Position numbers and translations under genes: made by a program. Of a DNA stretch of 64,000 nucleotides, positions 1 through 64,000 are shown piece after piece. This DNA comes from a virus. Lineage: Duplodnaviria > Caudoviricetes. The stretch's first letter is position 1, and every line of letters begins with the position of its first letter. The stretch covers positions 160,001 to 224,000 of the IMG/VR virus record IMGVR_UViG_3300031993_000004. One strand, written 5' to 3'. The notes beneath the pieces are model-generated. The model was not told the origin of the DNA and did no database searches. It worked only from the letters and a program-made list of their open reading frames with translations.

Positions 1-1
1 A

Positions 2-583
2 TTCACATATCTTGCGGATTTGACAGATGTGTCGGAACACCTGTCTGTCAATCGTTATCTGCTCGAGCATATTGCACATGGCATGATGATCTCTGGTTCC
101 ACAGATCAGTTCATTGAAGATATCGTGGATTGGCTGCGTTCTCTTGTTAAGATATTCCCAGAACTGGGATATGACGAGAAATCCCATCAGATCTTTGCAA
201 CAATTGATCTGACCGACCAGGTGGTTGTTGTAGATGAATCGTTGTACAAGCGTCTTGTTCCAATCATCCAGATTCAGCAGAAATATGGTATGATTGTTCA
301 GTATGACACAACAACTTGCACGCTTGCTAGATTCTTTGAAGAAATTCAAAGAAAGTATCCAGTAATCAAAGACCGTTACAAAGGTCTTGCGACGTCTGAT
401 CCGAGAGTGCTTCGTGAAATTGTCACGGATCCAAGAACAAGACATATCTTCCGAGTCGATGCGTCTGATATCAACACCATGAAGACATACGACATGCTTG
501 TTGGTAAAGGAAAAGAAGCTGTGAAGGCTCGTAAAGAAATGATAATGAATTTCCAATGGAAGCCATCCGATATAGATACATAA
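2..583 (+). CDS. gyrB: Type II topoisomerase / DNA gyrase subunit B-like protein, C-terminal part (5' end outside window)
   Basis: RYKGLATSDPRVLREIVTDPRTRHIFRV...TYDMLVG...ARKEMI parallels the GyrB C-terminal signature RYKGLGEMNPxQLxETTMDPxxRxLxxV...LMGxxVEPRREFI. The frame is open back to the window edge. Confidence 0.7.
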   Translation, partial: FTYLADLTDVSEHLSVNRYLLEHIAHGMMISGSTDQFIEDIVDWLRSLVKIFPELGYDEKSHQIFATIDLTDQVVVVDESLYKRLVPIIQIQQKYGMIVQYDTTTCTLARFFEEIQRKYPVIKDRYKGLATSDPRVLREIVTDPRTRHIFRVDASDINTMKTYDMLVGKGKEAVKARKEMIMNFQWKPSDIDT

Positions 584-596
584 GGGAGGAATACAC

Positions 597-2612
597 ATGC
601 CGACCACATATGATTGGATTACAAGGCCAAAGTATGAACTGTTTGATGATCTCAATGCACTGGATGAGATCACTGATCCCCAGCAAGTAGTCGACTTGCT
701 GGGTGATCCTGTTGTTCTGGAACGTTATCGGACAGATACCAGATTCGATTATCTGATGAACAGAACTGTTGGTATCGCAGAACTGTGCTGGAATAATCGG
801 ACACCCGACGGCGAGAAGCTCCAGAAAACGAATATCCGTGTGAAGAAACTGATCGAAGATGGCGATGATAAGATCAGAGTTCTTCCGCTGAACCGCTTTA
901 TGTATGTCCTGTCTCTGCTGCGTCCAATTATGGATTTCGTCGAAGATTTCAATCTCGACGAATTCATGTTGACATCGTATCTGACAAACAAACTTCGTGT
1001 ACAATTCCAGGATAAGATTGTGCGTGAACTGCAACGTCACGGCACTTCGATTAAAGACATCAACGAACGCATGGCTCGAATGTCGCTCGACTGGAAAATG
1101 ATGATGATCGATTTTGCTAAAGCCGACATGCAGATTTATACCGCAGAGAATCTGTTCCTTGATCATTATCGGGATTCTGAAGAAATCCGTGAAATCAATA
1201 ACACGGAATATCCAAGTGACATGCAGACTGCTGACATCGTTGAAGAGAATGCACGGCGTTACAAGATTCTGGAAGGAATCATGGTTGCGCGGCACAATCC
1301 ATTCTTCGAGAATAACAAGTATACGAAGCTTGTTAAGGATAAACAAATGGAAGAATTGTTTATCAATTTCTCTCAGATCCCGGATGGTCGTAATATCATC
1401 CCTGTTATTATGAATGGCAATGGCTTCCGTGCAGGTTATCATGCATTACCGGTATTCTATACAGGTGCAATTGCAGCACGTGTCCCTGACATCATGAACA
1501 AAGACTACATGGGTCAAGCGGGTTACTTCAATAGAAATCTGATGATGCTTGCATATGGAACGATTTCTCCAACCGTATATGACTGCGGTTCTAAGAATCC
1601 AATCCCAGTGACTGTCGATGAAACAATTCTCGAGATGTTTGATGGAAGATACTTCTATGAAGAAAAGAACAATGGTGTGCTCAAAGTTCTTCATAAAGGT
1701 GACAAGCACAGACTTGGCCAGAAACTGTGGTTCCGATCTCCGTGTACATGCAATCTGAATGAAGATTGTTGCCACATCTGCTATGGTCAACGTGCGCTGA
1801 AAGTTGCTGATCTGGTCGGCGGTTTCATCTATACGACAGAACTGATGACATCTCGTGTATCACAGAATATTTTGTCAGCAAAGCATCTGCTGAAATCAAA
1901 CGCTGAGAAGATTGTTTACTCTTCGAACTTCGACAAATACTTCGTTGTCGATATGTCGACGATCATTCCGCGTGATGAAAAGCGTTTTGACATTTATATC
2001 CGTGAGGATTATCTCGACAATATCTCAGAGCAATTCACATGCTACATCGGAAAAGATCTGATACCGGTGACGATTTCAAATTATGCATCAATCTCGATTC
2101 CGGATACGATTCTGGATAAATGCAAAGATGTTGTCATCGATGATGTGACATATTACAAGATTACGTCGCACAAGATTCTTGATGCAGGCGGACAGTTTGC
2201 GTATGTCATTCCGATCAATATCATGATGACAAAGCGCTACATGGACATCATGAAGCTATTCGAGTCCGACATTACCCGTTTCGCAACCATTGAGGATGCC
2301 GTTGTTGCATTGGCAAAGATGCTGCATGGTCTGATTCCGATTCTGTCCACGCATGGAGAAATCCTGATTGGTCATCTTGTGCGCCGGTTGGATAACAAAC
2401 TCTTGCGGCCTGACTGGACTGTTGAAAATCAGGAGTATCAGATCATGCGTCTGAAAACTGTGCTTCAGAACATTGAAGCATTCTCGACAGCGATGTCATT
2501 CGAGCAAACGAAACATCATCTGTATCACGACATCTTCGACAAACGTAATGCGACGAATCGTGTTGGTCCGCGTAGTTTTGTTGACTACATGTTTGGCCAG
2601 GAGAATATGTGA
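597..2612 (+). CDS. Phage multisubunit RNA polymerase beta' subunit, C-terminal half (non-virion RNAP type, AR9 gp154-like)
   Basis: Bridge helix/switch region AARVPDIMNKDYMGQAGYFNRNL; Zn site DCGS...RSPCTC...CCHICYG; trigger-loop region SQNILSAKH. No NADFDGD, as expected for a split beta'C. RBS GGGAGG. Confidence 0.9.
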   Translation: MPTTYDWITRPKYELFDDLNALDEITDPQQVVDLLGDPVVLERYRTDTRFDYLMNRTVGIAELCWNNRTPDGEKLQKTNIRVKKLIEDGDDKIRVLPLNRFMYVLSLLRPIMDFVEDFNLDEFMLTSYLTNKLRVQFQDKIVRELQRHGTSIKDINERMARMSLDWKMMMIDFAKADMQIYTAENLFLDHYRDSEEIREINNTEYPSDMQTADIVEENARRYKILEGIMVARHNPFFENNKYTKLVKDKQMEELFINFSQIPDGRNIIPVIMNGNGFRAGYHALPVFYTGAIAARVPDIMNKDYMGQAGYFNRNLMMLAYGTISPTVYDCGSKNPIPVTVDETILEMFDGRYFYEEKNNGVLKVLHKGDKHRLGQKLWFRSPCTCNLNEDCCHICYGQRALKVADLVGGFIYTTELMTSRVSQNILSAKHLLKSNAEKIVYSSNFDKYFVVDMSTIIPRDEKRFDIYIREDYLDNISEQFTCYIGKDLIPVTISNYASISIPDTILDKCKDVVIDDVTYYKITSHKILDAGGQFAYVIPINIMMTKRYMDIMKLFESDITRFATIEDAVVALAKMLHGLIPILSTHGEILIGHLVRRLDNKLLRPDWTVENQEYQIMRLKTVLQNIEAFSTAMSFEQTKHHLYHDIFDKRNATNRVGPRSFVDYMFGQENM

Positions 2613-2620
2613 GGTGTTCT

Positions 2621-3676
2621 ATGAATCAAGTTTCAAGTGGTCCGATTACTGGAACGCTGAAAGCGCGTTACAAAGTGATCTCCACAATTCTCGGAGAGTT
2701 GTATGATGCTCCGAATGGAATTGATATCTTCATCGACTTTGACACCTTCATCAAATCATTGTCCACATACCAAAAGTATCTGAACTATCTTCCGTTCTCT
2801 GGTGCAGAAGCGGAAGTTGAGGTGGATTTAATGTCGTCATTCTTGACGACATTAAACCACTGGAAGAACTTTGCAAAGAAATGGGACCATGTCCGTGTCA
2901 TAGGAATCATGAATTCCTTCGAGATGAAGAATCCTGCTGAACGGAAGCAGTTGAAGACATATCTTGTTCCGTATGAAAACAAACTGAAGAACGACAAATA
3001 TGTTCAATTCAAGTACTATGTGTCAGAATCGGTTAAGAAGGTTCAGGTCATTCTGAAATACGTTCCGAATATGTATCTGATTACATCCGACGAATTCGAT
3101 TCGTTGGTCATTCCGAATATTTTGGATGACTATGCGAAGAGCGGACGGAAACGGATCATCATTACTGGCAATCCTCTAATGACCGGATATCATATGATGC
3201 CGAATACGAAAGTCATCTATTCCAAGTTCAGACGAAACGGATCTCAGCAAATCGCAGATCCTGTTCAAATCGTACAAGCAATTTCAAAAGTTGATGAAGA
3301 CGATACTGTTGTGGAATTCACAAAGAATCCTGTATTCTATAATCTCCTCAATGTTATTGTTGGAGATTTTGATCGGGGTATTCTTGGATTAACACAACTT
3401 GGAATCACAACTTTTGCGTACAATCTGCTACGAGGCGTTGAACAAGGAAAGATTCGAAATGATCCCAAGAGTGTCGAATCCGTGCTTCCTGTAATTGATA
3501 AGGTGTATCATCCATACGTGTTACAGAATTATCCGCTCGTCGATCTGGAAGCACATACAAAGATGATTCCGCAATCCGCAATTCAGAATATGAAAGCGAC
3601 AATGATTGACATGGTCGACATTGATGGATTGCAGAAATACAGCATTGACGGTTTGAATCTGTTGGAACTGTTGTGA
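2621..3676 (+). CDS. Degenerate 5'-3' exonuclease/FEN (PIN + H3TH) fold protein
   Basis: IFIDFDTF, EFDSL and VGDFDRGILGLTQLG resemble the PIN/H3TH motifs. The SxDxD motif is replaced by TGNPL. Start taken at ATG 2621 after RBS GAGGTG. Confidence 0.45.
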   Translation: MNQVSSGPITGTLKARYKVISTILGELYDAPNGIDIFIDFDTFIKSLSTYQKYLNYLPFSGAEAEVEVDLMSSFLTTLNHWKNFAKKWDHVRVIGIMNSFEMKNPAERKQLKTYLVPYENKLKNDKYVQFKYYVSESVKKVQVILKYVPNMYLITSDEFDSLVIPNILDDYAKSGRKRIIITGNPLMTGYHMMPNTKVIYSKFRRNGSQQIADPVQIVQAISKVDEDDTVVEFTKNPVFYNLLNVIVGDFDRGILGLTQLGITTFAYNLLRGVEQGKIRNDPKSVESVLPVIDKVYHPYVLQNYPLVDLEAHTKMIPQSAIQNMKATMIDMVDIDGLQKYSIDGLNLLELL

Positions 3677-3677
3677 T

Positions 3678-3712
3678 ATCATGGGGGCGATGCCCCCATG
3701 ATTTATTTTTTC
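3678..3712 (+). terminator. Intrinsic terminator
   Basis: ATCATGGGGGC-GAT-GCCCCCATGAT followed by TTATTTTTT. Confidence 0.85.
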
Positions 3713-3715
3713 TTC

Positions 3716-3735
3716 ATATGTATATTATTAACATG
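3716..3735 (+). promoter_or_regulatory. Putative phage early (virion-RNAP) promoter
   Basis: ATATGTATATTATT-AACA-TG matches copies at 19381 and 36661. It lies just after a terminator and before a non-structural operon. Confidence 0.65.
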
Positions 3736-3786
3736 ACAAAGCACGGAAGACTTTGCCAAATATTTTGTCGAAAAGGAGAATTAACT

Positions 3787-4230
3787 ATGAGCGAAGAAAT
3801 TTCTGAGCGGATCTCTGCTATGCAAGCTCAAAGCAAAAAGTACGCGGAACGCATGATCGAATTGAAAAAGGAGATCGCGGACGCGGAAAACGAAATCAGA
3901 TTCTATTGCACAGTCTGTGGGGTGGATCCTGATGCATTTCTCTCATTGGATATGGCACGAGTTGAATCCGCAATGTGTGCCATTCCGGATGATGACAACA
4001 AATTGAATTTGGTGCAGAGTACACTGAAATTCTGCGAAGGCCACAAAGCCATTGATGCACTGCGAAACGAAGTACTTGAATTCCAACGTGGTGTTCAGGA
4101 ACTGTCTGCAGCCTCCCGCAGAAACGTCATTGAAAAATATGGCGAAGAGGCGGCAAACTTCGTTGAAGCTCTGGTAGACCTTATCGGGCCGAAGAGCCTC
4201 GAAGAAATTGCCAAGGAGGGCTGTGTATGA
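3787..4230 (+). CDS. Hypothetical coiled-coil protein
   Basis: RBS AAGGAG before ATG 3787; ATGA overlap with the next gene. Confidence 0.8.
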   Translation: MSEEISERISAMQAQSKKYAERMIELKKEIADAENEIRFYCTVCGVDPDAFLSLDMARVESAMCAIPDDDNKLNLVQSTLKFCEGHKAIDALRNEVLEFQRGVQELSAASRRNVIEKYGEEAANFVEALVDLIGPKSLEEIAKEGCV

Positions 4231-5450
4231 ACGCCATTGGACGAGTTGTATCAAATGCGGTCTCGACAGTTCTGTCTGAACCAATGAAGATGCTCCAGAA
4301 TACAATCAACGGATTGATGTGGTATACTATTGATGTTTCAACGTGGCGTTGGAATATCAAACAGGATATCATCATCAAGCATTTCCCACACATTCCCACG
4401 GAAATTGGTGTTGATATGTTCTGGACGGACACGATGGAAGCCGTCAATGGAAAAATGGTCGACAAACACTACAACAGATCTGTTGACTATGCCAAGATTC
4501 CTGGTAAGAGAATCGATGCGTGTGTCTTCGAAGGCACAACGATCTGGTTAGAATATGAGTGTAATCCGAGGGACAACAATTCTGATGGAAACTATCGGTT
4601 GACAATGGCCCTCAAGGTTCTCTACACAAAGAAGAACACTGAGACACTTCATAGATTCATCAGGATGATTGTAAGAGAATCAAAAGCCATTGAGGCGTAT
4701 GAATCGAAATTCATATACCGGAAAGTTCGTGGTAATTATTCTACAGAATGTCCGGGCAGACCGACCAGAAGTTTTGACAACGTGTTCATTCCGGACGCAC
4801 AGCAACAGCAACTGATCAATGGCATTAAGAAATTCTGTGCTGCTGAAAAATGGTACAAAGACCATTGCATTCCGTATCACTACGGGATTATGTTGCATGG
4901 CAATCCCGGAACAGGAAAATCGTCTGTTGTGCAGGCAATCATCAACATGATTGACTGTGATGTATTCTTCATTCCTTCAGACGGTTTATCCGAAGCCGTT
5001 GTCAACGAAGAGTGGTTACGATTCGCGTCAAAAGACAGGATGCGGGTCGTCATCGTCGAAGATGTTGACACCGTTCGATTCACACTGGACAGATCGAATG
5101 ATCATGACGAAAACGCATTTCGCGCAACTACAAAAGTTGCAACGATTGGTACGTTCTTGAACATGGTCGATGGATTTGCAAATCACGAAAAAGTGATTTA
5201 CATTTTCACGACAAATCATATCGATCGACTCGATCCGGCTTTGATCAGACCGGGACGGATTGACCTCTGTCTCGAAATTGATTATGTGAATGCCGAGACG
5301 TTTAGAAAGTTCTGTAAATTCCATTACGGAACTGCACCTGAAGGAACCGTTAACTTGCGCAGACATCTGACATTTGCAGAGTTGCAAGTAAAGGTTATGG
5401 AGGGATACACAATGGACCAGCTGGTTCAATATGTCAGAGGAGGAAAATAA
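4227..5450 (+). CDS. BCS1-like AAA ATPase
   Basis: RSFDNVFI...KWYKDHCIPYHYGIMLHGNPGTGKSS (Walker A), VVIVEDVD (Walker B, BCS1-type EDxD), FLNMVDG, TTNHIDRLDPALIRPGRID (second region of homology). Confidence 0.85.
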   Translation: MNAIGRVVSNAVSTVLSEPMKMLQNTINGLMWYTIDVSTWRWNIKQDIIIKHFPHIPTEIGVDMFWTDTMEAVNGKMVDKHYNRSVDYAKIPGKRIDACVFEGTTIWLEYECNPRDNNSDGNYRLTMALKVLYTKKNTETLHRFIRMIVRESKAIEAYESKFIYRKVRGNYSTECPGRPTRSFDNVFIPDAQQQQLINGIKKFCAAEKWYKDHCIPYHYGIMLHGNPGTGKSSVVQAIINMIDCDVFFIPSDGLSEAVVNEEWLRFASKDRMRVVIVEDVDTVRFTLDRSNDHDENAFRATTKVATIGTFLNMVDGFANHEKVIYIFTTNHIDRLDPALIRPGRIDLCLEIDYVNAETFRKFCKFHYGTAPEGTVNLRRHLTFAELQVKVMEGYTMDQLVQYVRGGK

Positions 5451-5451
5451 A

Positions 5452-6069
5452 ATGGCAAGGAAAAAAGACCCGGCCAATGAACCGAATGCATTTGAGATCT
5501 TTAATAATCCCGATAATGTGGAAAGCCCTGCAGAAGCACTGGGGAAGTTGCTGGCTCGAGGTGCCGAGCCGGAACCTGATACAAACGTGCAGCCGTTGTA
5601 CGGTTGTCCTATTCCGTCGGATCAGCAACCGCAGCCGCCGCAAATCAACTGGCCGAAGCTGCCGCAATTTAATCAAGGCGTCATTCCTAACAACAATTAC
5701 AGGATCGGTATCGGTAAACCGCCTGTTGGGCCAGTATACGCATCAGCGGGATTCCCAATGTGCGAATCCATTTCGACTCCATTCAACCCCATCGCATCAA
5801 TTATACCAGATGTGAAACACATGCAGTTTAACCTGAGATCGTTCCGGGTTGGCGAAGCCTACCATATCATTCGAACTGATCGGAATCTTGGAGGAAAAAT
5901 TTCGGAGACTGACGCATTACTGCAGAATGCGTCACCGACCAAGCTTACATTCCTGATTACTCGAGATGGTGGTCGAATCGATTCGATCAATATCACTATC
6001 GAAGATATGATACTGACAATGGCTGATCTGGACAAACCGTATATCCAGATCTATTATAAGCACATTTGA
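5452..6069 (+). CDS. Hypothetical protein, Pro/Gln-rich N-terminal half
   Basis: RBS GGAGGA; adjacent to the AAA gene in the same operon. Confidence 0.8.
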   Translation: MARKKDPANEPNAFEIFNNPDNVESPAEALGKLLARGAEPEPDTNVQPLYGCPIPSDQQPQPPQINWPKLPQFNQGVIPNNNYRIGIGKPPVGPVYASAGFPMCESISTPFNPIASIIPDVKHMQFNLRSFRVGEAYHIIRTDRNLGGKISETDALLQNASPTKLTFLITRDGGRIDSINITIEDMILTMADLDKPYIQIYYKHI

Positions 6070-6092
6070 TAGAAATAGAAAGGAAGCACAAA

Positions 6093-6839
6093 ATGAAAGT
6101 GAAAGAAATGAAACCTGACTGGTTCAGTGTAGAAATGCTGAAAAAGTGGGGCGTACAGATCATCAAACGCCCCGATTATTATGATGGCAGAAACCGTTGC
6201 GTTACTGTCATCATTGATGAAACCGTGCCCGCCGATACAGTTGTATTCGAAAATGGCATCACATTTAGAATGTCAACTGTTGCGCTTGACGATGTTGTCG
6301 ATAATATTTCGGTGGCATTGTCATCTGATTTCGTAAAAGCTTTCGTCGATGCAGTCAATGCATATGCAAAATGGAACGTCGTTCTGATCAGAAAGGTTCC
6401 TGGTACAAAATGGCTGAAAGATGCAATTGATCGAATTGACTTTATGCTCGAAATGTATAAGGTCGACATGAAGCATTTCAGCCATCTTGACTGGATGAGA
6501 TGCTGCGCGCATTTCGGTGGTGCAGATGCATTTCGTCAGCTTGTTACAGATGCAATCGCTTACAAGAGCGATGAGTTGTTCTCACTCTGTATGATTTGCA
6601 AAAATTGCAAGTGTGATCATGGACGACGCACTTGCAAAAAGGTATACGTTCCCGTTGACGAGGATGGTGAAGGAATACAGTCCCTGCGGAGAATGGATGA
6701 CGATCAACCCATTTCGAATGCTATCTCCGATATTCTTCCGACATTTCAGCAACGAGAACAATGTGCCCATTTTGTAAAGAACCAGACAAGAATAATCGAC
6801 GCAGTCACGAAATTCCGTGACGCAAGAAAGGAACGGTGA
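6093..6839 (+). CDS. Hypothetical protein with Cys cluster (possible metal binding)
   Basis: RBS AAGGAAG; CMICKNCKC...C motif. Confidence 0.75.
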   Translation: MKVKEMKPDWFSVEMLKKWGVQIIKRPDYYDGRNRCVTVIIDETVPADTVVFENGITFRMSTVALDDVVDNISVALSSDFVKAFVDAVNAYAKWNVVLIRKVPGTKWLKDAIDRIDFMLEMYKVDMKHFSHLDWMRCCAHFGGADAFRQLVTDAIAYKSDELFSLCMICKNCKCDHGRRTCKKVYVPVDEDGEGIQSLRRMDDDQPISNAISDILPTFQQREQCAHFVKNQTRIIDAVTKFRDARKER

Positions 6840-6869
6840 TCGCAGTGGGCATATTGTATGAAGCAGTGA

Positions 6870-7014
6870 TTGGTGGATTTGACCCGAAAAAATATAAGAC
6901 GGTCGATCGCCAACATCAAACATCTACCGAACCTCGTGGAGACGGGGAGGATCCGCGGGGTTCGAAACATATGGGGGCGAACGGGAGTGGGGAGGCACCC
7001 GTTCGTTCGGGGAG
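6870..7014 (+). ncRNA. Candidate structured RNA / 3' UTR: three hairpins, two displaying GGGGAGG in the loop
   Basis: Stems 6870-6884/6901-6913, 6928-6940/6952-6964 (loop GACGGGGAGGA) and 6975-6985/6998-7008 (loop AGTGGGGAGGCA), with several G-U pairs. A third GGGGAG lies at 7009-7014. Confidence 0.5.
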
Positions 7015-7056
7015 ATAATGCATGGGGGCGCTTCGGCGCCCCCGCATTATTTTTTC
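7015..7056 (+). terminator. Intrinsic terminator
   Basis: ATAATGC..GGGGGCGC-TTCG-GCGCCCCC-GCATTAT followed by a T tract. Confidence 0.9.
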
Positions 7057-7114
7057 TTCTATTATAGTATCGAAAAACGACTTCATAACCTTATATGGAA
7101 AGGAGTTGTCAGTC

Positions 7115-7333
7115 ATGGCAGCAAACAATGAAGACATCAGCACCTATCCGTTGACTTATGAGCTTCCGGATGGTGATGTTGTTCAACTTTGTACATGGGA
7201 ATTTGTCCTTGCAAAGTTGACACAATTAATCGATCCATTGGTTCAGCTTCTCACCATTGAGAATCAGGATCTTACCGGTATCAAAAACCGTATCGATGTA
7301 TGGATCGAAGAGCAAAGAGAAGATTCCGAATAA
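7115..7333 (+). CDS. Small hypothetical protein (start of tail fibre operon)
   Basis: RBS AAGGAG before ATG 7115. Confidence 0.7.
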   Translation: MAANNEDISTYPLTYELPDGDVVQLCTWEFVLAKLTQLIDPLVQLLTIENQDLTGIKNRIDVWIEEQREDSE

Positions 7334-7345
7334 GGAGGGATTAAA

Positions 7346-7753
7346 ATGGCTACAAGTATGGAACCGATTTTCGAGCAATTGATTGGTGTTATTAGCGCAC
7401 AGCAATCATTGATACATGATATCAAAACAAAGCTGGATGAATTGCAAGTCGGTGCCGGCGGCGGTGGAGGAACCGCATCAATCGAAGACTACCAATCTGG
7501 AAAACTGTATAAGAGAAACATGTTGATCGTTGACACGGATACGGAAACTGTATATCGTGTCCTCGTTCCCGAATATGTTTCGGATACAGTTGAAAACGAT
7601 AAGGCGGCCGGTAAAATCAAGCTGGTCGGATTTGAGAATGCTATCCAGACATTTAACCATGATCCGTCTCAGGAAGAAATCAATGCATTGCCGGATGGGA
7701 CGCTGGTTGGTGTTTATTCTTCGAACGATACACCTTACAATCCAGACACCTAA
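7346..7753 (+). CDS. Hypothetical virion-associated protein
   Basis: RBS AGGAGG; N-terminal coiled coil, poly-Gly linker, small beta domain. Confidence 0.75.
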   Translation: MATSMEPIFEQLIGVISAQQSLIHDIKTKLDELQVGAGGGGGTASIEDYQSGKLYKRNMLIVDTDTETVYRVLVPEYVSDTVENDKAAGKIKLVGFENAIQTFNHDPSQEEINALPDGTLVGVYSSNDTPYNPDT

Positions 7754-7767
7754 TGGGGGTGTAATGA

Positions 7768-10700
7768 ATGGCAAATATATTTGTCTATGAAAGCAGAATG
7801 TGGAAAGCGAGAGAAGAGTTCACCGCGGCAGGTGAATATTCTTTCACACTTCCAGCGGGTGAACATCTATTGATGTGTCATGGCGCTGCAGGCGGTTCCA
7901 CATATAATAATTATCATAATCTCGGCGGTGTTTCATACGGCATCATCAACTTGAATCAAGCTACACCAATGCATGCATATGTTGGTGGTAATGGCGGAGA
8001 TCCAGGTGTAAATGGATATGACATCGGTGATGGCGGTTATAATGGTGGCGGTTCGGGTGGCAGAGCATACTATAATAATGCATCATACAAAGCCGGTGCT
8101 GGTGGTGGTGGAGCATCTGATATTCGTATCCACACACCTGGCGAAATGTCACCTGATGAACCTTACACGCCGACGATTCCATCCGGATACAAACGTGTGG
8201 AATATTTAAATGTAAACAGTGCATATTTCAATACTGGATACATTGCAACAGAAAACACGACGTTTGTTTTTTCTGTTGAATATGAAACGAAGTCGAGTTC
8301 AAACACAGAATATGCGATACTCGGTACACAATCTGGACAGAATACAAATCCTGGTTGGGCCGTGTGGTTAAACTCATATTACGATAATACCCCGAAGATG
8401 GCATCCATCTATGGAACCATGGAATGGGGTTCAGGTGCGTCGGCTGGTGTGTATATGATTCCAACACGTATACCATCAAACACCCGTGCTGTATATCAGG
8501 TTGACAAATGGGGCACGTTCGTAAACGGTCATCCATTGTGTTACAATTCTGACATCACCGGTTCGCCGCAATCAGATCAAACAATCATTTTCTGTTGTGT
8601 AAGACGCGCAAATAGTATCATGTCAGCACGTATATTCAACGGTAAAGCATATTATCTGCGCGCATTTGAATACGAAAATGGTGAACATGTGTTGAAGATG
8701 GAGTTGATTCCGTGTATCCGTTTGTCCGATAATGTATGCGGATTCTATGATACGCAAAACGACACGTTTATCCCACGTATTCAGTACCAAGGTGATGCAT
8801 CACCCGGACCTGCTACAACAGGAACAATGGACAGACCGGTTGTGACTGAACGATACAAGCCTACGATTCCAGATGAATATACACAGCTCGAATATCTTCA
8901 AACCCCGGGTGGAATCTATTTTGATTCCGGTTATAATGCGAATGTAAACACCGCAATTACATTCCGTGATACCATCACCTCTGGTACCAGCAACGAGTGT
9001 ATTTTTGGTACGCAATCCGGAACAAATGTGAATCCAGGATGGGCATGTTGGCAATACATGAATGGATCATATCTTGGATTGGCATCCATTTATGGTACGA
9101 TGAGCTGGAGTGAGTCATACTTGTATTCAACTGGAATCCCGTATGGCTATTCCGCGTTCTATCGTGTTGAAAAAGATCGGACATTCGTGAACTTGAAACA
9201 ACTTTCGAGTTACGAGCCGTCTGGTACACCCGAACCAAATCGTTCATTGTTCATCATGGCCTGTCGACGTGAAAATGGTTTTGCCGGTAATGCTATCACT
9301 GGTAAGCTGTATCACTTCCGAATCTATGAGAAACAAGCTGACGACACATATGAACTGGTACATGAGTTTGTTCCATGCAAACGCGTATCGGACGATGTGA
9401 TCGGTTTGTATGATACAGTGGCAGATCCGGTTTCCGGTGATCATCAGTTCCTTGAACCGATTTCTTCCGGAAATGTGTTGACTGCGGGACCGACAGGAAA
9501 TTTCCCAATCGTTGACTATGACGGTACAGATGTTAGTGGTGCCTCGGGTACAGATCCAGCCGTGTATGCGTCGTTGAACACACGCATTATGGTTGCAGGC
9601 GGTGGTGGTGGCGGACTCCCATGGACCAATAATTCGGTTGAGAACTATCAAGACAATCGTTTGTATTTAAATTATCTCGGATATGCCGGCCTCGGCGGTG
9701 GTATCAATGGTGGATTCCGTGAGATTCGCACAAATGCCACAGTCGATCGCATCTATGCAACACAAGATTCTGGTGCATCTTTTGGCTTCGGTCAAAGTGG
9801 AAGAAATTCTGCTCAAAATAACTACTATGGATACAGTGGTGCATCCGGTGGTGGCGGTGGATGGTTTGGTGGTTATGCTTCAACCAGTACCGCAACATAT
9901 ACCGACGCATCCGGTGGTGGTGGTTCCGGATATGTGTTAACGAGTTCTTCATATATTCCCCAGGATTACATGGAGAATTATCAACCATATCAGATGACAA
10001 AAACGTTCATGGGTGGAGGATATGCAGAATCCGCATGTGTCCGTGTATGCGAACCATGCGAAACACCACATGCTGGTGATGTCATCACCATTTATGGTTT
10101 CGGCAAAAAACAACGTATTGATCTTCCACCTGGACAATATCGTTTAAAATGTTGGGGTGCATGCGGTGGTGGCTACTATAATGCGACATATATCGCACGT
10201 GGTGGCTATGCTGAAGGTGTCTTGACATTAACAACACCAGCTACATTGTATGCATACGTCGGTGGTTCTGGTATGTATCATAATATGATCTCATATGACT
10301 ATACATATCAGATGCGTCCTGATTTAAGTTTCAATGGTGGTGGTGCTGCTACGTTGTACGGACAGCAGACCGCATGTTATTATACAGGATTCCCCGGTGG
10401 TGGTGCATCAGACATTCGAATCAATACAGATTCATTGAATGCACGTGTTATTGTTGCTGGTGGTGCTGCTGGCACTGCTTGTTGTTCTGGTTCAATCCTT
10501 TCAAAAGGCGGCGTTGGTGGTGGTACAACCGGTGGCGAAGGTATATATCCAAACCAACAATCACGAAACTGCTATTTGTCAGGTCCTGGTACACAAACTG
10601 GTGCGGTGCCAGCTGAGCTCGATGCAATCATGGGTGGTTTCGGATATGGCGGAAATTCGTCAGGTGGTGGAACACCATATGTGTCAGCCGGTGGTGGCGG

Positions 10701-11370
10701 TGGATGGTACGGCGGTGGATCATCCGCAAGAATTTACGGAAATAATCAGTCGTACTATACAGGTCCAGCACATGGTGGATCAGGTTATACATTCACCGAA
10801 GGATCATACAAGCCAGACGGGTATTTGTTGTCCGATGATTACAAACTGACAGAACCATTACTTGTTGCTGGTGGTAATGATCTTCCACTCGGTGTATCCA
10901 AGATCGTGATTGAAGTTATCGATACAAAGATCGTTCGTGTCTTGTGTCGTGACCAATATGGAATCAAGTACTACGATGAAGACCTTGGGCGTTGGAAAGT
11001 CATTCTTGATGCAGAGCTGAGTCCTGAGTTGTTCATGGAATATGGTTCATTGAACATGAATTCTGATGAAGGACTCGATGACAACTACGAGCTTTTGATT
11101 TACGATCCGGAAGATACGACTTCAAAGCTCGAAATGAATGTCGTTCCAAATGAACAGACAATCACGAATGAAACAATGACTGATATCACAATACGTGATA
11201 TGTCACAAAAACTTGACTTCGATCCTTCTGTGTATGACATCAACATCACCGCACGTCGTCAAACACTTTCTGTCGGAACGAAGATCACGACAACCTTCAA
11301 AGTGAAAAAGAAGACGCAGACTGATGATACTGCGAAGGTATTTTACGTCACATACTCCGACGGAAATTGA
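7768..11370 (+). CDS. Glycine-rich tail fibre / receptor-binding protein with two ALK/LTK-type glycine-rich domains and two inserted lectin-like repeats
   Basis: Duplicated motifs LPxGxYxLxCxGAxGG, GGGASDIRI, RIxVAGGxxG, GGGGGWxGG. Two ~220-aa repeats begin PTIPxxYxxxEYL and end ExxPCxRxSDxVxGxYDT. Confidence 0.75.
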   Translation: MANIFVYESRMWKAREEFTAAGEYSFTLPAGEHLLMCHGAAGGSTYNNYHNLGGVSYGIINLNQATPMHAYVGGNGGDPGVNGYDIGDGGYNGGGSGGRAYYNNASYKAGAGGGGASDIRIHTPGEMSPDEPYTPTIPSGYKRVEYLNVNSAYFNTGYIATENTTFVFSVEYETKSSSNTEYAILGTQSGQNTNPGWAVWLNSYYDNTPKMASIYGTMEWGSGASAGVYMIPTRIPSNTRAVYQVDKWGTFVNGHPLCYNSDITGSPQSDQTIIFCCVRRANSIMSARIFNGKAYYLRAFEYENGEHVLKMELIPCIRLSDNVCGFYDTQNDTFIPRIQYQGDASPGPATTGTMDRPVVTERYKPTIPDEYTQLEYLQTPGGIYFDSGYNANVNTAITFRDTITSGTSNECIFGTQSGTNVNPGWACWQYMNGSYLGLASIYGTMSWSESYLYSTGIPYGYSAFYRVEKDRTFVNLKQLSSYEPSGTPEPNRSLFIMACRRENGFAGNAITGKLYHFRIYEKQADDTYELVHEFVPCKRVSDDVIGLYDTVADPVSGDHQFLEPISSGNVLTAGPTGNFPIVDYDGTDVSGASGTDPAVYASLNTRIMVAGGGGGGLPWTNNSVENYQDNRLYLNYLGYAGLGGGINGGFREIRTNATVDRIYATQDSGASFGFGQSGRNSAQNNYYGYSGASGGGGGWFGGYASTSTATYTDASGGGGSGYVLTSSSYIPQDYMENYQPYQMTKTFMGGGYAESACVRVCEPCETPHAGDVITIYGFGKKQRIDLPPGQYRLKCWGACGGGYYNATYIARGGYAEGVLTLTTPATLYAYVGGSGMYHNMISYDYTYQMRPDLSFNGGGAATLYGQQTACYYTGFPGGGASDIRINTDSLNARVIVAGGAAGTACCSGSILSKGGVGGGTTGGEGIYPNQQSRNCYLSGPGTQTGAVPAELDAIMGGFGYGGNSSGGGTPYVSAGGGGGWYGGGSSARIYGNNQSYYTGPAHGGSGYTFTEGSYKPDGYLLSDDYKLTEPLLVAGGNDLPLGVSKIVIEVIDTKIVRVLCRDQYGIKYYDEDLGRWKVILDAELSPELFMEYGSLNMNSDEGLDDNYELLIYDPEDTTSKLEMNVVPNEQTITNETMTDITIRDMSQKLDFDPSVYDINITARRQTLSVGTKITTTFKVKKKTQTDDTAKVFYVTYSDGN

Positions 11371-11384
11371 GGAGGTGAAAGCAC

Positions 11385-12641
11385 ATGAGTGAGCATTTGC
11401 TCCCTGTAAAGACCGGAAACGAACAGTTTCCGGTCACATACAGGAACATTGGATATGGTGTCGATAGCTATTATTGCGGAATCACGTATGAACACAATGC
11501 CATGTTGTTCTGTTTAAAACAAAACCATTACAACTCAAACCAGTCTGCGACATACAACGGTAAGGCATTTATTGACGTCATCAATCTGTTTACTGGTGAT
11601 ATACGTCATTATGCGGAACTTGATTACTTCACTGATCTGGACCAATCAGATATTGGTGGTATTGTCGTCGATGATAATTATTTATATATATCCAACGCAT
11701 GGACCAATACAGACAGTTATCGCCGTATATTCATATTCAAGTTGAAAGATTGGAGTAGCCCATCGTTACAGCTTGAACGTGTTGGTGCCTATAAATATAG
11801 CGGTGGTTATTATGCTGCCACTGGAAAACTGATTCAGTGTGATAGAAACACATTGGTCTCAATGACACGAACAGATCTGATATTATTCGATATCAATCAC
11901 CGTGCATATATCCCGTATGCACATGGGTTTGGTAATGATATCCGCGATTATGCTGTTGGAAACAAGTATATCGTGATAACAAAAGATGCCAATTCAACGC
12001 CAAATGTCAGATTGTTTAATCGATCGACGAAAGAATTCACATCAGTATCGTTACCAACAACAGGTGTTGCCAGTGTCGGTTATTACGGCGGAAAGTATTT
12101 CTTTGCCAATGCAAATTATTTGTACATCATGGATGAAGAAACACTTGAAATTTTGACGACAAAGAATATTCCGTGGACAAAAGCCGCGGATCTCTGTGTA
12201 TCTGATCATGCAGTATATGTCATTCAAGATAATTCCGCATATGCGTACATCTATGATTATGAGCATGATGAAACGCAGAAGTTCATGCTTTCATGGACGA
12301 TTCCGACCACGAACACCAGTAACATTACACGATGCTGTGTTTCAGAGAACTTCTGGTTTATTTACCGGAACACACTGATGTCATGTGACTATTCCGGATA
12401 TTCAAAATACAACTTTGGATACAAGTATGAATCCATCGTTGTATTGTGTAACATCTCACAAATCCAGAAGTTCACATACGACTCAAGGTTCGTCACGTTT
12501 ACGGAAACATTTATGTTCGTACATGACGGAGATCTCGAATATACATTCGAACCCGTTGAAGATCAGGAACATATCAAATCCGTTTCGATTTCGAAATCGG
12601 ATTATCGTTTCATAAATAGCATTCAATTCAAATCAGAATGA
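11385..12641 (+). CDS. Tail-associated beta-rich (propeller-like) protein
   Basis: Aromatic/Asn-rich repeated short beta strands; located in the tail fibre operon; RBS GGAGGTG. Confidence 0.55.
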   Translation: MSEHLLPVKTGNEQFPVTYRNIGYGVDSYYCGITYEHNAMLFCLKQNHYNSNQSATYNGKAFIDVINLFTGDIRHYAELDYFTDLDQSDIGGIVVDDNYLYISNAWTNTDSYRRIFIFKLKDWSSPSLQLERVGAYKYSGGYYAATGKLIQCDRNTLVSMTRTDLILFDINHRAYIPYAHGFGNDIRDYAVGNKYIVITKDANSTPNVRLFNRSTKEFTSVSLPTTGVASVGYYGGKYFFANANYLYIMDEETLEILTTKNIPWTKAADLCVSDHAVYVIQDNSAYAYIYDYEHDETQKFMLSWTIPTTNTSNITRCCVSENFWFIYRNTLMSCDYSGYSKYNFGYKYESIVVLCNISQIQKFTYDSRFVTFTETFMFVHDGDLEYTFEPVEDQEHIKSVSISKSDYRFINSIQFKSE

Positions 12642-12655
12642 AAGGAGATGATAAT

Positions 12656-15280
12656 ATGCATGGAGAACAGTTGGATCCCAAGTTTCAACGTGCAATGGAA
12701 TTTGCAAAGAATTTCAAGCAAAAGCACCGTGGAACGAGTATATCCAATATGTATGTGATTCAAGCGATTGATCGTGACGGAAACGTCGTTGACGAAAAGT
12801 ATGGTATGAACCTTATGACAAACTATGGTATGACACAATATTTTGTCACCGCATCATCAGCGTTTCCAACCAACCTTTACATTGGAAACGGTTCTGGTAC
12901 GTTCAATCACACAACAAATACACTGTTAAGTCCAATTACTACAACCGCCGCATCAATCAAAAGTACAACAAAGTCATATGCATATCCTGTATATTATGAC
13001 CCAATCGAAGGCATCGTAACAACGGTTGTGAAATATATAGACGTGTATTTCAATTATTCGGTAACTGGAATCGATGGTCCTGTTGATATTTCCGAATATG
13101 GCATTGGTACCGCTCACAATCTGTTGTGGACACATTCATGGGTTTACAACTCTGCTGGTCAGAAAGACACCGTTCGAAAAGACTTGAATACACGTTTGGA
13201 CATTACCGTGTACATGTGTATGTCCTTCTCAACATCATTGATTGAAGATGCTTGGGCTGAAGGCAAGTGTATTTGTATCACGAACCCATCCAGATTCTTC
13301 AATCGTTCTGGTGTGACAATGAACGAATCGAATCTGTACACGTTCAGACGATTCGATTACTATGACAGAACCAAGACCCATACAACTGGTTATGCTGACA
13401 ATGTTCAGACAATCACGTCGAATATGGGTGCGTTTACTCTGTTGCCACCCGACATGTCGGATACAAGTGCGAATGTGTATGTCGACGGATTCATCTCGTG
13501 GAATGCGGGTCTTAATATGATGGAACGTGGATTTATGCCAACTCCTATCGCGTTTGATCGTGTTGGAAAACCGGATTCTACGTATATTGATAGACCCGAT
13601 GGTTTCACATTTGCGTTCGGTGCAACTGGTTGCAACATTCCATTTACACAAGCTGACATCACCGCGTCTTATACGTACAACTATAAGACTGGTCAGTATA
13701 CGTGTCCAGACCATTTTGTGAATGATGCACGGAAATGGTACAATGAGATGTCGTTTGATCTGAACTTTGCTACAACTGCAAGATTCACAAACAACAACGA
13801 AGTCGTTGACATTAAGCTGTTCCGCAATTTGAATACAGAAGACCCGATTATCGCAATTGATTCCGCCAATACGACAGTGTATGCAACAGATACGTATTGG
13901 AGCACGGCATCTTGGGTTCGCATCGAGGACCTGTCTGCTGTTCCGGCGGCAGTACAGAACAAACGGTACTGGTTGACAACTGACGACGTCGCAATTTCAC
14001 CGGTGCGCGGTCTTCCATATTTCGAATTCCTTGCATCTGATGGCGTGACACATGCTCCGACATTGCAATTCCGTGCTGCGGATTACACGATGGCATATAA
14101 ACGCTCGACATTCGACCGCGGACCACAAAAGAAGTGGTTCGTCCTTGGCAACAGGATTTACATTGCCGCGCGTGGTGACCTGGTTGTCCAATCAACCGGA
14201 CCATATGCGATCGGGTACAATAACCTTGTGATGCATTATGATCGGGAAGGAACGGCGACATCATTCTATCAGACTGATGTGACGGAACTTCCGACACCAA
14301 CACCTGTTCAGGTTTCAACAACGGGTTCATTGAATTTCCGTTATGCACATATCACAGAATCTGAAAACGGGTATGCAATCGCAGCTGCTTCGAACAATTC
14401 GAACATCACACTCAAATTTGATTTGACTGGTGCTTCAATTGTTCAAACGCAACTGACGAACACGATTGATGCTATTTGCATTCCGAGATCTCAGTATTAC
14501 GCATATATCGAAGATGCGAATCCGCGTCGTATTTTCGTCAAGAAATTGTCTGATGATACTACCATCAAACAATTGGATTTGCGTTCTGATTATGCTGCTC
14601 CGATCTTCTTGTTTGGTTGGCGAAATTATCTGTATATCACGGATACGGCAAACTATGTGTATCTGTATGATATCTCACAGGATGTTCTGACGGAACTTGA
14701 TACCCTGATTCCTGGGTCTGCATACAACAGAAGCAACCGTGGCAGTAGCAATGATCATGCGTTTATGGCGACAAGTAACAATGGATTGGTTCTGTACAAG
14801 GGTGCAATGAATAACGGTTATGATGATACATTCATTATCACGTACGATAATCCAACTGTGATTCATTCACTTGCTGGTATGACCGATGGAGGATTGGGTT
14901 CTAAGAAGAACGCTTGTATCGATCTGATCGATGTAAACACGGATTCATTGCTGATGGTACGCCAGTGTACAACATCTTCATCAAGTACATACTATTCTGC
15001 ATTTGTTGCAACTGATATCGGAAAGTATATTCGTGAACAAGTTGTCGAGGGCATCTATAAGGGCGGCAATAACCGTTATCCGTTTGCATTGTTCGGTGAG
15101 TTCTATGTGTGTGACAACCGGACATTCCATGTTGGAAATTTGATGCATCACAGACTGGTTGGTACAACACGTTGTATCACGACTGCGAATGGTCAGAAGA
15201 ATATTTCTAACAAACGATGGACATTGTCCGTCACAAACCTGGGTGGTTATTCCGGTCTCCCACCTGGGACTCGTCAGTGA
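12656..15280 (+). CDS. Tail fibre/baseplate-attached structural protein (paralog of 15826..19368)
   Basis: N-terminal NMYVIQAIDRDGNVVDEKYGMNLMTNYG and C-terminal LVGTTRCITTANGQKNI are matched in the downstream paralog. RBS AAGGAG. Confidence 0.65.
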   Translation: MHGEQLDPKFQRAMEFAKNFKQKHRGTSISNMYVIQAIDRDGNVVDEKYGMNLMTNYGMTQYFVTASSAFPTNLYIGNGSGTFNHTTNTLLSPITTTAASIKSTTKSYAYPVYYDPIEGIVTTVVKYIDVYFNYSVTGIDGPVDISEYGIGTAHNLLWTHSWVYNSAGQKDTVRKDLNTRLDITVYMCMSFSTSLIEDAWAEGKCICITNPSRFFNRSGVTMNESNLYTFRRFDYYDRTKTHTTGYADNVQTITSNMGAFTLLPPDMSDTSANVYVDGFISWNAGLNMMERGFMPTPIAFDRVGKPDSTYIDRPDGFTFAFGATGCNIPFTQADITASYTYNYKTGQYTCPDHFVNDARKWYNEMSFDLNFATTARFTNNNEVVDIKLFRNLNTEDPIIAIDSANTTVYATDTYWSTASWVRIEDLSAVPAAVQNKRYWLTTDDVAISPVRGLPYFEFLASDGVTHAPTLQFRAADYTMAYKRSTFDRGPQKKWFVLGNRIYIAARGDLVVQSTGPYAIGYNNLVMHYDREGTATSFYQTDVTELPTPTPVQVSTTGSLNFRYAHITESENGYAIAAASNNSNITLKFDLTGASIVQTQLTNTIDAICIPRSQYYAYIEDANPRRIFVKKLSDDTTIKQLDLRSDYAAPIFLFGWRNYLYITDTANYVYLYDISQDVLTELDTLIPGSAYNRSNRGSSNDHAFMATSNNGLVLYKGAMNNGYDDTFIITYDNPTVIHSLAGMTDGGLGSKKNACIDLIDVNTDSLLMVRQCTTSSSSTYYSAFVATDIGKYIREQVVEGIYKGGNNRYPFALFGEFYVCDNRTFHVGNLMHHRLVGTTRCITTANGQKNISNKRWTLSVTNLGGYSGLPPGTRQ

Positions 15281-15291
15281 GGTGAGTTTCA

Positions 15292-15804
15292 ATGTCAGGA
15301 ATTCATAAATCACGAGAAGTATACAAGTATACACCGACACGAAGCGGTAGAAAACTTGTACCCGTACGAGGATTATATGTATCGGGACTCCACACGGAGC
15401 CCCGATATATGGATCACTGGTTGGAAGTTGCTGGTTATACATCCAATGACGGTGACATTGTCGATTACACTGAAATCGCAGTTGATAAGTATATTCCAAC
15501 ACACACGGTTATTGGTATTGAGTCGGCTCCGATTGATGTCGTTGATTATACAACATCCGAAAGAAATGCGTTAATTTATACACACTCAGTCATCGGTGTT
15601 GAAAGTGACTCGGTCGACATAGTCGAATACACAACATCAAAACCAAGCGCATATATTCCGGCACATACAATACTGCACGTTGAGAGTGGCGGTGATCCAA
15701 CAGTTATCGATTATTCCCAACTGCGAATTGATTCATCGATGGAGCATATCCTGACAATCAACGGATATACTTCATCTGAATGTATCATCGCAGATGTAAC
15801 CTAA
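15292..15804 (+). CDS. Small protein with ~26-aa tandem repeats
   Basis: D(I/V)V(D/E)YT...YIxxH(T/S)VIG(I/V)ES repeated about four times. Confidence 0.7.
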   Translation: MSGIHKSREVYKYTPTRSGRKLVPVRGLYVSGLHTEPRYMDHWLEVAGYTSNDGDIVDYTEIAVDKYIPTHTVIGIESAPIDVVDYTTSERNALIYTHSVIGVESDSVDIVEYTTSKPSAYIPAHTILHVESGGDPTVIDYSQLRIDSSMEHILTINGYTSSECIIADVT

Positions 15805-15825
15805 TAAAGAAAGGGTGATAATGAC

Positions 15826-18800
15826 ATGAATGAAATTACACAACGCACCGGCTCGATCTTTGATGAGCATCCGCAGTTGCGAACATTCCGTGAAAATTTC
15901 ATGAAACACCATCCGGATGTAAACTTTGATGCGAAGAATTTGTATGTGATTCAATCATTCAACCAAGATGGTGAACTGACTGATGAACATTACGGATTGA
16001 ATCTGATCACCGATGGTGGTCTTACTGCGATGAATGCAAACACCAACAACACCAACGGAAAACTTGCACTTTTGGAAGGTGTTGAAGAAGCTTCGTCTGT
16101 GTTGGAATATGCTTTTCCAACATATACTGCAATAATCAATAACACGTCAACTGACACCGCTAATTCTGTGTATCCTATGGCGTATGATTCGACAACAGGG
16201 ATTGTAACGCAACATGCATCCAAAACAAAATGGATATATGATTACAATATCGATGGTATCACAAGAGACATCGAAGTGAATTGTATCATATATTATTACA
16301 CTGGCACAGGTGCCGGCGGCTTCAACAATACCCCGGTCGCAAAGGTCACAACGTATGATGTGAACGGTCTGCCAGCATCATTCACCAAACATCTGAATGA
16401 AAAGATGGTCATCACGCTTTATATTGTGAATTCTTTTCATGAGGATTTGATTGATGATGCTTATGACCAAGGTATCTACATTACAATGAATCCTGGTAGA
16501 ATCGCGGGAATAGGCTCTGGATCAAATATATGGGCTAAACAGTGGATGTGTTGGAGTTCCCTTTACACCGCTTATGATGCGACGGACAACAGTGCATATA
16601 CCAAAACATATACGTCATTGAGTAATTTGTCATATTATTCGGAATCAAAGTATATGCAACAGAACGGCGAGATGACTGATTCCAATTACTCAGGTTGGAC
16701 ACTCATGACAGATCCGAGATGTTTCTACAGTAGATCAATGCTCAGGTTTGGAAACTGGTATTCATCCGGATTCAGTGATGGAGGTGTAATACATATCACT
16801 GAAGAGATGAAACTTGCCACCCCGGAAGAGATCGTGTGCGATACTGTATATACGAATAACTCAGAAACAGGATCACTGTCAAACACATTCGGTTTATGTG
16901 CGTTCGCTGTCGAGTATTGCCAAGGAATGATCCCTGTCGCAGATTTTTCAATATCAGCAGTAAAGGGCTACAATTATACGACACATGCTTGGGATATCGA
17001 TATCTCGTTCATTGATGAGCCTGATGCTTATTATGACAATCCATTTTGTCAGTCTAGACTGAATGTCGGTATAAGTGGAGCGACTCCACAGTGGGACAAT
17101 TATGTGTACACAAACCCGCGTGCAAAAACAATCACTGGACGACCACCTGCCGTACCTGTAACTGCTCTTGCGCCCACTGCTTCAAAAGTGTATACAATGT
17201 ATGCCACTGATAAATGGTGGGATGTAAGTTCATGGGAGCTGATTGCAAACAGAAATGCCATTCCGCAATCGCTCCAGAATAAGAAGTATTTCATCTCATC
17301 TGGTGGTGACAATGATACCCTGATACCAACATATGATCAGGCGGTTCATCGTTTGAACGTCGGTACGGAACATACCGTGCTGAATACACCGGCGGCACCA
17401 TATTGGGTACAAGGATTCAGACCCATTATCAACAAAGATGATGGATGGATTCTTGTTCAGGATCATATCCTGTTCATGAACGGTAACGATGTTGCTGCAT
17501 CGTATCGTCTTCATGGTCCTGAGATGGTTCCATGGATGTATTATAGTACAAGATGGGAATACGCATATCAGAATCTGTATGTGTATGATGGTACGGATTA
17601 TGTGTTGAACACAAGTCCAACGTATAACTCCAGAACGACGTATTATATTGATGGACTCGACGAGTATACGATTCGGTATAATGTCGGAAATAAACTGCTC
17701 GTTGGCTCTCATGTTGGAACATACAACACCGGGTATCCAACGAAGCTTCGCTTGTATACAATCATTGATGCGTCTACTCCACCAACATACATTGACATCA
17801 CGGTTGATACAAACACGACTAACCGCCAGTATTTCTCTATGTATTCTGGTTCTCAGAGTGGATACTATGTCATTCAGGATCAGCAGACACATTGTGCGAA
17901 TATCATATCTCTTGCAGATGGTTCTGTTGTGAAGCTTGAGAATGTCATGTACTGCTTCGCCGTCGAGTATTCGAATTATTGTGTGTACATGGATTACAAT
18001 TCAAGCCCAATCATGTTCCATGTATACGACATGACGACGAATACAATCAGGAGTGACATCATATTGCCGTCGGAATATGCAAACATTGTGTACATGTGTG
18101 GCTGGCGTGATTACGTGTACATCAAATCGACATCCGGTACGTCGTCTTATGTTAACATCATTAATGTTGAAGATGGTTCTATCAACCTGAGTAGCGTTGT
18201 AATTCCAAACGTGTTCCCATCATTGACATATAACTCCGGTAGTGCAGTTGCCAACGCATGGAGACTCAACATGCTTGTCGGTCAGATGTATACAGAAGAA
18301 TGCATGATCATTTCACAACCGTGGCAAGGATCGAATTCTCCAATTGTAATCAAATATTCTGACCCTGAAACTACATTTGATTTGTTCAAAAACGGTTATC
18401 TGAATGAACGACCGATTGATGCATATTTCGAACGTAATAACTACAATGGAAAATCGGGTAGCCTTGTGTCATATATCGTACATGATGAGCAATCCATTTC
18501 CCAATCAAAGTTGTTGCTGGTGAATGCTTTGGGTACACAGGTTGGATACCAATCTGCAACGTCCAAGGAGTACTGGATATACGATTCGTCTGAATTCTAT
18601 CCGTCCGTGTTGGATATTGGTCTTGCAATCGATTCTGGTTCTCCAACGAATCTGTGCCGTTTTCACGGCATGAAAACCACGGATGCAACTTATTCTCACG
18701 GCGCACTTGTGTACTGGAACAACGGCATCATCCGAATTGATAAGAATGGCGATGGGGTGTGGCGTCCGTTGCAATGGTTCATTGCTTCACAGGTAACTGG

Positions 18801-19368
18801 CACAACGAATACAATCCAGGCATACAATAACCCAAAGAAGATCGGACATAAATCAATCAATATCTTCAAAACCAATCGTGGTATCATTCAGCACACGCAA
18901 GCACCACGGTCAACTGGAGATATTCAGATGGTGTTCAAACACGATGATTGTTTCTATAACAATTATGGTCCATTGCCATCAGGTGCAAATTTTTACAAAG
19001 TGCTCAAGGGTGAAGTGATTGGACCATATGGTGAGATCATCTCTGTTCCAAACGGAACGACTATCCGTGTTGAGGTTGTACCTGCTGATGGGTTTGAGTT
19101 CTTGGTTGGTGCATTCAAATGGTATCTCCAAGATTTCACCCTTTCATACAACACCGATGGTGACATCAGCAATTCTAGCATTGCTTGGACTTCGAGCACT
19201 GCAACAGCTGACGACAAAGATCAGCAAAATGGTACCGCAATCACACTGACGCGTGATATTGCTGTGCTTGGTATCGGTATCGGTATAACCGTAAACACGC
19301 CACAAGTGCTGACTGCAACGATGATCAAGAGCATCAAAATCACAACGGATCCACATTTGTCGACATAA
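15826..19368 (+). CDS. Tail fibre/baseplate-attached structural protein (paralog of 12656..15280) with extra C-terminal domain
   Basis: NLYVIQSFNQDGELTDEHYGLNLITDGG, YATDKWWDVSSW, LQNKKYF and VTGTTNTIQAYNNPKKI align with the paralog. Confidence 0.65.
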   Translation: MNEITQRTGSIFDEHPQLRTFRENFMKHHPDVNFDAKNLYVIQSFNQDGELTDEHYGLNLITDGGLTAMNANTNNTNGKLALLEGVEEASSVLEYAFPTYTAIINNTSTDTANSVYPMAYDSTTGIVTQHASKTKWIYDYNIDGITRDIEVNCIIYYYTGTGAGGFNNTPVAKVTTYDVNGLPASFTKHLNEKMVITLYIVNSFHEDLIDDAYDQGIYITMNPGRIAGIGSGSNIWAKQWMCWSSLYTAYDATDNSAYTKTYTSLSNLSYYSESKYMQQNGEMTDSNYSGWTLMTDPRCFYSRSMLRFGNWYSSGFSDGGVIHITEEMKLATPEEIVCDTVYTNNSETGSLSNTFGLCAFAVEYCQGMIPVADFSISAVKGYNYTTHAWDIDISFIDEPDAYYDNPFCQSRLNVGISGATPQWDNYVYTNPRAKTITGRPPAVPVTALAPTASKVYTMYATDKWWDVSSWELIANRNAIPQSLQNKKYFISSGGDNDTLIPTYDQAVHRLNVGTEHTVLNTPAAPYWVQGFRPIINKDDGWILVQDHILFMNGNDVAASYRLHGPEMVPWMYYSTRWEYAYQNLYVYDGTDYVLNTSPTYNSRTTYYIDGLDEYTIRYNVGNKLLVGSHVGTYNTGYPTKLRLYTIIDASTPPTYIDITVDTNTTNRQYFSMYSGSQSGYYVIQDQQTHCANIISLADGSVVKLENVMYCFAVEYSNYCVYMDYNSSPIMFHVYDMTTNTIRSDIILPSEYANIVYMCGWRDYVYIKSTSGTSSYVNIINVEDGSINLSSVVIPNVFPSLTYNSGSAVANAWRLNMLVGQMYTEECMIISQPWQGSNSPIVIKYSDPETTFDLFKNGYLNERPIDAYFERNNYNGKSGSLVSYIVHDEQSISQSKLLLVNALGTQVGYQSATSKEYWIYDSSEFYPSVLDIGLAIDSGSPTNLCRFHGMKTTDATYSHGALVYWNNGIIRIDKNGDGVWRPLQWFIASQVTGTTNTIQAYNNPKKIGHKSINIFKTNRGIIQHTQAPRSTGDIQMVFKHDDCFYNNYGPLPSGANFYKVLKGEVIGPYGEIISVPNGTTIRVEVVPADGFEFLVGAFKWYLQDFTLSYNTDGDISNSSIAWTSSTATADDKDQQNGTAITLTRDIAVLGIGIGITVNTPQVLTATMIKSIKITTDPHLST

Positions 19369-19380
19369 TTCAGATATCTG

Positions 19381-19400
19381 ACATATATATTATTACTATG
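19381..19400 (+). promoter_or_regulatory. Putative phage early promoter driving the intergenic RNA
   Basis: ACATATATATTATT-ACTA-TG, the same motif as at 3716 and 36661. No RBS or ORF follows it. Confidence 0.65.
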
Positions 19401-19628
19401 AACGAGAAGAAACTGACGCGTTCCGGGATCAAAGGTTTGATGTCTAACGTACCTCCCGGGTGTCCAACTATGACGACGCGTAGATTGCATTGTGTTTCTG
19501 ATCGTTCTATTCAAAATGCATGAATGAAATGCGAGTTTGAAATTCACAAATCATCGGACAGATGGTCATGCCGTACGGGCGTGGTGAAAGGATACTCGTA
19601 TTTTCATTCATGTGTTTATTTTTTTTTT
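19400..19628 (+). ncRNA. Candidate novel two-domain structured non-coding RNA
   Basis: Domain 1 is closed by 19400-19413/19494-19507; domain 2 by 19516-19536/19594-19615 with a three-way junction. Two loop-loop complementarities, promoter upstream, long T tract downstream. Confidence 0.7.
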
Positions 19629-19635
19629 GATGAAA

Positions 19636-19661
19636 TGATGTGGGGCGTAAGCCCCACATCA
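19636..19661. terminator. Hairpin terminator between convergent units
   Basis: TGATGTGGGGC-GTAA-GCCCCACATCA just past the stop of the minus-strand baseplate gene. Confidence 0.8.
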
Positions 19662-19670
19662 ATCTCATTC

Positions 19671-22600
19671 TTATATGATATTCAATACAATGTTTGAATC
19701 AGAGAGAACGAACATTTCCGGTACATACCGTTCAAGTTCATTCTTCGGCATATCGTCCAATTCATCCCACCGTTGAACAATCGCCTGATAATCGGCATTC
19801 ATATAATGTCCATTCAGAAGTTTCTTCTGGTTGGTGTACCAACCTTTGAACTTCAAGAATGCAACATTTGGATGTTCCTCAAGCTGTTGAATCAGCTGGG
19901 AGATGTAAATGTTGTTGTCCATCGAAATCATATCAACCGGAGTATGCACAGTTGTGATGCGGTTGAAGTATGACTTGATCATCTGACGAACTTCGTTCAG
20001 TGTGTTTGTCGACAATGCAGGGTTGTACAACTTCAAATCGAACTCAATCTGGACATCCAAATCCGGCCAGAATGCAGGCGGATCCAGAGTTTTGTCAACA
20101 TCAGCAACATATGAGTGTGGGAGACCATAAGTTGCAATCAACTTGCAATCCAGATAGTTATTACCTTCCAAGCGTTTGAAGATAACTGGTTCAATTTCTT
20201 TATGCACTGTCGTGAATGCATTCACGAATGACTCGAACATATCAGAATTCATCATCCGAGCTTGCACAAATGGCATGAGCTGCACCTCAATCGCACTGTT
20301 GACAGATGTTTGAGAGAAGATCTCATCGATCTGTGCAGGATAAATCGATGTGTTGTTGTACACACGTTCCCAGTCGACATTTCCAATATACGGAGCTTCT
20401 GCAAGATCTTCCAATGTCAAACGCAATTCTGTCATGAATCCGGTAGACAATTCCGGAACTTCTGGATTTGTTCCGTATGTATGAATGATGTCATCCAACT
20501 GCGACTTCATATCACCCGCAGCGTTCTTGATGTCTTCAAACGAAAGTCCGGAGTCATCAATGGTACCGGTGATGATGTGATATGCATACTGTTTGATTGT
20601 ATACAGGTTCTTCACAGTCGGATCATATTCACCGAGTTCAATCAGTTTGTCGTATGCTTCAATCTGAACTTCTGACGGCTGCTGATATTCACCGAAGTTT
20701 ACAACACTCCGCATTTCCTTCAGCTCTTGTACAAGTGAGAATTGATCAATGTTCCACTTGTCTTGGAGACGATATCCCTTGAACGAATCATCGCCGTCGA
20801 TTGGTGATTCCAACGTCGCATCTTCTGACTTGAACAGAATATTCATTGTCAGTTCAGGTGTTGTAGCATCGACTGTCACGATCTTCGAAGAGTTTGTCGA
20901 AACCCATGAGCCGCCGCCATATTCTGTAGAAGCAATTTTAATTCGGTTATCAACATCAACCATTTTGTTCAACGGATACATCTGCGTATCGAAACGGATA
21001 CTGCCATCAGATTCAATCTGAACTGGCTGCATTTCAACACGTCCGGTTGTAATTCCGTCAACCTTTGCTTCCAACACGACACGCATGTTGTTTTTCACAA
21101 GCTGCAGTTGATCAGATACCATATAGAACAACGGAATGTTTGTGTTGCTCATGACGGCAGACAGTGGCATTTTATAATATGCGACTGCACTTTCTGATGC
21201 GGTCGGTTTCATATCGGCATACAAGATGATGCTCTTGCCATTTACCTCATTCAAATCGAATCGACAGGTACCATTGCCCAAATCAATTGGTGTATACGGC
21301 GTATAAATATTCGCAGCATTGCTGATTTGATATTGAACCGTGATACCATTGCTGTATTTGAGTTGGAAGTAAATTGTCGGTGCATACGACTGTCCGATAC
21401 GGTACAGCTTGGTTTCGCCATATTTTGTCAGACTGGTTTCAAACACATCATTCGAAACTGTCATAGACTCGAGCGTACCATCTTCTTGACCATCTTTCAA
21501 CCGCAATTCATAATAATTCTGCGACGGATATCGCTGGAACGAAATCGGATCCGTATCTTCAATTGCCGGATAGATATGGAGTTCCGTATCACCGGTGACC
21601 TTGACTTCTTCACACGGTCCATTTTCTCCCCACAATTCATTGCTGCCCTTGACGCCAGCAAAGCTATCACTGACTGCGATTGGATATTCTTTTTTCTCCG
21701 GTCCAGAATAATCTTCAATTCTCAAACCAGACAATGCCCACGTACCATCATTGTTACGGGATTTTTCTGTTACGCACAGATATGTCGTGTTCGGATTGAA
21801 TACAGTATATTGCTTCTTCGGATCCTGAACAAGAATCGGAATCATCGCAGCATACATGTCGACCGGTTTCACGAAATAGTTCCACATGATATCCGGGAAT
21901 GACGGTACTGCAGCATTCCGTCTGAAATGCTTTACGAATTCGGAACCGACATACGATGGTGCCTGATTCGGAATAATAACCGATTCAATGTTGTAGTAAT
22001 CCTTTTGATATGTGCGGACAATGTGAACGAACGACGGGGTTCCATGATAAATGATACTCTTATCCTCAGCACTCAGTGATGTATCCTGATATGCAAATGG
22101 GGTATTAACAATCGAAGCTGTTGCTGTCGTATTCACCCATGGGTTGAAGTATCCAATGGCAAATGGTGATTTCTGAATACGAATACCGAATGGATTTGCA
22201 AACAGGAAATCTTCATCAAAGTTTGCCGTGGTAGAAGCTGTTTCCACCTGTTCATTTGTTGTAACGACAAGCGGTTTCACAGTATACCGATTGGATTCTT
22301 TGTTTGCGTAAACCCATGCCCACCCTGGCGGAATAATGATTTCATTTCCATTCGGAGAAATGATTCCATCGTTGCTTCCATACAGAACACGATATGGGAT
22401 TCTTCCATGTAATGTGTTCGTTCTGTAAACATCGCCGTTGGGATCTGTCAATGCAATGAATCCGCTCCAAATTCTGCCCCATGGATCATCTCTCCGTTTG
22501 AAGAAGAACGGATACAGAATCTGTTTGAACAGAAACGTCTTGAACCATTCATAGATGTCATGGTCGGATGAAATAACATTTGCAGTGTTATACGCTTCAA

Positions 22601-23675
22601 TCGTCTCTCTGCGAGTCGTTTCATTCGTTCCAATGTTTGTACCTGAATGGCTTCCGGATGTTACAAACGCGGACTTCGTGACATTTCCGTTGTTGGTGTA
22701 CTTGTTCGTCGATGTGATGATCGATACAGACTCTTCTGTCGTAAAAGATGAGAAGTTCGCAGCCTTTCCATGACATGTGTACACCGTGAACACGAATGAC
22801 GAGTTTAGTTCCGGAACAAAGAAACGGTTTCCGTTCATTTGGAATTTGAAACGAATCGTTTGTGGAGAGTCCATGATGTAGTGCACATACGGAAGCTGAT
22901 CACTAACATCCGAGTGAATTGGCAGAATGTGATCTTTGTCAAGATACTGCTCATTGCCAGATGCATCGACATACTTCACATCAAATCCAGCAATATGATT
23001 CTGACATGTGATGACAAAATCATCATTCGGGATTCCATTCGTCATGTTGTTGACGGACGTGTGTGTCTGCCGCTCGAACTCGGACATCTGAACGAAGATG
23101 TGCAACCAATCCGAAGATGTCCGATACAGAATGTATGGCTTCTTGTTGATTGCGATCGAATTCTGCTCGTCCATATTCGTATACTGAATATTCCACGTCG
23201 GATTCTCAGTATTCGTAAATTGGATCAACACGTCATAATCCAACGAATAAATCGATCCATTCGCGAGATTAATCTTCGTATTTTTATCCAATACGAATTC
23301 CATCAAATTTCTATGCTGCGGATTCTCTTTGGCATTCTTAAACAAATCCGACAGTTTCAATTCGATCATGAAATTGCAAACTGATGGAATTGCGAATGAA
23401 TAGCCGATGTTGAAGATCGCCGCATTCGCATATATGGAATCGGACAGCACTGCTTTTGTGATAAATGACTCATTCAGATAGAATGCCGATGTAAATGCCA
23501 TGTTCTCGAGTGCCTGTGACATGTACTCAGATGCAACCGAGAAGAAACCACTGTTCAAAACGTTCAGCGGAATGTCATGGAATACGCGCGGCATCAGAAC
23601 TTCCTGAATGTATTGCTTTGTCTTCGAATCATCGGAATAATTCTGCAAAACAACATTGGGATCTTGTGTCGCCAT
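19671..23675 (-). CDS. Baseplate wedge protein (T4 gp6-like N-terminus, jumbo-phage type)
   Basis: ESFITKAVLSDSIYANAAIF and ...SGTNIGTNETTRRE...VISSDHD resemble gp6/baseplate wedge motifs; C-terminal IYISQLIQQLE. RBS AGGAGG. Confidence 0.65.
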   Translation of the reverse strand: MATQDPNVVLQNYSDDSKTKQYIQEVLMPRVFHDIPLNVLNSGFFSVASEYMSQALENMAFTSAFYLNESFITKAVLSDSIYANAAIFNIGYSFAIPSVCNFMIELKLSDLFKNAKENPQHRNLMEFVLDKNTKINLANGSIYSLDYDVLIQFTNTENPTWNIQYTNMDEQNSIAINKKPYILYRTSSDWLHIFVQMSEFERQTHTSVNNMTNGIPNDDFVITCQNHIAGFDVKYVDASGNEQYLDKDHILPIHSDVSDQLPYVHYIMDSPQTIRFKFQMNGNRFFVPELNSSFVFTVYTCHGKAANFSSFTTEESVSIITSTNKYTNNGNVTKSAFVTSGSHSGTNIGTNETTRRETIEAYNTANVISSDHDIYEWFKTFLFKQILYPFFFKRRDDPWGRIWSGFIALTDPNGDVYRTNTLHGRIPYRVLYGSNDGIISPNGNEIIIPPGWAWVYANKESNRYTVKPLVVTTNEQVETASTTANFDEDFLFANPFGIRIQKSPFAIGYFNPWVNTTATASIVNTPFAYQDTSLSAEDKSIIYHGTPSFVHIVRTYQKDYYNIESVIIPNQAPSYVGSEFVKHFRRNAAVPSFPDIMWNYFVKPVDMYAAMIPILVQDPKKQYTVFNPNTTYLCVTEKSRNNDGTWALSGLRIEDYSGPEKKEYPIAVSDSFAGVKGSNELWGENGPCEEVKVTGDTELHIYPAIEDTDPISFQRYPSQNYYELRLKDGQEDGTLESMTVSNDVFETSLTKYGETKLYRIGQSYAPTIYFQLKYSNGITVQYQISNAANIYTPYTPIDLGNGTCRFDLNEVNGKSIILYADMKPTASESAVAYYKMPLSAVMSNTNIPLFYMVSDQLQLVKNNMRVVLEAKVDGITTGRVEMQPVQIESDGSIRFDTQMYPLNKMVDVDNRIKIASTEYGGGSWVSTNSSKIVTVDATTPELTMNILFKSEDATLESPIDGDDSFKGYRLQDKWNIDQFSLVQELKEMRSVVNFGEYQQPSEVQIEAYDKLIELGEYDPTVKNLYTIKQYAYHIITGTIDDSGLSFEDIKNAAGDMKSQLDDIIHTYGTNPEVPELSTGFMTELRLTLEDLAEAPYIGNVDWERVYNNTSIYPAQIDEIFSQTSVNSAIEVQLMPFVQARMMNSDMFESFVNAFTTVHKEIEPVIFKRLEGNNYLDCKLIATYGLPHSYVADVDKTLDPPAFWPDLDVQIEFDLKLYNPALSTNTLNEVRQMIKSYFNRITTVHTPVDMISMDNNIYISQLIQQLEEHPNVAFLKFKGWYTNQKKLLNGHYMNADYQAIVQRWDELDDMPKNELERYVPEMFVLSDSNIVLNII

Positions 23676-23718
23676 GTTCTTTACCTCCTATATGGGATTA
23701 TTTGGTAAAAACCCAAAT

Positions 23719-23785
23719 GTAATGTTTGACGCCTAATAAATAGGTGTTCACATTACTTCAACGTTTTCGAAACGTTGTATACTAT
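23719..23785. promoter_or_regulatory. Divergent promoter region with hairpin and palindrome
   Basis: GTAATGT..ACGCCTA/TAGGTGT..ACATTAC hairpin and CAACGTTT-TCG-AAACGTTG inverted repeat between divergent structural genes. Confidence 0.45.
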
Positions 23786-23812
23786 TTATATACGAAAGGA
23801 GCTGCTTTCTCA

Positions 23813-26800
23813 ATGAGCATGGATAATGTACAATTGAAACAGGAAGATGCGTTTGGTGATCATGTGGTATTGTCTGATATCAATCCTGTATCAAATACAA
23901 AATCTATCGACAATGATGATACCGGTGAGAAGCTGAATGAAACTCTTTCTAGACTCTGGGAAGCGATCAATAACAAGCTGTCTCGATATGTAAATTCTGT
24001 GAATGGGCGTACAGGCGTTGTTGTGTTGAATTCCGATGACGTCGGTTTGGGAAATGTCGACAATGTATCATTCGCAGTCATCAAGTCGTGGGTTATCAAT
24101 GAGATCGAAAATGCATTCAAGAACAAACAGCTGCATATGTATGACACATATACGGATGCATTTAATGCGGCAGCAACGAATGACAGAACACTTGCATGGG
24201 CACCATTCTATTGTGATATGTACGGCGAGAGTGATCGTCGTTCTGTCATCGGTGTGTTTACGTGGAATGATTCATCCTCAACTCTCGACCTGACCTATCG
24301 TATGATCAATACGATTGGTTATGCTGATGAATCAATCCTGTATCGTACCTCGTCATCTGATTATCCGACCGAAAATGATGGTCTGAACCGCGACATTCCC
24401 GTCGGTGGAATCGGTGTTAACATCTATCAAGAGGAACGCCCGGAAGACCAGGTACTGTTCCTTGAACGCGGCGGATCCAAAGCCGTATCTGGTCTCAGAA
24501 TCGACAATGAGAAAATCGGCTCTCGTGTCTATTATGAAGACACGCCATATGGAGAGTTTAATCCAGAGACTGGTTTGCCGAGTGTAGAACCAGGCGGCTA
24601 TATGCTGTGGCGCTACAAGCAGGGTACTGGTCAGGGAGCCGACTACAAGGGATACAAAGTCCGAATTTTCATTGACGGACACGAAATTACACCGAAATTC
24701 ACAACAGTATCTTCAACAAATCCTGAACCGGAAGAATATACCAGAGAATTCTACATCGATAATCGTTGGGTCAATTATGCTTCTATGAGAAACAACGATA
24801 TCGTCGTAATGAGATTCTCAAACTTCATTCGGGATAATGACACAACGTCTGCCGGCGTTTGCTTGGATCTGAGCAGATGCCAGCCGGCAGTTGGCCGAAT
24901 CGTTAAGAGTTCCAATCCGGAATTCGATTACGACATCTATTTCCAGACTCTGAATCCGAACACGAACGGCTATGGTCTGATGACAATGGAAACGCATCAG
25001 AATCGTGATGTTAAGAGTACACAACTCGGTGTCAACATGTTGACATCTCGTGCCACACCTGATGGACGTATTGGTCATGGTGCATATAGATATGCGAATG
25101 GATATTCGATCAATATGTCTGGAATCATGACATATGCCGGTGAGGAATCTGTTAAGAATACTCTGGAACATCGTAACCCGAATATACTTCGTGGTATTCA
25201 CACGCCATGGAGTGCAGGAATTTCATCGGGTATATCTGTATATAACCTCCCGGAAGATCCTTCAAACAAGGGAAGTATGCACATTTCAACGGATGGTACG
25301 TTGTGTACATATCCATATTATCAGGCACTTGCAACGCGTCTTCGTGCTGGTGTTGCACCTGAATGGATCTCCGGAAAGTTCTATCAGAAAAACGGAGATT
25401 CATATGAAGTATTGACGTCAGAACCTGCCGGATGGAATTATCTATTCTTCATGTACTACGTCAAAGATGAGAATGATGCATACGTTTCTGTCTCGGGTAT
25501 TAAACAGGCATACAGTGCGATCAACTTCAGAACTTATGAAGGAGACCCAACAAAACAATTGTGTGTCGGATCATTGATGGCAAGCAATGCTGTCTTTGAT
25601 AATCAGGGTTATTCGTTGTCAAATGACTACAACAGCATTTATTATCCAAAAGACAGCACGGTTGAAAACCCGGCAGGCTTGGATCAATCAGATTTCATCG
25701 GTGGAACACAAGCATCCATCGGAATTAATCTTTACAAAGTTTCATCGTCATTGTATGATCATGATCCGAATGCGACCGTTGATTCAGTTGATATGTTTGA
25801 ACATATCAAAGAAAAATTCGGTTACCAATTTTTCAATTTGTCTGGTATGCGCATGAACTTTGCCGATTGGCCATATGATGACGGAAATCTTCCTATTATT
25901 GATTCTGGCACGACACATCAGTTTGATCCGAAGATGCTGTACATGATGGGTCTTCATGATTATAAGGATGCATACGGCAATGATCGCAAGTCATATATCG
26001 TTCCTGGAAGTTTCTCTGACGGTATTTCTATCAATGTCGGACGTTTTCTTGAGATTACTCCGAAGAAGACATATCGTGCAGAAAAATATTGGGAAGGCGG
26101 TAAAGTTCAAGTCCGTGTAGGTCCTGGAATGACTGAAGAAGTTGTTCAATACGATGTCACCGATGTTGTCAAGAACGGCAAATCTGCCATGACTGCTGAT
26201 ATGCCGTTCACATATGACGAGCTCGTCGAACGTTGGTTCACGACAGGCGAAGAGTTCGTTTTGTGGATCAATGAGTACACACAACATCTGGGAACAGTCA
26301 TCCACAATCAACTCGATTCAACTGGTGAAGAACCCGAAGATTGGGAAGATGAATGGTATCGGTATGAGTACAACGTCGGTACTGAGGAAGATCCCGAGTA
26401 CGTATTCCTTCCGAATATACCAGGTCAGGATATTGGATTCAATGTAATGTCCCCAACATACATGGGTCCATATTATGAACCAAACAGAACTGGTGTACTC
26501 GGTGGATGCATGACATTCGCAGAGCTTCGCAATAACATCTTCAATTCCAGCAGATTCTCAAGTGCAAAACTGATTTGGAATCGCCCGACAAACAGATTGA
26601 CACCAAAGCTTGATCCTGAGACTTTGGCAATCAATCAGAGTGGTCAAATTACAGTCATTGGTGGTGCAAATGATGCACTGACAACAAATATTCGTATTAT
26701 CGATCCCGATGGATTCTATGCGGATACATATCATGATGACGACCGTGATGACACGCAACCTCCACATACTGAACATATTCTGCTTGGAGATGGTCTCGCA

Positions 26801-28210
26801 CTTGTTGGTGGTGATGTGCGAGCAACGCCTGATCTCAGAATTGAAACTGCTGAAAAACGTATCAACAGGAAAGTTCGTTCAATATGGGATGCGTTGTCGA
26901 CGTTTGAATATTCAGACTTCATCGCAGGCAACCCGTATAACTATTTCGATATCACGGTTCCGAACGCTATCACACTTGCATGGCTGATAGAACACAAGAC
27001 GGAACTTGGAAATCAGATAGATACGAAGTCTGCATCACAAGCATATCTTCTGCTCAGGTCATTGAATTCCCATGCGACGCAATTCAGAGATAAGTGCAAT
27101 GATGCCGAGCATACTCTCACATTTAGCGATGAAACATATAACATCGCGCCGGAGTCATTTAAGGTGAGCGAGGTGCGGCTATATATGGCACAATCATTGA
27201 CAAATGTGATTAAACGTGCGACAGACATCATCAATGCAGTTCCACAATATGTCCCCGATGCAAGCAATGCACTTAAGCTCTATCAGTATATCGCAGATCA
27301 TTATTCACTCGGACAAGTATCGGGAGCAGATCAATTAATTTCTCATATCCCAGAAATAACCGTATTCAACAATCACACTGCGGCTGAATCAAACGATTTA
27401 TTGCCACTCGACTGGCTGTTCGGCTTCTTTGCGCGAACAATTCTGAACAGCAGAGGATGGGAGAAAATCATCACAGGTACATTCGATTACGATCCGTTGG
27501 AATATTATCCTGCTGGATGGACACCGTCTGGATTTGGTGATTACTTCTGGAAAGATTCCGAGAATGTGTATCATCAGATTGAGAACGGAACATTCGAGTC
27601 GAGATATGCTGAAGGTGTGTACTACACGCGTGATGCTGGTACCGGAACATTCTCTCTGATTACAACATTCAATCAGAGTGATGTTGTGTCTTCGTACTAT
27701 ATCCAGAATCGATACGTGAAACAAGATGGCACGAACGTTACCCAGCCAGCTGACTGGAGTTATGCATGGGCAAAATACTACTATACCGATGATGCTACTG
27801 ACCCGAAGCTGTTTAAGCATGTCACCGGAAGTACTGCTCCAGAATGGGTCGCGAACACATATTACACTGAAAAATCTGATGGTGATGTCGTCGGATATGA
27901 GAAAGTGTATACAACATGTGCGTTCTCGCAAACTGAACGCGGAACACTTCCGCCAGAAGGTTCTGCAGATCCAGGCAACTTCATTCCATGCGCACCGATC
28001 TGGTCTGAACTCACTGTGTACGACAGTGATTCGTCTGAAACGCCACAAGAGTCCCAACCTGCAGACTGGTATACAAACTATGCCAACTACTTCACTCGTA
28101 CTGGAGAAGTCGGCAGCTACGTGTATACTAATGTCGAGGCCGCGAAGTATTACTTCAAGACTTGCCGTGGCACATACTATTCAAGAACACTTACACCGTC
28201 TAATACATGA
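23813..28210 (+). CDS. Large tail fibre-like virion protein with aromatic (E/Q)PxxW repeats
   Basis: VNSVNGRTGVVVLNSDDVGLGNVDN is a common phage fibre motif. Repeats SEPAGW, EEPEDW, QPADW (x2), APEWVANTYY. RBS AAGGAG before ATG 23813. Confidence 0.65.
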   Translation: MSMDNVQLKQEDAFGDHVVLSDINPVSNTKSIDNDDTGEKLNETLSRLWEAINNKLSRYVNSVNGRTGVVVLNSDDVGLGNVDNVSFAVIKSWVINEIENAFKNKQLHMYDTYTDAFNAAATNDRTLAWAPFYCDMYGESDRRSVIGVFTWNDSSSTLDLTYRMINTIGYADESILYRTSSSDYPTENDGLNRDIPVGGIGVNIYQEERPEDQVLFLERGGSKAVSGLRIDNEKIGSRVYYEDTPYGEFNPETGLPSVEPGGYMLWRYKQGTGQGADYKGYKVRIFIDGHEITPKFTTVSSTNPEPEEYTREFYIDNRWVNYASMRNNDIVVMRFSNFIRDNDTTSAGVCLDLSRCQPAVGRIVKSSNPEFDYDIYFQTLNPNTNGYGLMTMETHQNRDVKSTQLGVNMLTSRATPDGRIGHGAYRYANGYSINMSGIMTYAGEESVKNTLEHRNPNILRGIHTPWSAGISSGISVYNLPEDPSNKGSMHISTDGTLCTYPYYQALATRLRAGVAPEWISGKFYQKNGDSYEVLTSEPAGWNYLFFMYYVKDENDAYVSVSGIKQAYSAINFRTYEGDPTKQLCVGSLMASNAVFDNQGYSLSNDYNSIYYPKDSTVENPAGLDQSDFIGGTQASIGINLYKVSSSLYDHDPNATVDSVDMFEHIKEKFGYQFFNLSGMRMNFADWPYDDGNLPIIDSGTTHQFDPKMLYMMGLHDYKDAYGNDRKSYIVPGSFSDGISINVGRFLEITPKKTYRAEKYWEGGKVQVRVGPGMTEEVVQYDVTDVVKNGKSAMTADMPFTYDELVERWFTTGEEFVLWINEYTQHLGTVIHNQLDSTGEEPEDWEDEWYRYEYNVGTEEDPEYVFLPNIPGQDIGFNVMSPTYMGPYYEPNRTGVLGGCMTFAELRNNIFNSSRFSSAKLIWNRPTNRLTPKLDPETLAINQSGQITVIGGANDALTTNIRIIDPDGFYADTYHDDDRDDTQPPHTEHILLGDGLALVGGDVRATPDLRIETAEKRINRKVRSIWDALSTFEYSDFIAGNPYNYFDITVPNAITLAWLIEHKTELGNQIDTKSASQAYLLLRSLNSHATQFRDKCNDAEHTLTFSDETYNIAPESFKVSEVRLYMAQSLTNVIKRATDIINAVPQYVPDASNALKLYQYIADHYSLGQVSGADQLISHIPEITVFNNHTAAESNDLLPLDWLFGFFARTILNSRGWEKIITGTFDYDPLEYYPAGWTPSGFGDYFWKDSENVYHQIENGTFESRYAEGVYYTRDAGTGTFSLITTFNQSDVVSSYYIQNRYVKQDGTNVTQPADWSYAWAKYYYTDDATDPKLFKHVTGSTAPEWVANTYYTEKSDGDVVGYEKVYTTCAFSQTERGTLPPEGSADPGNFIPCAPIWSELTVYDSDSSETPQESQPADWYTNYANYFTRTGEVGSYVYTNVEAAKYYFKTCRGTYYSRTLTPSNT

Positions 28211-28224
28211 ATCGAGGTGGTCTT

Positions 28225-28731
28225 ATGATTACGCTCGGAATTACGCTCGGTTATGATCTGCAAATCAAAGATCACATGATTTGTGTCAAACGTTCTGAGG
28301 AGAATGCAGAAAACAATGCTTTCGAACTTCATGAGAATGGTATTTTCATGGATGACAGAATCGTTTCCAACGGAACTGGGTTTGCAGATCAAGCCGCGGA
28401 TATCATACGGATCGGATATTACGGTCCGTATGATACTCCTAATTCCGGATATACTGCAGCTGCAACGGGACGAGTCTCGGCAAACTGCATTGTCCATCGC
28501 ATTTTCACTGCGAAAGATTCGACCGGTATTGTCCTCGAGAATTTCCGTCCCGTAGACAGTATCATCCCTGGGGATATGTTGCGTATCCCCAAGGGTGACG
28601 GTCGATACGAATATCGACTCATCATCAGCACAACATCGACGGATGACCGAGGTATTCGAAACCCGCAACAAACATACGGAATGAACAATTCCATTGCAGA
28701 AAATGGAACAGTTGTTCTCGGAACTTGGTAA
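28225..28731 (+). CDS. Hypothetical protein (fibre-associated)
   Basis: RBS GAGGTG; operon position. Confidence 0.7.
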   Translation: MITLGITLGYDLQIKDHMICVKRSEENAENNAFELHENGIFMDDRIVSNGTGFADQAADIIRIGYYGPYDTPNSGYTAAATGRVSANCIVHRIFTAKDSTGIVLENFRPVDSIIPGDMLRIPKGDGRYEYRLIISTTSTDDRGIRNPQQTYGMNNSIAENGTVVLGTW

Positions 28732-28742
28732 GGAGGATTAAA

Positions 28743-29060
28743 ATGATTATCGTTCGATTTAATTTCTCCGAACAATGTTATGATTACGGGATCAATTCTG
28801 TTCGGATTTCACCAGATGAACACAACAACTTCTATCTGGATCCAGTTTCGAATTCGATCAAACTCCATACGATACCAGTCGCTGTGAATAATGAAAACAC
28901 ACCAGGCAACGGTATTGATGGTCAGGTTGATCAACCGATTCCGATCATCCGGATGAACAACTCCGTGAGTAGAAAAGTTGCTGGTGATCCCACAGCATCC
29001 AATGAAGGTGTTATTCTCCCAGATCTGCTGAATGCATACTTCGATAGTCTGGGGGTGTAA
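28743..29060 (+). CDS. Hypothetical protein
   Basis: RBS AGGAGG. Confidence 0.7.
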   Translation: MIIVRFNFSEQCYDYGINSVRISPDEHNNFYLDPVSNSIKLHTIPVAVNNENTPGNGIDGQVDQPIPIIRMNNSVSRKVAGDPTASNEGVILPDLLNAYFDSLGV

Positions 29061-29063
29061 TGA

Positions 29064-29762
29064 ATGGATGTCATATTTAAGAAACCAGAAGGTGGATTTG
29101 AATTCAATGAAGACAATGCGTTGACATTAAAATTCGATCCATCCGTGAGAGTACAGAAGCTCGAATCTGGTATCTATATTCCGAAAGACGGCTTTGGCCA
29201 AGGGCTCGATGGAACGGTCGACAACTGGACAATTGTTCCGCTCATCAATAAAGAAAACAATTCGTATCAAACAAATACGAATGGTCGAAATTTGATTGGC
29301 GTTAATCTGGATCATGTTGTGTGTATCTATTCAATGTCCAGAAAGAAAGTCACCCAGCGGACAATAAACGGTTATCGATGCAGCAATGAAACGAAGACCG
29401 TGCAAGATGTCATGGATGAATTCAATTGTGCAATGGATATCGGAGTTCCACCCGGCCTCCCGTTTACATCGTACAAAATGACACCCGGTGATTTGTTCCA
29501 ATTCAGAGAGGAAGAAAAACCGTGGTTTGCAAAGAACGATGTGAACGGAAATACATGGCCGTGTATGATGGATGACATGAACCGCTATGAAACTCAGGTC
29601 ACGTTGGCGTTGTTTTATGTCACAGAAGTCGAATACAATCTTCCATCCAACAGCTTCTACATGACAAAGTTGTCATTGAAATGCGTTTGGAAAGAAACAA
29701 ACGATAGTAAGTTCGCAGCGTATGATATCGGACAAACGTATACTGCGATTAAATCTATATGA
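29064..29762 (+). CDS. Hypothetical protein
   Basis: RBS GGGGGTG; tightly packed in the operon. Confidence 0.75.
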   Translation: MDVIFKKPEGGFEFNEDNALTLKFDPSVRVQKLESGIYIPKDGFGQGLDGTVDNWTIVPLINKENNSYQTNTNGRNLIGVNLDHVVCIYSMSRKKVTQRTINGYRCSNETKTVQDVMDEFNCAMDIGVPPGLPFTSYKMTPGDLFQFREEEKPWFAKNDVNGNTWPCMMDDMNRYETQVTLALFYVTEVEYNLPSNSFYMTKLSLKCVWKETNDSKFAAYDIGQTYTAIKSI

Positions 29763-29775
29763 AAGGAATGATATC

Positions 29776-31092
29776 ATGGAACAGAAAGAATTTCTAATGG
29801 CCGATTCAATAGGCTTTCATGATAACGCTTCACAGAGTGACAATCACCACTATCTCAGAGGTGTGATTGATATCTCGAAGAGGAATAAGATCACTGGTGA
29901 AGTGAAACACGTTCATCGTGGTACCAACATTATCTCGATCTCCGGTATGCAGTGGATTCTGATGAAAATGTTCGGACTGTATCTGGATGCTCCGCATGCA
30001 GTTTCGTACGAAACACTTGACAAAGATACCAACCTCGTGATTCCGGAGCTGAATCAGTCTACCACGATGGGAATCGGCGTTGTGCCTGACCAGTATTCTG
30101 AGATGAAGGATCCGATTGCACGTGACCACATTGTGCAGGGATTCATGGTCGGCAACGGTGGTGCCGGGGAAGATCAGATGACTACGAAGAATACGAACTA
30201 TGCGTTCATCAATCTTCGTAATCCGATTCCATTCCAACAAACACAGAACTCTTTGCCGAATGAGATTGCTGGAAAATACCTCGGCATCTACAACCGTGTC
30301 GGCGGATCTTCATATTCCAAATCGTATTTCATTAAGCGGTTTGATGAAACCCCACACATCTTCCATTCATGGTGGAAGGATGGGCAGAAGTGGGATTATG
30401 TTGACCCGGTTTCTCAGGATGATCTCGGTCCTGATGCAACCAATATCCCGAAAACAGATCGTATCGAAACATACGTCGAGTGCAAACTCTCGTTGAGTGA
30501 AGACGATTGTATGGCATATTTCCAGCATGATGGATACTCTGAAAATGAGACGCCTGCAATCAATGAACTTGGCCTTGTGGCATTCGATACAACTGTCGAT
30601 GGAGATCGCTCCATCCTGGAGAATCTCTATGTGACACACATCAAAACAATCATCGACATCGCTTTCGACAATAAGCGTCGTGAAGCAGATCCCGCAGTCG
30701 TTGATTATATGAAATCACTCGCATCCGAGGCTGTTGCCGTTCTCGATGAGTATGCTGTTCAGAAATACGACATTGAAACAACACAGCCACAGCTGTATGC
30801 ACTGTATCAGACTCTTGCAACGGTCTCTACAGCTGAAGAAATCGATTTTACCGTGGTACAGGAAGCACTTCAGAGTGTGGACAATATCCATGTCGAAGCT
30901 TTCTATAACCAGTATGGTGATTACCGCAGTGAAACCGATGAGTATTATACCTGCTTGAATGATGAGGCATTCGACCGCGCTGAATCAAATGAAGCACAGC
31001 GAATTAAATTGGTTACGTATTACACGTTCAAACCGATCGCAATCGAAGAGAACTGGGAAACGCTGATCAATTATCGCATTTATGCAAATTAA
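29776..31092 (+). CDS. Putative tail/baseplate structural protein
   Basis: GTNIISISG, FMVGNGG, INELGL and YYTFKPI...INYRIY pattern resembles fibre-attachment/baseplate domains. RBS AAGGAA. Confidence 0.5.
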   Translation: MEQKEFLMADSIGFHDNASQSDNHHYLRGVIDISKRNKITGEVKHVHRGTNIISISGMQWILMKMFGLYLDAPHAVSYETLDKDTNLVIPELNQSTTMGIGVVPDQYSEMKDPIARDHIVQGFMVGNGGAGEDQMTTKNTNYAFINLRNPIPFQQTQNSLPNEIAGKYLGIYNRVGGSSYSKSYFIKRFDETPHIFHSWWKDGQKWDYVDPVSQDDLGPDATNIPKTDRIETYVECKLSLSEDDCMAYFQHDGYSENETPAINELGLVAFDTTVDGDRSILENLYVTHIKTIIDIAFDNKRREADPAVVDYMKSLASEAVAVLDEYAVQKYDIETTQPQLYALYQTLATVSTAEEIDFTVVQEALQSVDNIHVEAFYNQYGDYRSETDEYYTCLNDEAFDRAESNEAQRIKLVTYYTFKPIAIEENWETLINYRIYAN

Positions 31093-31113
31093 CATGAAAG
31101 GATGTGTTGATAC

Positions 31114-31689
31114 ATGCCAACAATCGGTGATGATAATATTTCAAAGCTGATAAATGAAGCGAATGGTCGTACCCGCTCTTTTGTTGCAGAATGCATCAAC
31201 GCATACAAATCAATTCGATGGAAGACGGTATCGTTCATCATCCCGACGGAACCGATACCGTCCCATCGTCCAAGATTATCTGGATATCGAGTATATGTGC
31301 CCGGAGCTGCAAAGAACCAGGCATTCTTCAATAAACATGTTTTACCGACACTGAATGGATTATTCATTACAACACCCTGCAAAATCAAATCTGATATCTT
31401 TGTGAAAACGCCGAAATCGTTTTCTATGGGTCAGAAGATTCTTGCAGAAATGAGAATCCTTCGTCCATGGGGTAATGTTGGTGACGTGGATAACTATGAA
31501 AAGAGTATCTACGACCAAATGCAACCGAACGAGAAGCGTGGACACGTCGGTATTATGTCAAACGATAGTTTGATCATTGAGGCACACACGAACAAATATT
31601 ACTCGATTACACCTCGTACTGAAATCACGATTTCTTTCATGGGGAAGATACCAGAGAAATTGAAGAAAGTCCTTCGCATGCGGGAATAA
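31114..31689 (+). CDS. rusA: RusA-family Holliday junction resolvase
   Basis: PIPSHRPR, GDVDNYEKSIYD (DxDNxxKxxxD), NDSLI and PRTEITI motifs. Confidence 0.85.
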   Translation: MPTIGDDNISKLINEANGRTRSFVAECINAYKSIRWKTVSFIIPTEPIPSHRPRLSGYRVYVPGAAKNQAFFNKHVLPTLNGLFITTPCKIKSDIFVKTPKSFSMGQKILAEMRILRPWGNVGDVDNYEKSIYDQMQPNEKRGHVGIMSNDSLIIEAHTNKYYSITPRTEITISFMGKIPEKLKKVLRMRE

Positions 31690-31710
31690 TACAATAAGGA
31701 GTGATTTCAC

Positions 31711-33531
31711 ATGGCAAAAGCAAAAAGCGATCCAGCATCTACCCCAGTAGATGCTGCCAAGATTGCACAAGGTGTTGCGGACCTTGAATCGGAACGGAAG
31801 AAAGACTGGGCAAAATATTCAGACGAGATTCGTCCATTCCAAAAAGCTGTCAAGGACTTCGAAGGAAGTCTCGACGAAGTAAAAGGCAGCGTTGGCTCAC
31901 TCGGTGGTGAAGTCGGTTCGCTCATTGCGAATACGAAACTGAAGACCAGTGCAACAGCCGGACAGTATCCGACTGCGTCTATTGTTAGACGCGCATCTCG
32001 GAATGTTGTTGAGTTCCCGGTTTTTGTTTCTTCTTCTGTCCCTGTTGATTATGCAACTGCAACGAATGCTCTGCTGGAACAGCTGTATGCCTCGTTCTTG
32101 CAGATGGCAATCTCTCAAAATCCCGTTATTTCTGAGGCAGACGCCAACAGCGGCGACATCTTCAGAAGCATGGGTGTAAAGAGTGACGTTTCCAAGTATC
32201 TGGAATACGTCAGTGATGATATGTTCTATGCACACGATGCATGCCACAATGTTATCACAACTGATGAAGCTGTCGTGGAATTCAACATGCTGTCGATTGA
32301 CAATCGTATTGCAAAGATGATCAATGAAGCAGTTGATCATCAACCTTTGTCTGAATTCGACCATTTCTTCCAGGAAGCGAAAAAGACTCCAACTGAAGCA
32401 GAAGTCATCGAAAGAAGGCTCAAAGACTTGGCTGAAAAAGAGGCCGAGCTTGCAAACATGGAGAAGCGGGACCTTCTCACTCCTGATCAGATGGACACGC
32501 TCGAACATGTCCGCAAAGATATGTCTCAACTCAGAAAAGATCTGAACTCAATCAACAATGAAAAGCGTGCAGCTGCGGCGGCGGAACGTGAAAAGAACAA
32601 ACACGAAGAAGACGAAAAGGATCGGGAAACCAAGCGGAAACGTTCCGAACAGGAAGAGATCAGAGAACGTTTCAAGGCAGCTGATGAAGCCGGTCGTAAG
32701 AACGATCTTGGTGAGGGTTACTGGTATCCGGATCCGGATGGAGAGCCGAAGAAGATGCCGGAAACTCGCCGTGACCGTGACGAGAAGCGTGCTGAAGAAA
32801 AGCTCAAGTATGAGAAGATTACAGCTACACACGCGAAAGCTCCGCAATTCATGGATGAAACCAAGATCAACAAGCTCAACAGCATGAAGCCGTTGATGAT
32901 GACTGTCGGTCTTCGTATCATGTCTGGCGGCAAAGTATCTGATGTCATCGACTATGTCGTCGGTGTTAAGACACATTGCCGTGTAATCGATGCAGAAGTT
33001 CTTCCGGACTTCGCAGAGTATCCGTCCAAGACGATGAACTTCGTTTCCAGAAAAGCGCGTTGGCGTGCTGGTGAGTTGAAGTTCCTGGATTACCTGTTCG
33101 CCAGAAAGGAAAAGAAACAGGCGGCATATGATTCCCGTGATCCGAAGCGTAAGTGGTATCATCGTCTGTATACACTTGCGCATTCCAAGGGAAGTGCAAA
33201 AGCTGCAAAGCGTCTCACCGGTTCTTCTTCTACAGCCGGTCTGATTCCTAATGTCACGATGATTCTCTCCAAGTCTGACGTTGATATGATCGAAGCGACG
33301 AATGGCATCGATCTGCTGAATGGCTCCACTGCAAAGAGGATCTGCAATGAGCTCTTCTTGATTGCAATGGTCGTTATCGATACCGATTCACAATCAGTGA
33401 AGCTGTTGCTTCCGGATACCATGAATGACTATGAGGTTCATTCGATGGCATCTATCAACAAACAACTCGCAACACTGGATTCTTCGAGTGATGTATCGCG
33501 TGAAGTCTCCAAGATGATGCGTGGAAGATAA
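31711..33531 (+). CDS. Putative virion (internal head) protein
   Basis: FFQE-A putative processing site followed by a highly charged insert; high-expression codon usage; RBS AAGGAG. Confidence 0.55.
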   Translation: MAKAKSDPASTPVDAAKIAQGVADLESERKKDWAKYSDEIRPFQKAVKDFEGSLDEVKGSVGSLGGEVGSLIANTKLKTSATAGQYPTASIVRRASRNVVEFPVFVSSSVPVDYATATNALLEQLYASFLQMAISQNPVISEADANSGDIFRSMGVKSDVSKYLEYVSDDMFYAHDACHNVITTDEAVVEFNMLSIDNRIAKMINEAVDHQPLSEFDHFFQEAKKTPTEAEVIERRLKDLAEKEAELANMEKRDLLTPDQMDTLEHVRKDMSQLRKDLNSINNEKRAAAAAEREKNKHEEDEKDRETKRKRSEQEEIRERFKAADEAGRKNDLGEGYWYPDPDGEPKKMPETRRDRDEKRAEEKLKYEKITATHAKAPQFMDETKINKLNSMKPLMMTVGLRIMSGGKVSDVIDYVVGVKTHCRVIDAEVLPDFAEYPSKTMNFVSRKARWRAGELKFLDYLFARKEKKQAAYDSRDPKRKWYHRLYTLAHSKGSAKAAKRLTGSSSTAGLIPNVTMILSKSDVDMIEATNGIDLLNGSTAKRICNELFLIAMVVIDTDSQSVKLLLPDTMNDYEVHSMASINKQLATLDSSSDVSREVSKMMRGR

Positions 33532-33551
33532 TCAGAAAGGAGAGAAACACA

Positions 33552-35900
33552 ATGGCTATTCTGGGCAAGGACAAGGGAAGCCAGAAGAAACTGGATTCCG
33601 CAATGCTCGCGATCAATTCCATGCTCAATGAAATCTATTCGAACAAGTCTTCGGATGAGTATAAGATGAAGGGTGACATTACAAAGTCACCCTCATACTC
33701 TAAGATTGAAGAGATGGTTGTTGATCTGAAAACTCTGAAAGGGTACAGCCAGGTCGATGCTGCTGACATCGGGAAGATGTTCAATACACTGCATCGCCCA
33801 ATCTTCAAAACCATGGTGAAGGAATATATCATGGAACATAACGACAGAAACACTGTATTCACTGCTTTGTTTACTGTCGGCTATCGTCTGCTTGTCGGTG
33901 AACTGACTCGCGTGTTTGCATCCACCACCGCAACGGACAAGGGTGTCGTGTACAAACCTGACAAAGTTTCTCGCAAGTCCGATGCAACCGCTATGATCAA
34001 GCTGTATAATGATCAGCTCGAAGCAAAAATCGACAAATACATCAAGGATGCGAAGGCCTATCCACAAGAGGCTCCTGTCAATGAGTCTATGTTGATTATG
34101 GCTGTTGACGCGATGTATCAGGAAGAGTACATCCAGGAGATGACCAGTCGTCAGAAAGAAGTCATCAAAGGTACTGTTCTTGGTACGATTCTGCTTCCGG
34201 TATCCGTTGGTCTCATGTTTTCTGCCGGCGGCATACCTTTCACCCTCTTGCATCTCATTATGACAGCTGGTCTTGGAGCAGTGGCTGGCGGAAGAGGTCA
34301 AAAGCAAAAACACAAGAACATTGATAAACGCGATGTTGAAATTGTTGACGATATCAAGAATATCGTCGAGTTTCTCAGACAGCGCGCTTCGTCAGATGTC
34401 GAATCGGACATGAAGGAATTCAAGAAACATGTCAAGAATCTCCGTCAGAATTGTTCAGATTCCAAACTCGTTGTTGAGAAAGAGAAACGGCATTTCTATG
34501 CGGATATGAATGAAGCATGTAATGCCGTTCTTAAAGATCTGAAAAAGGACGCTTCGAATGAGGAAGTTATGTCGAACTTCCTTGAGAAGATGGTGGCCCT
34601 TTACGAAGCCATTACCGGAGAAAAGTTTGGTGGTGACTACGCCAACAAAACTGTTCAAGAGTCTGCTGTCGAAGGTGAATTCATTCAGGAGTTCACTCTG
34701 ATCGAACTGATTCTCACTTGTGCGGCAATCGGCGTTGGCTCCTCAATTGTCAGCGGAGCAATTCGCAGACATAAGGACAAGAAAGCGGTCAAAAACCAGG
34801 AGCATGAGAAAGAGATGTATGAACGTCTCAAGAATGTCACAAAACTGATCGAATCAACCAAAGACTTTGCGGTCATGAAGCCTGACTGGAGTTATGATGA
34901 ACCGGATGATGACGGTATGTCAGACACGTTCCATGACTGGTTCGAAGACCAGAATGACTTCAAATACCATTGCGACCGCATCGTTGATGAGCTCGGAAAA
35001 CTCGGTGAAGTTCTGACCTTCTGCAAAGAGAAGAAGACTGCTCTGTATCTTATTCTCCCGCAAGAAACCAAGGACTATACCGAATTCATCTGGGAAATGA
35101 TCGATCCGTTTACTCTGATGAGCATCGACTATGACAAGCAGAAGTTCTATACTGCCGAAGACATCGAACCTGTTAAGAAGGCTTGTGAGGAATTCGAGAC
35201 CAAGACCCGTGAATTCATGGAAAAGGTCAAGGGAGCCTTCCAGGATATCGTCAAAGAAGCTGCCGAAAACCTGGCAGACGATGATGATGATGCTGAGCCT
35301 ATCACTGAAGAAGACAACGATGTCACAAACGATGTTGACGTTGATGCAAGCGGTGATAATGACACCGTTCAGGAAGGTGTGCTCGGTACAATCGCATCCG
35401 GAATGTCTGAGGGAACCAAAACTCTTACCTCAATTGCAGGAAGCCTCACGATCATCGCCGCATCTGTCGGTATTATCGCAGGTCTGTTCAAAGGTATCAA
35501 CAGCTTCTTCAAGGGCATCAACCCTGTGGCAGATGTCAACGCGTTGTTCATGAACTCTTATGAGAGCAAGATCGACAAACTCGCATCTGTTTCCAAACTC
35601 TATGACGAAACCAAGAAGGCATACGAGGAATACATGAAAATTCCGGCAGCTCAGCGTAACAAGAAAGTCGAGAGCAAATATGTCAAGAACATGGAGAAGT
35701 ACAACATCAGTATGCAGAACCTCGCGGCACAAATTGAACACTACAATCAGCGTGCTAAGAAAGAATCTGCAGATGTTGTGAACAACATCGAGACCAGACT
35801 CCCGAACGGAGATGTGAAACCTGCGGAAAAGAAGGTTCCCGCTCCGAATGTGGAGAGTAAGCCCGATGCTCCACAGCAGGATGATGACTTCCAGTTCTAA
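33552..35900 (+). CDS. Putative internal head/ejection polyprotein with hydrophobic modules
   Basis: Repeated (I/V)QE sites, each followed by a hydrophobic Gly/Ala-rich segment. Confidence 0.55.
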   Translation: MAILGKDKGSQKKLDSAMLAINSMLNEIYSNKSSDEYKMKGDITKSPSYSKIEEMVVDLKTLKGYSQVDAADIGKMFNTLHRPIFKTMVKEYIMEHNDRNTVFTALFTVGYRLLVGELTRVFASTTATDKGVVYKPDKVSRKSDATAMIKLYNDQLEAKIDKYIKDAKAYPQEAPVNESMLIMAVDAMYQEEYIQEMTSRQKEVIKGTVLGTILLPVSVGLMFSAGGIPFTLLHLIMTAGLGAVAGGRGQKQKHKNIDKRDVEIVDDIKNIVEFLRQRASSDVESDMKEFKKHVKNLRQNCSDSKLVVEKEKRHFYADMNEACNAVLKDLKKDASNEEVMSNFLEKMVALYEAITGEKFGGDYANKTVQESAVEGEFIQEFTLIELILTCAAIGVGSSIVSGAIRRHKDKKAVKNQEHEKEMYERLKNVTKLIESTKDFAVMKPDWSYDEPDDDGMSDTFHDWFEDQNDFKYHCDRIVDELGKLGEVLTFCKEKKTALYLILPQETKDYTEFIWEMIDPFTLMSIDYDKQKFYTAEDIEPVKKACEEFETKTREFMEKVKGAFQDIVKEAAENLADDDDDAEPITEEDNDVTNDVDVDASGDNDTVQEGVLGTIASGMSEGTKTLTSIAGSLTIIAASVGIIAGLFKGINSFFKGINPVADVNALFMNSYESKIDKLASVSKLYDETKKAYEEYMKIPAAQRNKKVESKYVKNMEKYNISMQNLAAQIEHYNQRAKKESADVVNNIETRLPNGDVKPAEKKVPAPNVESKPDAPQQDDDFQF

Positions 35901-35907
35901 GAAAGAA

Positions 35908-35937
35908 GAGAGCGGGGCTTCGGCCCCGCTCTTTTTT
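35908..35937 (+). terminator. Intrinsic terminator
   Basis: GAGCGGGG-CTTCGG-CCCCGCTC followed by a T tract. Confidence 0.9.
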
Positions 35938-35982
35938 ATTCTTTTTATTTACAGATATTTATATGGTTGATCTGGAAAGGAT

Positions 35983-36414
35983 GTGATTGTTTTGAAACTG
36001 AAATTCGTTGTAAACGACATCGCATCTCTACTCGTTGATTTCTATATAAAGATGACAGGTCACAATCAGTCAGCATCAAAACGATCAATCATGAATTTGC
36101 ATATGAAACAGGCAATCACGTCTACATATGAATATGCATATGAGGATCTCGATGAAGTTTGGCAGATTGACGTATACAATCTAAATACCTATACTTATGA
36201 ATTAAACCATGACGTTGAATATGACCCGCAGCAAATGCGTGATGTTGTGGAACAGATTCAGTGTCGGTTAGATAGCATATTGGATCATATATTACAAACT
36301 GATGGAATCCCAGATTACGACAGACCTTTCATCGGGATCTGCTGTGTTCCATTTGATGGCATAAGCATCACAATACGCGATATCATCAGCTTGCTAGATA
36401 TTGATTGTATGTGA
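35983..36414 (+). CDS. Hypothetical protein
   Basis: RBS AAGGA before GTG; fills the intergenic space. Confidence 0.65.
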   Translation: MIVLKLKFVVNDIASLLVDFYIKMTGHNQSASKRSIMNLHMKQAITSTYEYAYEDLDEVWQIDVYNLNTYTYELNHDVEYDPQQMRDVVEQIQCRLDSILDHILQTDGIPDYDRPFIGICCVPFDGISITIRDIISLLDIDCM

Positions 36415-36429
36415 TTGCGATACTATAAT
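36401..36429 (+). promoter_or_regulatory. Possible host sigma-A promoter
   Basis: TTGATT-N17-TATAAT upstream of 36448. Confidence 0.45.
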
Positions 36430-36447
36430 AGAAAGAAGTGAGTAGAA

Positions 36448-36642
36448 ATGAAACGACCAATCGTTATTAAGGATTACAAAGGAAAGGAAATCGCACAGCA
36501 GTTGTGCGCAACGGAAACTGATATATTGACATATATCGCAAAAGGCTTTACCGTGATCGATAGACGGAGCGGTGAAATTATTCAGGAATCTGATGTGACT
36601 GATACTGTTGGCATCGCTGATGGCGATATGATCATGGGCTAA
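36448..36642 (+). CDS. Small hypothetical protein
   Basis: 64 aa with natural composition; promoter-like sequence upstream. Confidence 0.65.
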   Translation: MKRPIVIKDYKGKEIAQQLCATETDILTYIAKGFTVIDRRSGEIIQESDVTDTVGIADGDMIMG

Positions 36643-36656
36643 AAAATATTTTTATT

Positions 36657-36686
36657 TTGAACACATATATCATTCACGTGTATAAT
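36657..36686 (+). promoter_or_regulatory. Phage early promoter motif overlapping a sigma-A-like promoter
   Basis: ACACATATATCATT-CACG-TG (36661-36680) and also TTGAAC-N18-TATAAT. Confidence 0.6.
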
Positions 36687-36750
36687 CAGGGAGATATTGT
36701 GCGGTATCGCCCAGATTGTATATATCAAAAATTTAAAGGAGGAAATCCAA

Positions 36751-37167
36751 ATGGCAACCAACAAAGTGGCCAGCACACCCGCATGGGTAGCATATGGCAA
36801 CGCCAAGCTTCAGGCAGCGGCGAAAGCAGACTTCAAGAAGAATATCGGAAAGCTCGGATATCCGACTAAGGAAGAGGTCGCAGGCGGTATCGTTGATAAC
36901 GCTACCCTGGACATCTCCAACACACTGGCAGCAATTCCGGAGTCCATCTCTGGTTACATGCACGATGAGAAGCGTGCATTTGCTCTGCCGGCACCGGATA
37001 AGAAGACTGCACCTGCAACGATCAAGGTCGCAGCAATTCCGAAGAAGACCAAGACCGGTGTGTCTACTCTCGGCCAGAACAAGGGTCAGACCTACACCAC
37101 CACCGTCGAGGCTCATGAGGAGCCGAAGATCAAGGCAAACCGCAGCACCTTCAAATCTACGAAGTAA
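36751..37167 (+). CDS. Small basic, probably abundant protein; possible HU-like DNA-binding protein
   Basis: Lys/Ala/Thr-rich, strong codon bias, RBS AAGGAGG. C-terminal TIKVAAIPKKTKTG...TTTVEAHEEPKIKA resembles an HU beta-arm. Confidence 0.45.
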   Translation: MATNKVASTPAWVAYGNAKLQAAAKADFKKNIGKLGYPTKEEVAGGIVDNATLDISNTLAAIPESISGYMHDEKRAFALPAPDKKTAPATIKVAAIPKKTKTGVSTLGQNKGQTYTTTVEAHEEPKIKANRSTFKSTK

Positions 37168-37207
37168 GATTAGGGTCCTTGCTTCGTAAGACAAAGATCT
37201 GACAATT

Positions 37208-37235
37208 TGGTATGGGGGCTTCGGCCCCCATATCA
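37208..37235 (+). terminator. GC hairpin (terminator or stabiliser; weak U tract)
   Basis: TGGTATGGGGGC-TTCG-GCCCCCATATCA. Confidence 0.65.
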
Positions 37236-37264
37236 TCTCACAATTTTATTCTGGAGGATTTAAT

Positions 37265-38212
37265 ATGAACGAACACAATTGCAAACCAACAGTTGACTTT
37301 CCGCTCAGATTTGATCTGCTTGTGAACCAGCACGTGTCTGTTCGAGAAGTGATCGAATATTTTGCTTCGATGGCTTCCAAGTATCAGGTCAATATCACTG
37401 TGCGTGATACATCTCTTTTGGCAAAAGAACAGAAGATCGGTCCGTATACACTTCGCAATGATGTGACGAATCACGACATCAGCAAACTCATCGATGAAAT
37501 GGCGCATAATGCAGAGAAGAATAACATCCCATGGCCGCCATTGAACAATTTTTATGCATACGGAAATGAAAACGTATGCAAAGGAGATTGCGGACAATGC
37601 AATGTCCCTGCATCCGAATGCGACGGTGGCAGCGATGAAGCATCCGATGATACGGAAGAGTCACCAAAAACATATAACCGCGATTCGGTACCATCCAAAT
37701 GTGGCAAATGTATGTGCAGAACATGTGAGCTTGCGCGCAAATCATATGAAAACTGCCAGGCTCGTGGATATACATGTGATGTATGCAGAAACACAACTGC
37801 TGTACCTGTTGGTACAGATGGTAACACATGCACATTCTACAAAAACTATTTTCCTGTCATGAAGGAATTCCAAAAAGCAATTGACGATGCTCTGAAGAAG
37901 TGTCATGACAGCATGAAGGATGACCCGCGAAGTGTGGGAGCAGTAGTATCGGCTGGTGGAACTGAAGGCAAACTGCTTGTAACATTAATGGTCAGCGGAC
38001 GTGCACAGTTCGCACTTGAGTTGTTGTACCGTCATCGACTCGGCAAATGGGAGTATGTCATCCCTCGCAGCAAGAAGATCCACAACGTGTTTAATGTCGA
38101 CACGTCATTGGCAGAGCTTGTCAATGACTTGATCAGATTTGGCGAGTCTGTTACTAAGGTCCCATATGATACGTTCCTGTCCGAATGCAAATACAAAGGT
38201 ATCGACAATTGA
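37265..38212 (+). CDS. Cys-rich hypothetical protein
   Basis: CxxxCxxCxxxxxxC and CxxCxCxxC...C...CxxC...C clusters; RBS GGAGG. Confidence 0.75.
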   Translation: MNEHNCKPTVDFPLRFDLLVNQHVSVREVIEYFASMASKYQVNITVRDTSLLAKEQKIGPYTLRNDVTNHDISKLIDEMAHNAEKNNIPWPPLNNFYAYGNENVCKGDCGQCNVPASECDGGSDEASDDTEESPKTYNRDSVPSKCGKCMCRTCELARKSYENCQARGYTCDVCRNTTAVPVGTDGNTCTFYKNYFPVMKEFQKAIDDALKKCHDSMKDDPRSVGAVVSAGGTEGKLLVTLMVSGRAQFALELLYRHRLGKWEYVIPRSKKIHNVFNVDTSLAELVNDLIRFGESVTKVPYDTFLSECKYKGIDN

Positions 38213-38226
38213 AGGAGGAAATACCC

Positions 38227-39096
38227 ATGATGAAAGAAGCTTATAAGATCTTATTCCATATCGTTGACAATGTATCCCTGGTCCATGACATGTTCAATGG
38301 ATATGCGGCTCGTCTCGTAAAGATGATTAAAAACATCGATCACGAACCGTTCTGCAGCAGAGATCTCCCGAGAATCGACATGACTGATATTCGTGTCAAG
38401 TTCGCGGAAAGCGATATCGGCCGGCTTGAAGAATCTGATCGGTTCATCGGAGATAGTTCGACTGTCACAATTTCAATCAAAGTTGATGGCACATGGTACA
38501 AGTATTACATGTTTGATCTCCGCACGTTCTGTCCGTATGAGAATGATATTCGGTGCGAAATGACTGTCAGCTATAACAGTAAAATCTATGAGCAGGTTTC
38601 TGCAAGATGTGGAGACAGCTCGACATCATTCCCCGACATTTGTCTGTTCACATCGTTCATGAGAACAAATATCGAGAAATATTTCTATGCGACTTATACG
38701 ATCGCGTATGATAGCCGTATGGATTCATTGGCTCGATTCAGAATGGAATCATTCGAGTACCTCGACAGAAAGATCTTCAAAGATTATAAAGAGAATTCTG
38801 AAGAATTGAGATATTTCGGTTATGAAAAGCTCCCATCTGAAATCACAAGGGATCCCAACGGCATTATCATGTTCGAAGATATCCGGTACAACTTCAGATC
38901 CAAAGGACACATCGTATACGGCATTGTTGCAAGGCATATTAAGTCGAGTGACACGCTTATGTTCGTCGAACCGAAAACAAGCCTGAAAAACATTACGAAA
39001 ATTCCGACTGATCTGAACCCGTATCAGACGGATATCATCAAAGGCTTCGTTTCTATCTGCGACAAATATGCAAAACAGAGCGCAAATGCCAACTGA
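38227..39096 (+). CDS. Hypothetical protein
   Basis: RBS AAGGAGG before ATG 38227. Confidence 0.75.
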   Translation: MMKEAYKILFHIVDNVSLVHDMFNGYAARLVKMIKNIDHEPFCSRDLPRIDMTDIRVKFAESDIGRLEESDRFIGDSSTVTISIKVDGTWYKYYMFDLRTFCPYENDIRCEMTVSYNSKIYEQVSARCGDSSTSFPDICLFTSFMRTNIEKYFYATYTIAYDSRMDSLARFRMESFEYLDRKIFKDYKENSEELRYFGYEKLPSEITRDPNGIIMFEDIRYNFRSKGHIVYGIVARHIKSSDTLMFVEPKTSLKNITKIPTDLNPYQTDIIKGFVSICDKYAKQSANAN

Positions 39097-39118
39097 TATT
39101 TTCATGCGCATGAAAATA
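39097..39118. repeat. Perfect 22-bp palindrome
   Basis: TATTTTCATGCGCATGAAAATA equals its own reverse complement. Confidence 0.9.
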
Positions 39119-39122
39119 CACG

Positions 39123-39158
39123 AAATACGCGGGGTGTTTACCCCGCGTATTTTTTTTA
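39123..39158 (+). terminator. Intrinsic terminator
   Basis: AAATACGCGGGGT-GTTT-ACCCCGCGTATTT followed by more T. Confidence 0.9.
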
Positions 39159-39205
39159 CTCCGAGATAAGGTCGAAAGGCCTAATACTATCGAGGAGATG
39201 ATAAT

Positions 39206-40162
39206 ATGGCAATCAAGGAGTTTGTCCCGAGACTGCAAAGACCTGAGGCTGGGAATAAGTTTTACATTACGAAAGGCGCAGGAGGATATTCCAACGCAAT
39301 TAAGGGAAAACCGACTGATTCAAAGTGCGACGTTCTGTCAAACTGTGTCGGCTATGCAGATGGTCGAGGAAATGAAATCAATAATGACCCGACAATGTCA
39401 TTCCTCAAACCGGTGAATGCTGAACGGTTCTATGACGTTGCAATCGAACAAGGTCATACTATCGAACAAACCCCATCTCTGGGCGCGATAATGGTATGGC
39501 AGAAAGGTCCGACACGTGAACCAACAGGAAAGGATGGTGCCGGCCACGTTGCTGTCGTCGAACAGATCATCAATGAAAACGAGGTCATCACATCAGAATC
39601 TGGTTACAACTGCCAGAATCCGTTCTGGACACAGACCAGAAAGAAGGGTGAAGGTAACTGGGGCGCTGGACCTGATTACAAATTCCTCGGATTCATTCGG
39701 AACCCTGCGATCTCGGCGTCTACAAAACCTGTCAACGATACAACAAAGGTCGACGAGCCTTATCTCGTCAGACTTGAGAAGGGTACTGGTATTTATTCCA
39801 TAACCGGCGTTGTCGTTGTTCAGACTGGCACGATCACGGTATCTACAAAGTATACCATCGTCGAAGAACTTACGGTCAAAGATACGAAATATGGTAAACT
39901 GAAGTCTGGGGCAGGATGGGTTGTTCTTGCCAAGCTGGAGGTGCCCGTATCTGCGACTGTTATGCGTGAAGGAGACTCTGGTGTAGACGTGCTCAAACTG
40001 CAAAAGAAACTGATTGAGCTCGGATACCTGTGTCCCGATTGTGCAACGTCGAAGTACGACACATTTACGTTGTGTGCTGTCACAGGTTATCAGCTTAAGA
40101 CAGGTCTGCTTGTTGACGGCGTATGCGGTCCGGCAACGCAAAAATCTTTGAATCTGAACTAA
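39206..40162 (+). CDS. Endolysin: CHAP amidase/endopeptidase + SH3-like + peptidoglycan-binding domain
   Basis: SNCVGYA (catalytic Cys), GAIMVW, AGHVAVVE (His), SESGY; YGKLKSGAGWV (SH3b-like); GDSGVDVLKLQKKL...LLVDGVCGPAT (PG_binding_1). Confidence 0.9.
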   Translation: MAIKEFVPRLQRPEAGNKFYITKGAGGYSNAIKGKPTDSKCDVLSNCVGYADGRGNEINNDPTMSFLKPVNAERFYDVAIEQGHTIEQTPSLGAIMVWQKGPTREPTGKDGAGHVAVVEQIINENEVITSESGYNCQNPFWTQTRKKGEGNWGAGPDYKFLGFIRNPAISASTKPVNDTTKVDEPYLVRLEKGTGIYSITGVVVVQTGTITVSTKYTIVEELTVKDTKYGKLKSGAGWVVLAKLEVPVSATVMREGDSGVDVLKLQKKLIELGYLCPDCATSKYDTFTLCAVTGYQLKTGLLVDGVCGPATQKSLNLN

Positions 40163-40169
40163 GAAAATG

Positions 40170-40197
40170 GATGATGGGGGCGAAAGCCCCCATCGTT
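40170..40197. terminator. Bidirectional hairpin terminator
   Basis: GATGATGGGGGC-GAAA-GCCCCCATCGTT between convergent genes. Confidence 0.8.
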
Positions 40198-40201
40198 TCC
40201 A

Positions 40202-43200
40202 TTATAGATACATTTTGACAAGTTCGCGGATATACATGTCATCTTCTTCAGTAAATTGATATTCATCGTCATCTTCGCCGAAGAAATAATCAAGATACTC
40301 CGGAAGTTCATCCGCAATCTGATGTGCCAATGTTGAGATTGTACCAGATTGCACATTCAGATCAGCATTCATAAACTCACCCATGTATGGGGCGAACCTA
40401 TCCAATCCGTTTGTAAACGTGCAATTATTGACAATATACGCTTGTTGTTCTTGTGGTATCAACGCATCGTCGAATATCTGCATGTTTGGCGTTTCTTCGA
40501 AAGATGGAATAATCATTGGACCCGTTGGTTCTTCATACGGGATTTCTTCAGTCAGATCAGGCATGATGAAATCATCACCATATCCACCGAACATAGAAGG
40601 ATCTTGCATGAATTCAATCATCGGGTCTTCATAATATGTCTCCACCGTGTCGAACGCTGTCGGAATATACTCTTCATCACCAGATCCAGTGAATCTCCAA
40701 ATCTTCCTCATACGGTTGTATGCTGAGTTCGGAACCCATGGAATGTTTGTTTTGCCAGACAGATACGCAACTGCCGCTGCAGGAGATTGACTCAATCCGG
40801 CACCACCATCAAATCCCTTCGGGGACGTTTGTAGATCAACAATTGGCATTGTGACATGGCCGTCATTCTTACCAGTTCCAGTATTTGGAAGCGCAAGAAT
40901 ATCACCACGTTGCAATTTCGATTGTGAGTAATCCAAAACAGTCCAATCCTTCGACGGACTCTTTGCTGATGCGGAATCAAAGATCAATGTATTTCTAGAC
41001 TGGTTGCCAAGTTCGATTGAACGAAGTCCTTCGTCGCCGGTTGCAGAACCATCTGGATGACGGAGTGTATATCCAAGCTCCTGAATACCTGCGGAGATTG
41101 TACCAGAACAGTCTGGACGAATCTTACGGGTCTTTCCGGAACGTGTTGTGATTGGGTTTGGCCACAGTGAGCACTGGTAAGTCAACGATGGGTTCGTCTT
41201 CTGATATGCTTCGAAGATCTCTGCAACAGAACGAATCAAACGTTCCTTACCCTTCACATTGCTCTTTGTCTTTGTATTTGTCTTTTTAGAGCTTGATGTC
41301 TTTTTCTTGTTTGTCGATGATGTCGTGGTTCTACGAGTATTATTCGAAGACTTTGAATCGCCTCCAACATAACGAACTATGTTCCATGCACCAGCACCAC
41401 CTGAAAATGCTCCAGAACCCATTGCAGAACGCCACGGAACACTGGTTTTTCCATCCAAATATGCTCGTGCCGCGATTGCAGATTGTCTGATGTTCTCTGT
41501 ACCACCAGCATCGAAACCGCTCGGGAATGCTGCAGACAGATTTGTCACAGGGAAGGATGCGTGATATTTGTTACCGGTGATATCTCCAGGTTGGAGATTA
41601 TTTCCAGTAAACTTAAGCAACTTCCAGTCCTTTGAAACAGAACCGTCTGGGTCATGAATGAAGTTCAAATTACCATTCATACCGGTGACATTGTAATGCG
41701 TCGATGATGGTGGGTAATCAAGCTGATAACCCATTGCTGTCATGGCTGCACCCAACATACCAGAACAGTCTGGACGTGCTTTTACAGTACGACCATCACG
41801 GATCTTGAACGTATGCGTGTTCGAATTATCATAATATTTGTCGCCATTGTAATAGTAACCTTCGAACATCATCGCAACAGTTCTGATCCAATCTTCATTT
41901 GAACCACCAATATTCGAATAGTTCGAAGAAGAAGAACTGCTTGACTTCTTTCTGATCTTACGACGTGCTTTTGTTTTTGGACCGACATAACGAATCCAAT
42001 ACGACATTGGAGGTGCGATTGCACCGGCTTGATCTGTCCATTGATGGTCATTGAACCATTTGCCAGGGACCGGATTCAGTCTCGTGTTTGTTGGGAACGA
42101 TCCGTGTGACAGGTAATATTCACCAAGCTTCACAGAGTTCGCAAGTGAATCATCAGCACCACCATTGAAACCAAACCAGTTACCATCCGCGCCTTGGTAT
42201 GCGCCCATGTGGCCGTGGATACATCCACCAATACCGCCAAATGTAATATCGCCGGCTTGTGGATTACCAACACCCATGATCCAGTCTTCAGAAACTTTTC
42301 CGTTTCGATCGAAGATATTCGGATGTCCATCTGTTGATTGGAGACCCCATGAGATTGCACTATGTCCACCTGACGTTGCAGTCATCTGGTCATTACCCTG
42401 ATAGGTATCCGTGTATCCACTGCCTGGGAGATAATAACCCATACGTTTTACGATTGCTGCCATCATAGATGTACAGTGTGTCGGTGAAATCTTATCAATC
42501 ACCATACCGTCATCAAATGTCAAGTTGAACACACTGGTGCCGTTCCAATGAAGATCGCCGCCGGCAGCTTTCTTTGCAGCAACAAAGACTTCGGATGCAG
42601 CTTTGAAGATATCACCCGTACCACCTTCGTAGTAGTATTCATCTTCATACTCATCATCATGCGAACTTCTCGCAGCATTTACAAACTTCGCAAAAGCTTC
42701 CAATACTGAACCGGAATCAATCGACTTATCATAACTTTCCATGAAATCTGTAAGGCTACTGCCATTCTCGTCTTTTCCGTACAGCGTTTCATTGATTAAA
42801 TTAAGCGCTTTTTCCTTTGTACCATCAGCAACTTCTTTCACCTTTTCGGTTACAATTTCTGCCGCCGCGGCTGCCCAGTATTTCGCTTTGTTCTTTTCAT
42901 AACGCTTGCGATAATCTTCATCGCTTTCGCCATAAAGCTTCTCATTGTTGATTGTCGACTTGAACATTTCAAATGCACGGTCATCGATCTTCGAACGTTC
43001 TTCATCTGACAAATCCGCCGTATCCATTTGCGCTTTGGCATACGCATTCTTATCAGATTCAGATGCAAGTCTAGTCTCCACGTCAGCTTGATCAGGATCA
43101 AATAACGTGAAAATACCAGAAGCAAGCGATTTCAACGATGACAATGCATCCAACACATTGTCGTCAAATTTGTATGGTACATCATCGCCGGAACCATACA

Positions 43201-46200
43201 GTCCATCCATTGGTGAACCATTCAAAACATCAACCGTAGATTGTTTTGTCGCTTTTGTCAATTCTTTTGCGGTTTCACTGTTCTTGTTTGTCCCCAACAA
43301 ATTATTCAGGCTGTCTTTCGCAAGCTGTACACTCTTCAGGAATCCTGACTTGACATTGTCTATACCCGATGTGAACAATTCTTTTCCGGTTTCAACAATC
43401 TTCTTGGATGCATTATACAATCCGGGTGCACCAAAGAGTTTTGCGATTGCACCCCATCCTTGCAATGAATGTCCAAGAACAGTTAAGATTGCGCCGAAGC
43501 CAACTTGCAAGATACCGGTTATGATTTGCATAGAATTACCGATGCTTTGAAGAATCGGTACAAGTACTGTCTTCATGACCGCAGTTATTGGCACAAGCAA
43601 TACATCAAGCAAATCTGTTATCATCTTCAGGATTGGCTCCAGTATTTCCATCATCTGTTCAAGGAGTGGACCGATCAATTCCAAGAGCGGTTTCAATCCT
43701 TCGATAATGGAAATAACAATTTGTGAGAGATTGTCAACGAGCTCACGAAGAACTTTTTGCAATGTGAGCATCACAGGTTTGATCGCTTTATATAATGACT
43801 GGAAAGCTTTATTCAGTGGCTTTAACGAGTTCTTGAGTACATTGTGCAGTAGACTCGTGATCTTCTGGACAGCTTTCAACGACATAATTGTCGTCATAAC
43901 TGCTTGCATGATTCCTGTCAAAATACTGAGCATACCACCCAGCACTTTTCCGAAATCATACATTTTCGAATGATTTGCTTTCCGCTTTTGTTTTTCTGCT
44001 TCACGCCGCTGTCTAGCTTCTTCAGCTTTTTGTTTATCGGAATATGTCTCAAACCAGTCTTTGGCTTTCTCTGTTATGTCATCCATGATGTCAAAGAATC
44101 GATTGAAGATAGAGCCCAATGGGGAAGGACTGCTCAACAATTGATCGATTGCGTTTGTCGATTGATCAGACAATGATGCGGGTTTGATTTTTGATTTTTC
44201 TTTCTGCTGTTTCTTAAACGCGTCCAGAACACCTTTACCAAACTCGCTCTTTCCAATCTTATCTTTGAGCTTTCCACCAAATGACGCAATCTTCTGCATG
44301 GGAGCAGAGTTCTTGATCGTGTCTTTCAACTCACCCCAGATGTCGACATTACTTTCGGTTTTCTTTTTTGGTGCTTCATTAATTTCTGTCAATTGATTTT
44401 GCAATCGTTTCATGCGGATATTTTGTTTTGCACGTTTGACAATGCCTGGTGATTCGGATGATCCAGCGAGACCTTCTACAATTGATTTCGCACCACCAGC
44501 AATCTTCTCACCAGAAGATTTGAACATTGATCCGATAAACTTGGTAACACCATTATTCAGAAACAGTTTTGCACCAGAGAGCACAGTCGTAACAAAGCCT
44601 TTGATTGCGGATAGGCCAAAAAGAAGAACTCTTCCAAGAAGAGACTTCTTCTTGTCTTTCTTCGCATTTCGATCCATCGAACCTGTAAAAATCGTTTTGA
44701 TACGATTCTTAATACCGCCTTCTTTCATTGGGTTAAGCGCCGAAAAAATAGACGATGGATTCGTAGATCCTAATTTAGACTCAGCCATCAACACGGATGA
44801 TGATTCGGAGAGTTGTTCCTCGTCTTCACCAGTTGTCCTGATTTGTTCGAATGGTTGGAATTGCGATGGATCCGGAGGTATGATTTCCTCTTCATCATCG
44901 GGTTCATCAACGGGTTCTTCATGCGGTTTCATGACATTTTGTGATACACGCCGCATTCCGAGCTCTTTATATTCTTTTTTGTTGTTTAAGAATTTAACGT
45001 TGATACCGTCATTCAAACGTTCAAAGATCTTTTTGAGAATCTCCAGTTTGATATCTTGTTGACCAAGCAGAAGATGCGCCATTGATTCCGTTGCTGAATC
45101 TTCAATCGTGTCGTTCAAATCAGCAAATGTCGTGATGGGTTTGTCAAGATCTTTCAACTTTTCAGGAGAAAGTGTACTTTTACTGATGATTTTCTGATTG
45201 ATCAGATATCGTAATGTTTTACCTTCGAATTCAAATTCGTCTGAGCTATGGCCGAGACGGGCCATCGTACGCTCGTAAAACATTTTATTGTCGAATACTG
45301 TATCAGTGACCTTATTGGATTCAAACACATTTTTCTTCGCTGCGTTATCAAGCATATACAATGCTTTATTGACAGACGCCGCGAAATTGGACCGAAACTG
45401 TTTATTGGAAATCAGTCTAGATGTAATAATGAACACAATACGTCGCCAATACGTGATGTCATGTCCTTTTGCTTTTGCAAATAACCGAACTGCGCGTTCG
45501 TTTACAACATGATTTCCACCCAGCTCAAAATACTTTGGGCTAATATGGTTGGTTGCTTCGTTACTTGAATACAAATGATACACATATTGCGAAACAAGTG
45601 TACGAAGCAATTCTTTTGCATCAGCAGACGACAACTTCGGATCAACAGATTTTGCAAATGAAACAACATCTGAGATTTGCCGATCAGATATTGCAGATAT
45701 ATTGAATGTAACGTCGATTGATTTTGCAAACTGATTGTCAACCTTTGCAGTTGTCAGACTTCCAGTGTTGGTGACATTGTATCTCTTTCCAGTCACGAAT
45801 GCCGTAATCTGTTTCAGATAATCAGGAATGATGTTAACAATGGATTTGCGCGTCATGTTGTCAAATATCGCCGCGTCTTTATTGAAATCGAGCGCGATAT
45901 ATTTTGAATAATCAATATTCTTTTCAAGTCTATCTCGGAAATGTTCCTTGATGAAAGGAATATCGAATATTTTTGACAACAGGTTATGCTGGAAAGATTG
46001 AACTCGCTCGTTTAATGCTGTATCAAGGTGCGTTAATCCGGTGAAATCCATCAAAACTTCAGAGAATGTTTTTGCGACTTTCGTGCTATTCTCATTGACA
46101 AAGTTTGTGATAGAACCGGCCGTCAGAAATCCTTTCTCAGAATGTATCTGAGCACGACTCTCTTTACGGATTTGCTCACGAATCTTTGATTGTCCATCAA

Positions 46201-46705
46201 GGAACAAATCAAGTTTTTTCGCAATCGTCAACGTAGAGGATTCGATTTTGCGCAAACTCGCAATTGCTTCAGATGATCTATCATTTATCGTCGTGATGAT
46301 TTCAGACGCAGTGTATAATTTAGACTCGATCTGTTTGGATGCAATCTTATATATTTCACGATTCTGTGAACGCATCAGTTCTCGCATATTATCAAAATCG
46401 AGAAGCGTTGACGGGGAATCGTTTGATGATTCATCTTCAAAACGGAAGCCTGCATCGAATTCATCGTCTGCATCATCCAAGAAAACAGACCGATCATCAG
46501 TATCTTCAGTATGTTGTTCGAACCAACGGAATATGGAACGAATATGTCGATTGTTTCTTTTTAATTCAGAAACGCGAACAGTTGTTGACTGATACGTATC
46601 CATGATGGTTGTTTTGATTTCAGCCGCATCTTTTTGTATACCACGGATGGTGTTGTACAATGACGAACGCGACATGATGTCATCGAACAACTGATTCATA
46701 TTCAT
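40202..46705 (-). CDS. Giant tape-measure-like virion protein with three tandem NlpC/P60-like (Cys-His) hydrolase domains
   Basis: Amphipathic repeats (LKPLLELIGPLLEQMMEILEPIL); HCTSMM...GHMG, DCSGML...YHAS and DCSGTI...GHVT motifs; paralog of 46778..54433. Confidence 0.75.
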   Translation of the reverse strand: MNMNQLFDDIMSRSSLYNTIRGIQKDAAEIKTTIMDTYQSTTVRVSELKRNNRHIRSIFRWFEQHTEDTDDRSVFLDDADDEFDAGFRFEDESSNDSPSTLLDFDNMRELMRSQNREIYKIASKQIESKLYTASEIITTINDRSSEAIASLRKIESSTLTIAKKLDLFLDGQSKIREQIRKESRAQIHSEKGFLTAGSITNFVNENSTKVAKTFSEVLMDFTGLTHLDTALNERVQSFQHNLLSKIFDIPFIKEHFRDRLEKNIDYSKYIALDFNKDAAIFDNMTRKSIVNIIPDYLKQITAFVTGKRYNVTNTGSLTTAKVDNQFAKSIDVTFNISAISDRQISDVVSFAKSVDPKLSSADAKELLRTLVSQYVYHLYSSNEATNHISPKYFELGGNHVVNERAVRLFAKAKGHDITYWRRIVFIITSRLISNKQFRSNFAASVNKALYMLDNAAKKNVFESNKVTDTVFDNKMFYERTMARLGHSSDEFEFEGKTLRYLINQKIISKSTLSPEKLKDLDKPITTFADLNDTIEDSATESMAHLLLGQQDIKLEILKKIFERLNDGINVKFLNNKKEYKELGMRRVSQNVMKPHEEPVDEPDDEEEIIPPDPSQFQPFEQIRTTGEDEEQLSESSSVLMAESKLGSTNPSSIFSALNPMKEGGIKNRIKTIFTGSMDRNAKKDKKKSLLGRVLLFGLSAIKGFVTTVLSGAKLFLNNGVTKFIGSMFKSSGEKIAGGAKSIVEGLAGSSESPGIVKRAKQNIRMKRLQNQLTEINEAPKKKTESNVDIWGELKDTIKNSAPMQKIASFGGKLKDKIGKSEFGKGVLDAFKKQQKEKSKIKPASLSDQSTNAIDQLLSSPSPLGSIFNRFFDIMDDITEKAKDWFETYSDKQKAEEARQRREAEKQKRKANHSKMYDFGKVLGGMLSILTGIMQAVMTTIMSLKAVQKITSLLHNVLKNSLKPLNKAFQSLYKAIKPVMLTLQKVLRELVDNLSQIVISIIEGLKPLLELIGPLLEQMMEILEPILKMITDLLDVLLVPITAVMKTVLVPILQSIGNSMQIITGILQVGFGAILTVLGHSLQGWGAIAKLFGAPGLYNASKKIVETGKELFTSGIDNVKSGFLKSVQLAKDSLNNLLGTNKNSETAKELTKATKQSTVDVLNGSPMDGLYGSGDDVPYKFDDNVLDALSSLKSLASGIFTLFDPDQADVETRLASESDKNAYAKAQMDTADLSDEERSKIDDRAFEMFKSTINNEKLYGESDEDYRKRYEKNKAKYWAAAAAEIVTEKVKEVADGTKEKALNLINETLYGKDENGSSLTDFMESYDKSIDSGSVLEAFAKFVNAARSSHDDEYEDEYYYEGGTGDIFKAASEVFVAAKKAAGGDLHWNGTSVFNLTFDDGMVIDKISPTHCTSMMAAIVKRMGYYLPGSGYTDTYQGNDQMTATSGGHSAISWGLQSTDGHPNIFDRNGKVSEDWIMGVGNPQAGDITFGGIGGCIHGHMGAYQGADGNWFGFNGGADDSLANSVKLGEYYLSHGSFPTNTRLNPVPGKWFNDHQWTDQAGAIAPPMSYWIRYVGPKTKARRKIRKKSSSSSSSNYSNIGGSNEDWIRTVAMMFEGYYYNGDKYYDNSNTHTFKIRDGRTVKARPDCSGMLGAAMTAMGYQLDYPPSSTHYNVTGMNGNLNFIHDPDGSVSKDWKLLKFTGNNLQPGDITGNKYHASFPVTNLSAAFPSGFDAGGTENIRQSAIAARAYLDGKTSVPWRSAMGSGAFSGGAGAWNIVRYVGGDSKSSNNTRRTTTSSTNKKKTSSSKKTNTKTKSNVKGKERLIRSVAEIFEAYQKTNPSLTYQCSLWPNPITTRSGKTRKIRPDCSGTISAGIQELGYTLRHPDGSATGDEGLRSIELGNQSRNTLIFDSASAKSPSKDWTVLDYSQSKLQRGDILALPNTGTGKNDGHVTMPIVDLQTSPKGFDGGAGLSQSPAAAVAYLSGKTNIPWVPNSAYNRMRKIWRFTGSGDEEYIPTAFDTVETYYEDPMIEFMQDPSMFGGYGDDFIMPDLTEEIPYEEPTGPMIIPSFEETPNMQIFDDALIPQEQQAYIVNNCTFTNGLDRFAPYMGEFMNADLNVQSGTISTLAHQIADELPEYLDYFFGEDDDEYQFTEEDDMYIRELVKMYL

Positions 46706-46730
46706 TCACTTCCTTTCAAATAAATTAACA

Positions 46731-46764
46731 GATGTGGAGGGCTCTTTCGAGCCCTTTCCACATC
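46731..46764 (-). terminator. Intergenic hairpin between the two giant paralogs
   Basis: GATGTGGA-GGGCTC-TTTC-GAGCCC-TT-TCCACATC. Confidence 0.65.
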
Positions 46765-46777
46765 CGTGTTATTCACA

Positions 46778-49700
46778 TTATCCCACAGACAGACGTTCGA
46801 TTTGTCTGGGGATACCTTGATCTGGAAAAGCTGCATCATTTCTTGATTGCTTACTTGTCCGTGATTTCGTGGTTGCAGTTTGACCACGCTTCTTACGCTC
46901 ATTCATGAGCTTCAGCATTCCAGCTAACAACGATTCGATCTCTTCAGAACGAATGTTGTACGTGTTCGACATCAATGCATTGATGACGTCTTCGGTGTTT
47001 GTATCAACTGCGTAATTATTCACGACCACCGGAGCTGCTGTTTGATCACCGGATTCTCCCGTATCCAGGAGTTTGTTCAATGTTGTATTAAATCCGGTCG
47101 GTATTGTTGTGATGGTATCACCGCCACCATTCAGGAGAGGACTACTCCACACCCAATCGTTGTTTACTTTTTCTGCCTGTGCATTTGCCCAAGCAATTGC
47201 AGCTTCAACTTGAGCGCGATCCTTTGAGACTTGGGATACAGTTGTTGTAGTTGTTGTTCCCTGATTGTTGGCTGAATTGATGACATTTGTACCATCGTTT
47301 ACTTGAGCCGGTGCAATGTCAGGCCAATGGATTTGACCATTTTTGACATAGATCTTACCAGCGTTCTTGTAATTCTTATAGTACAGATTGCCATCTGTTG
47401 TGTCATATATAACACGATGTGTGTTATGCGATGCTGTCGCTGCATATCCGCCATAACCATTGAAGTCATTGATCAAATCCGTTCGGCTCATCTTATTTGC
47501 ATAAGACGACGAATATGATGAAAAGATTGAACGCCATACTTTACGCAGATCATCAGTAGAGATACCACCAGATGGAATTCCTTCCATATATGTGAATGTA
47601 CTCTGGCTGACTGTTTGCTTTGCAGGAACTTTATCGTCGTTGTCATACTTCTCAATCAGAGCTTTTGCGTTCTTACCAGCTGTCGTAGCTGGATAACTCT
47701 TACTGTCGACATAGATTTCAACGAATTTTCCATTGCGGAAGTTTGCGATATGCTTTGTATACGTATGTTTATCGATCCAATTCTTGTTTGCCATGGCGTT
47801 GTTCGGAACAGGGACATAGTATTCGAACAACTTCTGGCCGGCAGCGTTCCATGCAGTTCCTGTCAGACCGGTTGATTTCTGATCGTACTTTGCTGGAACA
47901 CCATCCGTTTTGTCTTCTTGGACCGTTGCATTATACTGCGCACTTGATGCTGCAGCAGTATTGCTGAATCCAACCTGTTCTGTCAAAGACGATGGCGATA
48001 TAGATGTACCACCATTGTAGCTGATGTTTGATGCGTCACCGCTATCATTGATATATCCTTCGTCAAGCAACCAGTTATACACACCAACCGCAGTACCGAT
48101 ATATTTTCTCGGTCCTTCAATCGTATGAATACACGCTGGAACGAGTGCTCCACGGAAGAAATGCTCGGAACCTTCGATGAGATCTTGTTCGTTCATATAT
48201 GGACCATACAAGTCACCCCATGTCAGTTCCCAACCACTACGACCTGTTGCCGCATTATATGCTTCCAAGTCGGCGGAATCATAATCCGTATGACGTACTT
48301 GCGCACGGAAATCCTTAGAATCTCCGTCGAAGTATGTACGCTGAATATATTGAAGCTGCTCTTCCACAGTATCACCATAATCAACGTTCTTGTCCATCCA
48401 GTTCATGATACCAACTGCTTGTTGGCCATTGTAGTCGTACGTGGTATTCGTCAATGACTTTGAACCCCACAGCTTTTCACCAGCATCTTCCCAGATACCA
48501 GTCGATGTGATGGTTGCAACTTCAGGACCAGTCAAGCCGGCACTGAATGCAGTTTGCATAAACTTCGAAACGCCCGTTTTGTTTTTATGCAGATCCCACA
48601 CATTTCCATCTTCCAATTGACCTGAGAAATCAATCGGGCCATATGGTGCACCAGAACGACCTTCATGCCATTTGAAGAATGTATGCGGGTTATACAGCAT
48701 ACTTCCATCGGATGTTTCGATTTGGTAATGCAGATGAGGACCAGTAGAATTACCAGTATTTCCAACATGACCAATGACGTCACCACCGCTAACCTCGTCA
48801 CCAACTTGCAGACTGGATGGTTCGACCATATGGAAGTACGAGTGAATATCTCCACCAACGTCCTGAATACGAACTGCATTACCGCCGCTTCCATATGGTC
48901 CGGAATAGATGACAACACCATCAGTTGTTGCACGGATTGGTGTTCCCTCTGGACCGTGGAAGTCAGTACCTGTATGTGAAGATCCATCAAGACCGATAAC
49001 CTCTTCATTGGCACCAGTCGTTCCATATTTCTGATATGCGGATGACATACCAGACATACCAGGCATGGTATTTTTCAACCATTCCAGCATTGGAATATTT
49101 GGCCAGTAACCTGCACTGTTCTTCCAGTGTACAGCATCAGAGGTATCAAATACAGATGGAGTATATTCATCGGTGTACAAACGTGCACCGTTATCAGAAT
49201 AGAAGCCTGCATCTTCGTCGGAATCCCAATAATCACCGACCATATCTTGAAGCTTGGAGAAGAATGAACCTTGCTGAACAGCATCATCATATGTTTCCAT
49301 AGACGAGATGAGATCATCAAGCATACCATTCTCGTATTTACCCGTTTCCGGATTATACGTTCCAAGATTTGTATCGATGTAATGTCTGACGGTTCCTTCG
49401 TCGGTTCCGGCTTGTTTCTTGGCAGCTTCTTCAAGTTGTTGCATACCAGCTTGTGTCAAATAACGCTGATATGTTTTCGCTTCTTTGAATCGCTTTTCAT
49501 ACTCAGCATCCGTTTCCTTCTCGAATCTCGGATTTTCTTTCTTGAACAAATCAAATGCTTTTTGTATGAATGAAGTCCGTTCTTCTTCTGTCATATCTCC
49601 GAGGTCATTCATTGTCTTCTGGTAACTTAGCTTATCCTTCTCTTCTTTGAGTTTTGCCTCAACAGAATCATCACCAGTAAACATACCGATGATACCACTG

Positions 49701-52700
49701 ACGAGATCCTTCAATGTTGACAACTTGTCTTGGACTTCGTCTGAGAATTGGAATCCGGCATCACCAGAGCCGTAGATGTTGTATCCACCAGCAGGTACAT
49801 CTCCAGATCCATACAGACCTGCAACAGAGTTTGCTGCGAGCGACGAGATAGAACGTCTTTCGATGCGTCCATTCATCGGATTCGACACGAATGCCGTTCC
49901 ACCAGACGAACCGATGACATTCATAAAGTGGTTATTACCCTTACGCGTTGTAAAGTCTGTACCAGAGCCAATGATTGTGATTGGATTATGCGGGGATGCA
50001 TACTTCAGCGATGCAGGTGTTACACCGCCAGCACGCAGATTCATACCCATTGAACCAGCTGTACTCATGAAACCAGATACAGATGTACCCAGATTCGGGC
50101 TGTATGCACCAGAAGATGCCATAGCCGTCGTCAAGCCACGTGCATTAACAGAATTTCCGGAGCGTCTGGCATATGCATCGGCCAATGCAATTGGTCCACA
50201 TCCACGCGAACCCATATTCATGTAGTTGCCAAAACGATTCTGGTTCGCTCCGGCACCACCATACATGGAAAGTACATCGCCGTTACCATAAATGATACCA
50301 TCCATTGGAGAACCATTCAAGGTTTCAACGACACCTTCTCTGTAGCTTGTTGTTCTTTCCTCTTCAGTGCTTTCTTCCTTATCACTAATACCCAGAATAT
50401 TCGAAGCAGTCGATTTAAGCAGTGACAAACTGCCAGCAAGACCAGCTTTTACATTTCCTGCACCGGCAGTCATGAGTTCCTTACCGGATTCAGCAATCTT
50501 CTTACCAGTGCTAGAAAGTCCAGGTGCACCAAAGAGTTTCGCAATTGCACCGATACCAACCAATGTGTTACCAAGCACCGTCAGAATAGCACCAAATCCA
50601 ACTTGAATAAGGCCTGTAATCTGTTGGAGCGAGTATCCAACACCTTGGAGAATCGGAACAACAACTGTTTGGAGAATTGCAGTCAGCGGAACAATCAAGA
50701 CATTGATCAAATCCGTCAACATATCGAGAATCGGTTTCAAGATATCGAGCATCTGTTCAAGCAGAGGTCCGATAGCTTCGAGCAACGGTTGAATGAACTT
50801 GATAACGGATTCAACAATCTCAACAACATATCCAACGATCTGTCTCAGAACGTTTTGGATCGTCTTCATGACCGGTTTGATTGCCTTATACAAAGACTGG
50901 AATGCTTTGTTCAACGGTTGCAATGCCGTCTTCAGCACTTTCATGCCGAGACTCATGATTGCTTTTACAGCTTTCATGGACATGATGACCGTAAGAACCG
51001 CCTGGAGCAATCCGCCCAGAATACTTGTCATACCACCAAGAATCTTACCGATGTCAAAACCGATTCCCTTCTTAGCGGTAGATTGTGTTGTTGGTTGCTG
51101 ATTGATCTCGGAGAGCATCGAACTCGGATCAACCTGCCGTTGCTTTCCAACGTTTTCGTTGATCTCTTCAAGACCATTTCCACCAGTAGTTGCATCGGTG
51201 GTTGTAGATGCAGCCGTTCCACTTGCAGCGGAACCACCGGCCGTTTCTGATTTGCCCGTTAGTTTGTTGATACCTTCTTTGACCACGTCGCCAATACCAG
51301 TGAGCTTCGTAATGATGGTTCCGAACACAGATCCAGTGCCATCTTTACTCTTCAAGATATCGGCAATCGACTTCGTCATTTGGTCAGACAGTGTTTCAGC
51401 TTTCATTTCTTTGTTTGATTTCTTTTTCTCAAACGCAGACATGAAACCTTTACCGAAGTCTGTTTGTTTGAAGCGTTCAACAAAGTTATCCATCGCACGG
51501 GTGATTGCGTTACCCTTCTTGGTCTCTTCTTTTTGTTCAGCAACATCTTCACTAATCTTCGTGAGTTGTGCTTTCAACTCAGGATCAGCAGTTGATGGAC
51601 GGGAGAAGTCTTTTCCTTCACCAATGTCTGACAACACTGACATGTCAACTTTTGATTGGTTCCGGTTGTCATCCAATGCGACCAATGATGCCATCGAGAC
51701 GTCTGTCTTTGGCACCTCAATCGGTTTGGTTGCTGCAATAGGAACTTCATTGATTTCGACCAGTTGACTAGTCAGCTGTTTCAGGTTTCGAGCTTCTTTC
51801 CATCGTCCAACAAGGCCGAGTGATTCATCTGAACCAAAGATACCTTCTTTGATTGCTCGTGCTCCACCAGTGATCCGTTGTCCAGATTGTTTGAAGCTCT
51901 CAATAATTGGTGCAAAGAGTTTCTGACCAAGTGTTGTCAGGAATGTTTTTGCAGATTGTAGCTTTGGGAGAATGAATGTTTTCGCAAGACCAAGAGCCCA
52001 TGTCAGAATCTTACCGAGGCTGGATTGCGCAGGCTTTTTTGTCTCAGCTCTTTGCAGAGTACCCTCAACAACTTTTGCAAGCCGGCTTTTCAGTTTAGGG
52101 TTCTTGATTTGAGAGATCTGCTCCATTAACGGACCAACGTCTTCTTTCGTATCTCCGTCTTGAACAGATGCATTCATCGCAGCCAAAACAGCTTCAGAAA
52201 TCGCTTTATCGTTTTTATCGTCTTCCGATTCACCGAGATTCGCCAACTCCCGTCCTGCCAAGGTCTTGTTGTATTCGATCAAGGCGGTATCAACAGTCGA
52301 CGCTTTCAGAGATGCCATATCAGTTGATATGTTCTCTTTCATTTGGCGAATCGGTTCTAAGACAATATCACGAATAGATTCCATTGTGTTGTGCAATGGA
52401 CTGATGGTAGGTTGTTGACCAGACTGTTCTTGTGTTTGCCCACCAGGTTGTTGTGTCGGTGTAGGTGGTGGTGGTTGCTGATCATCATTGTCTTCCTGTT
52501 CAGATGTGTCAGCTGGTTTTGGTCCAGGGAGTGACAATACACCATTATCAGAAATCAATGGTATTTGTGTTTGTTGAACATGTCGCAACTTCATCTTTGG
52601 GTATCTGGTCTTTCTGGGATTTGCCCAGACATTGATACCGCGATTCAAAATTGCAAATATAGAGGCCAAATAATCAATAGAAGAAGCCGTTACATCACGG

Positions 52701-54433
52701 AACGTCGTACCAATATTACCAATCAACTCAGATTGTTTAATACGTTCACGACGTGCTTGTTTTAGCGCTTCTTCTGATGGACGTGTATTCAGATCAGTGA
52801 TATACTTTGGAACGTCTTTTCGCTTAATATCACCATCTTGAATCCGCTCTTCCCAAGTTCTGTCATCTTTACCTGATGAGGATTTGATATAGCCAGATAC
52901 AACGTTCTCAACCATCTCATCAGATACTTCACCGATGTCATATGTAATTGTCGCTTGCTCCGCATATCGTTTTGCGCGGTTATGCGTATTCAATGCAGCT
53001 TGACGTACAACTCGGGCAAACGCATCACGTGATGGTTTATCAGAAATCAATCGAGACGTTATCAATTGAATGATACGTGTCCAATATGAACGACTCTTCT
53101 TCTGAGAATCATTCATTGTCAACATGTCAATCGCACGTTCGTTAACTTCTGGATCACCACCATTTTCGAATTCAGAGCCTTGTGTTGCATGACCGGTTAC
53201 TCGCATCTCATTGAAAACATACATCGATACGAGAACGCGTTGGGCCATGAATACATCATTCCGATTGATATCAGAATCCGCAGACTCCATCATTTGCTTG
53301 AATCGTTTATGACTGAATCCGCTTTGAATAGTAGAACGGAATGTTCCTTGGAATTCCTGTGGACGTTCCGTCGTAAGACTTCCTTCGGAAGACACGAACA
53401 GGTTCTCACCAGTCAATGCTGCTGTGATACGTCTCAAGTATCCAGGGATGACATCGATAATGGTTTTCCGAGTCATATTATCGAATACAGCTTTGTCACG
53501 GTTGTATTGGTTGTCGATATATGACGAGTAATCTTTGTTCTTTTCACGCGCAGTCAAATCGCCGAACAAATTTTTGAACTTATCCCAGTTCAACAGCTTT
53601 GACAGCAATGTATTCTGCGCGTTATTGACTCTTTCATCAATACTATCTTTGATTTCATTGATGGATTGATTGTCAAGAATCTTGAAATTTTTGTCGTTGA
53701 TCAATCCCATGCCCATACCGAACAATGTTCCAAATGCTTCTGCATGGCTTCCTGCAGTCTGGAACATTGTTGGAACGAATCCTGCAACCATTTTTGCAGA
53801 ATCAACTAATGATGCATAAGGATTGTTCTCTACCAGATAATCAAACGTATTTCCAAGTGTCAAGTTACCGCTGTAATCAAACAGACTCCTCTGACGAGCA
53901 CGTTTGGTTTCCTTGACAGATCCGAGTTCGATAATCTTATCGAGCTTCGAGGAAATCAGTTGCAAAGATGAATTGATATTGCCAAGTGAAGAAAGGATTT
54001 CCGAGGTACGGGTGTTCATCGTGGTGATGATTTCAGACGCAGTCATTGCAGACGCTTCTGTTTGCTTACCCGCAATATTATACAATGAGCTGACGTGTCC
54101 CTTTGTGATATCCTTCATGCTATCATAATCGAGAACACGTGACGCAGGTTCGCCGTCATCGTCGCCGCCGAATTTGAAACCGGCATCAAAATCGTCGTCA
54201 TCATTTTCGAACGATGATCCCTCACCAACTTCTGTACCACGACGGAAGAACCAGTCTGTCACTTTCTTGATACCACCGGAGTTTCGCATCTCACGATACT
54301 TATCTTGAGCAGTACGCGCGCCGCCCATAATCGCATCACGTATGCTATCAGCATCCGATTTCAAATCAGTCAGAGAGTCGGGAGCTGCAGCTGAAATGAA
54401 TCCTTTTGTGAAATCTTTAAACCCATTTGCCAT
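46778..54433 (-). CDS. Giant tape-measure-like virion protein with C39-like peptidase, M23 peptidase and lysozyme-like domains
   Basis: GCGPIALA...NHFMNV...SNP (C39-like); HTGTDF, YFHM, GNTGNSTGPHLHY (M23); TGIWED...GIMNW...QLQYI (phage tail lysozyme-like); tape-measure-type amphipathic repeats. Confidence 0.8.
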   Translation of the reverse strand: MANGFKDFTKGFISAAAPDSLTDLKSDADSIRDAIMGGARTAQDKYREMRNSGGIKKVTDWFFRRGTEVGEGSSFENDDDDFDAGFKFGGDDDGEPASRVLDYDSMKDITKGHVSSLYNIAGKQTEASAMTASEIITTMNTRTSEILSSLGNINSSLQLISSKLDKIIELGSVKETKRARQRSLFDYSGNLTLGNTFDYLVENNPYASLVDSAKMVAGFVPTMFQTAGSHAEAFGTLFGMGMGLINDKNFKILDNQSINEIKDSIDERVNNAQNTLLSKLLNWDKFKNLFGDLTAREKNKDYSSYIDNQYNRDKAVFDNMTRKTIIDVIPGYLRRITAALTGENLFVSSEGSLTTERPQEFQGTFRSTIQSGFSHKRFKQMMESADSDINRNDVFMAQRVLVSMYVFNEMRVTGHATQGSEFENGGDPEVNERAIDMLTMNDSQKKSRSYWTRIIQLITSRLISDKPSRDAFARVVRQAALNTHNRAKRYAEQATITYDIGEVSDEMVENVVSGYIKSSSGKDDRTWEERIQDGDIKRKDVPKYITDLNTRPSEEALKQARRERIKQSELIGNIGTTFRDVTASSIDYLASIFAILNRGINVWANPRKTRYPKMKLRHVQQTQIPLISDNGVLSLPGPKPADTSEQEDNDDQQPPPPTPTQQPGGQTQEQSGQQPTISPLHNTMESIRDIVLEPIRQMKENISTDMASLKASTVDTALIEYNKTLAGRELANLGESEDDKNDKAISEAVLAAMNASVQDGDTKEDVGPLMEQISQIKNPKLKSRLAKVVEGTLQRAETKKPAQSSLGKILTWALGLAKTFILPKLQSAKTFLTTLGQKLFAPIIESFKQSGQRITGGARAIKEGIFGSDESLGLVGRWKEARNLKQLTSQLVEINEVPIAATKPIEVPKTDVSMASLVALDDNRNQSKVDMSVLSDIGEGKDFSRPSTADPELKAQLTKISEDVAEQKEETKKGNAITRAMDNFVERFKQTDFGKGFMSAFEKKKSNKEMKAETLSDQMTKSIADILKSKDGTGSVFGTIITKLTGIGDVVKEGINKLTGKSETAGGSAASGTAASTTTDATTGGNGLEEINENVGKQRQVDPSSMLSEINQQPTTQSTAKKGIGFDIGKILGGMTSILGGLLQAVLTVIMSMKAVKAIMSLGMKVLKTALQPLNKAFQSLYKAIKPVMKTIQNVLRQIVGYVVEIVESVIKFIQPLLEAIGPLLEQMLDILKPILDMLTDLINVLIVPLTAILQTVVVPILQGVGYSLQQITGLIQVGFGAILTVLGNTLVGIGAIAKLFGAPGLSSTGKKIAESGKELMTAGAGNVKAGLAGSLSLLKSTASNILGISDKEESTEEERTTSYREGVVETLNGSPMDGIIYGNGDVLSMYGGAGANQNRFGNYMNMGSRGCGPIALADAYARRSGNSVNARGLTTAMASSGAYSPNLGTSVSGFMSTAGSMGMNLRAGGVTPASLKYASPHNPITIIGSGTDFTTRKGNNHFMNVIGSSGGTAFVSNPMNGRIERRSISSLAANSVAGLYGSGDVPAGGYNIYGSGDAGFQFSDEVQDKLSTLKDLVSGIIGMFTGDDSVEAKLKEEKDKLSYQKTMNDLGDMTEEERTSFIQKAFDLFKKENPRFEKETDAEYEKRFKEAKTYQRYLTQAGMQQLEEAAKKQAGTDEGTVRHYIDTNLGTYNPETGKYENGMLDDLISSMETYDDAVQQGSFFSKLQDMVGDYWDSDEDAGFYSDNGARLYTDEYTPSVFDTSDAVHWKNSAGYWPNIPMLEWLKNTMPGMSGMSSAYQKYGTTGANEEVIGLDGSSHTGTDFHGPEGTPIRATTDGVVIYSGPYGSGGNAVRIQDVGGDIHSYFHMVEPSSLQVGDEVSGGDVIGHVGNTGNSTGPHLHYQIETSDGSMLYNPHTFFKWHEGRSGAPYGPIDFSGQLEDGNVWDLHKNKTGVSKFMQTAFSAGLTGPEVATITSTGIWEDAGEKLWGSKSLTNTTYDYNGQQAVGIMNWMDKNVDYGDTVEEQLQYIQRTYFDGDSKDFRAQVRHTDYDSADLEAYNAATGRSGWELTWGDLYGPYMNEQDLIEGSEHFFRGALVPACIHTIEGPRKYIGTAVGVYNWLLDEGYINDSGDASNISYNGGTSISPSSLTEQVGFSNTAAASSAQYNATVQEDKTDGVPAKYDQKSTGLTGTAWNAAGQKLFEYYVPVPNNAMANKNWIDKHTYTKHIANFRNGKFVEIYVDSKSYPATTAGKNAKALIEKYDNDDKVPAKQTVSQSTFTYMEGIPSGGISTDDLRKVWRSIFSSYSSSYANKMSRTDLINDFNGYGGYAATASHNTHRVIYDTTDGNLYYKNYKNAGKIYVKNGQIHWPDIAPAQVNDGTNVINSANNQGTTTTTTVSQVSKDRAQVEAAIAWANAQAEKVNNDWVWSSPLLNGGGDTITTIPTGFNTTLNKLLDTGESGDQTAAPVVVNNYAVDTNTEDVINALMSNTYNIRSEEIESLLAGMLKLMNERKKRGQTATTKSRTSKQSRNDAAFPDQGIPRQIERLSVG

Positions 54434-54476
54434 ATATCAATTTCACCCCTTTCAATATATGATAATACCAAAAGAT

Positions 54477-54502
54477 ATGTGTGGGCCCAAGAGCCCACAC
54501 AT
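54477..54502 (-). terminator. Hairpin terminator
   Basis: ATGTGTGGGC/GCCCACACAT, followed by ATCTTTT on the minus strand. Confidence 0.7.
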
Positions 54503-54524
54503 CATCTCTTAGTTTGTTTTCGAA

Positions 54525-55286
54525 TCAGAAGAATGTGATCAGGTCAATGTCATCGAAATGAAATGTTCCTGTCCACTCTTTTACCAGAGCTTTTCGTTCT
54601 TCCTCAGCTCCAGACCAAGATGAGATATCCAGTTGGCTATCTTTGAATGCACCACCTGTATGGATCATGTTCTTCAGTTTGTTGTAAAGTGTACGTTGCA
54701 CATCCAACGTTGCAAGTTGAATAAACGATTCACGACAAGATTCCGGAATGGTTTCCAGAGAAGGATCATGATCACACTTTGCAATGAAGTGCACGAAACC
54801 ATCATCAGGATGATCATACAATTTGATCTTGTTGAATCCCAACCACTCAGAAGTTTGAGGGCGAGATGTGACACCTGCGTATTTATTAATCGCAGCGCCA
54901 GTCATGGTTGCGTTCAGAATATCCTGCGGATAATATGAACCGAAACCAACGAATGGTGAACCAACTGTGAACGAATTCGCAGCAACTGCTTGTCCGCCAT
55001 CTAATTGAGCTGTTGTAAGATATGCATCAGCCCAACTGACATGAGTACGGGTCAAATCAGGAGGCAGAATATAGATGCCTTGCTTTCTGGCAAATTCACT
55101 TGGTGATTGCAGATCCTTGATCGCTGCATCGGATTCACGGATCCACGGTTTGAATTGTGAGAAGGTGTGGACAGATGTTTTGATAATTTCCGCCAACACC
55201 ACCTCAGTGGGTTTATCAAATGGCAATGCGATTGTTTCCAATCCACATGGTTCTTTGATATCTTGAATGACTTCGGAAATATTCAA
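54525..55286 (-). CDS. Putative head-completion/neck protein
   Basis: Size, position in the head operon and motifs TFSQFKP...TIPESCRESFIQLATLDV resemble jumbo-phage neck (T4 gp13-like) proteins. TTG start with RBS GGAGGTG. Confidence 0.5.
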   Translation of the reverse strand: MNISEVIQDIKEPCGLETIALPFDKPTEVVLAEIIKTSVHTFSQFKPWIRESDAAIKDLQSPSEFARKQGIYILPPDLTRTHVSWADAYLTTAQLDGGQAVAANSFTVGSPFVGFGSYYPQDILNATMTGAAINKYAGVTSRPQTSEWLGFNKIKLYDHPDDGFVHFIAKCDHDPSLETIPESCRESFIQLATLDVQRTLYNKLKNMIHTGGAFKDSQLDISSWSGAEEERKALVKEWTGTFHFDDIDLITFF

Positions 55287-55306
55287 GCCTCACACCTCCT
55301 CATTCG

Positions 55307-55489
55307 TCAATCGATACCGGGACGTGCAAGAATGCTTCCGATTGTTGGTGGCGGTGGATTGTTTTCCTGTACGGTATTTACACCGCCATCGTTTGAGCAC
55401 GACGAACACCACTGATCAAACAGGGTGTTCGTCGTTTCAGCAAACGTTTTGCATGCATTGCATGCTTCTTGATTGAACAATGTGTCCAT
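55307..55489 (-). CDS. Small Cys-containing hypothetical protein
   Basis: Fills the gap exactly between two genes; CxxC twice; contains QEA and VQE motifs; RBS not evident. Confidence 0.45.
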   Translation of the reverse strand: MDTLFNQEACNACKTFAETTNTLFDQWCSSCSNDGGVNTVQENNPPPPTIGSILARPGID

Positions 55490-55491
55490 GA

Positions 55492-56466
55492 TCAGAAGGT
55501 GGTCTTCTTACCGTACTCGCGGGCCACCTCATCCTCGGTACCCTTGTGACGGTCAATCTTAGCGGGCTTTTCGCCCTCGACACCCTTCAGGTCCTTCTTG
55601 ACAGCGATATACGCATCAAGGACCTTCTGAGTACCGTTGGAGACCAGCTTCAGAACTTCGCCGACTTTCTGAGAAGCACTCTTCAGCTTATCGACTTCAG
55701 CAGCGGTCAGTGCATAATTTGCATCGACGTTGCCTTCCTTGCGACGTGCAGCAAGCTTCTTTTCAAGAGCCTTTCTCTGCTGTTCGCATGCCTTAGCCAG
55801 CTTCTTCAGTGACTTAATGCACGCGCCAGCGCCCTCGAACGGCGTTTCAGAAGTTCTCTTCCGCTTGCATTCCTTCAGCATTCTGTCGAACATGTTGTTC
55901 CACTTATCCGGTGTGAACTGCTCGCCAACGATATCATACGAATTGATGATGGTATCAATTTCATCGTATGCAATTGTCGGCCACTGGACAAGCTGCCACG
56001 GCTCGCCAACAGCGGCAAACGTGCAACCATGCTGCTTCAGAACAGCGATGGTCTTCGTATTCTCCTTGGAAACAGTCATGTTCTTGATGACGAGAGAACC
56101 GATCTTACGCTGGAGGAAGTTTGCGATCGAAGACAGGAAGCCCTTGATTGCGTCGAGCAGCTTCAGAGGAAGATCCTTAGCCTTCTCGAGAATCGTGGAG
56201 AACTTACCACCCTTCTTCGCAGCCGCGCCATCACCAGCATCAGCCGCAGGAGCTTCTTCAGCAGACGCTTCGGCCTTTTCCTTCTTTGCCTCCTGGATGA
56301 CAATGCCGTCGAACTCGAGCTCATTCTTGGACTCGGTCATGATCTGGACAGACTTGACGTAGGTATCAGCCAGTGCACAGAGCACATCACACTCTGCAAA
56401 CAGCTGGGAAGTCTCGAGCTGATCGAGAGAATCGAGCACAGCTTCCTGAACCATTTCATTAGTCAT
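55492..56466 (-). CDS. Abundant internal head protein with propeptide
   Basis: MVQE-A and VIQE-A putative cleavage sites, acidic propeptide then basic body; strong codon bias; RBS AAGGAG. Confidence 0.6.
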   Translation of the reverse strand: MTNEMVQEAVLDSLDQLETSQLFAECDVLCALADTYVKSVQIMTESKNELEFDGIVIQEAKKEKAEASAEEAPAADAGDGAAAKKGGKFSTILEKAKDLPLKLLDAIKGFLSSIANFLQRKIGSLVIKNMTVSKENTKTIAVLKQHGCTFAAVGEPWQLVQWPTIAYDEIDTIINSYDIVGEQFTPDKWNNMFDRMLKECKRKRTSETPFEGAGACIKSLKKLAKACEQQRKALEKKLAARRKEGNVDANYALTAAEVDKLKSASQKVGEVLKLVSNGTQKVLDAYIAVKKDLKGVEGEKPAKIDRHKGTEDEVAREYGKKTTF

Positions 56467-56471
56467 GATAA

Positions 56472-57068
56472 TTACACTCCTTCGTTAGAATTTTTGTATT
56501 GATCGAGTCGATGCATCACCGGGGTGTTGGTATCCCAGAAATGAACCCGATCTTTGACAGGTGCGCATTTCGGATTGACCCTCGAAGTCTTCGTGGCCAA
56601 CCAGAGATACAATGACATATCGTCATGATAGACTTTCGCCAGCTTGTTGAACTGGTTGCGAGTCATCGTGGCAAGAGCGGTGGAATCGACGCCGGGATGT
56701 TTCTCCAACATAGATTCCATAACCACTTTAAGTCGTTGTGTCCCTTCAATGAATGATTCATTGATTGACGTCATATCAGCCAGAGTGATCTGATGACGAT
56801 AGGGATCATTGACTCCAGTGTTTGCGAACATTGTATCATAGTACTTCTTGGTGGCGGTAATGAGTTTGCCATCGTATTTGTCAGTACCTTCATCTTTATA
56901 GGAAGCGAATCCTTCCAGGAATGCGCACATCTCCTGAAGGATTTTCCCATAATTCATTGATGTGTACATCACATCATCATCCGGACGAATGAATCTTGAA
57001 TTCGTTTTGGCAACGTCTTCAAACATCGTCCGGTACTCACAGACAATTTGTTCAATTTCTTTTGCCAT
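56472..57068 (-). CDS. Hypothetical protein (head operon)
   Basis: Tightly packed; RBS AAGGAA. Confidence 0.75.
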   Translation of the reverse strand: MAKEIEQIVCEYRTMFEDVAKTNSRFIRPDDDVMYTSMNYGKILQEMCAFLEGFASYKDEGTDKYDGKLITATKKYYDTMFANTGVNDPYRHQITLADMTSINESFIEGTQRLKVVMESMLEKHPGVDSTALATMTRNQFNKLAKVYHDDMSLYLWLATKTSRVNPKCAPVKDRVHFWDTNTPVMHRLDQYKNSNEGV

Positions 57069-57069
57069 A

Positions 57070-58050
57070 TCAGATCATTCCTTCCGGGAGTGTGACATTC
57101 CGCTTCCAAATGCCTTGCGAACGATTAATCGGTTTGACTTTCAAAATCTGACTCAGAAGCTTATTCAGATCTGTTTGCATCTGCGTAAGATACTGCTTCG
57201 AATGCGGAACGACGTAACGATCATCATTCATATCGAGGCAAGTCAGATAGAAGTCAACCAACTCAATCTTGGAGCAGGTATAACCAGCAAGCATCGCTTG
57301 GTCATTGGAATCCTGAATGGCGTTGAGCTCGACAGTGATATATGCGACAACATCACGCGGAATCGGCTTCAACTTCTTTGGACGACGAGCGAAAAACGCT
57401 TCTTGTTCGACGTGTTCTTCGGGATTGAAATCATCATCTTCGAAATCATCATCGTCGACTGGGGACTGATCTTCCAGATTCTTGATATCGTTGACCTCAT
57501 GTTTGGTTTCACGAATATCATCCTTCAGATCTGTAGGCAACGATGTATGATCTCTTGTGTCAAGATAATGATCAGTCAACTTCTCGACTTCAGCATCAGG
57601 TTCCTTCAACTGCGTCATGAAGTTGTTACCGTTCTGAACACCGAGATCGATCTCCAATGTTCCATCGTCAGACATTTTACCCATGACACCAGTCAGGATA
57701 ATCTTCAGATGTTTTGGAGTATCGATACCACAACGCGTCATCGCATTGCATGGAAGATTCTGCATCATCACGCCAGTTGCATGATTATCCAGCTCTTCAG
57801 CATCATCAAAGATTGTACCCTTTGCAATTGCATCAGCAACCGATTCGAGTTGAATTTCGGTTACATCATTTGGATACAGCAGATGAATATGGTCCTCTGT
57901 TGTATATGCACGAATTGTCGTTCCTTTATAAGAATCAACAATCACTCGACGTTTCCGGTTCGGATGTTTGATCTTGGCATACTCTGTAATGGCTTTAAAC
58001 TTTCCATTTTCCAGGAATGCTTTAACCATATCGGATCCAAAACCATTCAT
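57070..58050 (-). CDS. Hypothetical virion protein
   Basis: RBS AAGGTGG before ATG 58050; acidic stretch followed by EQE-A and a basic segment. Confidence 0.7.
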   Translation of the reverse strand: MNGFGSDMVKAFLENGKFKAITEYAKIKHPNRKRRVIVDSYKGTTIRAYTTEDHIHLLYPNDVTEIQLESVADAIAKGTIFDDAEELDNHATGVMMQNLPCNAMTRCGIDTPKHLKIILTGVMGKMSDDGTLEIDLGVQNGNNFMTQLKEPDAEVEKLTDHYLDTRDHTSLPTDLKDDIRETKHEVNDIKNLEDQSPVDDDDFEDDDFNPEEHVEQEAFFARRPKKLKPIPRDVVAYITVELNAIQDSNDQAMLAGYTCSKIELVDFYLTCLDMNDDRYVVPHSKQYLTQMQTDLNKLLSQILKVKPINRSQGIWKRNVTLPEGMI

Positions 58051-58096
58051 TAGCAAATCACACCACCTTTCTATATTATTTTTGGAGGTAATCAAT

Positions 58097-58606
58097 ATGA
58101 GTATTCATATCGACTTGTTCACCGCGTATGTGTTCATCGGAATCATCGGATTCATTTCAATCGTATTCGGTACAACAATGATCATCGTGTGCCGTAGACT
58201 GAAGAAGATTCGACATCAATTGGAAGACACCAATCGCTTGTTGTATTTCAATTTAAAGTCAAATATGGAAATCCGTGCTCAGACAAATGAATGTCAAGAG
58301 ACTCTCACTGAAATGCAGTCGAATGTATCAGACTTAGCATCCGGATTGCAGATGAAGCTTCACAGAGAAGCCGAAGCTGCAAAGAAAAAGCATTTCCCAA
58401 AACCAGATGAAGTCGATTCAATCGTATCAACAATCAAAGATTTGATTGAGATAGAGTTTATCAAGCGACATAATCAGCGAAGTCCATTGGGCGGTGCACT
58501 ACCTGACGTGGCCGAACGTGTAATTGCAACCTATCCTGATATATCTATCGATTATATCAATGACAAATGTATTGTCGTTATGGAAGAATTCAACGGCGGA
58601 ATATAA
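58097..58606 (+). CDS. Single-pass membrane protein with coiled coil
   Basis: N-terminal TM LFTAYVFIGIIGFISIVFGTTMIIV followed by RRLKK; RBS GGAGGT. Confidence 0.75.
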   Translation: MSIHIDLFTAYVFIGIIGFISIVFGTTMIIVCRRLKKIRHQLEDTNRLLYFNLKSNMEIRAQTNECQETLTEMQSNVSDLASGLQMKLHREAEAAKKKHFPKPDEVDSIVSTIKDLIEIEFIKRHNQRSPLGGALPDVAERVIATYPDISIDYINDKCIVVMEEFNGGI

Positions 58607-58609
58607 TGA

Positions 58610-58639
58610 ATGATGGCGGGGGATATCCCCCGCCATCAT
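58610..58639. terminator. Bidirectional hairpin terminator
   Basis: ATGATGGCGGGGG-ATAT-CCCCCGCCATCAT between convergent genes. Confidence 0.85.
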
Positions 58640-58666
58640 CATGTCAGGCGTTTTGGTTATGCAGCA

Positions 58667-60928
58667 TTAAGCGTTCTTGGTGTAGTAGGTGTTAGCAGCC
58701 CATGCAGGAGCGACACCAACAACCGCAGTACGCTCACCTTCCTCAGTCGTTGCGACATAGTAGGTGCTGTATGTGGTAGCCCAGTCAGCCGGCTCGGTCT
58801 GGATTGCAGAACCACCAGTTGCAGCGGTGAAGTAGAACTTCGTGGTGTCGAACTCAGGAGCAACTGCAGTCACAGCCTCCATTGCAGTACCAGCCGCGTT
58901 CAGCTTCCAGTAGCTGGTGTAGGTGGTAGCCCAGTTTGCAGGCTCAGAAGTGGTCACAGTGTAACCCTCGGTCGGATCAACCGGAGGAGTCGGAGAACCG
59001 CCAGAGATCAGACCAGCGTTGGAATCCGGAACAAGAACGGTGTTCTTGCAGATCAGGCGAGCCTGGATACCCTGGATTGCGATGGTGCGATACTGGCTGG
59101 AAGTGGTAACCAGAACAGCTGCGCCACCAGGATTCTGAGCATCTGCATACGCTGCATTCTCCGGGCTGTTCGTCAGGTGACGAGCAAAGCGGAGGTGCTT
59201 GTAGGAGATGTGGAATTTATCCATCGGGTAGCCGACGATTTTGTAGAAATATTCACGGGAGACATCGCCTTCCTGTGCGCCGTCCTGATACGGTTCGATG
59301 TTGATGTAAGCATCGACACGGTTGGAAGCAACAACACGGATCGGAACATCGGTATCAGTCATGACACCGAACGCGTGGTTCATCATGACGCCGCCGATTT
59401 CAGTGGACTTCTGAACAGTCCATGTGACGAACTTCTGCAGCAGACGAGCAGCCTTCGGGTTCGCATAAACAACGAAGCCCAGGTTGTCGAGCTTGCCGCG
59501 ATCGCACAGCTCATAGATGAGGGATGCAATGCCGTTGTGGATGATGTTGGTTCTGTACTCGAACGGATCGCCAGCAAAGCTCGGAGAGATTGCGGTCGGA
59601 TCGAGGTCGACGTACTCAGTTGCGGTATAGGACTCGAGGCCCCAGATATCGGACTCAGCGCCGTCATACTTGTTGAACTCTTCATCCAGGAACTGCAGGA
59701 TGTACTCATCCTCGAACATTTCCTGAGCAGTGATCAGCTCCTGCACCAAACGGTTGTACAGATTGAAGTTCAGCGAAGAGTTAGCCTCGACGAAGTCTTC
59801 AACGGTGAACGGAAGCTGGAAGCGAACGCCATCAGCGATCTGGAACTTGCGGATTTCCGGATACTCGCGGAAACCGATGGTGCGCAGGTTGGTTTCGTTG
59901 GAAACGTGACCGCTCACATAGATACCAGTGATGGATCCGCAGGAAGTTGCAGTGATGGTACCCTTGATGAAGTCGATGACACCGGAGAGACGATCTGCGA
60001 CGCCAGTAACAACTTCACCGGTGGTCTTGCCGTTAGCATCAACAACAGCAAGCTTCATGTCCTCGGTGATACCACCATTGAGGAATACGCCGCCGGTCTG
60101 GATATCGATCTGAATACCGCCGTGAGGCAGGCGAACCTTCTTGCCATCGATCTGGACATACTGAATGCCGAAATCGTAGGACAGTCTGGTGCGGACGTTC
60201 GGGGTGACAGTGGTAGGATTGCCGTCATCGTCGAGCAGCCAGTTGAACAGGGAATACTTCTTATTCGTTGCAGCCTGGATAGTAGACAGCGGAAGAACGG
60301 TGTTCTCGTTCAACCGCAGGCCCTTACCAGCGTTCCACAGCTTTTTCCAGATCGGCTGACCATTCTCATCCTTCTGGAAGTAGATTGCCGGGGTCTCATA
60401 CTCTTCACCGGTCTGGTTGTTAACCAGATACTTGATGAAGATTCTCTGCTCGATATTGACCGAAGACGCGGTCTGGACCGGGATCAGGTCCTTACCGAGG
60501 AAGCGGATATACTGCTTAATGAGGGCCGGGAAATCCAGCGTGCTCAGCGGCAGATAGTTCGCGACGTTATAAGACTCCTGGACCATGAAGGACTTCACGG
60601 AAGTGTCCCATGCCTCTTCGAGCTGATCTGCGACAGACTCGAGGTGAATGCGCTCAGTTTTGTCCTCGGATGCGTTCCGAAGCTCATCGAGCAGCGGTTC
60701 GAGAAGCAGCGTCTTATACTCCATCATGACGTTCTTGTCACCCAACATCTTCTTGACGTCGGTCATGACATTGACGCCCATGCGATCCTGAATGACTCCA
60801 ACAGCGGTTTCAAGCTTGGAATCGAACGTGTCACGCATAGTCAACAGCTCAGAATCAGATGCGCTGTTTACGAGGCTCTGCTGTTCCTGGAACCAGTTGT
60901 GGGTACCAGCGTTTCTGCTGAATGCCAT
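58667..60928 (-). CDS. Major capsid protein with C-terminal aromatic repeat extension
   Basis: Strongest codon bias in the window; acidic propeptide ending MVQE-S; size and motifs (PFTVEDF, VVYANPKAARLL, ISYKH) fit jumbo-phage capsid proteins; RBS AAGGAG. Confidence 0.8.
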   Translation of the reverse strand: MAFSRNAGTHNWFQEQQSLVNSASDSELLTMRDTFDSKLETAVGVIQDRMGVNVMTDVKKMLGDKNVMMEYKTLLLEPLLDELRNASEDKTERIHLESVADQLEEAWDTSVKSFMVQESYNVANYLPLSTLDFPALIKQYIRFLGKDLIPVQTASSVNIEQRIFIKYLVNNQTGEEYETPAIYFQKDENGQPIWKKLWNAGKGLRLNENTVLPLSTIQAATNKKYSLFNWLLDDDGNPTTVTPNVRTRLSYDFGIQYVQIDGKKVRLPHGGIQIDIQTGGVFLNGGITEDMKLAVVDANGKTTGEVVTGVADRLSGVIDFIKGTITATSCGSITGIYVSGHVSNETNLRTIGFREYPEIRKFQIADGVRFQLPFTVEDFVEANSSLNFNLYNRLVQELITAQEMFEDEYILQFLDEEFNKYDGAESDIWGLESYTATEYVDLDPTAISPSFAGDPFEYRTNIIHNGIASLIYELCDRGKLDNLGFVVYANPKAARLLQKFVTWTVQKSTEIGGVMMNHAFGVMTDTDVPIRVVASNRVDAYINIEPYQDGAQEGDVSREYFYKIVGYPMDKFHISYKHLRFARHLTNSPENAAYADAQNPGGAAVLVTTSSQYRTIAIQGIQARLICKNTVLVPDSNAGLISGGSPTPPVDPTEGYTVTTSEPANWATTYTSYWKLNAAGTAMEAVTAVAPEFDTTKFYFTAATGGSAIQTEPADWATTYSTYYVATTEEGERTAVVGVAPAWAANTYYTKNA

Positions 60929-60989
60929 TATAAACACTCCTTTTTTATTATTGAATTTGATGCGGATGCATCATGTTGTGTAAACCAAG

Positions 60990-61586
60990 TTATTCAGAAT
61001 CTTTCTGAAACTTCTTCAGAACAGAATCGATTTCTGCTTGCAACAAGGTGTACAAACTGTCGAGTTTCTGAAATTCACTCAGATTCTCTCCGTAACTCAA
61101 ATTCACGAACCTGTTGAGTACATAGTCCTTTGAATGATTGAGTGCGCGGTTCAATCGATTGATCGATTTGTCGTTTTGAGCAACGACATCACTTGGAAGA
61201 ATAGGCAAGATCGCCTGAAGATTATCAAGTGTCTCCTGAATCTCATCGTTCTTCGTCAACCATTGCTGGTAAAGCCTCTGATTCATTATATCATTGGCTT
61301 TCTGAGAAAGATGTTGATTCTGGGGTTCACCATTCTCACCGTCTTGTGAGTTATCTCCATTCTGGTCTTCGCCTTCACCTCCATTTTCATCGAAGCTTAA
61401 ATCCTCCATTCCGCCACCGGGTTCTGGTGGAAGATCATCAGCTCCCATGTCAGTCGGTGTTTGTTCGTTTGTCTGACCTTGTTGCTGATCTGATGCTTCT
61501 GCTGGAGGATCTTCTGAAGGTGTGAATGGTTCAAGCAGATCCCCGTCTGCTTCCATAACAGAATAGAACAAGTTCATATCATCCAT
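60990..61586 (-). CDS. Acidic protein upstream of capsid gene (scaffold/head assembly candidate)
   Basis: Very acidic low-complexity N-half with VME-A; helical C-half; RBS GAGGTG. Confidence 0.55.
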   Translation of the reverse strand: MDDMNLFYSVMEADGDLLEPFTPSEDPPAEASDQQQGQTNEQTPTDMGADDLPPEPGGGMEDLSFDENGGEGEDQNGDNSQDGENGEPQNQHLSQKANDIMNQRLYQQWLTKNDEIQETLDNLQAILPILPSDVVAQNDKSINRLNRALNHSKDYVLNRFVNLSYGENLSEFQKLDSLYTLLQAEIDSVLKKFQKDSE

Positions 61587-61610
61587 CCTGAACAATCACC
61601 TCTTTCATGT

Positions 61611-63998
61611 TTAGTACGCCGATTTCGGATTCGCGAACCGTTGTTTGTGAGCAGCTGAAGACATATCAACAAGTTTCTGACGCATACGCATCAGTTTGTA
61701 CAACTCTTGGCGATCTGCCTCTGATTGCCGTTCACCCCATCTGCTTCCGCTTTTCAGATATTCGATCTTTTCATCGATAATCTGAATCTCAGTTGCAATT
61801 TCTCGATTTGCCTCTTTACGCAGGCGATCACGATCAAGCAGTTTTGCTCCTTCGACGCCAAGATCTAAGACGCCAAGCCAAGGAGCGATGGAATAGAACA
61901 ATGCGAACTTTCCAGTTTTAATTGCCAATCTTGATACCTTATAAAGCGCAGACCGGTAAGATGGATTTTCGACCAGATCCGCTTTCACACGGTCTTCATC
62001 TCTCTTGATGAAAGAATCAACCGTGGTGCGCAACCAATCTTTGGTTCTCCTTATCGGTTTCCTGATTGCTTTGCCGGTGTTCATGACTTTTTGTACACCG
62101 CGTTTCAGAGTTTGCTGCGCAGGTAGCGTAGCTCTGTCAACGTCCATAGCGGTCGTCAACATATCTCCCTTCGGAGGGTTGCCAGAAACCGATTCAACAA
62201 ATAGGGGCTCTTCGGAATTCAGAAGTGCGAACACCTCTTGAATACTTCTTCCGGTAGAAAAAGTATTTGAATCCTTAGAATTTGAAGAAGGTCTGGTATT
62301 ATCTTTATTGTTTGTGGGTGTATTATTAGAGGTGGGATTTGTCTGCTGATGAGAAGACAAATCATTGTGATTTGTGACATTTGACGTCTTTGATCTGTTG
62401 GACAGATCGTTGTTCGTCGTTGTATTGTGAGAATTTGTGTAGTTGTTCGTGATGTTGTAAACAACCGTACCAGGCCCAGCTTGTGAAGCCGGTTTCACTT
62501 CGCCTTTGTAATCCGCTCCAAGCATATCTCCGAGCGATTTGGCATTAACATCCAATCTCGCGTCGATAGATGCTGCTAAATCTTCCGGTTTATTTGCAGG
62601 AATGTCAGGAGGAAGCTGGATGTCCGTAATCATCGGATCAATCTCACCAGTTGCATCCATTCGATTCCGCATATATTCCGGAACTTCGATGTCATCATCG
62701 TCATCGTTGTCATCAGCATATGCAGAAGCCGTAGAACGTTTCTTCTGTTGCTGTTTAGGTTCCTCTTCGACTTTCTTGCGTTCGTCAGAGAGTCCGAGAC
62801 GGGCTTGGATGTATCGTGGCATCTCACCATTCTCTGCAGCTTCCTGAACCAGAGAATACGATTCGGTCGTCAGCCACTTTGCAATTGTAATCGCAGACGA
62901 ACCCATGTTGTACAATGTGTCACCGATTGTCTCGATGTCTGCGTCAAGTGCATCATGGAATGATTCACAATATCTCATATCAGAAATCGAAAGGTCGCCA
63001 AGTTCCTTCATAATTTGCAACGCATATTCGGCAACCTGTGAAGAACCTTCGATCGAAGTCTTGGTTTCCTTTTTCTTTTGATATGGATTCACGGCATGCG
63101 AATTCTGATTGATTCTGCCACGAATACGTTTGATGAATCCATCCAGTGTCTCAGCTTCTTTCTTCTTCTCATCCATCACATGATACAGGATCGTGAAATA
63201 GATATGTGAGTCAAAGATATTGAACGTGGTGAGCAATGTGTTATTTGAGATGATCGCGTTCTCATTGTTTGCCAAATTCAATTTGAAGAAGTCTTCCAGG
63301 AATTGGATTGTTCCTTCCTTATCCGTTTTGAACGTAGAGAACAAATCGATTCTTCCAAATCGCTTTGCTCCTTCATTCTGACGCATAATGGATGTATACG
63401 ATTTCGTGTAATCCTTGAATTCAGCCTTATCGGTTTCCGCAACCTTATCAGGATTCACGAATACACGAACAAGAATTGCAGGAACGACAGCATCTCTGAA
63501 TGCACCAGGATTAATCGTTGCCGTTTTAAATAGTGCAGCCAGATCATCCGTGTCGTCACATGCACGCAGACGATGCAACATGTCATCAATTGATGCAGTG
63601 AACTGCTTTGAGACGTGCCACTTTCCTTTGCTATACCGGATTCCTTCAACCGCAGTTGTGAAGTAATCGATCTTCGCAGCTTCCTGAACATTCTCATTGA
63701 TTACAATAGTGCAGTTCTCCAGATCACCAAATGACTGAAACCGTTGGATTTCAGTATCAGGTTCCATCTCTTCCGGAAGCTTGATTTGATCATTATCAAA
63801 GACGCTGTTGATGTAGTCTGCGGCATCAAACAACTTATATTCACCGGGAAGCTTTGCAATTGATTCAAGCTCCGGCATCGGAATCGGAGATGTGAATGTC
63901 GTGATTGCTTCACGATATCCGGAAGGTTTGGTAAACAACTCGAATGAATAGATACCATTCATCAACGATTCATATTTGTCAAAGTTGTTGGTGATGTA
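61611..63998 (-). CDS. Large putative head protein (5' end outside window)
   Basis: Frame open to the window edge; several VQE-A/IQE sites; Asn/Thr-rich linker; hydrophobic segment near the C-terminus. Confidence 0.6.
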   Translation of the reverse strand, partial: YITNNFDKYESLMNGIYSFELFTKPSGYREAITTFTSPIPMPELESIAKLPGEYKLFDAADYINSVFDNDQIKLPEEMEPDTEIQRFQSFGDLENCTIVINENVQEAAKIDYFTTAVEGIRYSKGKWHVSKQFTASIDDMLHRLRACDDTDDLAALFKTATINPGAFRDAVVPAILVRVFVNPDKVAETDKAEFKDYTKSYTSIMRQNEGAKRFGRIDLFSTFKTDKEGTIQFLEDFFKLNLANNENAIISNNTLLTTFNIFDSHIYFTILYHVMDEKKKEAETLDGFIKRIRGRINQNSHAVNPYQKKKETKTSIEGSSQVAEYALQIMKELGDLSISDMRYCESFHDALDADIETIGDTLYNMGSSAITIAKWLTTESYSLVQEAAENGEMPRYIQARLGLSDERKKVEEEPKQQQKKRSTASAYADDNDDDDDIEVPEYMRNRMDATGEIDPMITDIQLPPDIPANKPEDLAASIDARLDVNAKSLGDMLGADYKGEVKPASQAGPGTVVYNITNNYTNSHNTTTNNDLSNRSKTSNVTNHNDLSSHQQTNPTSNNTPTNNKDNTRPSSNSKDSNTFSTGRSIQEVFALLNSEEPLFVESVSGNPPKGDMLTTAMDVDRATLPAQQTLKRGVQKVMNTGKAIRKPIRRTKDWLRTTVDSFIKRDEDRVKADLVENPSYRSALYKVSRLAIKTGKFALFYSIAPWLGVLDLGVEGAKLLDRDRLRKEANREIATEIQIIDEKIEYLKSGSRWGERQSEADRQELYKLMRMRQKLVDMSSAAHKQRFANPKSAY

Positions 63999-64000
63999 CT

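Follow-up and report, generated by a model that had tools for sequence, protein, structure and literature searches.

We wanted to determine what is encoded in the short gap between two convergent genes of an uncultivated jumbo phage. The phage is an IMG/VR record of 277,583 bp with 43% G+C, estimated to be 100% complete. The stretch analysed here, called the window throughout, is 64,000 nucleotides long and corresponds to bases 160001-224000 of that record. The gap measures 302 bp (19369-19670 of the window) and separates an ORF of 1180 aa on the plus strand (15826..19368) from an ORF of 1334 aa on the minus strand (19671..23675). An earlier note, made from the letters of this DNA, had proposed that the gap holds an independently transcribed two-domain RNA of a possibly new class, folded by a double loop-loop pseudoknot. 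Comparison with related phages confirmed that a folded non-coding RNA of approximately 220 nt has a gene of its own here, at 19400-19628 (+).

The genes that flank the RNA are baseplate-like, and neither is a portal or terminase gene. For the 1334-aa protein there is a match to phrog_18960, and the most similar clusters that have a name are annotated as "baseplate wedge", which we treat as a lead only. Pfam and PDB sequence searches with the 1180-aa and the 1334-aa proteins gave no match. We also considered whether the gap itself encodes a small protein. The sole ORFs inside it are of 41 aa and 57 aa, and we rejected this reading because both of them meet early stops in a related locus (L004). 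Outside the RNA, at 19637..19660, lies a GC-rich hairpin, GATGTGGGGC-GTAA-GCCCCACATC, which we assign as the terminator of the convergent 1334-aa gene. It has a 4-nt loop and a T run on one flank, and its stem sequence covaries between phages. Nearly all the relatives examined, and among them most of those without the RNA, have an equivalent hairpin at this position; in most RNA-less relatives it stands alone between the convergent genes. Elsewhere in the window (7768-11370), a 1200-aa protein strongly matches the ALK/LTK glycine-rich domain (PF12810, E = 7e-70, three stretches), which is unusual for a fibre-like protein of a phage.

The plus strand of the region (19400-19630) has a folding energy of -81.1 kcal/mol, which none of 200 shuffles reached (z = -4.87), while the minus strand folds less well (z = -2.76). 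For the homologue in L004 the corresponding value is z = -7.0. Every helix listed in the earlier note was found in its place. Among the helices we counted 33 G-U/U-G pairs and 3 A-C/C-A pairs, therefore the functional strand is the plus strand and the molecule is RNA. Rfam 15 at gathering thresholds gave 0 matches in the whole window, and in an E-value scan of 19330-19700 no score exceeded 19.9 bits, with the threshold at 102. ARAGORN reported 0 genes in 19200-19800, in agreement with the earlier statement that a tRNA or tmRNA signature is absent. Neither the RNA region nor the 1180-aa neighbour had a BLAST match among GenBank phages, and literature searches did not bring up a description of such an RNA. 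The region does not have the arrangement of a riboswitch, as the gene that follows is convergent and no co-oriented gene lies downstream. The proposal of an independently transcribed two-domain RNA from an undescribed family is thus supported by its conservation and covariation, by the asymmetry between the strands and by the lack of an Rfam match. We regard these structured phage RNAs as a genuine new family, whose fold is well supported and which was found in one group of uncultivated jumbo phages.

Searching IMG/VR, JGI metagenomes and the Logan/ENA protein index for relatives of the 1334-aa protein yielded many loci of related jumbo phages. There were 12 distinct full-length RNAs, namely those of the window, L057, L021, L004, L051, L053, L054, L055, L058, L003, L059 and L040; the copies in L034 and L052 are truncated. 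All members occupy the same locus and are convergent with the 1334-aa gene, and all have the long 3' hairpin and the T run. A DNA-pattern scan of IMG/VR gave, beyond two known relatives, only chance matches inside coding sequence. Genome scans with a covariance model (R3, see below) detected a single copy of the RNA in the genome of the window (G000) and in G005, G006 and G007, and no copy in G001, G002, G004 and G008 (96-100% complete). The mean core-gene identity to G000 is 56% for G001, which is without the RNA, and 53.5% for G007, which has it. Since the RNA-less G001 is closer to G000 than the RNA-bearing G007 is, the RNA gene was lost or transferred at least once.

Two loci without the RNA carry other inserts at the same site. 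The short insert in L044 (7309-7480, minus strand) contains a promoter-like box, two C-GGACAA-G hairpins and a T run, and the one in L046 (7498-7700, minus strand) contains the hairpin CCCC-GCACGU-GGGG. This position, downstream of the gene for the 1334-aa protein, looks like a hot spot where small RNA cassettes with a common loop motif are found.

Domain 1 (19400..19507, +) was delimited in an alignment guided by a covariance model. The model, R2, was seeded with the window and L057 in the revised structure, homologous loci were searched with filters off, and the top 11 matches constitute alignment A11. As read from these sequences, the architecture of domain 1 is a stack of P1 and P2 that leads into a three-way junction, with one arm formed by P3, a bulge, P4 and loop L4, and the other by P5. 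The closing helix P1 pairs 19400-13/19494-507 and is followed by P2 (19416-21/19476-81) and P3 (19422-28/19454-60). An A-rich bulge, UCAAA (19429-33; UCAA(A) in the family), separates P3 from the covarying P4 (19434-36/19451-53), and P5 is a hairpin of the form UGUC/GACR (19461-64/19472-75). P1 closes domain 1 fully, and in the folds we saw no alternative pairing of P1 or domain 1 with domain 2. The segment AGAUUGC (19482-88), between P2 and P1, is invariant in alignment A12. Loop L4, UUGAUGUCUAACGU (19437..19450), has the family consensus UUGUCUAAUC in the same alignment and a length of 9-15 nt in the family; displayed by P4, it is the most conserved unpaired stretch of the RNA. Intramolecular pairings of L4 with AGAUUGC (AAUC/GAUU or RUCU/AGAU) were considered; each of them is either invariant or not universal.

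In A11, which was fitted to the structure and for this reason inflates pairing numbers, 95.0% of 340 cells are standard pairs, compared with 75.1 +/- 1.3% when partners were shuffled (0 of 500 as high), and both sides change in 29 of the 34 pairs. When partners were slid by 1-3 columns, pairing went down to 38-50%. We had to base the pair counts on the alignment fitted by the covariance model because MAFFT put P1 and P4 in the wrong places. Compensatory changes can be read directly from the raw sequences, both in P2 (ACGCGU/ACGCGU, UGUGU/GCGCA, GUGCU/AGCAC, CGCGG/CCGCG) and in P3 (UCCGGGA/UCCCGGG, UCUGGGA/UCCCAGG, UUCGGGA/UCCCGAG). P4 is GGU/ACC in the window and occurs in relatives as GGC/GCC, GGGU/ACCC, GGG/CCC, CUCG/CGAG, ACGG/CCGU and CAGG/CCUG. 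Model R3, built from A11, detected L059/L060, which had been held out of training (31 bits, E = 4e-4), and found nothing on 27 loci of relatives without the RNA. A single-sequence model, R1, which included the hairpin of the earlier note, missed L003 and was superseded by R2 and R3.

Details of the fold drawn previously had to be revised. The TCAA/TTGA hairpin is not conserved, and the covarying P4 stands in its place. The tandem GA/GA loop reported in P1 is present in the window, but L021 and L053 have ordinary pairs at this position (G-U/A-U or G-C/A-U), so that P1 is one helix of 9-15 bp. P5 is variable: L003 and L059 have an enlarged version, and L058 has none.

Upstream of domain 1 we observed a phage-type promoter box, ATATATAT-T-ATTA-CTAT, at 19383-19399, in an element that spans 19372..19399 (+); the predicted start is G19400. 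In all 11 homologues with upstream sequence, a box ATATATAT-N-ATTA-NNAN directly precedes the first G of P1 with fixed spacing. The motif at the start of the gap had been called a phage promoter, and its distribution agrees with that: the 277.6-kb genome has 15 copies of ATATAT-N-ATTA where Markov simulations predict approximately 1, and 8 of the 15 copies fall in the 4.5% of the genome left non-coding by a crude ORF set. Approximately 11 copies fit the longer consensus TTTC-N2-ATATATAT-N-ATTAT, and immediately after most of them there is a hairpin. A scan of the RNA region for sigma-70-type promoters gave no match. We infer the transcription start site, and likewise an "early" timing of expression.

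The 3' end of the RNA resembles an intrinsic terminator. It consists of domain 2, whose stem of approximately 23 bp ends at 19617, and a run of 10 T (19619..19628, +), which had earlier been counted as 11. The same layout of stem and T run was found in all homologues. A simple terminator scanner misses this end because the apex of the stem is branched.

Near-identical promoter boxes, TTTC-N2-ATATATAT-N-ATTATTAT-G, number approximately 11 in G000, most of them with a stable hairpin at +1. In addition to the one at 19383 of the window, they are located at 112, 55912(-), 85707, 87129, 92149, 125707(-), 240651(-) and 277448 of G000. The unit of promoter and hairpin, e.g. GAAGGAAGATAATATCAACCTTC, is near-identical at 112, 55912(-) and 277448, and the presence of box copies at both ends of the record suggests terminal redundancy. 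At 85710-85950 of G000, a consensus promoter with a 5' hairpin is followed by approximately 225 nt without any ORF of at least 50 aa; this may be a second promoter-driven non-coding RNA.

Domain 2 (19514..19617, +) has a basal stem of approximately 23 bp that opens at its apex into a three-way junction, from which two abutting hairpins arise. The first (19550-66) carries the loop GGACA at 19556-60, and the second (19567-83) the loop GUACG at 19573-77. MFE folds of 12 out of 12 members have a long basal stem (9-23 bp) of lineage-specific sequence. Its cap bears one or two hairpins with a G-N-A-C-R loop, usually two that abut. The loops seen were GGACA, GUACG, GUACA, GGACG, GCACA, GAACA and GAACG. 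In approximately 20 hairpins, G at position 1, A at position 3 and C at position 4 are invariant, while position 2 varies freely and position 5 takes A or G. An A at position 5 fits a GNRA-like fold; the G, found there in about a third of the hairpins, does not suit a strict version of it. The pentaloops are mostly closed by C-G, and their stems covary (AUCAUC/GAUGGU, CAUGCC/GGCGUG, CAUGUC/GACAUG, CAUAUC/GAUAUG and more). In L057, the closest relative, the two loop types are swapped between the hairpins. A genome-wide scan found 45 GNACR hairpins where 40 were expected, which is no enrichment. The longest one outside the RNA gene is a perfect 10-bp hairpin at 11411-11435 of the window, GACCGGAAAC-GAACA-GTTTCCGGTC, just inside the annotated start of the ORF 11385..12641.

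The earlier note had paired both loops of domain 2 with unpaired segments of domain 1. Such an RNA could be a compact pseudoknot if the pairs form within the molecule, or an oligomer similar to phi29 pRNA if they form between molecules. Both 5-nt complements do exist in the window (GGACA/TGTCC and GTACG/CGTAC), and compatible pairs persist in L057, where the loops have changed places between the hairpins and one pair is G-U. Neither pairing, however, is conserved across the family. The segment CGUAC (19448-52) overlaps the 3' strand of P4, and its A/G polymorphism (CGUACC/CGUGCC) tracks a U/C change in the 5' strand of P4 (GGU/GGC) and not the loops. The segment UGUCC (19461-65) is the 5' strand of P5, a helix absent in L058. 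L004, L021, L053 and L055 are mismatched in the middle of the pairing. A perfect 5-nt partner in domain 1 was found for 3 of 18 loops, compared with 1.95 expected, and 85 of 300 shuffles equalled this count. With G-U pairs allowed, 14 of 18 loops have a 5-mer partner, compared with 8.6 +/- 2.4 in shuffles (5 of 300 as high), but the partner positions scatter and many of them are inside helices. Because the partners are not conserved, loop-loop pairing belongs to the sequence of the window, and partly to L057 and L054, rather than to the family. The RNA also has no match to the pRNA of Rfam. We consider an RNA organised by these loop-loop pairs very improbable.

The best explanation in our opinion, with a probability of roughly 0.4, is that a stand-alone RNA made from a phage promoter acts in trans as a protein scaffold or decoy. 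The phage-specific promoter would initiate transcription at or near G19400; with such a start, helix P1 would seal the 5' end of the RNA. Domain 2 and the U run would end the transcript. The RNA might then act in trans as a scaffold or decoy that binds protein, with the GNACR hairpins as boxB-like protein-recognition modules and domain 1 as a further surface for binding or targeting. Three observations suggest that the GNACR hairpin is a recognition module, for which a protein is the simplest ligand: the invariant loop positions are placed on covarying stems, a comparison of 18 domain 2 loops with their own domain 1 gave no conserved RNA partner, and the motif recurs in the different insert of L044. 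The lack of GNACR enrichment elsewhere in the genome and the G at loop position 5 in about a third of the hairpins speak against this reading.

A possible protein partner was sought with a phyletic profile, in which 274 ORFs of G000 were compared with genomes with and without the RNA. There were 21 ORFs restricted to RNA-bearing genomes, and these genomes are not independent of each other. A Pfam scan of 20 of the 21 (254732-255172 was left out) gave no significant match, and a PHROGs search with six of them gave none. The candidate is a basic protein of 130-163 aa, with 144 aa in G000 (P0121:20-163, G000 34567-35001). It is small and is present in 4 of 4 RNA-bearing genomes, with a diverged copy in G005; no full-length match was found in four RNA-less genomes. 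It is 81% identical to the copies in G006 and G007, compared with core-gene means of 71.6% and 53.5%, and it has only nine clusters in an index of 5.8 billion proteins. The arginine-rich motifs of lambdoid N proteins grip boxB pentaloops. The N-terminus of the candidate, MKKRTKINRARRYGFGTWSQYKAWKR, is a predicted helix rich in Arg and Lys which, by analogy, recalls these motifs. An AF2 model of the candidate was weak (pLDDT 60) and gave no match in Foldseek. The copies in G006 and G007 are 100% identical, whereas the RNAs of these two genomes have diverged; therefore the genes of the candidate protein and of the RNA have different histories. This basic protein is, as judged from its sequence and occurrence, a candidate partner of the RNA.

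The identical 130-aa protein of G007 and G006 (L151 and L152, 2001-2393) is accompanied by ORFs that are also very similar. One of them encodes a small, paralogue-like protein whose N-terminus, MNWRKRKKLRKIA, is similar and likewise basic. Such identity between genomes with distant core genes suggests that co-occurring jumbo phages have recently exchanged genes.

The conservation of L4 allows another reading, which we regard as possible, though unlikely. The RNA could act in trans by base pairing, with L4, UGUCUAAUC, as a seed for a conserved host RNA such as 16S rRNA, or for a host mRNA; in the 16S version, it could modulate 30S subunits or initiation. L4 is complementary to what we take to be the universally conserved 790 loop of 16S rRNA, GAUUAGAUA, at positions 786-794 (the 785F/806R primer site). 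An unpaired stretch that is the most conserved of all and sits on a covarying arm would suit a seed; complementarity to 16S reaches 9-10 nt in L003, L059, L055, L021 and L058, and a G-to-A change in L004 and an A-to-G change in L053 both preserve the pairing. Against this, the 16S match was noticed post hoc and would arise by chance with a probability of roughly 0.01-0.06, the window, where L4 pairs over 7 nt, and L057 and L040 give only 6-7 bp, and L054 is without most of L4. Blocking of ribosomes would harm the phage too. In the phage genome L4 has no target longer than 11 nt, so that any target would be in the host. Searches of this genome with L4, the AGAUUGC junction, the P5 region and the loops gave only matches at chance level (9-12 nt). 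Protein binding and base pairing might also be combined in a so far undescribed phage RNP system, in which an abundant early RNA recruits or titrates a dedicated Arg-rich phage protein through boxB-like GNACR hairpins while the invariant loop UGUCUAAUC docks on a conserved host RNA. We find this combination quite improbable; if true, it would give the phage an RNA-guided means of acting on translation or on transcription termination in the host, with the 16S 790 loop as a possible dock.

We give little credence to a role in cis, as an insulator or terminator cassette that shields the baseplate genes from early read-through, or as the decaying remnant of a 5' leader. Such a role would agree with the position of the RNA between convergent genes, beside a second terminator, and with its being dispensable, as it is missing from four near-complete relatives. 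A terminator, however, needs neither a dedicated strong promoter nor a covarying 5' domain of 108 nt with invariant loops; moreover, the GC hairpin alone suffices in relatives, and unpaired nucleotides of the RNA are under visible purifying selection. A self-cleaving or otherwise catalytic RNA is extremely unlikely. The three-way junction of domain 1 has invariant junction nucleotides, but the ribozymes of Rfam gave no match, the tandem GA loop becomes Watson-Crick pairs in relatives and the genomic context gives no hint of processing. Neither the pRNA-like oligomer nor the ribozyme finds support, and an RNA that binds protein in trans is the reading that we prefer.

To our knowledge, few non-coding RNAs of jumbo phages have been characterised, and none from this uncultivated group. 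The RNA offers a gene model with promoter, predicted start and terminator, a fold backed by covariation, and two conserved surfaces, the GNACR pentaloops and L4. It also has a natural pattern of presence and absence and a candidate protein partner. These features make it directly testable, and a new RNA family can now be described from it. Binding of a phage or host factor by the loops, if it occurs, would add a new case of RNA-based host takeover or anti-defence.

Several known systems share features with this RNA. ROOL and GOLLD, from the Breaker/Weinberg motif sets in Rfam, are similarly phage-carried, defined solely by covariation and of unknown function; the RNA described here is far smaller, has its own precisely spaced phage promoter and its own terminator, and matches no Rfam 15 model. 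The CsrB/RsmZ sponges likewise present a recurring hairpin-loop motif on a stable sRNA that ends in a terminator, although their motif is (A)NGGA instead of GNACR, and here there are one or two copies only. With phi29 pRNA (RF00044) the family has in common that it is a phage-encoded two-domain RNA of approximately 170-230 nt with its own promoter, and that structure is kept while sequence diverges. It differs from pRNA in that a covariance-model match is absent, the loop-loop complementarity that defines the pRNA ring does not covary, the association with packaging genes is not seen, and the carriers are jumbo phages of 230-280 kb and not phi29-like podoviruses. The boxB loops of lambdoid phages are GAAAA/GAAGA in lambda and GACAA in P22. 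The hairpins described here differ from boxB in that they cap the terminator of a stand-alone RNA and not a nascent operon leader, boxA was not identified, C is invariant at position 4, and about one loop in three has G at position 5. They resemble boxB in having short stems with an invariant G-N-A-x-R pentaloop, possibly GNRA-like with one base flipped out, and in the co-occurrence of a small protein that, as in the boxB/N system, has an N-terminal helix predicted to be rich in Arg and Lys.
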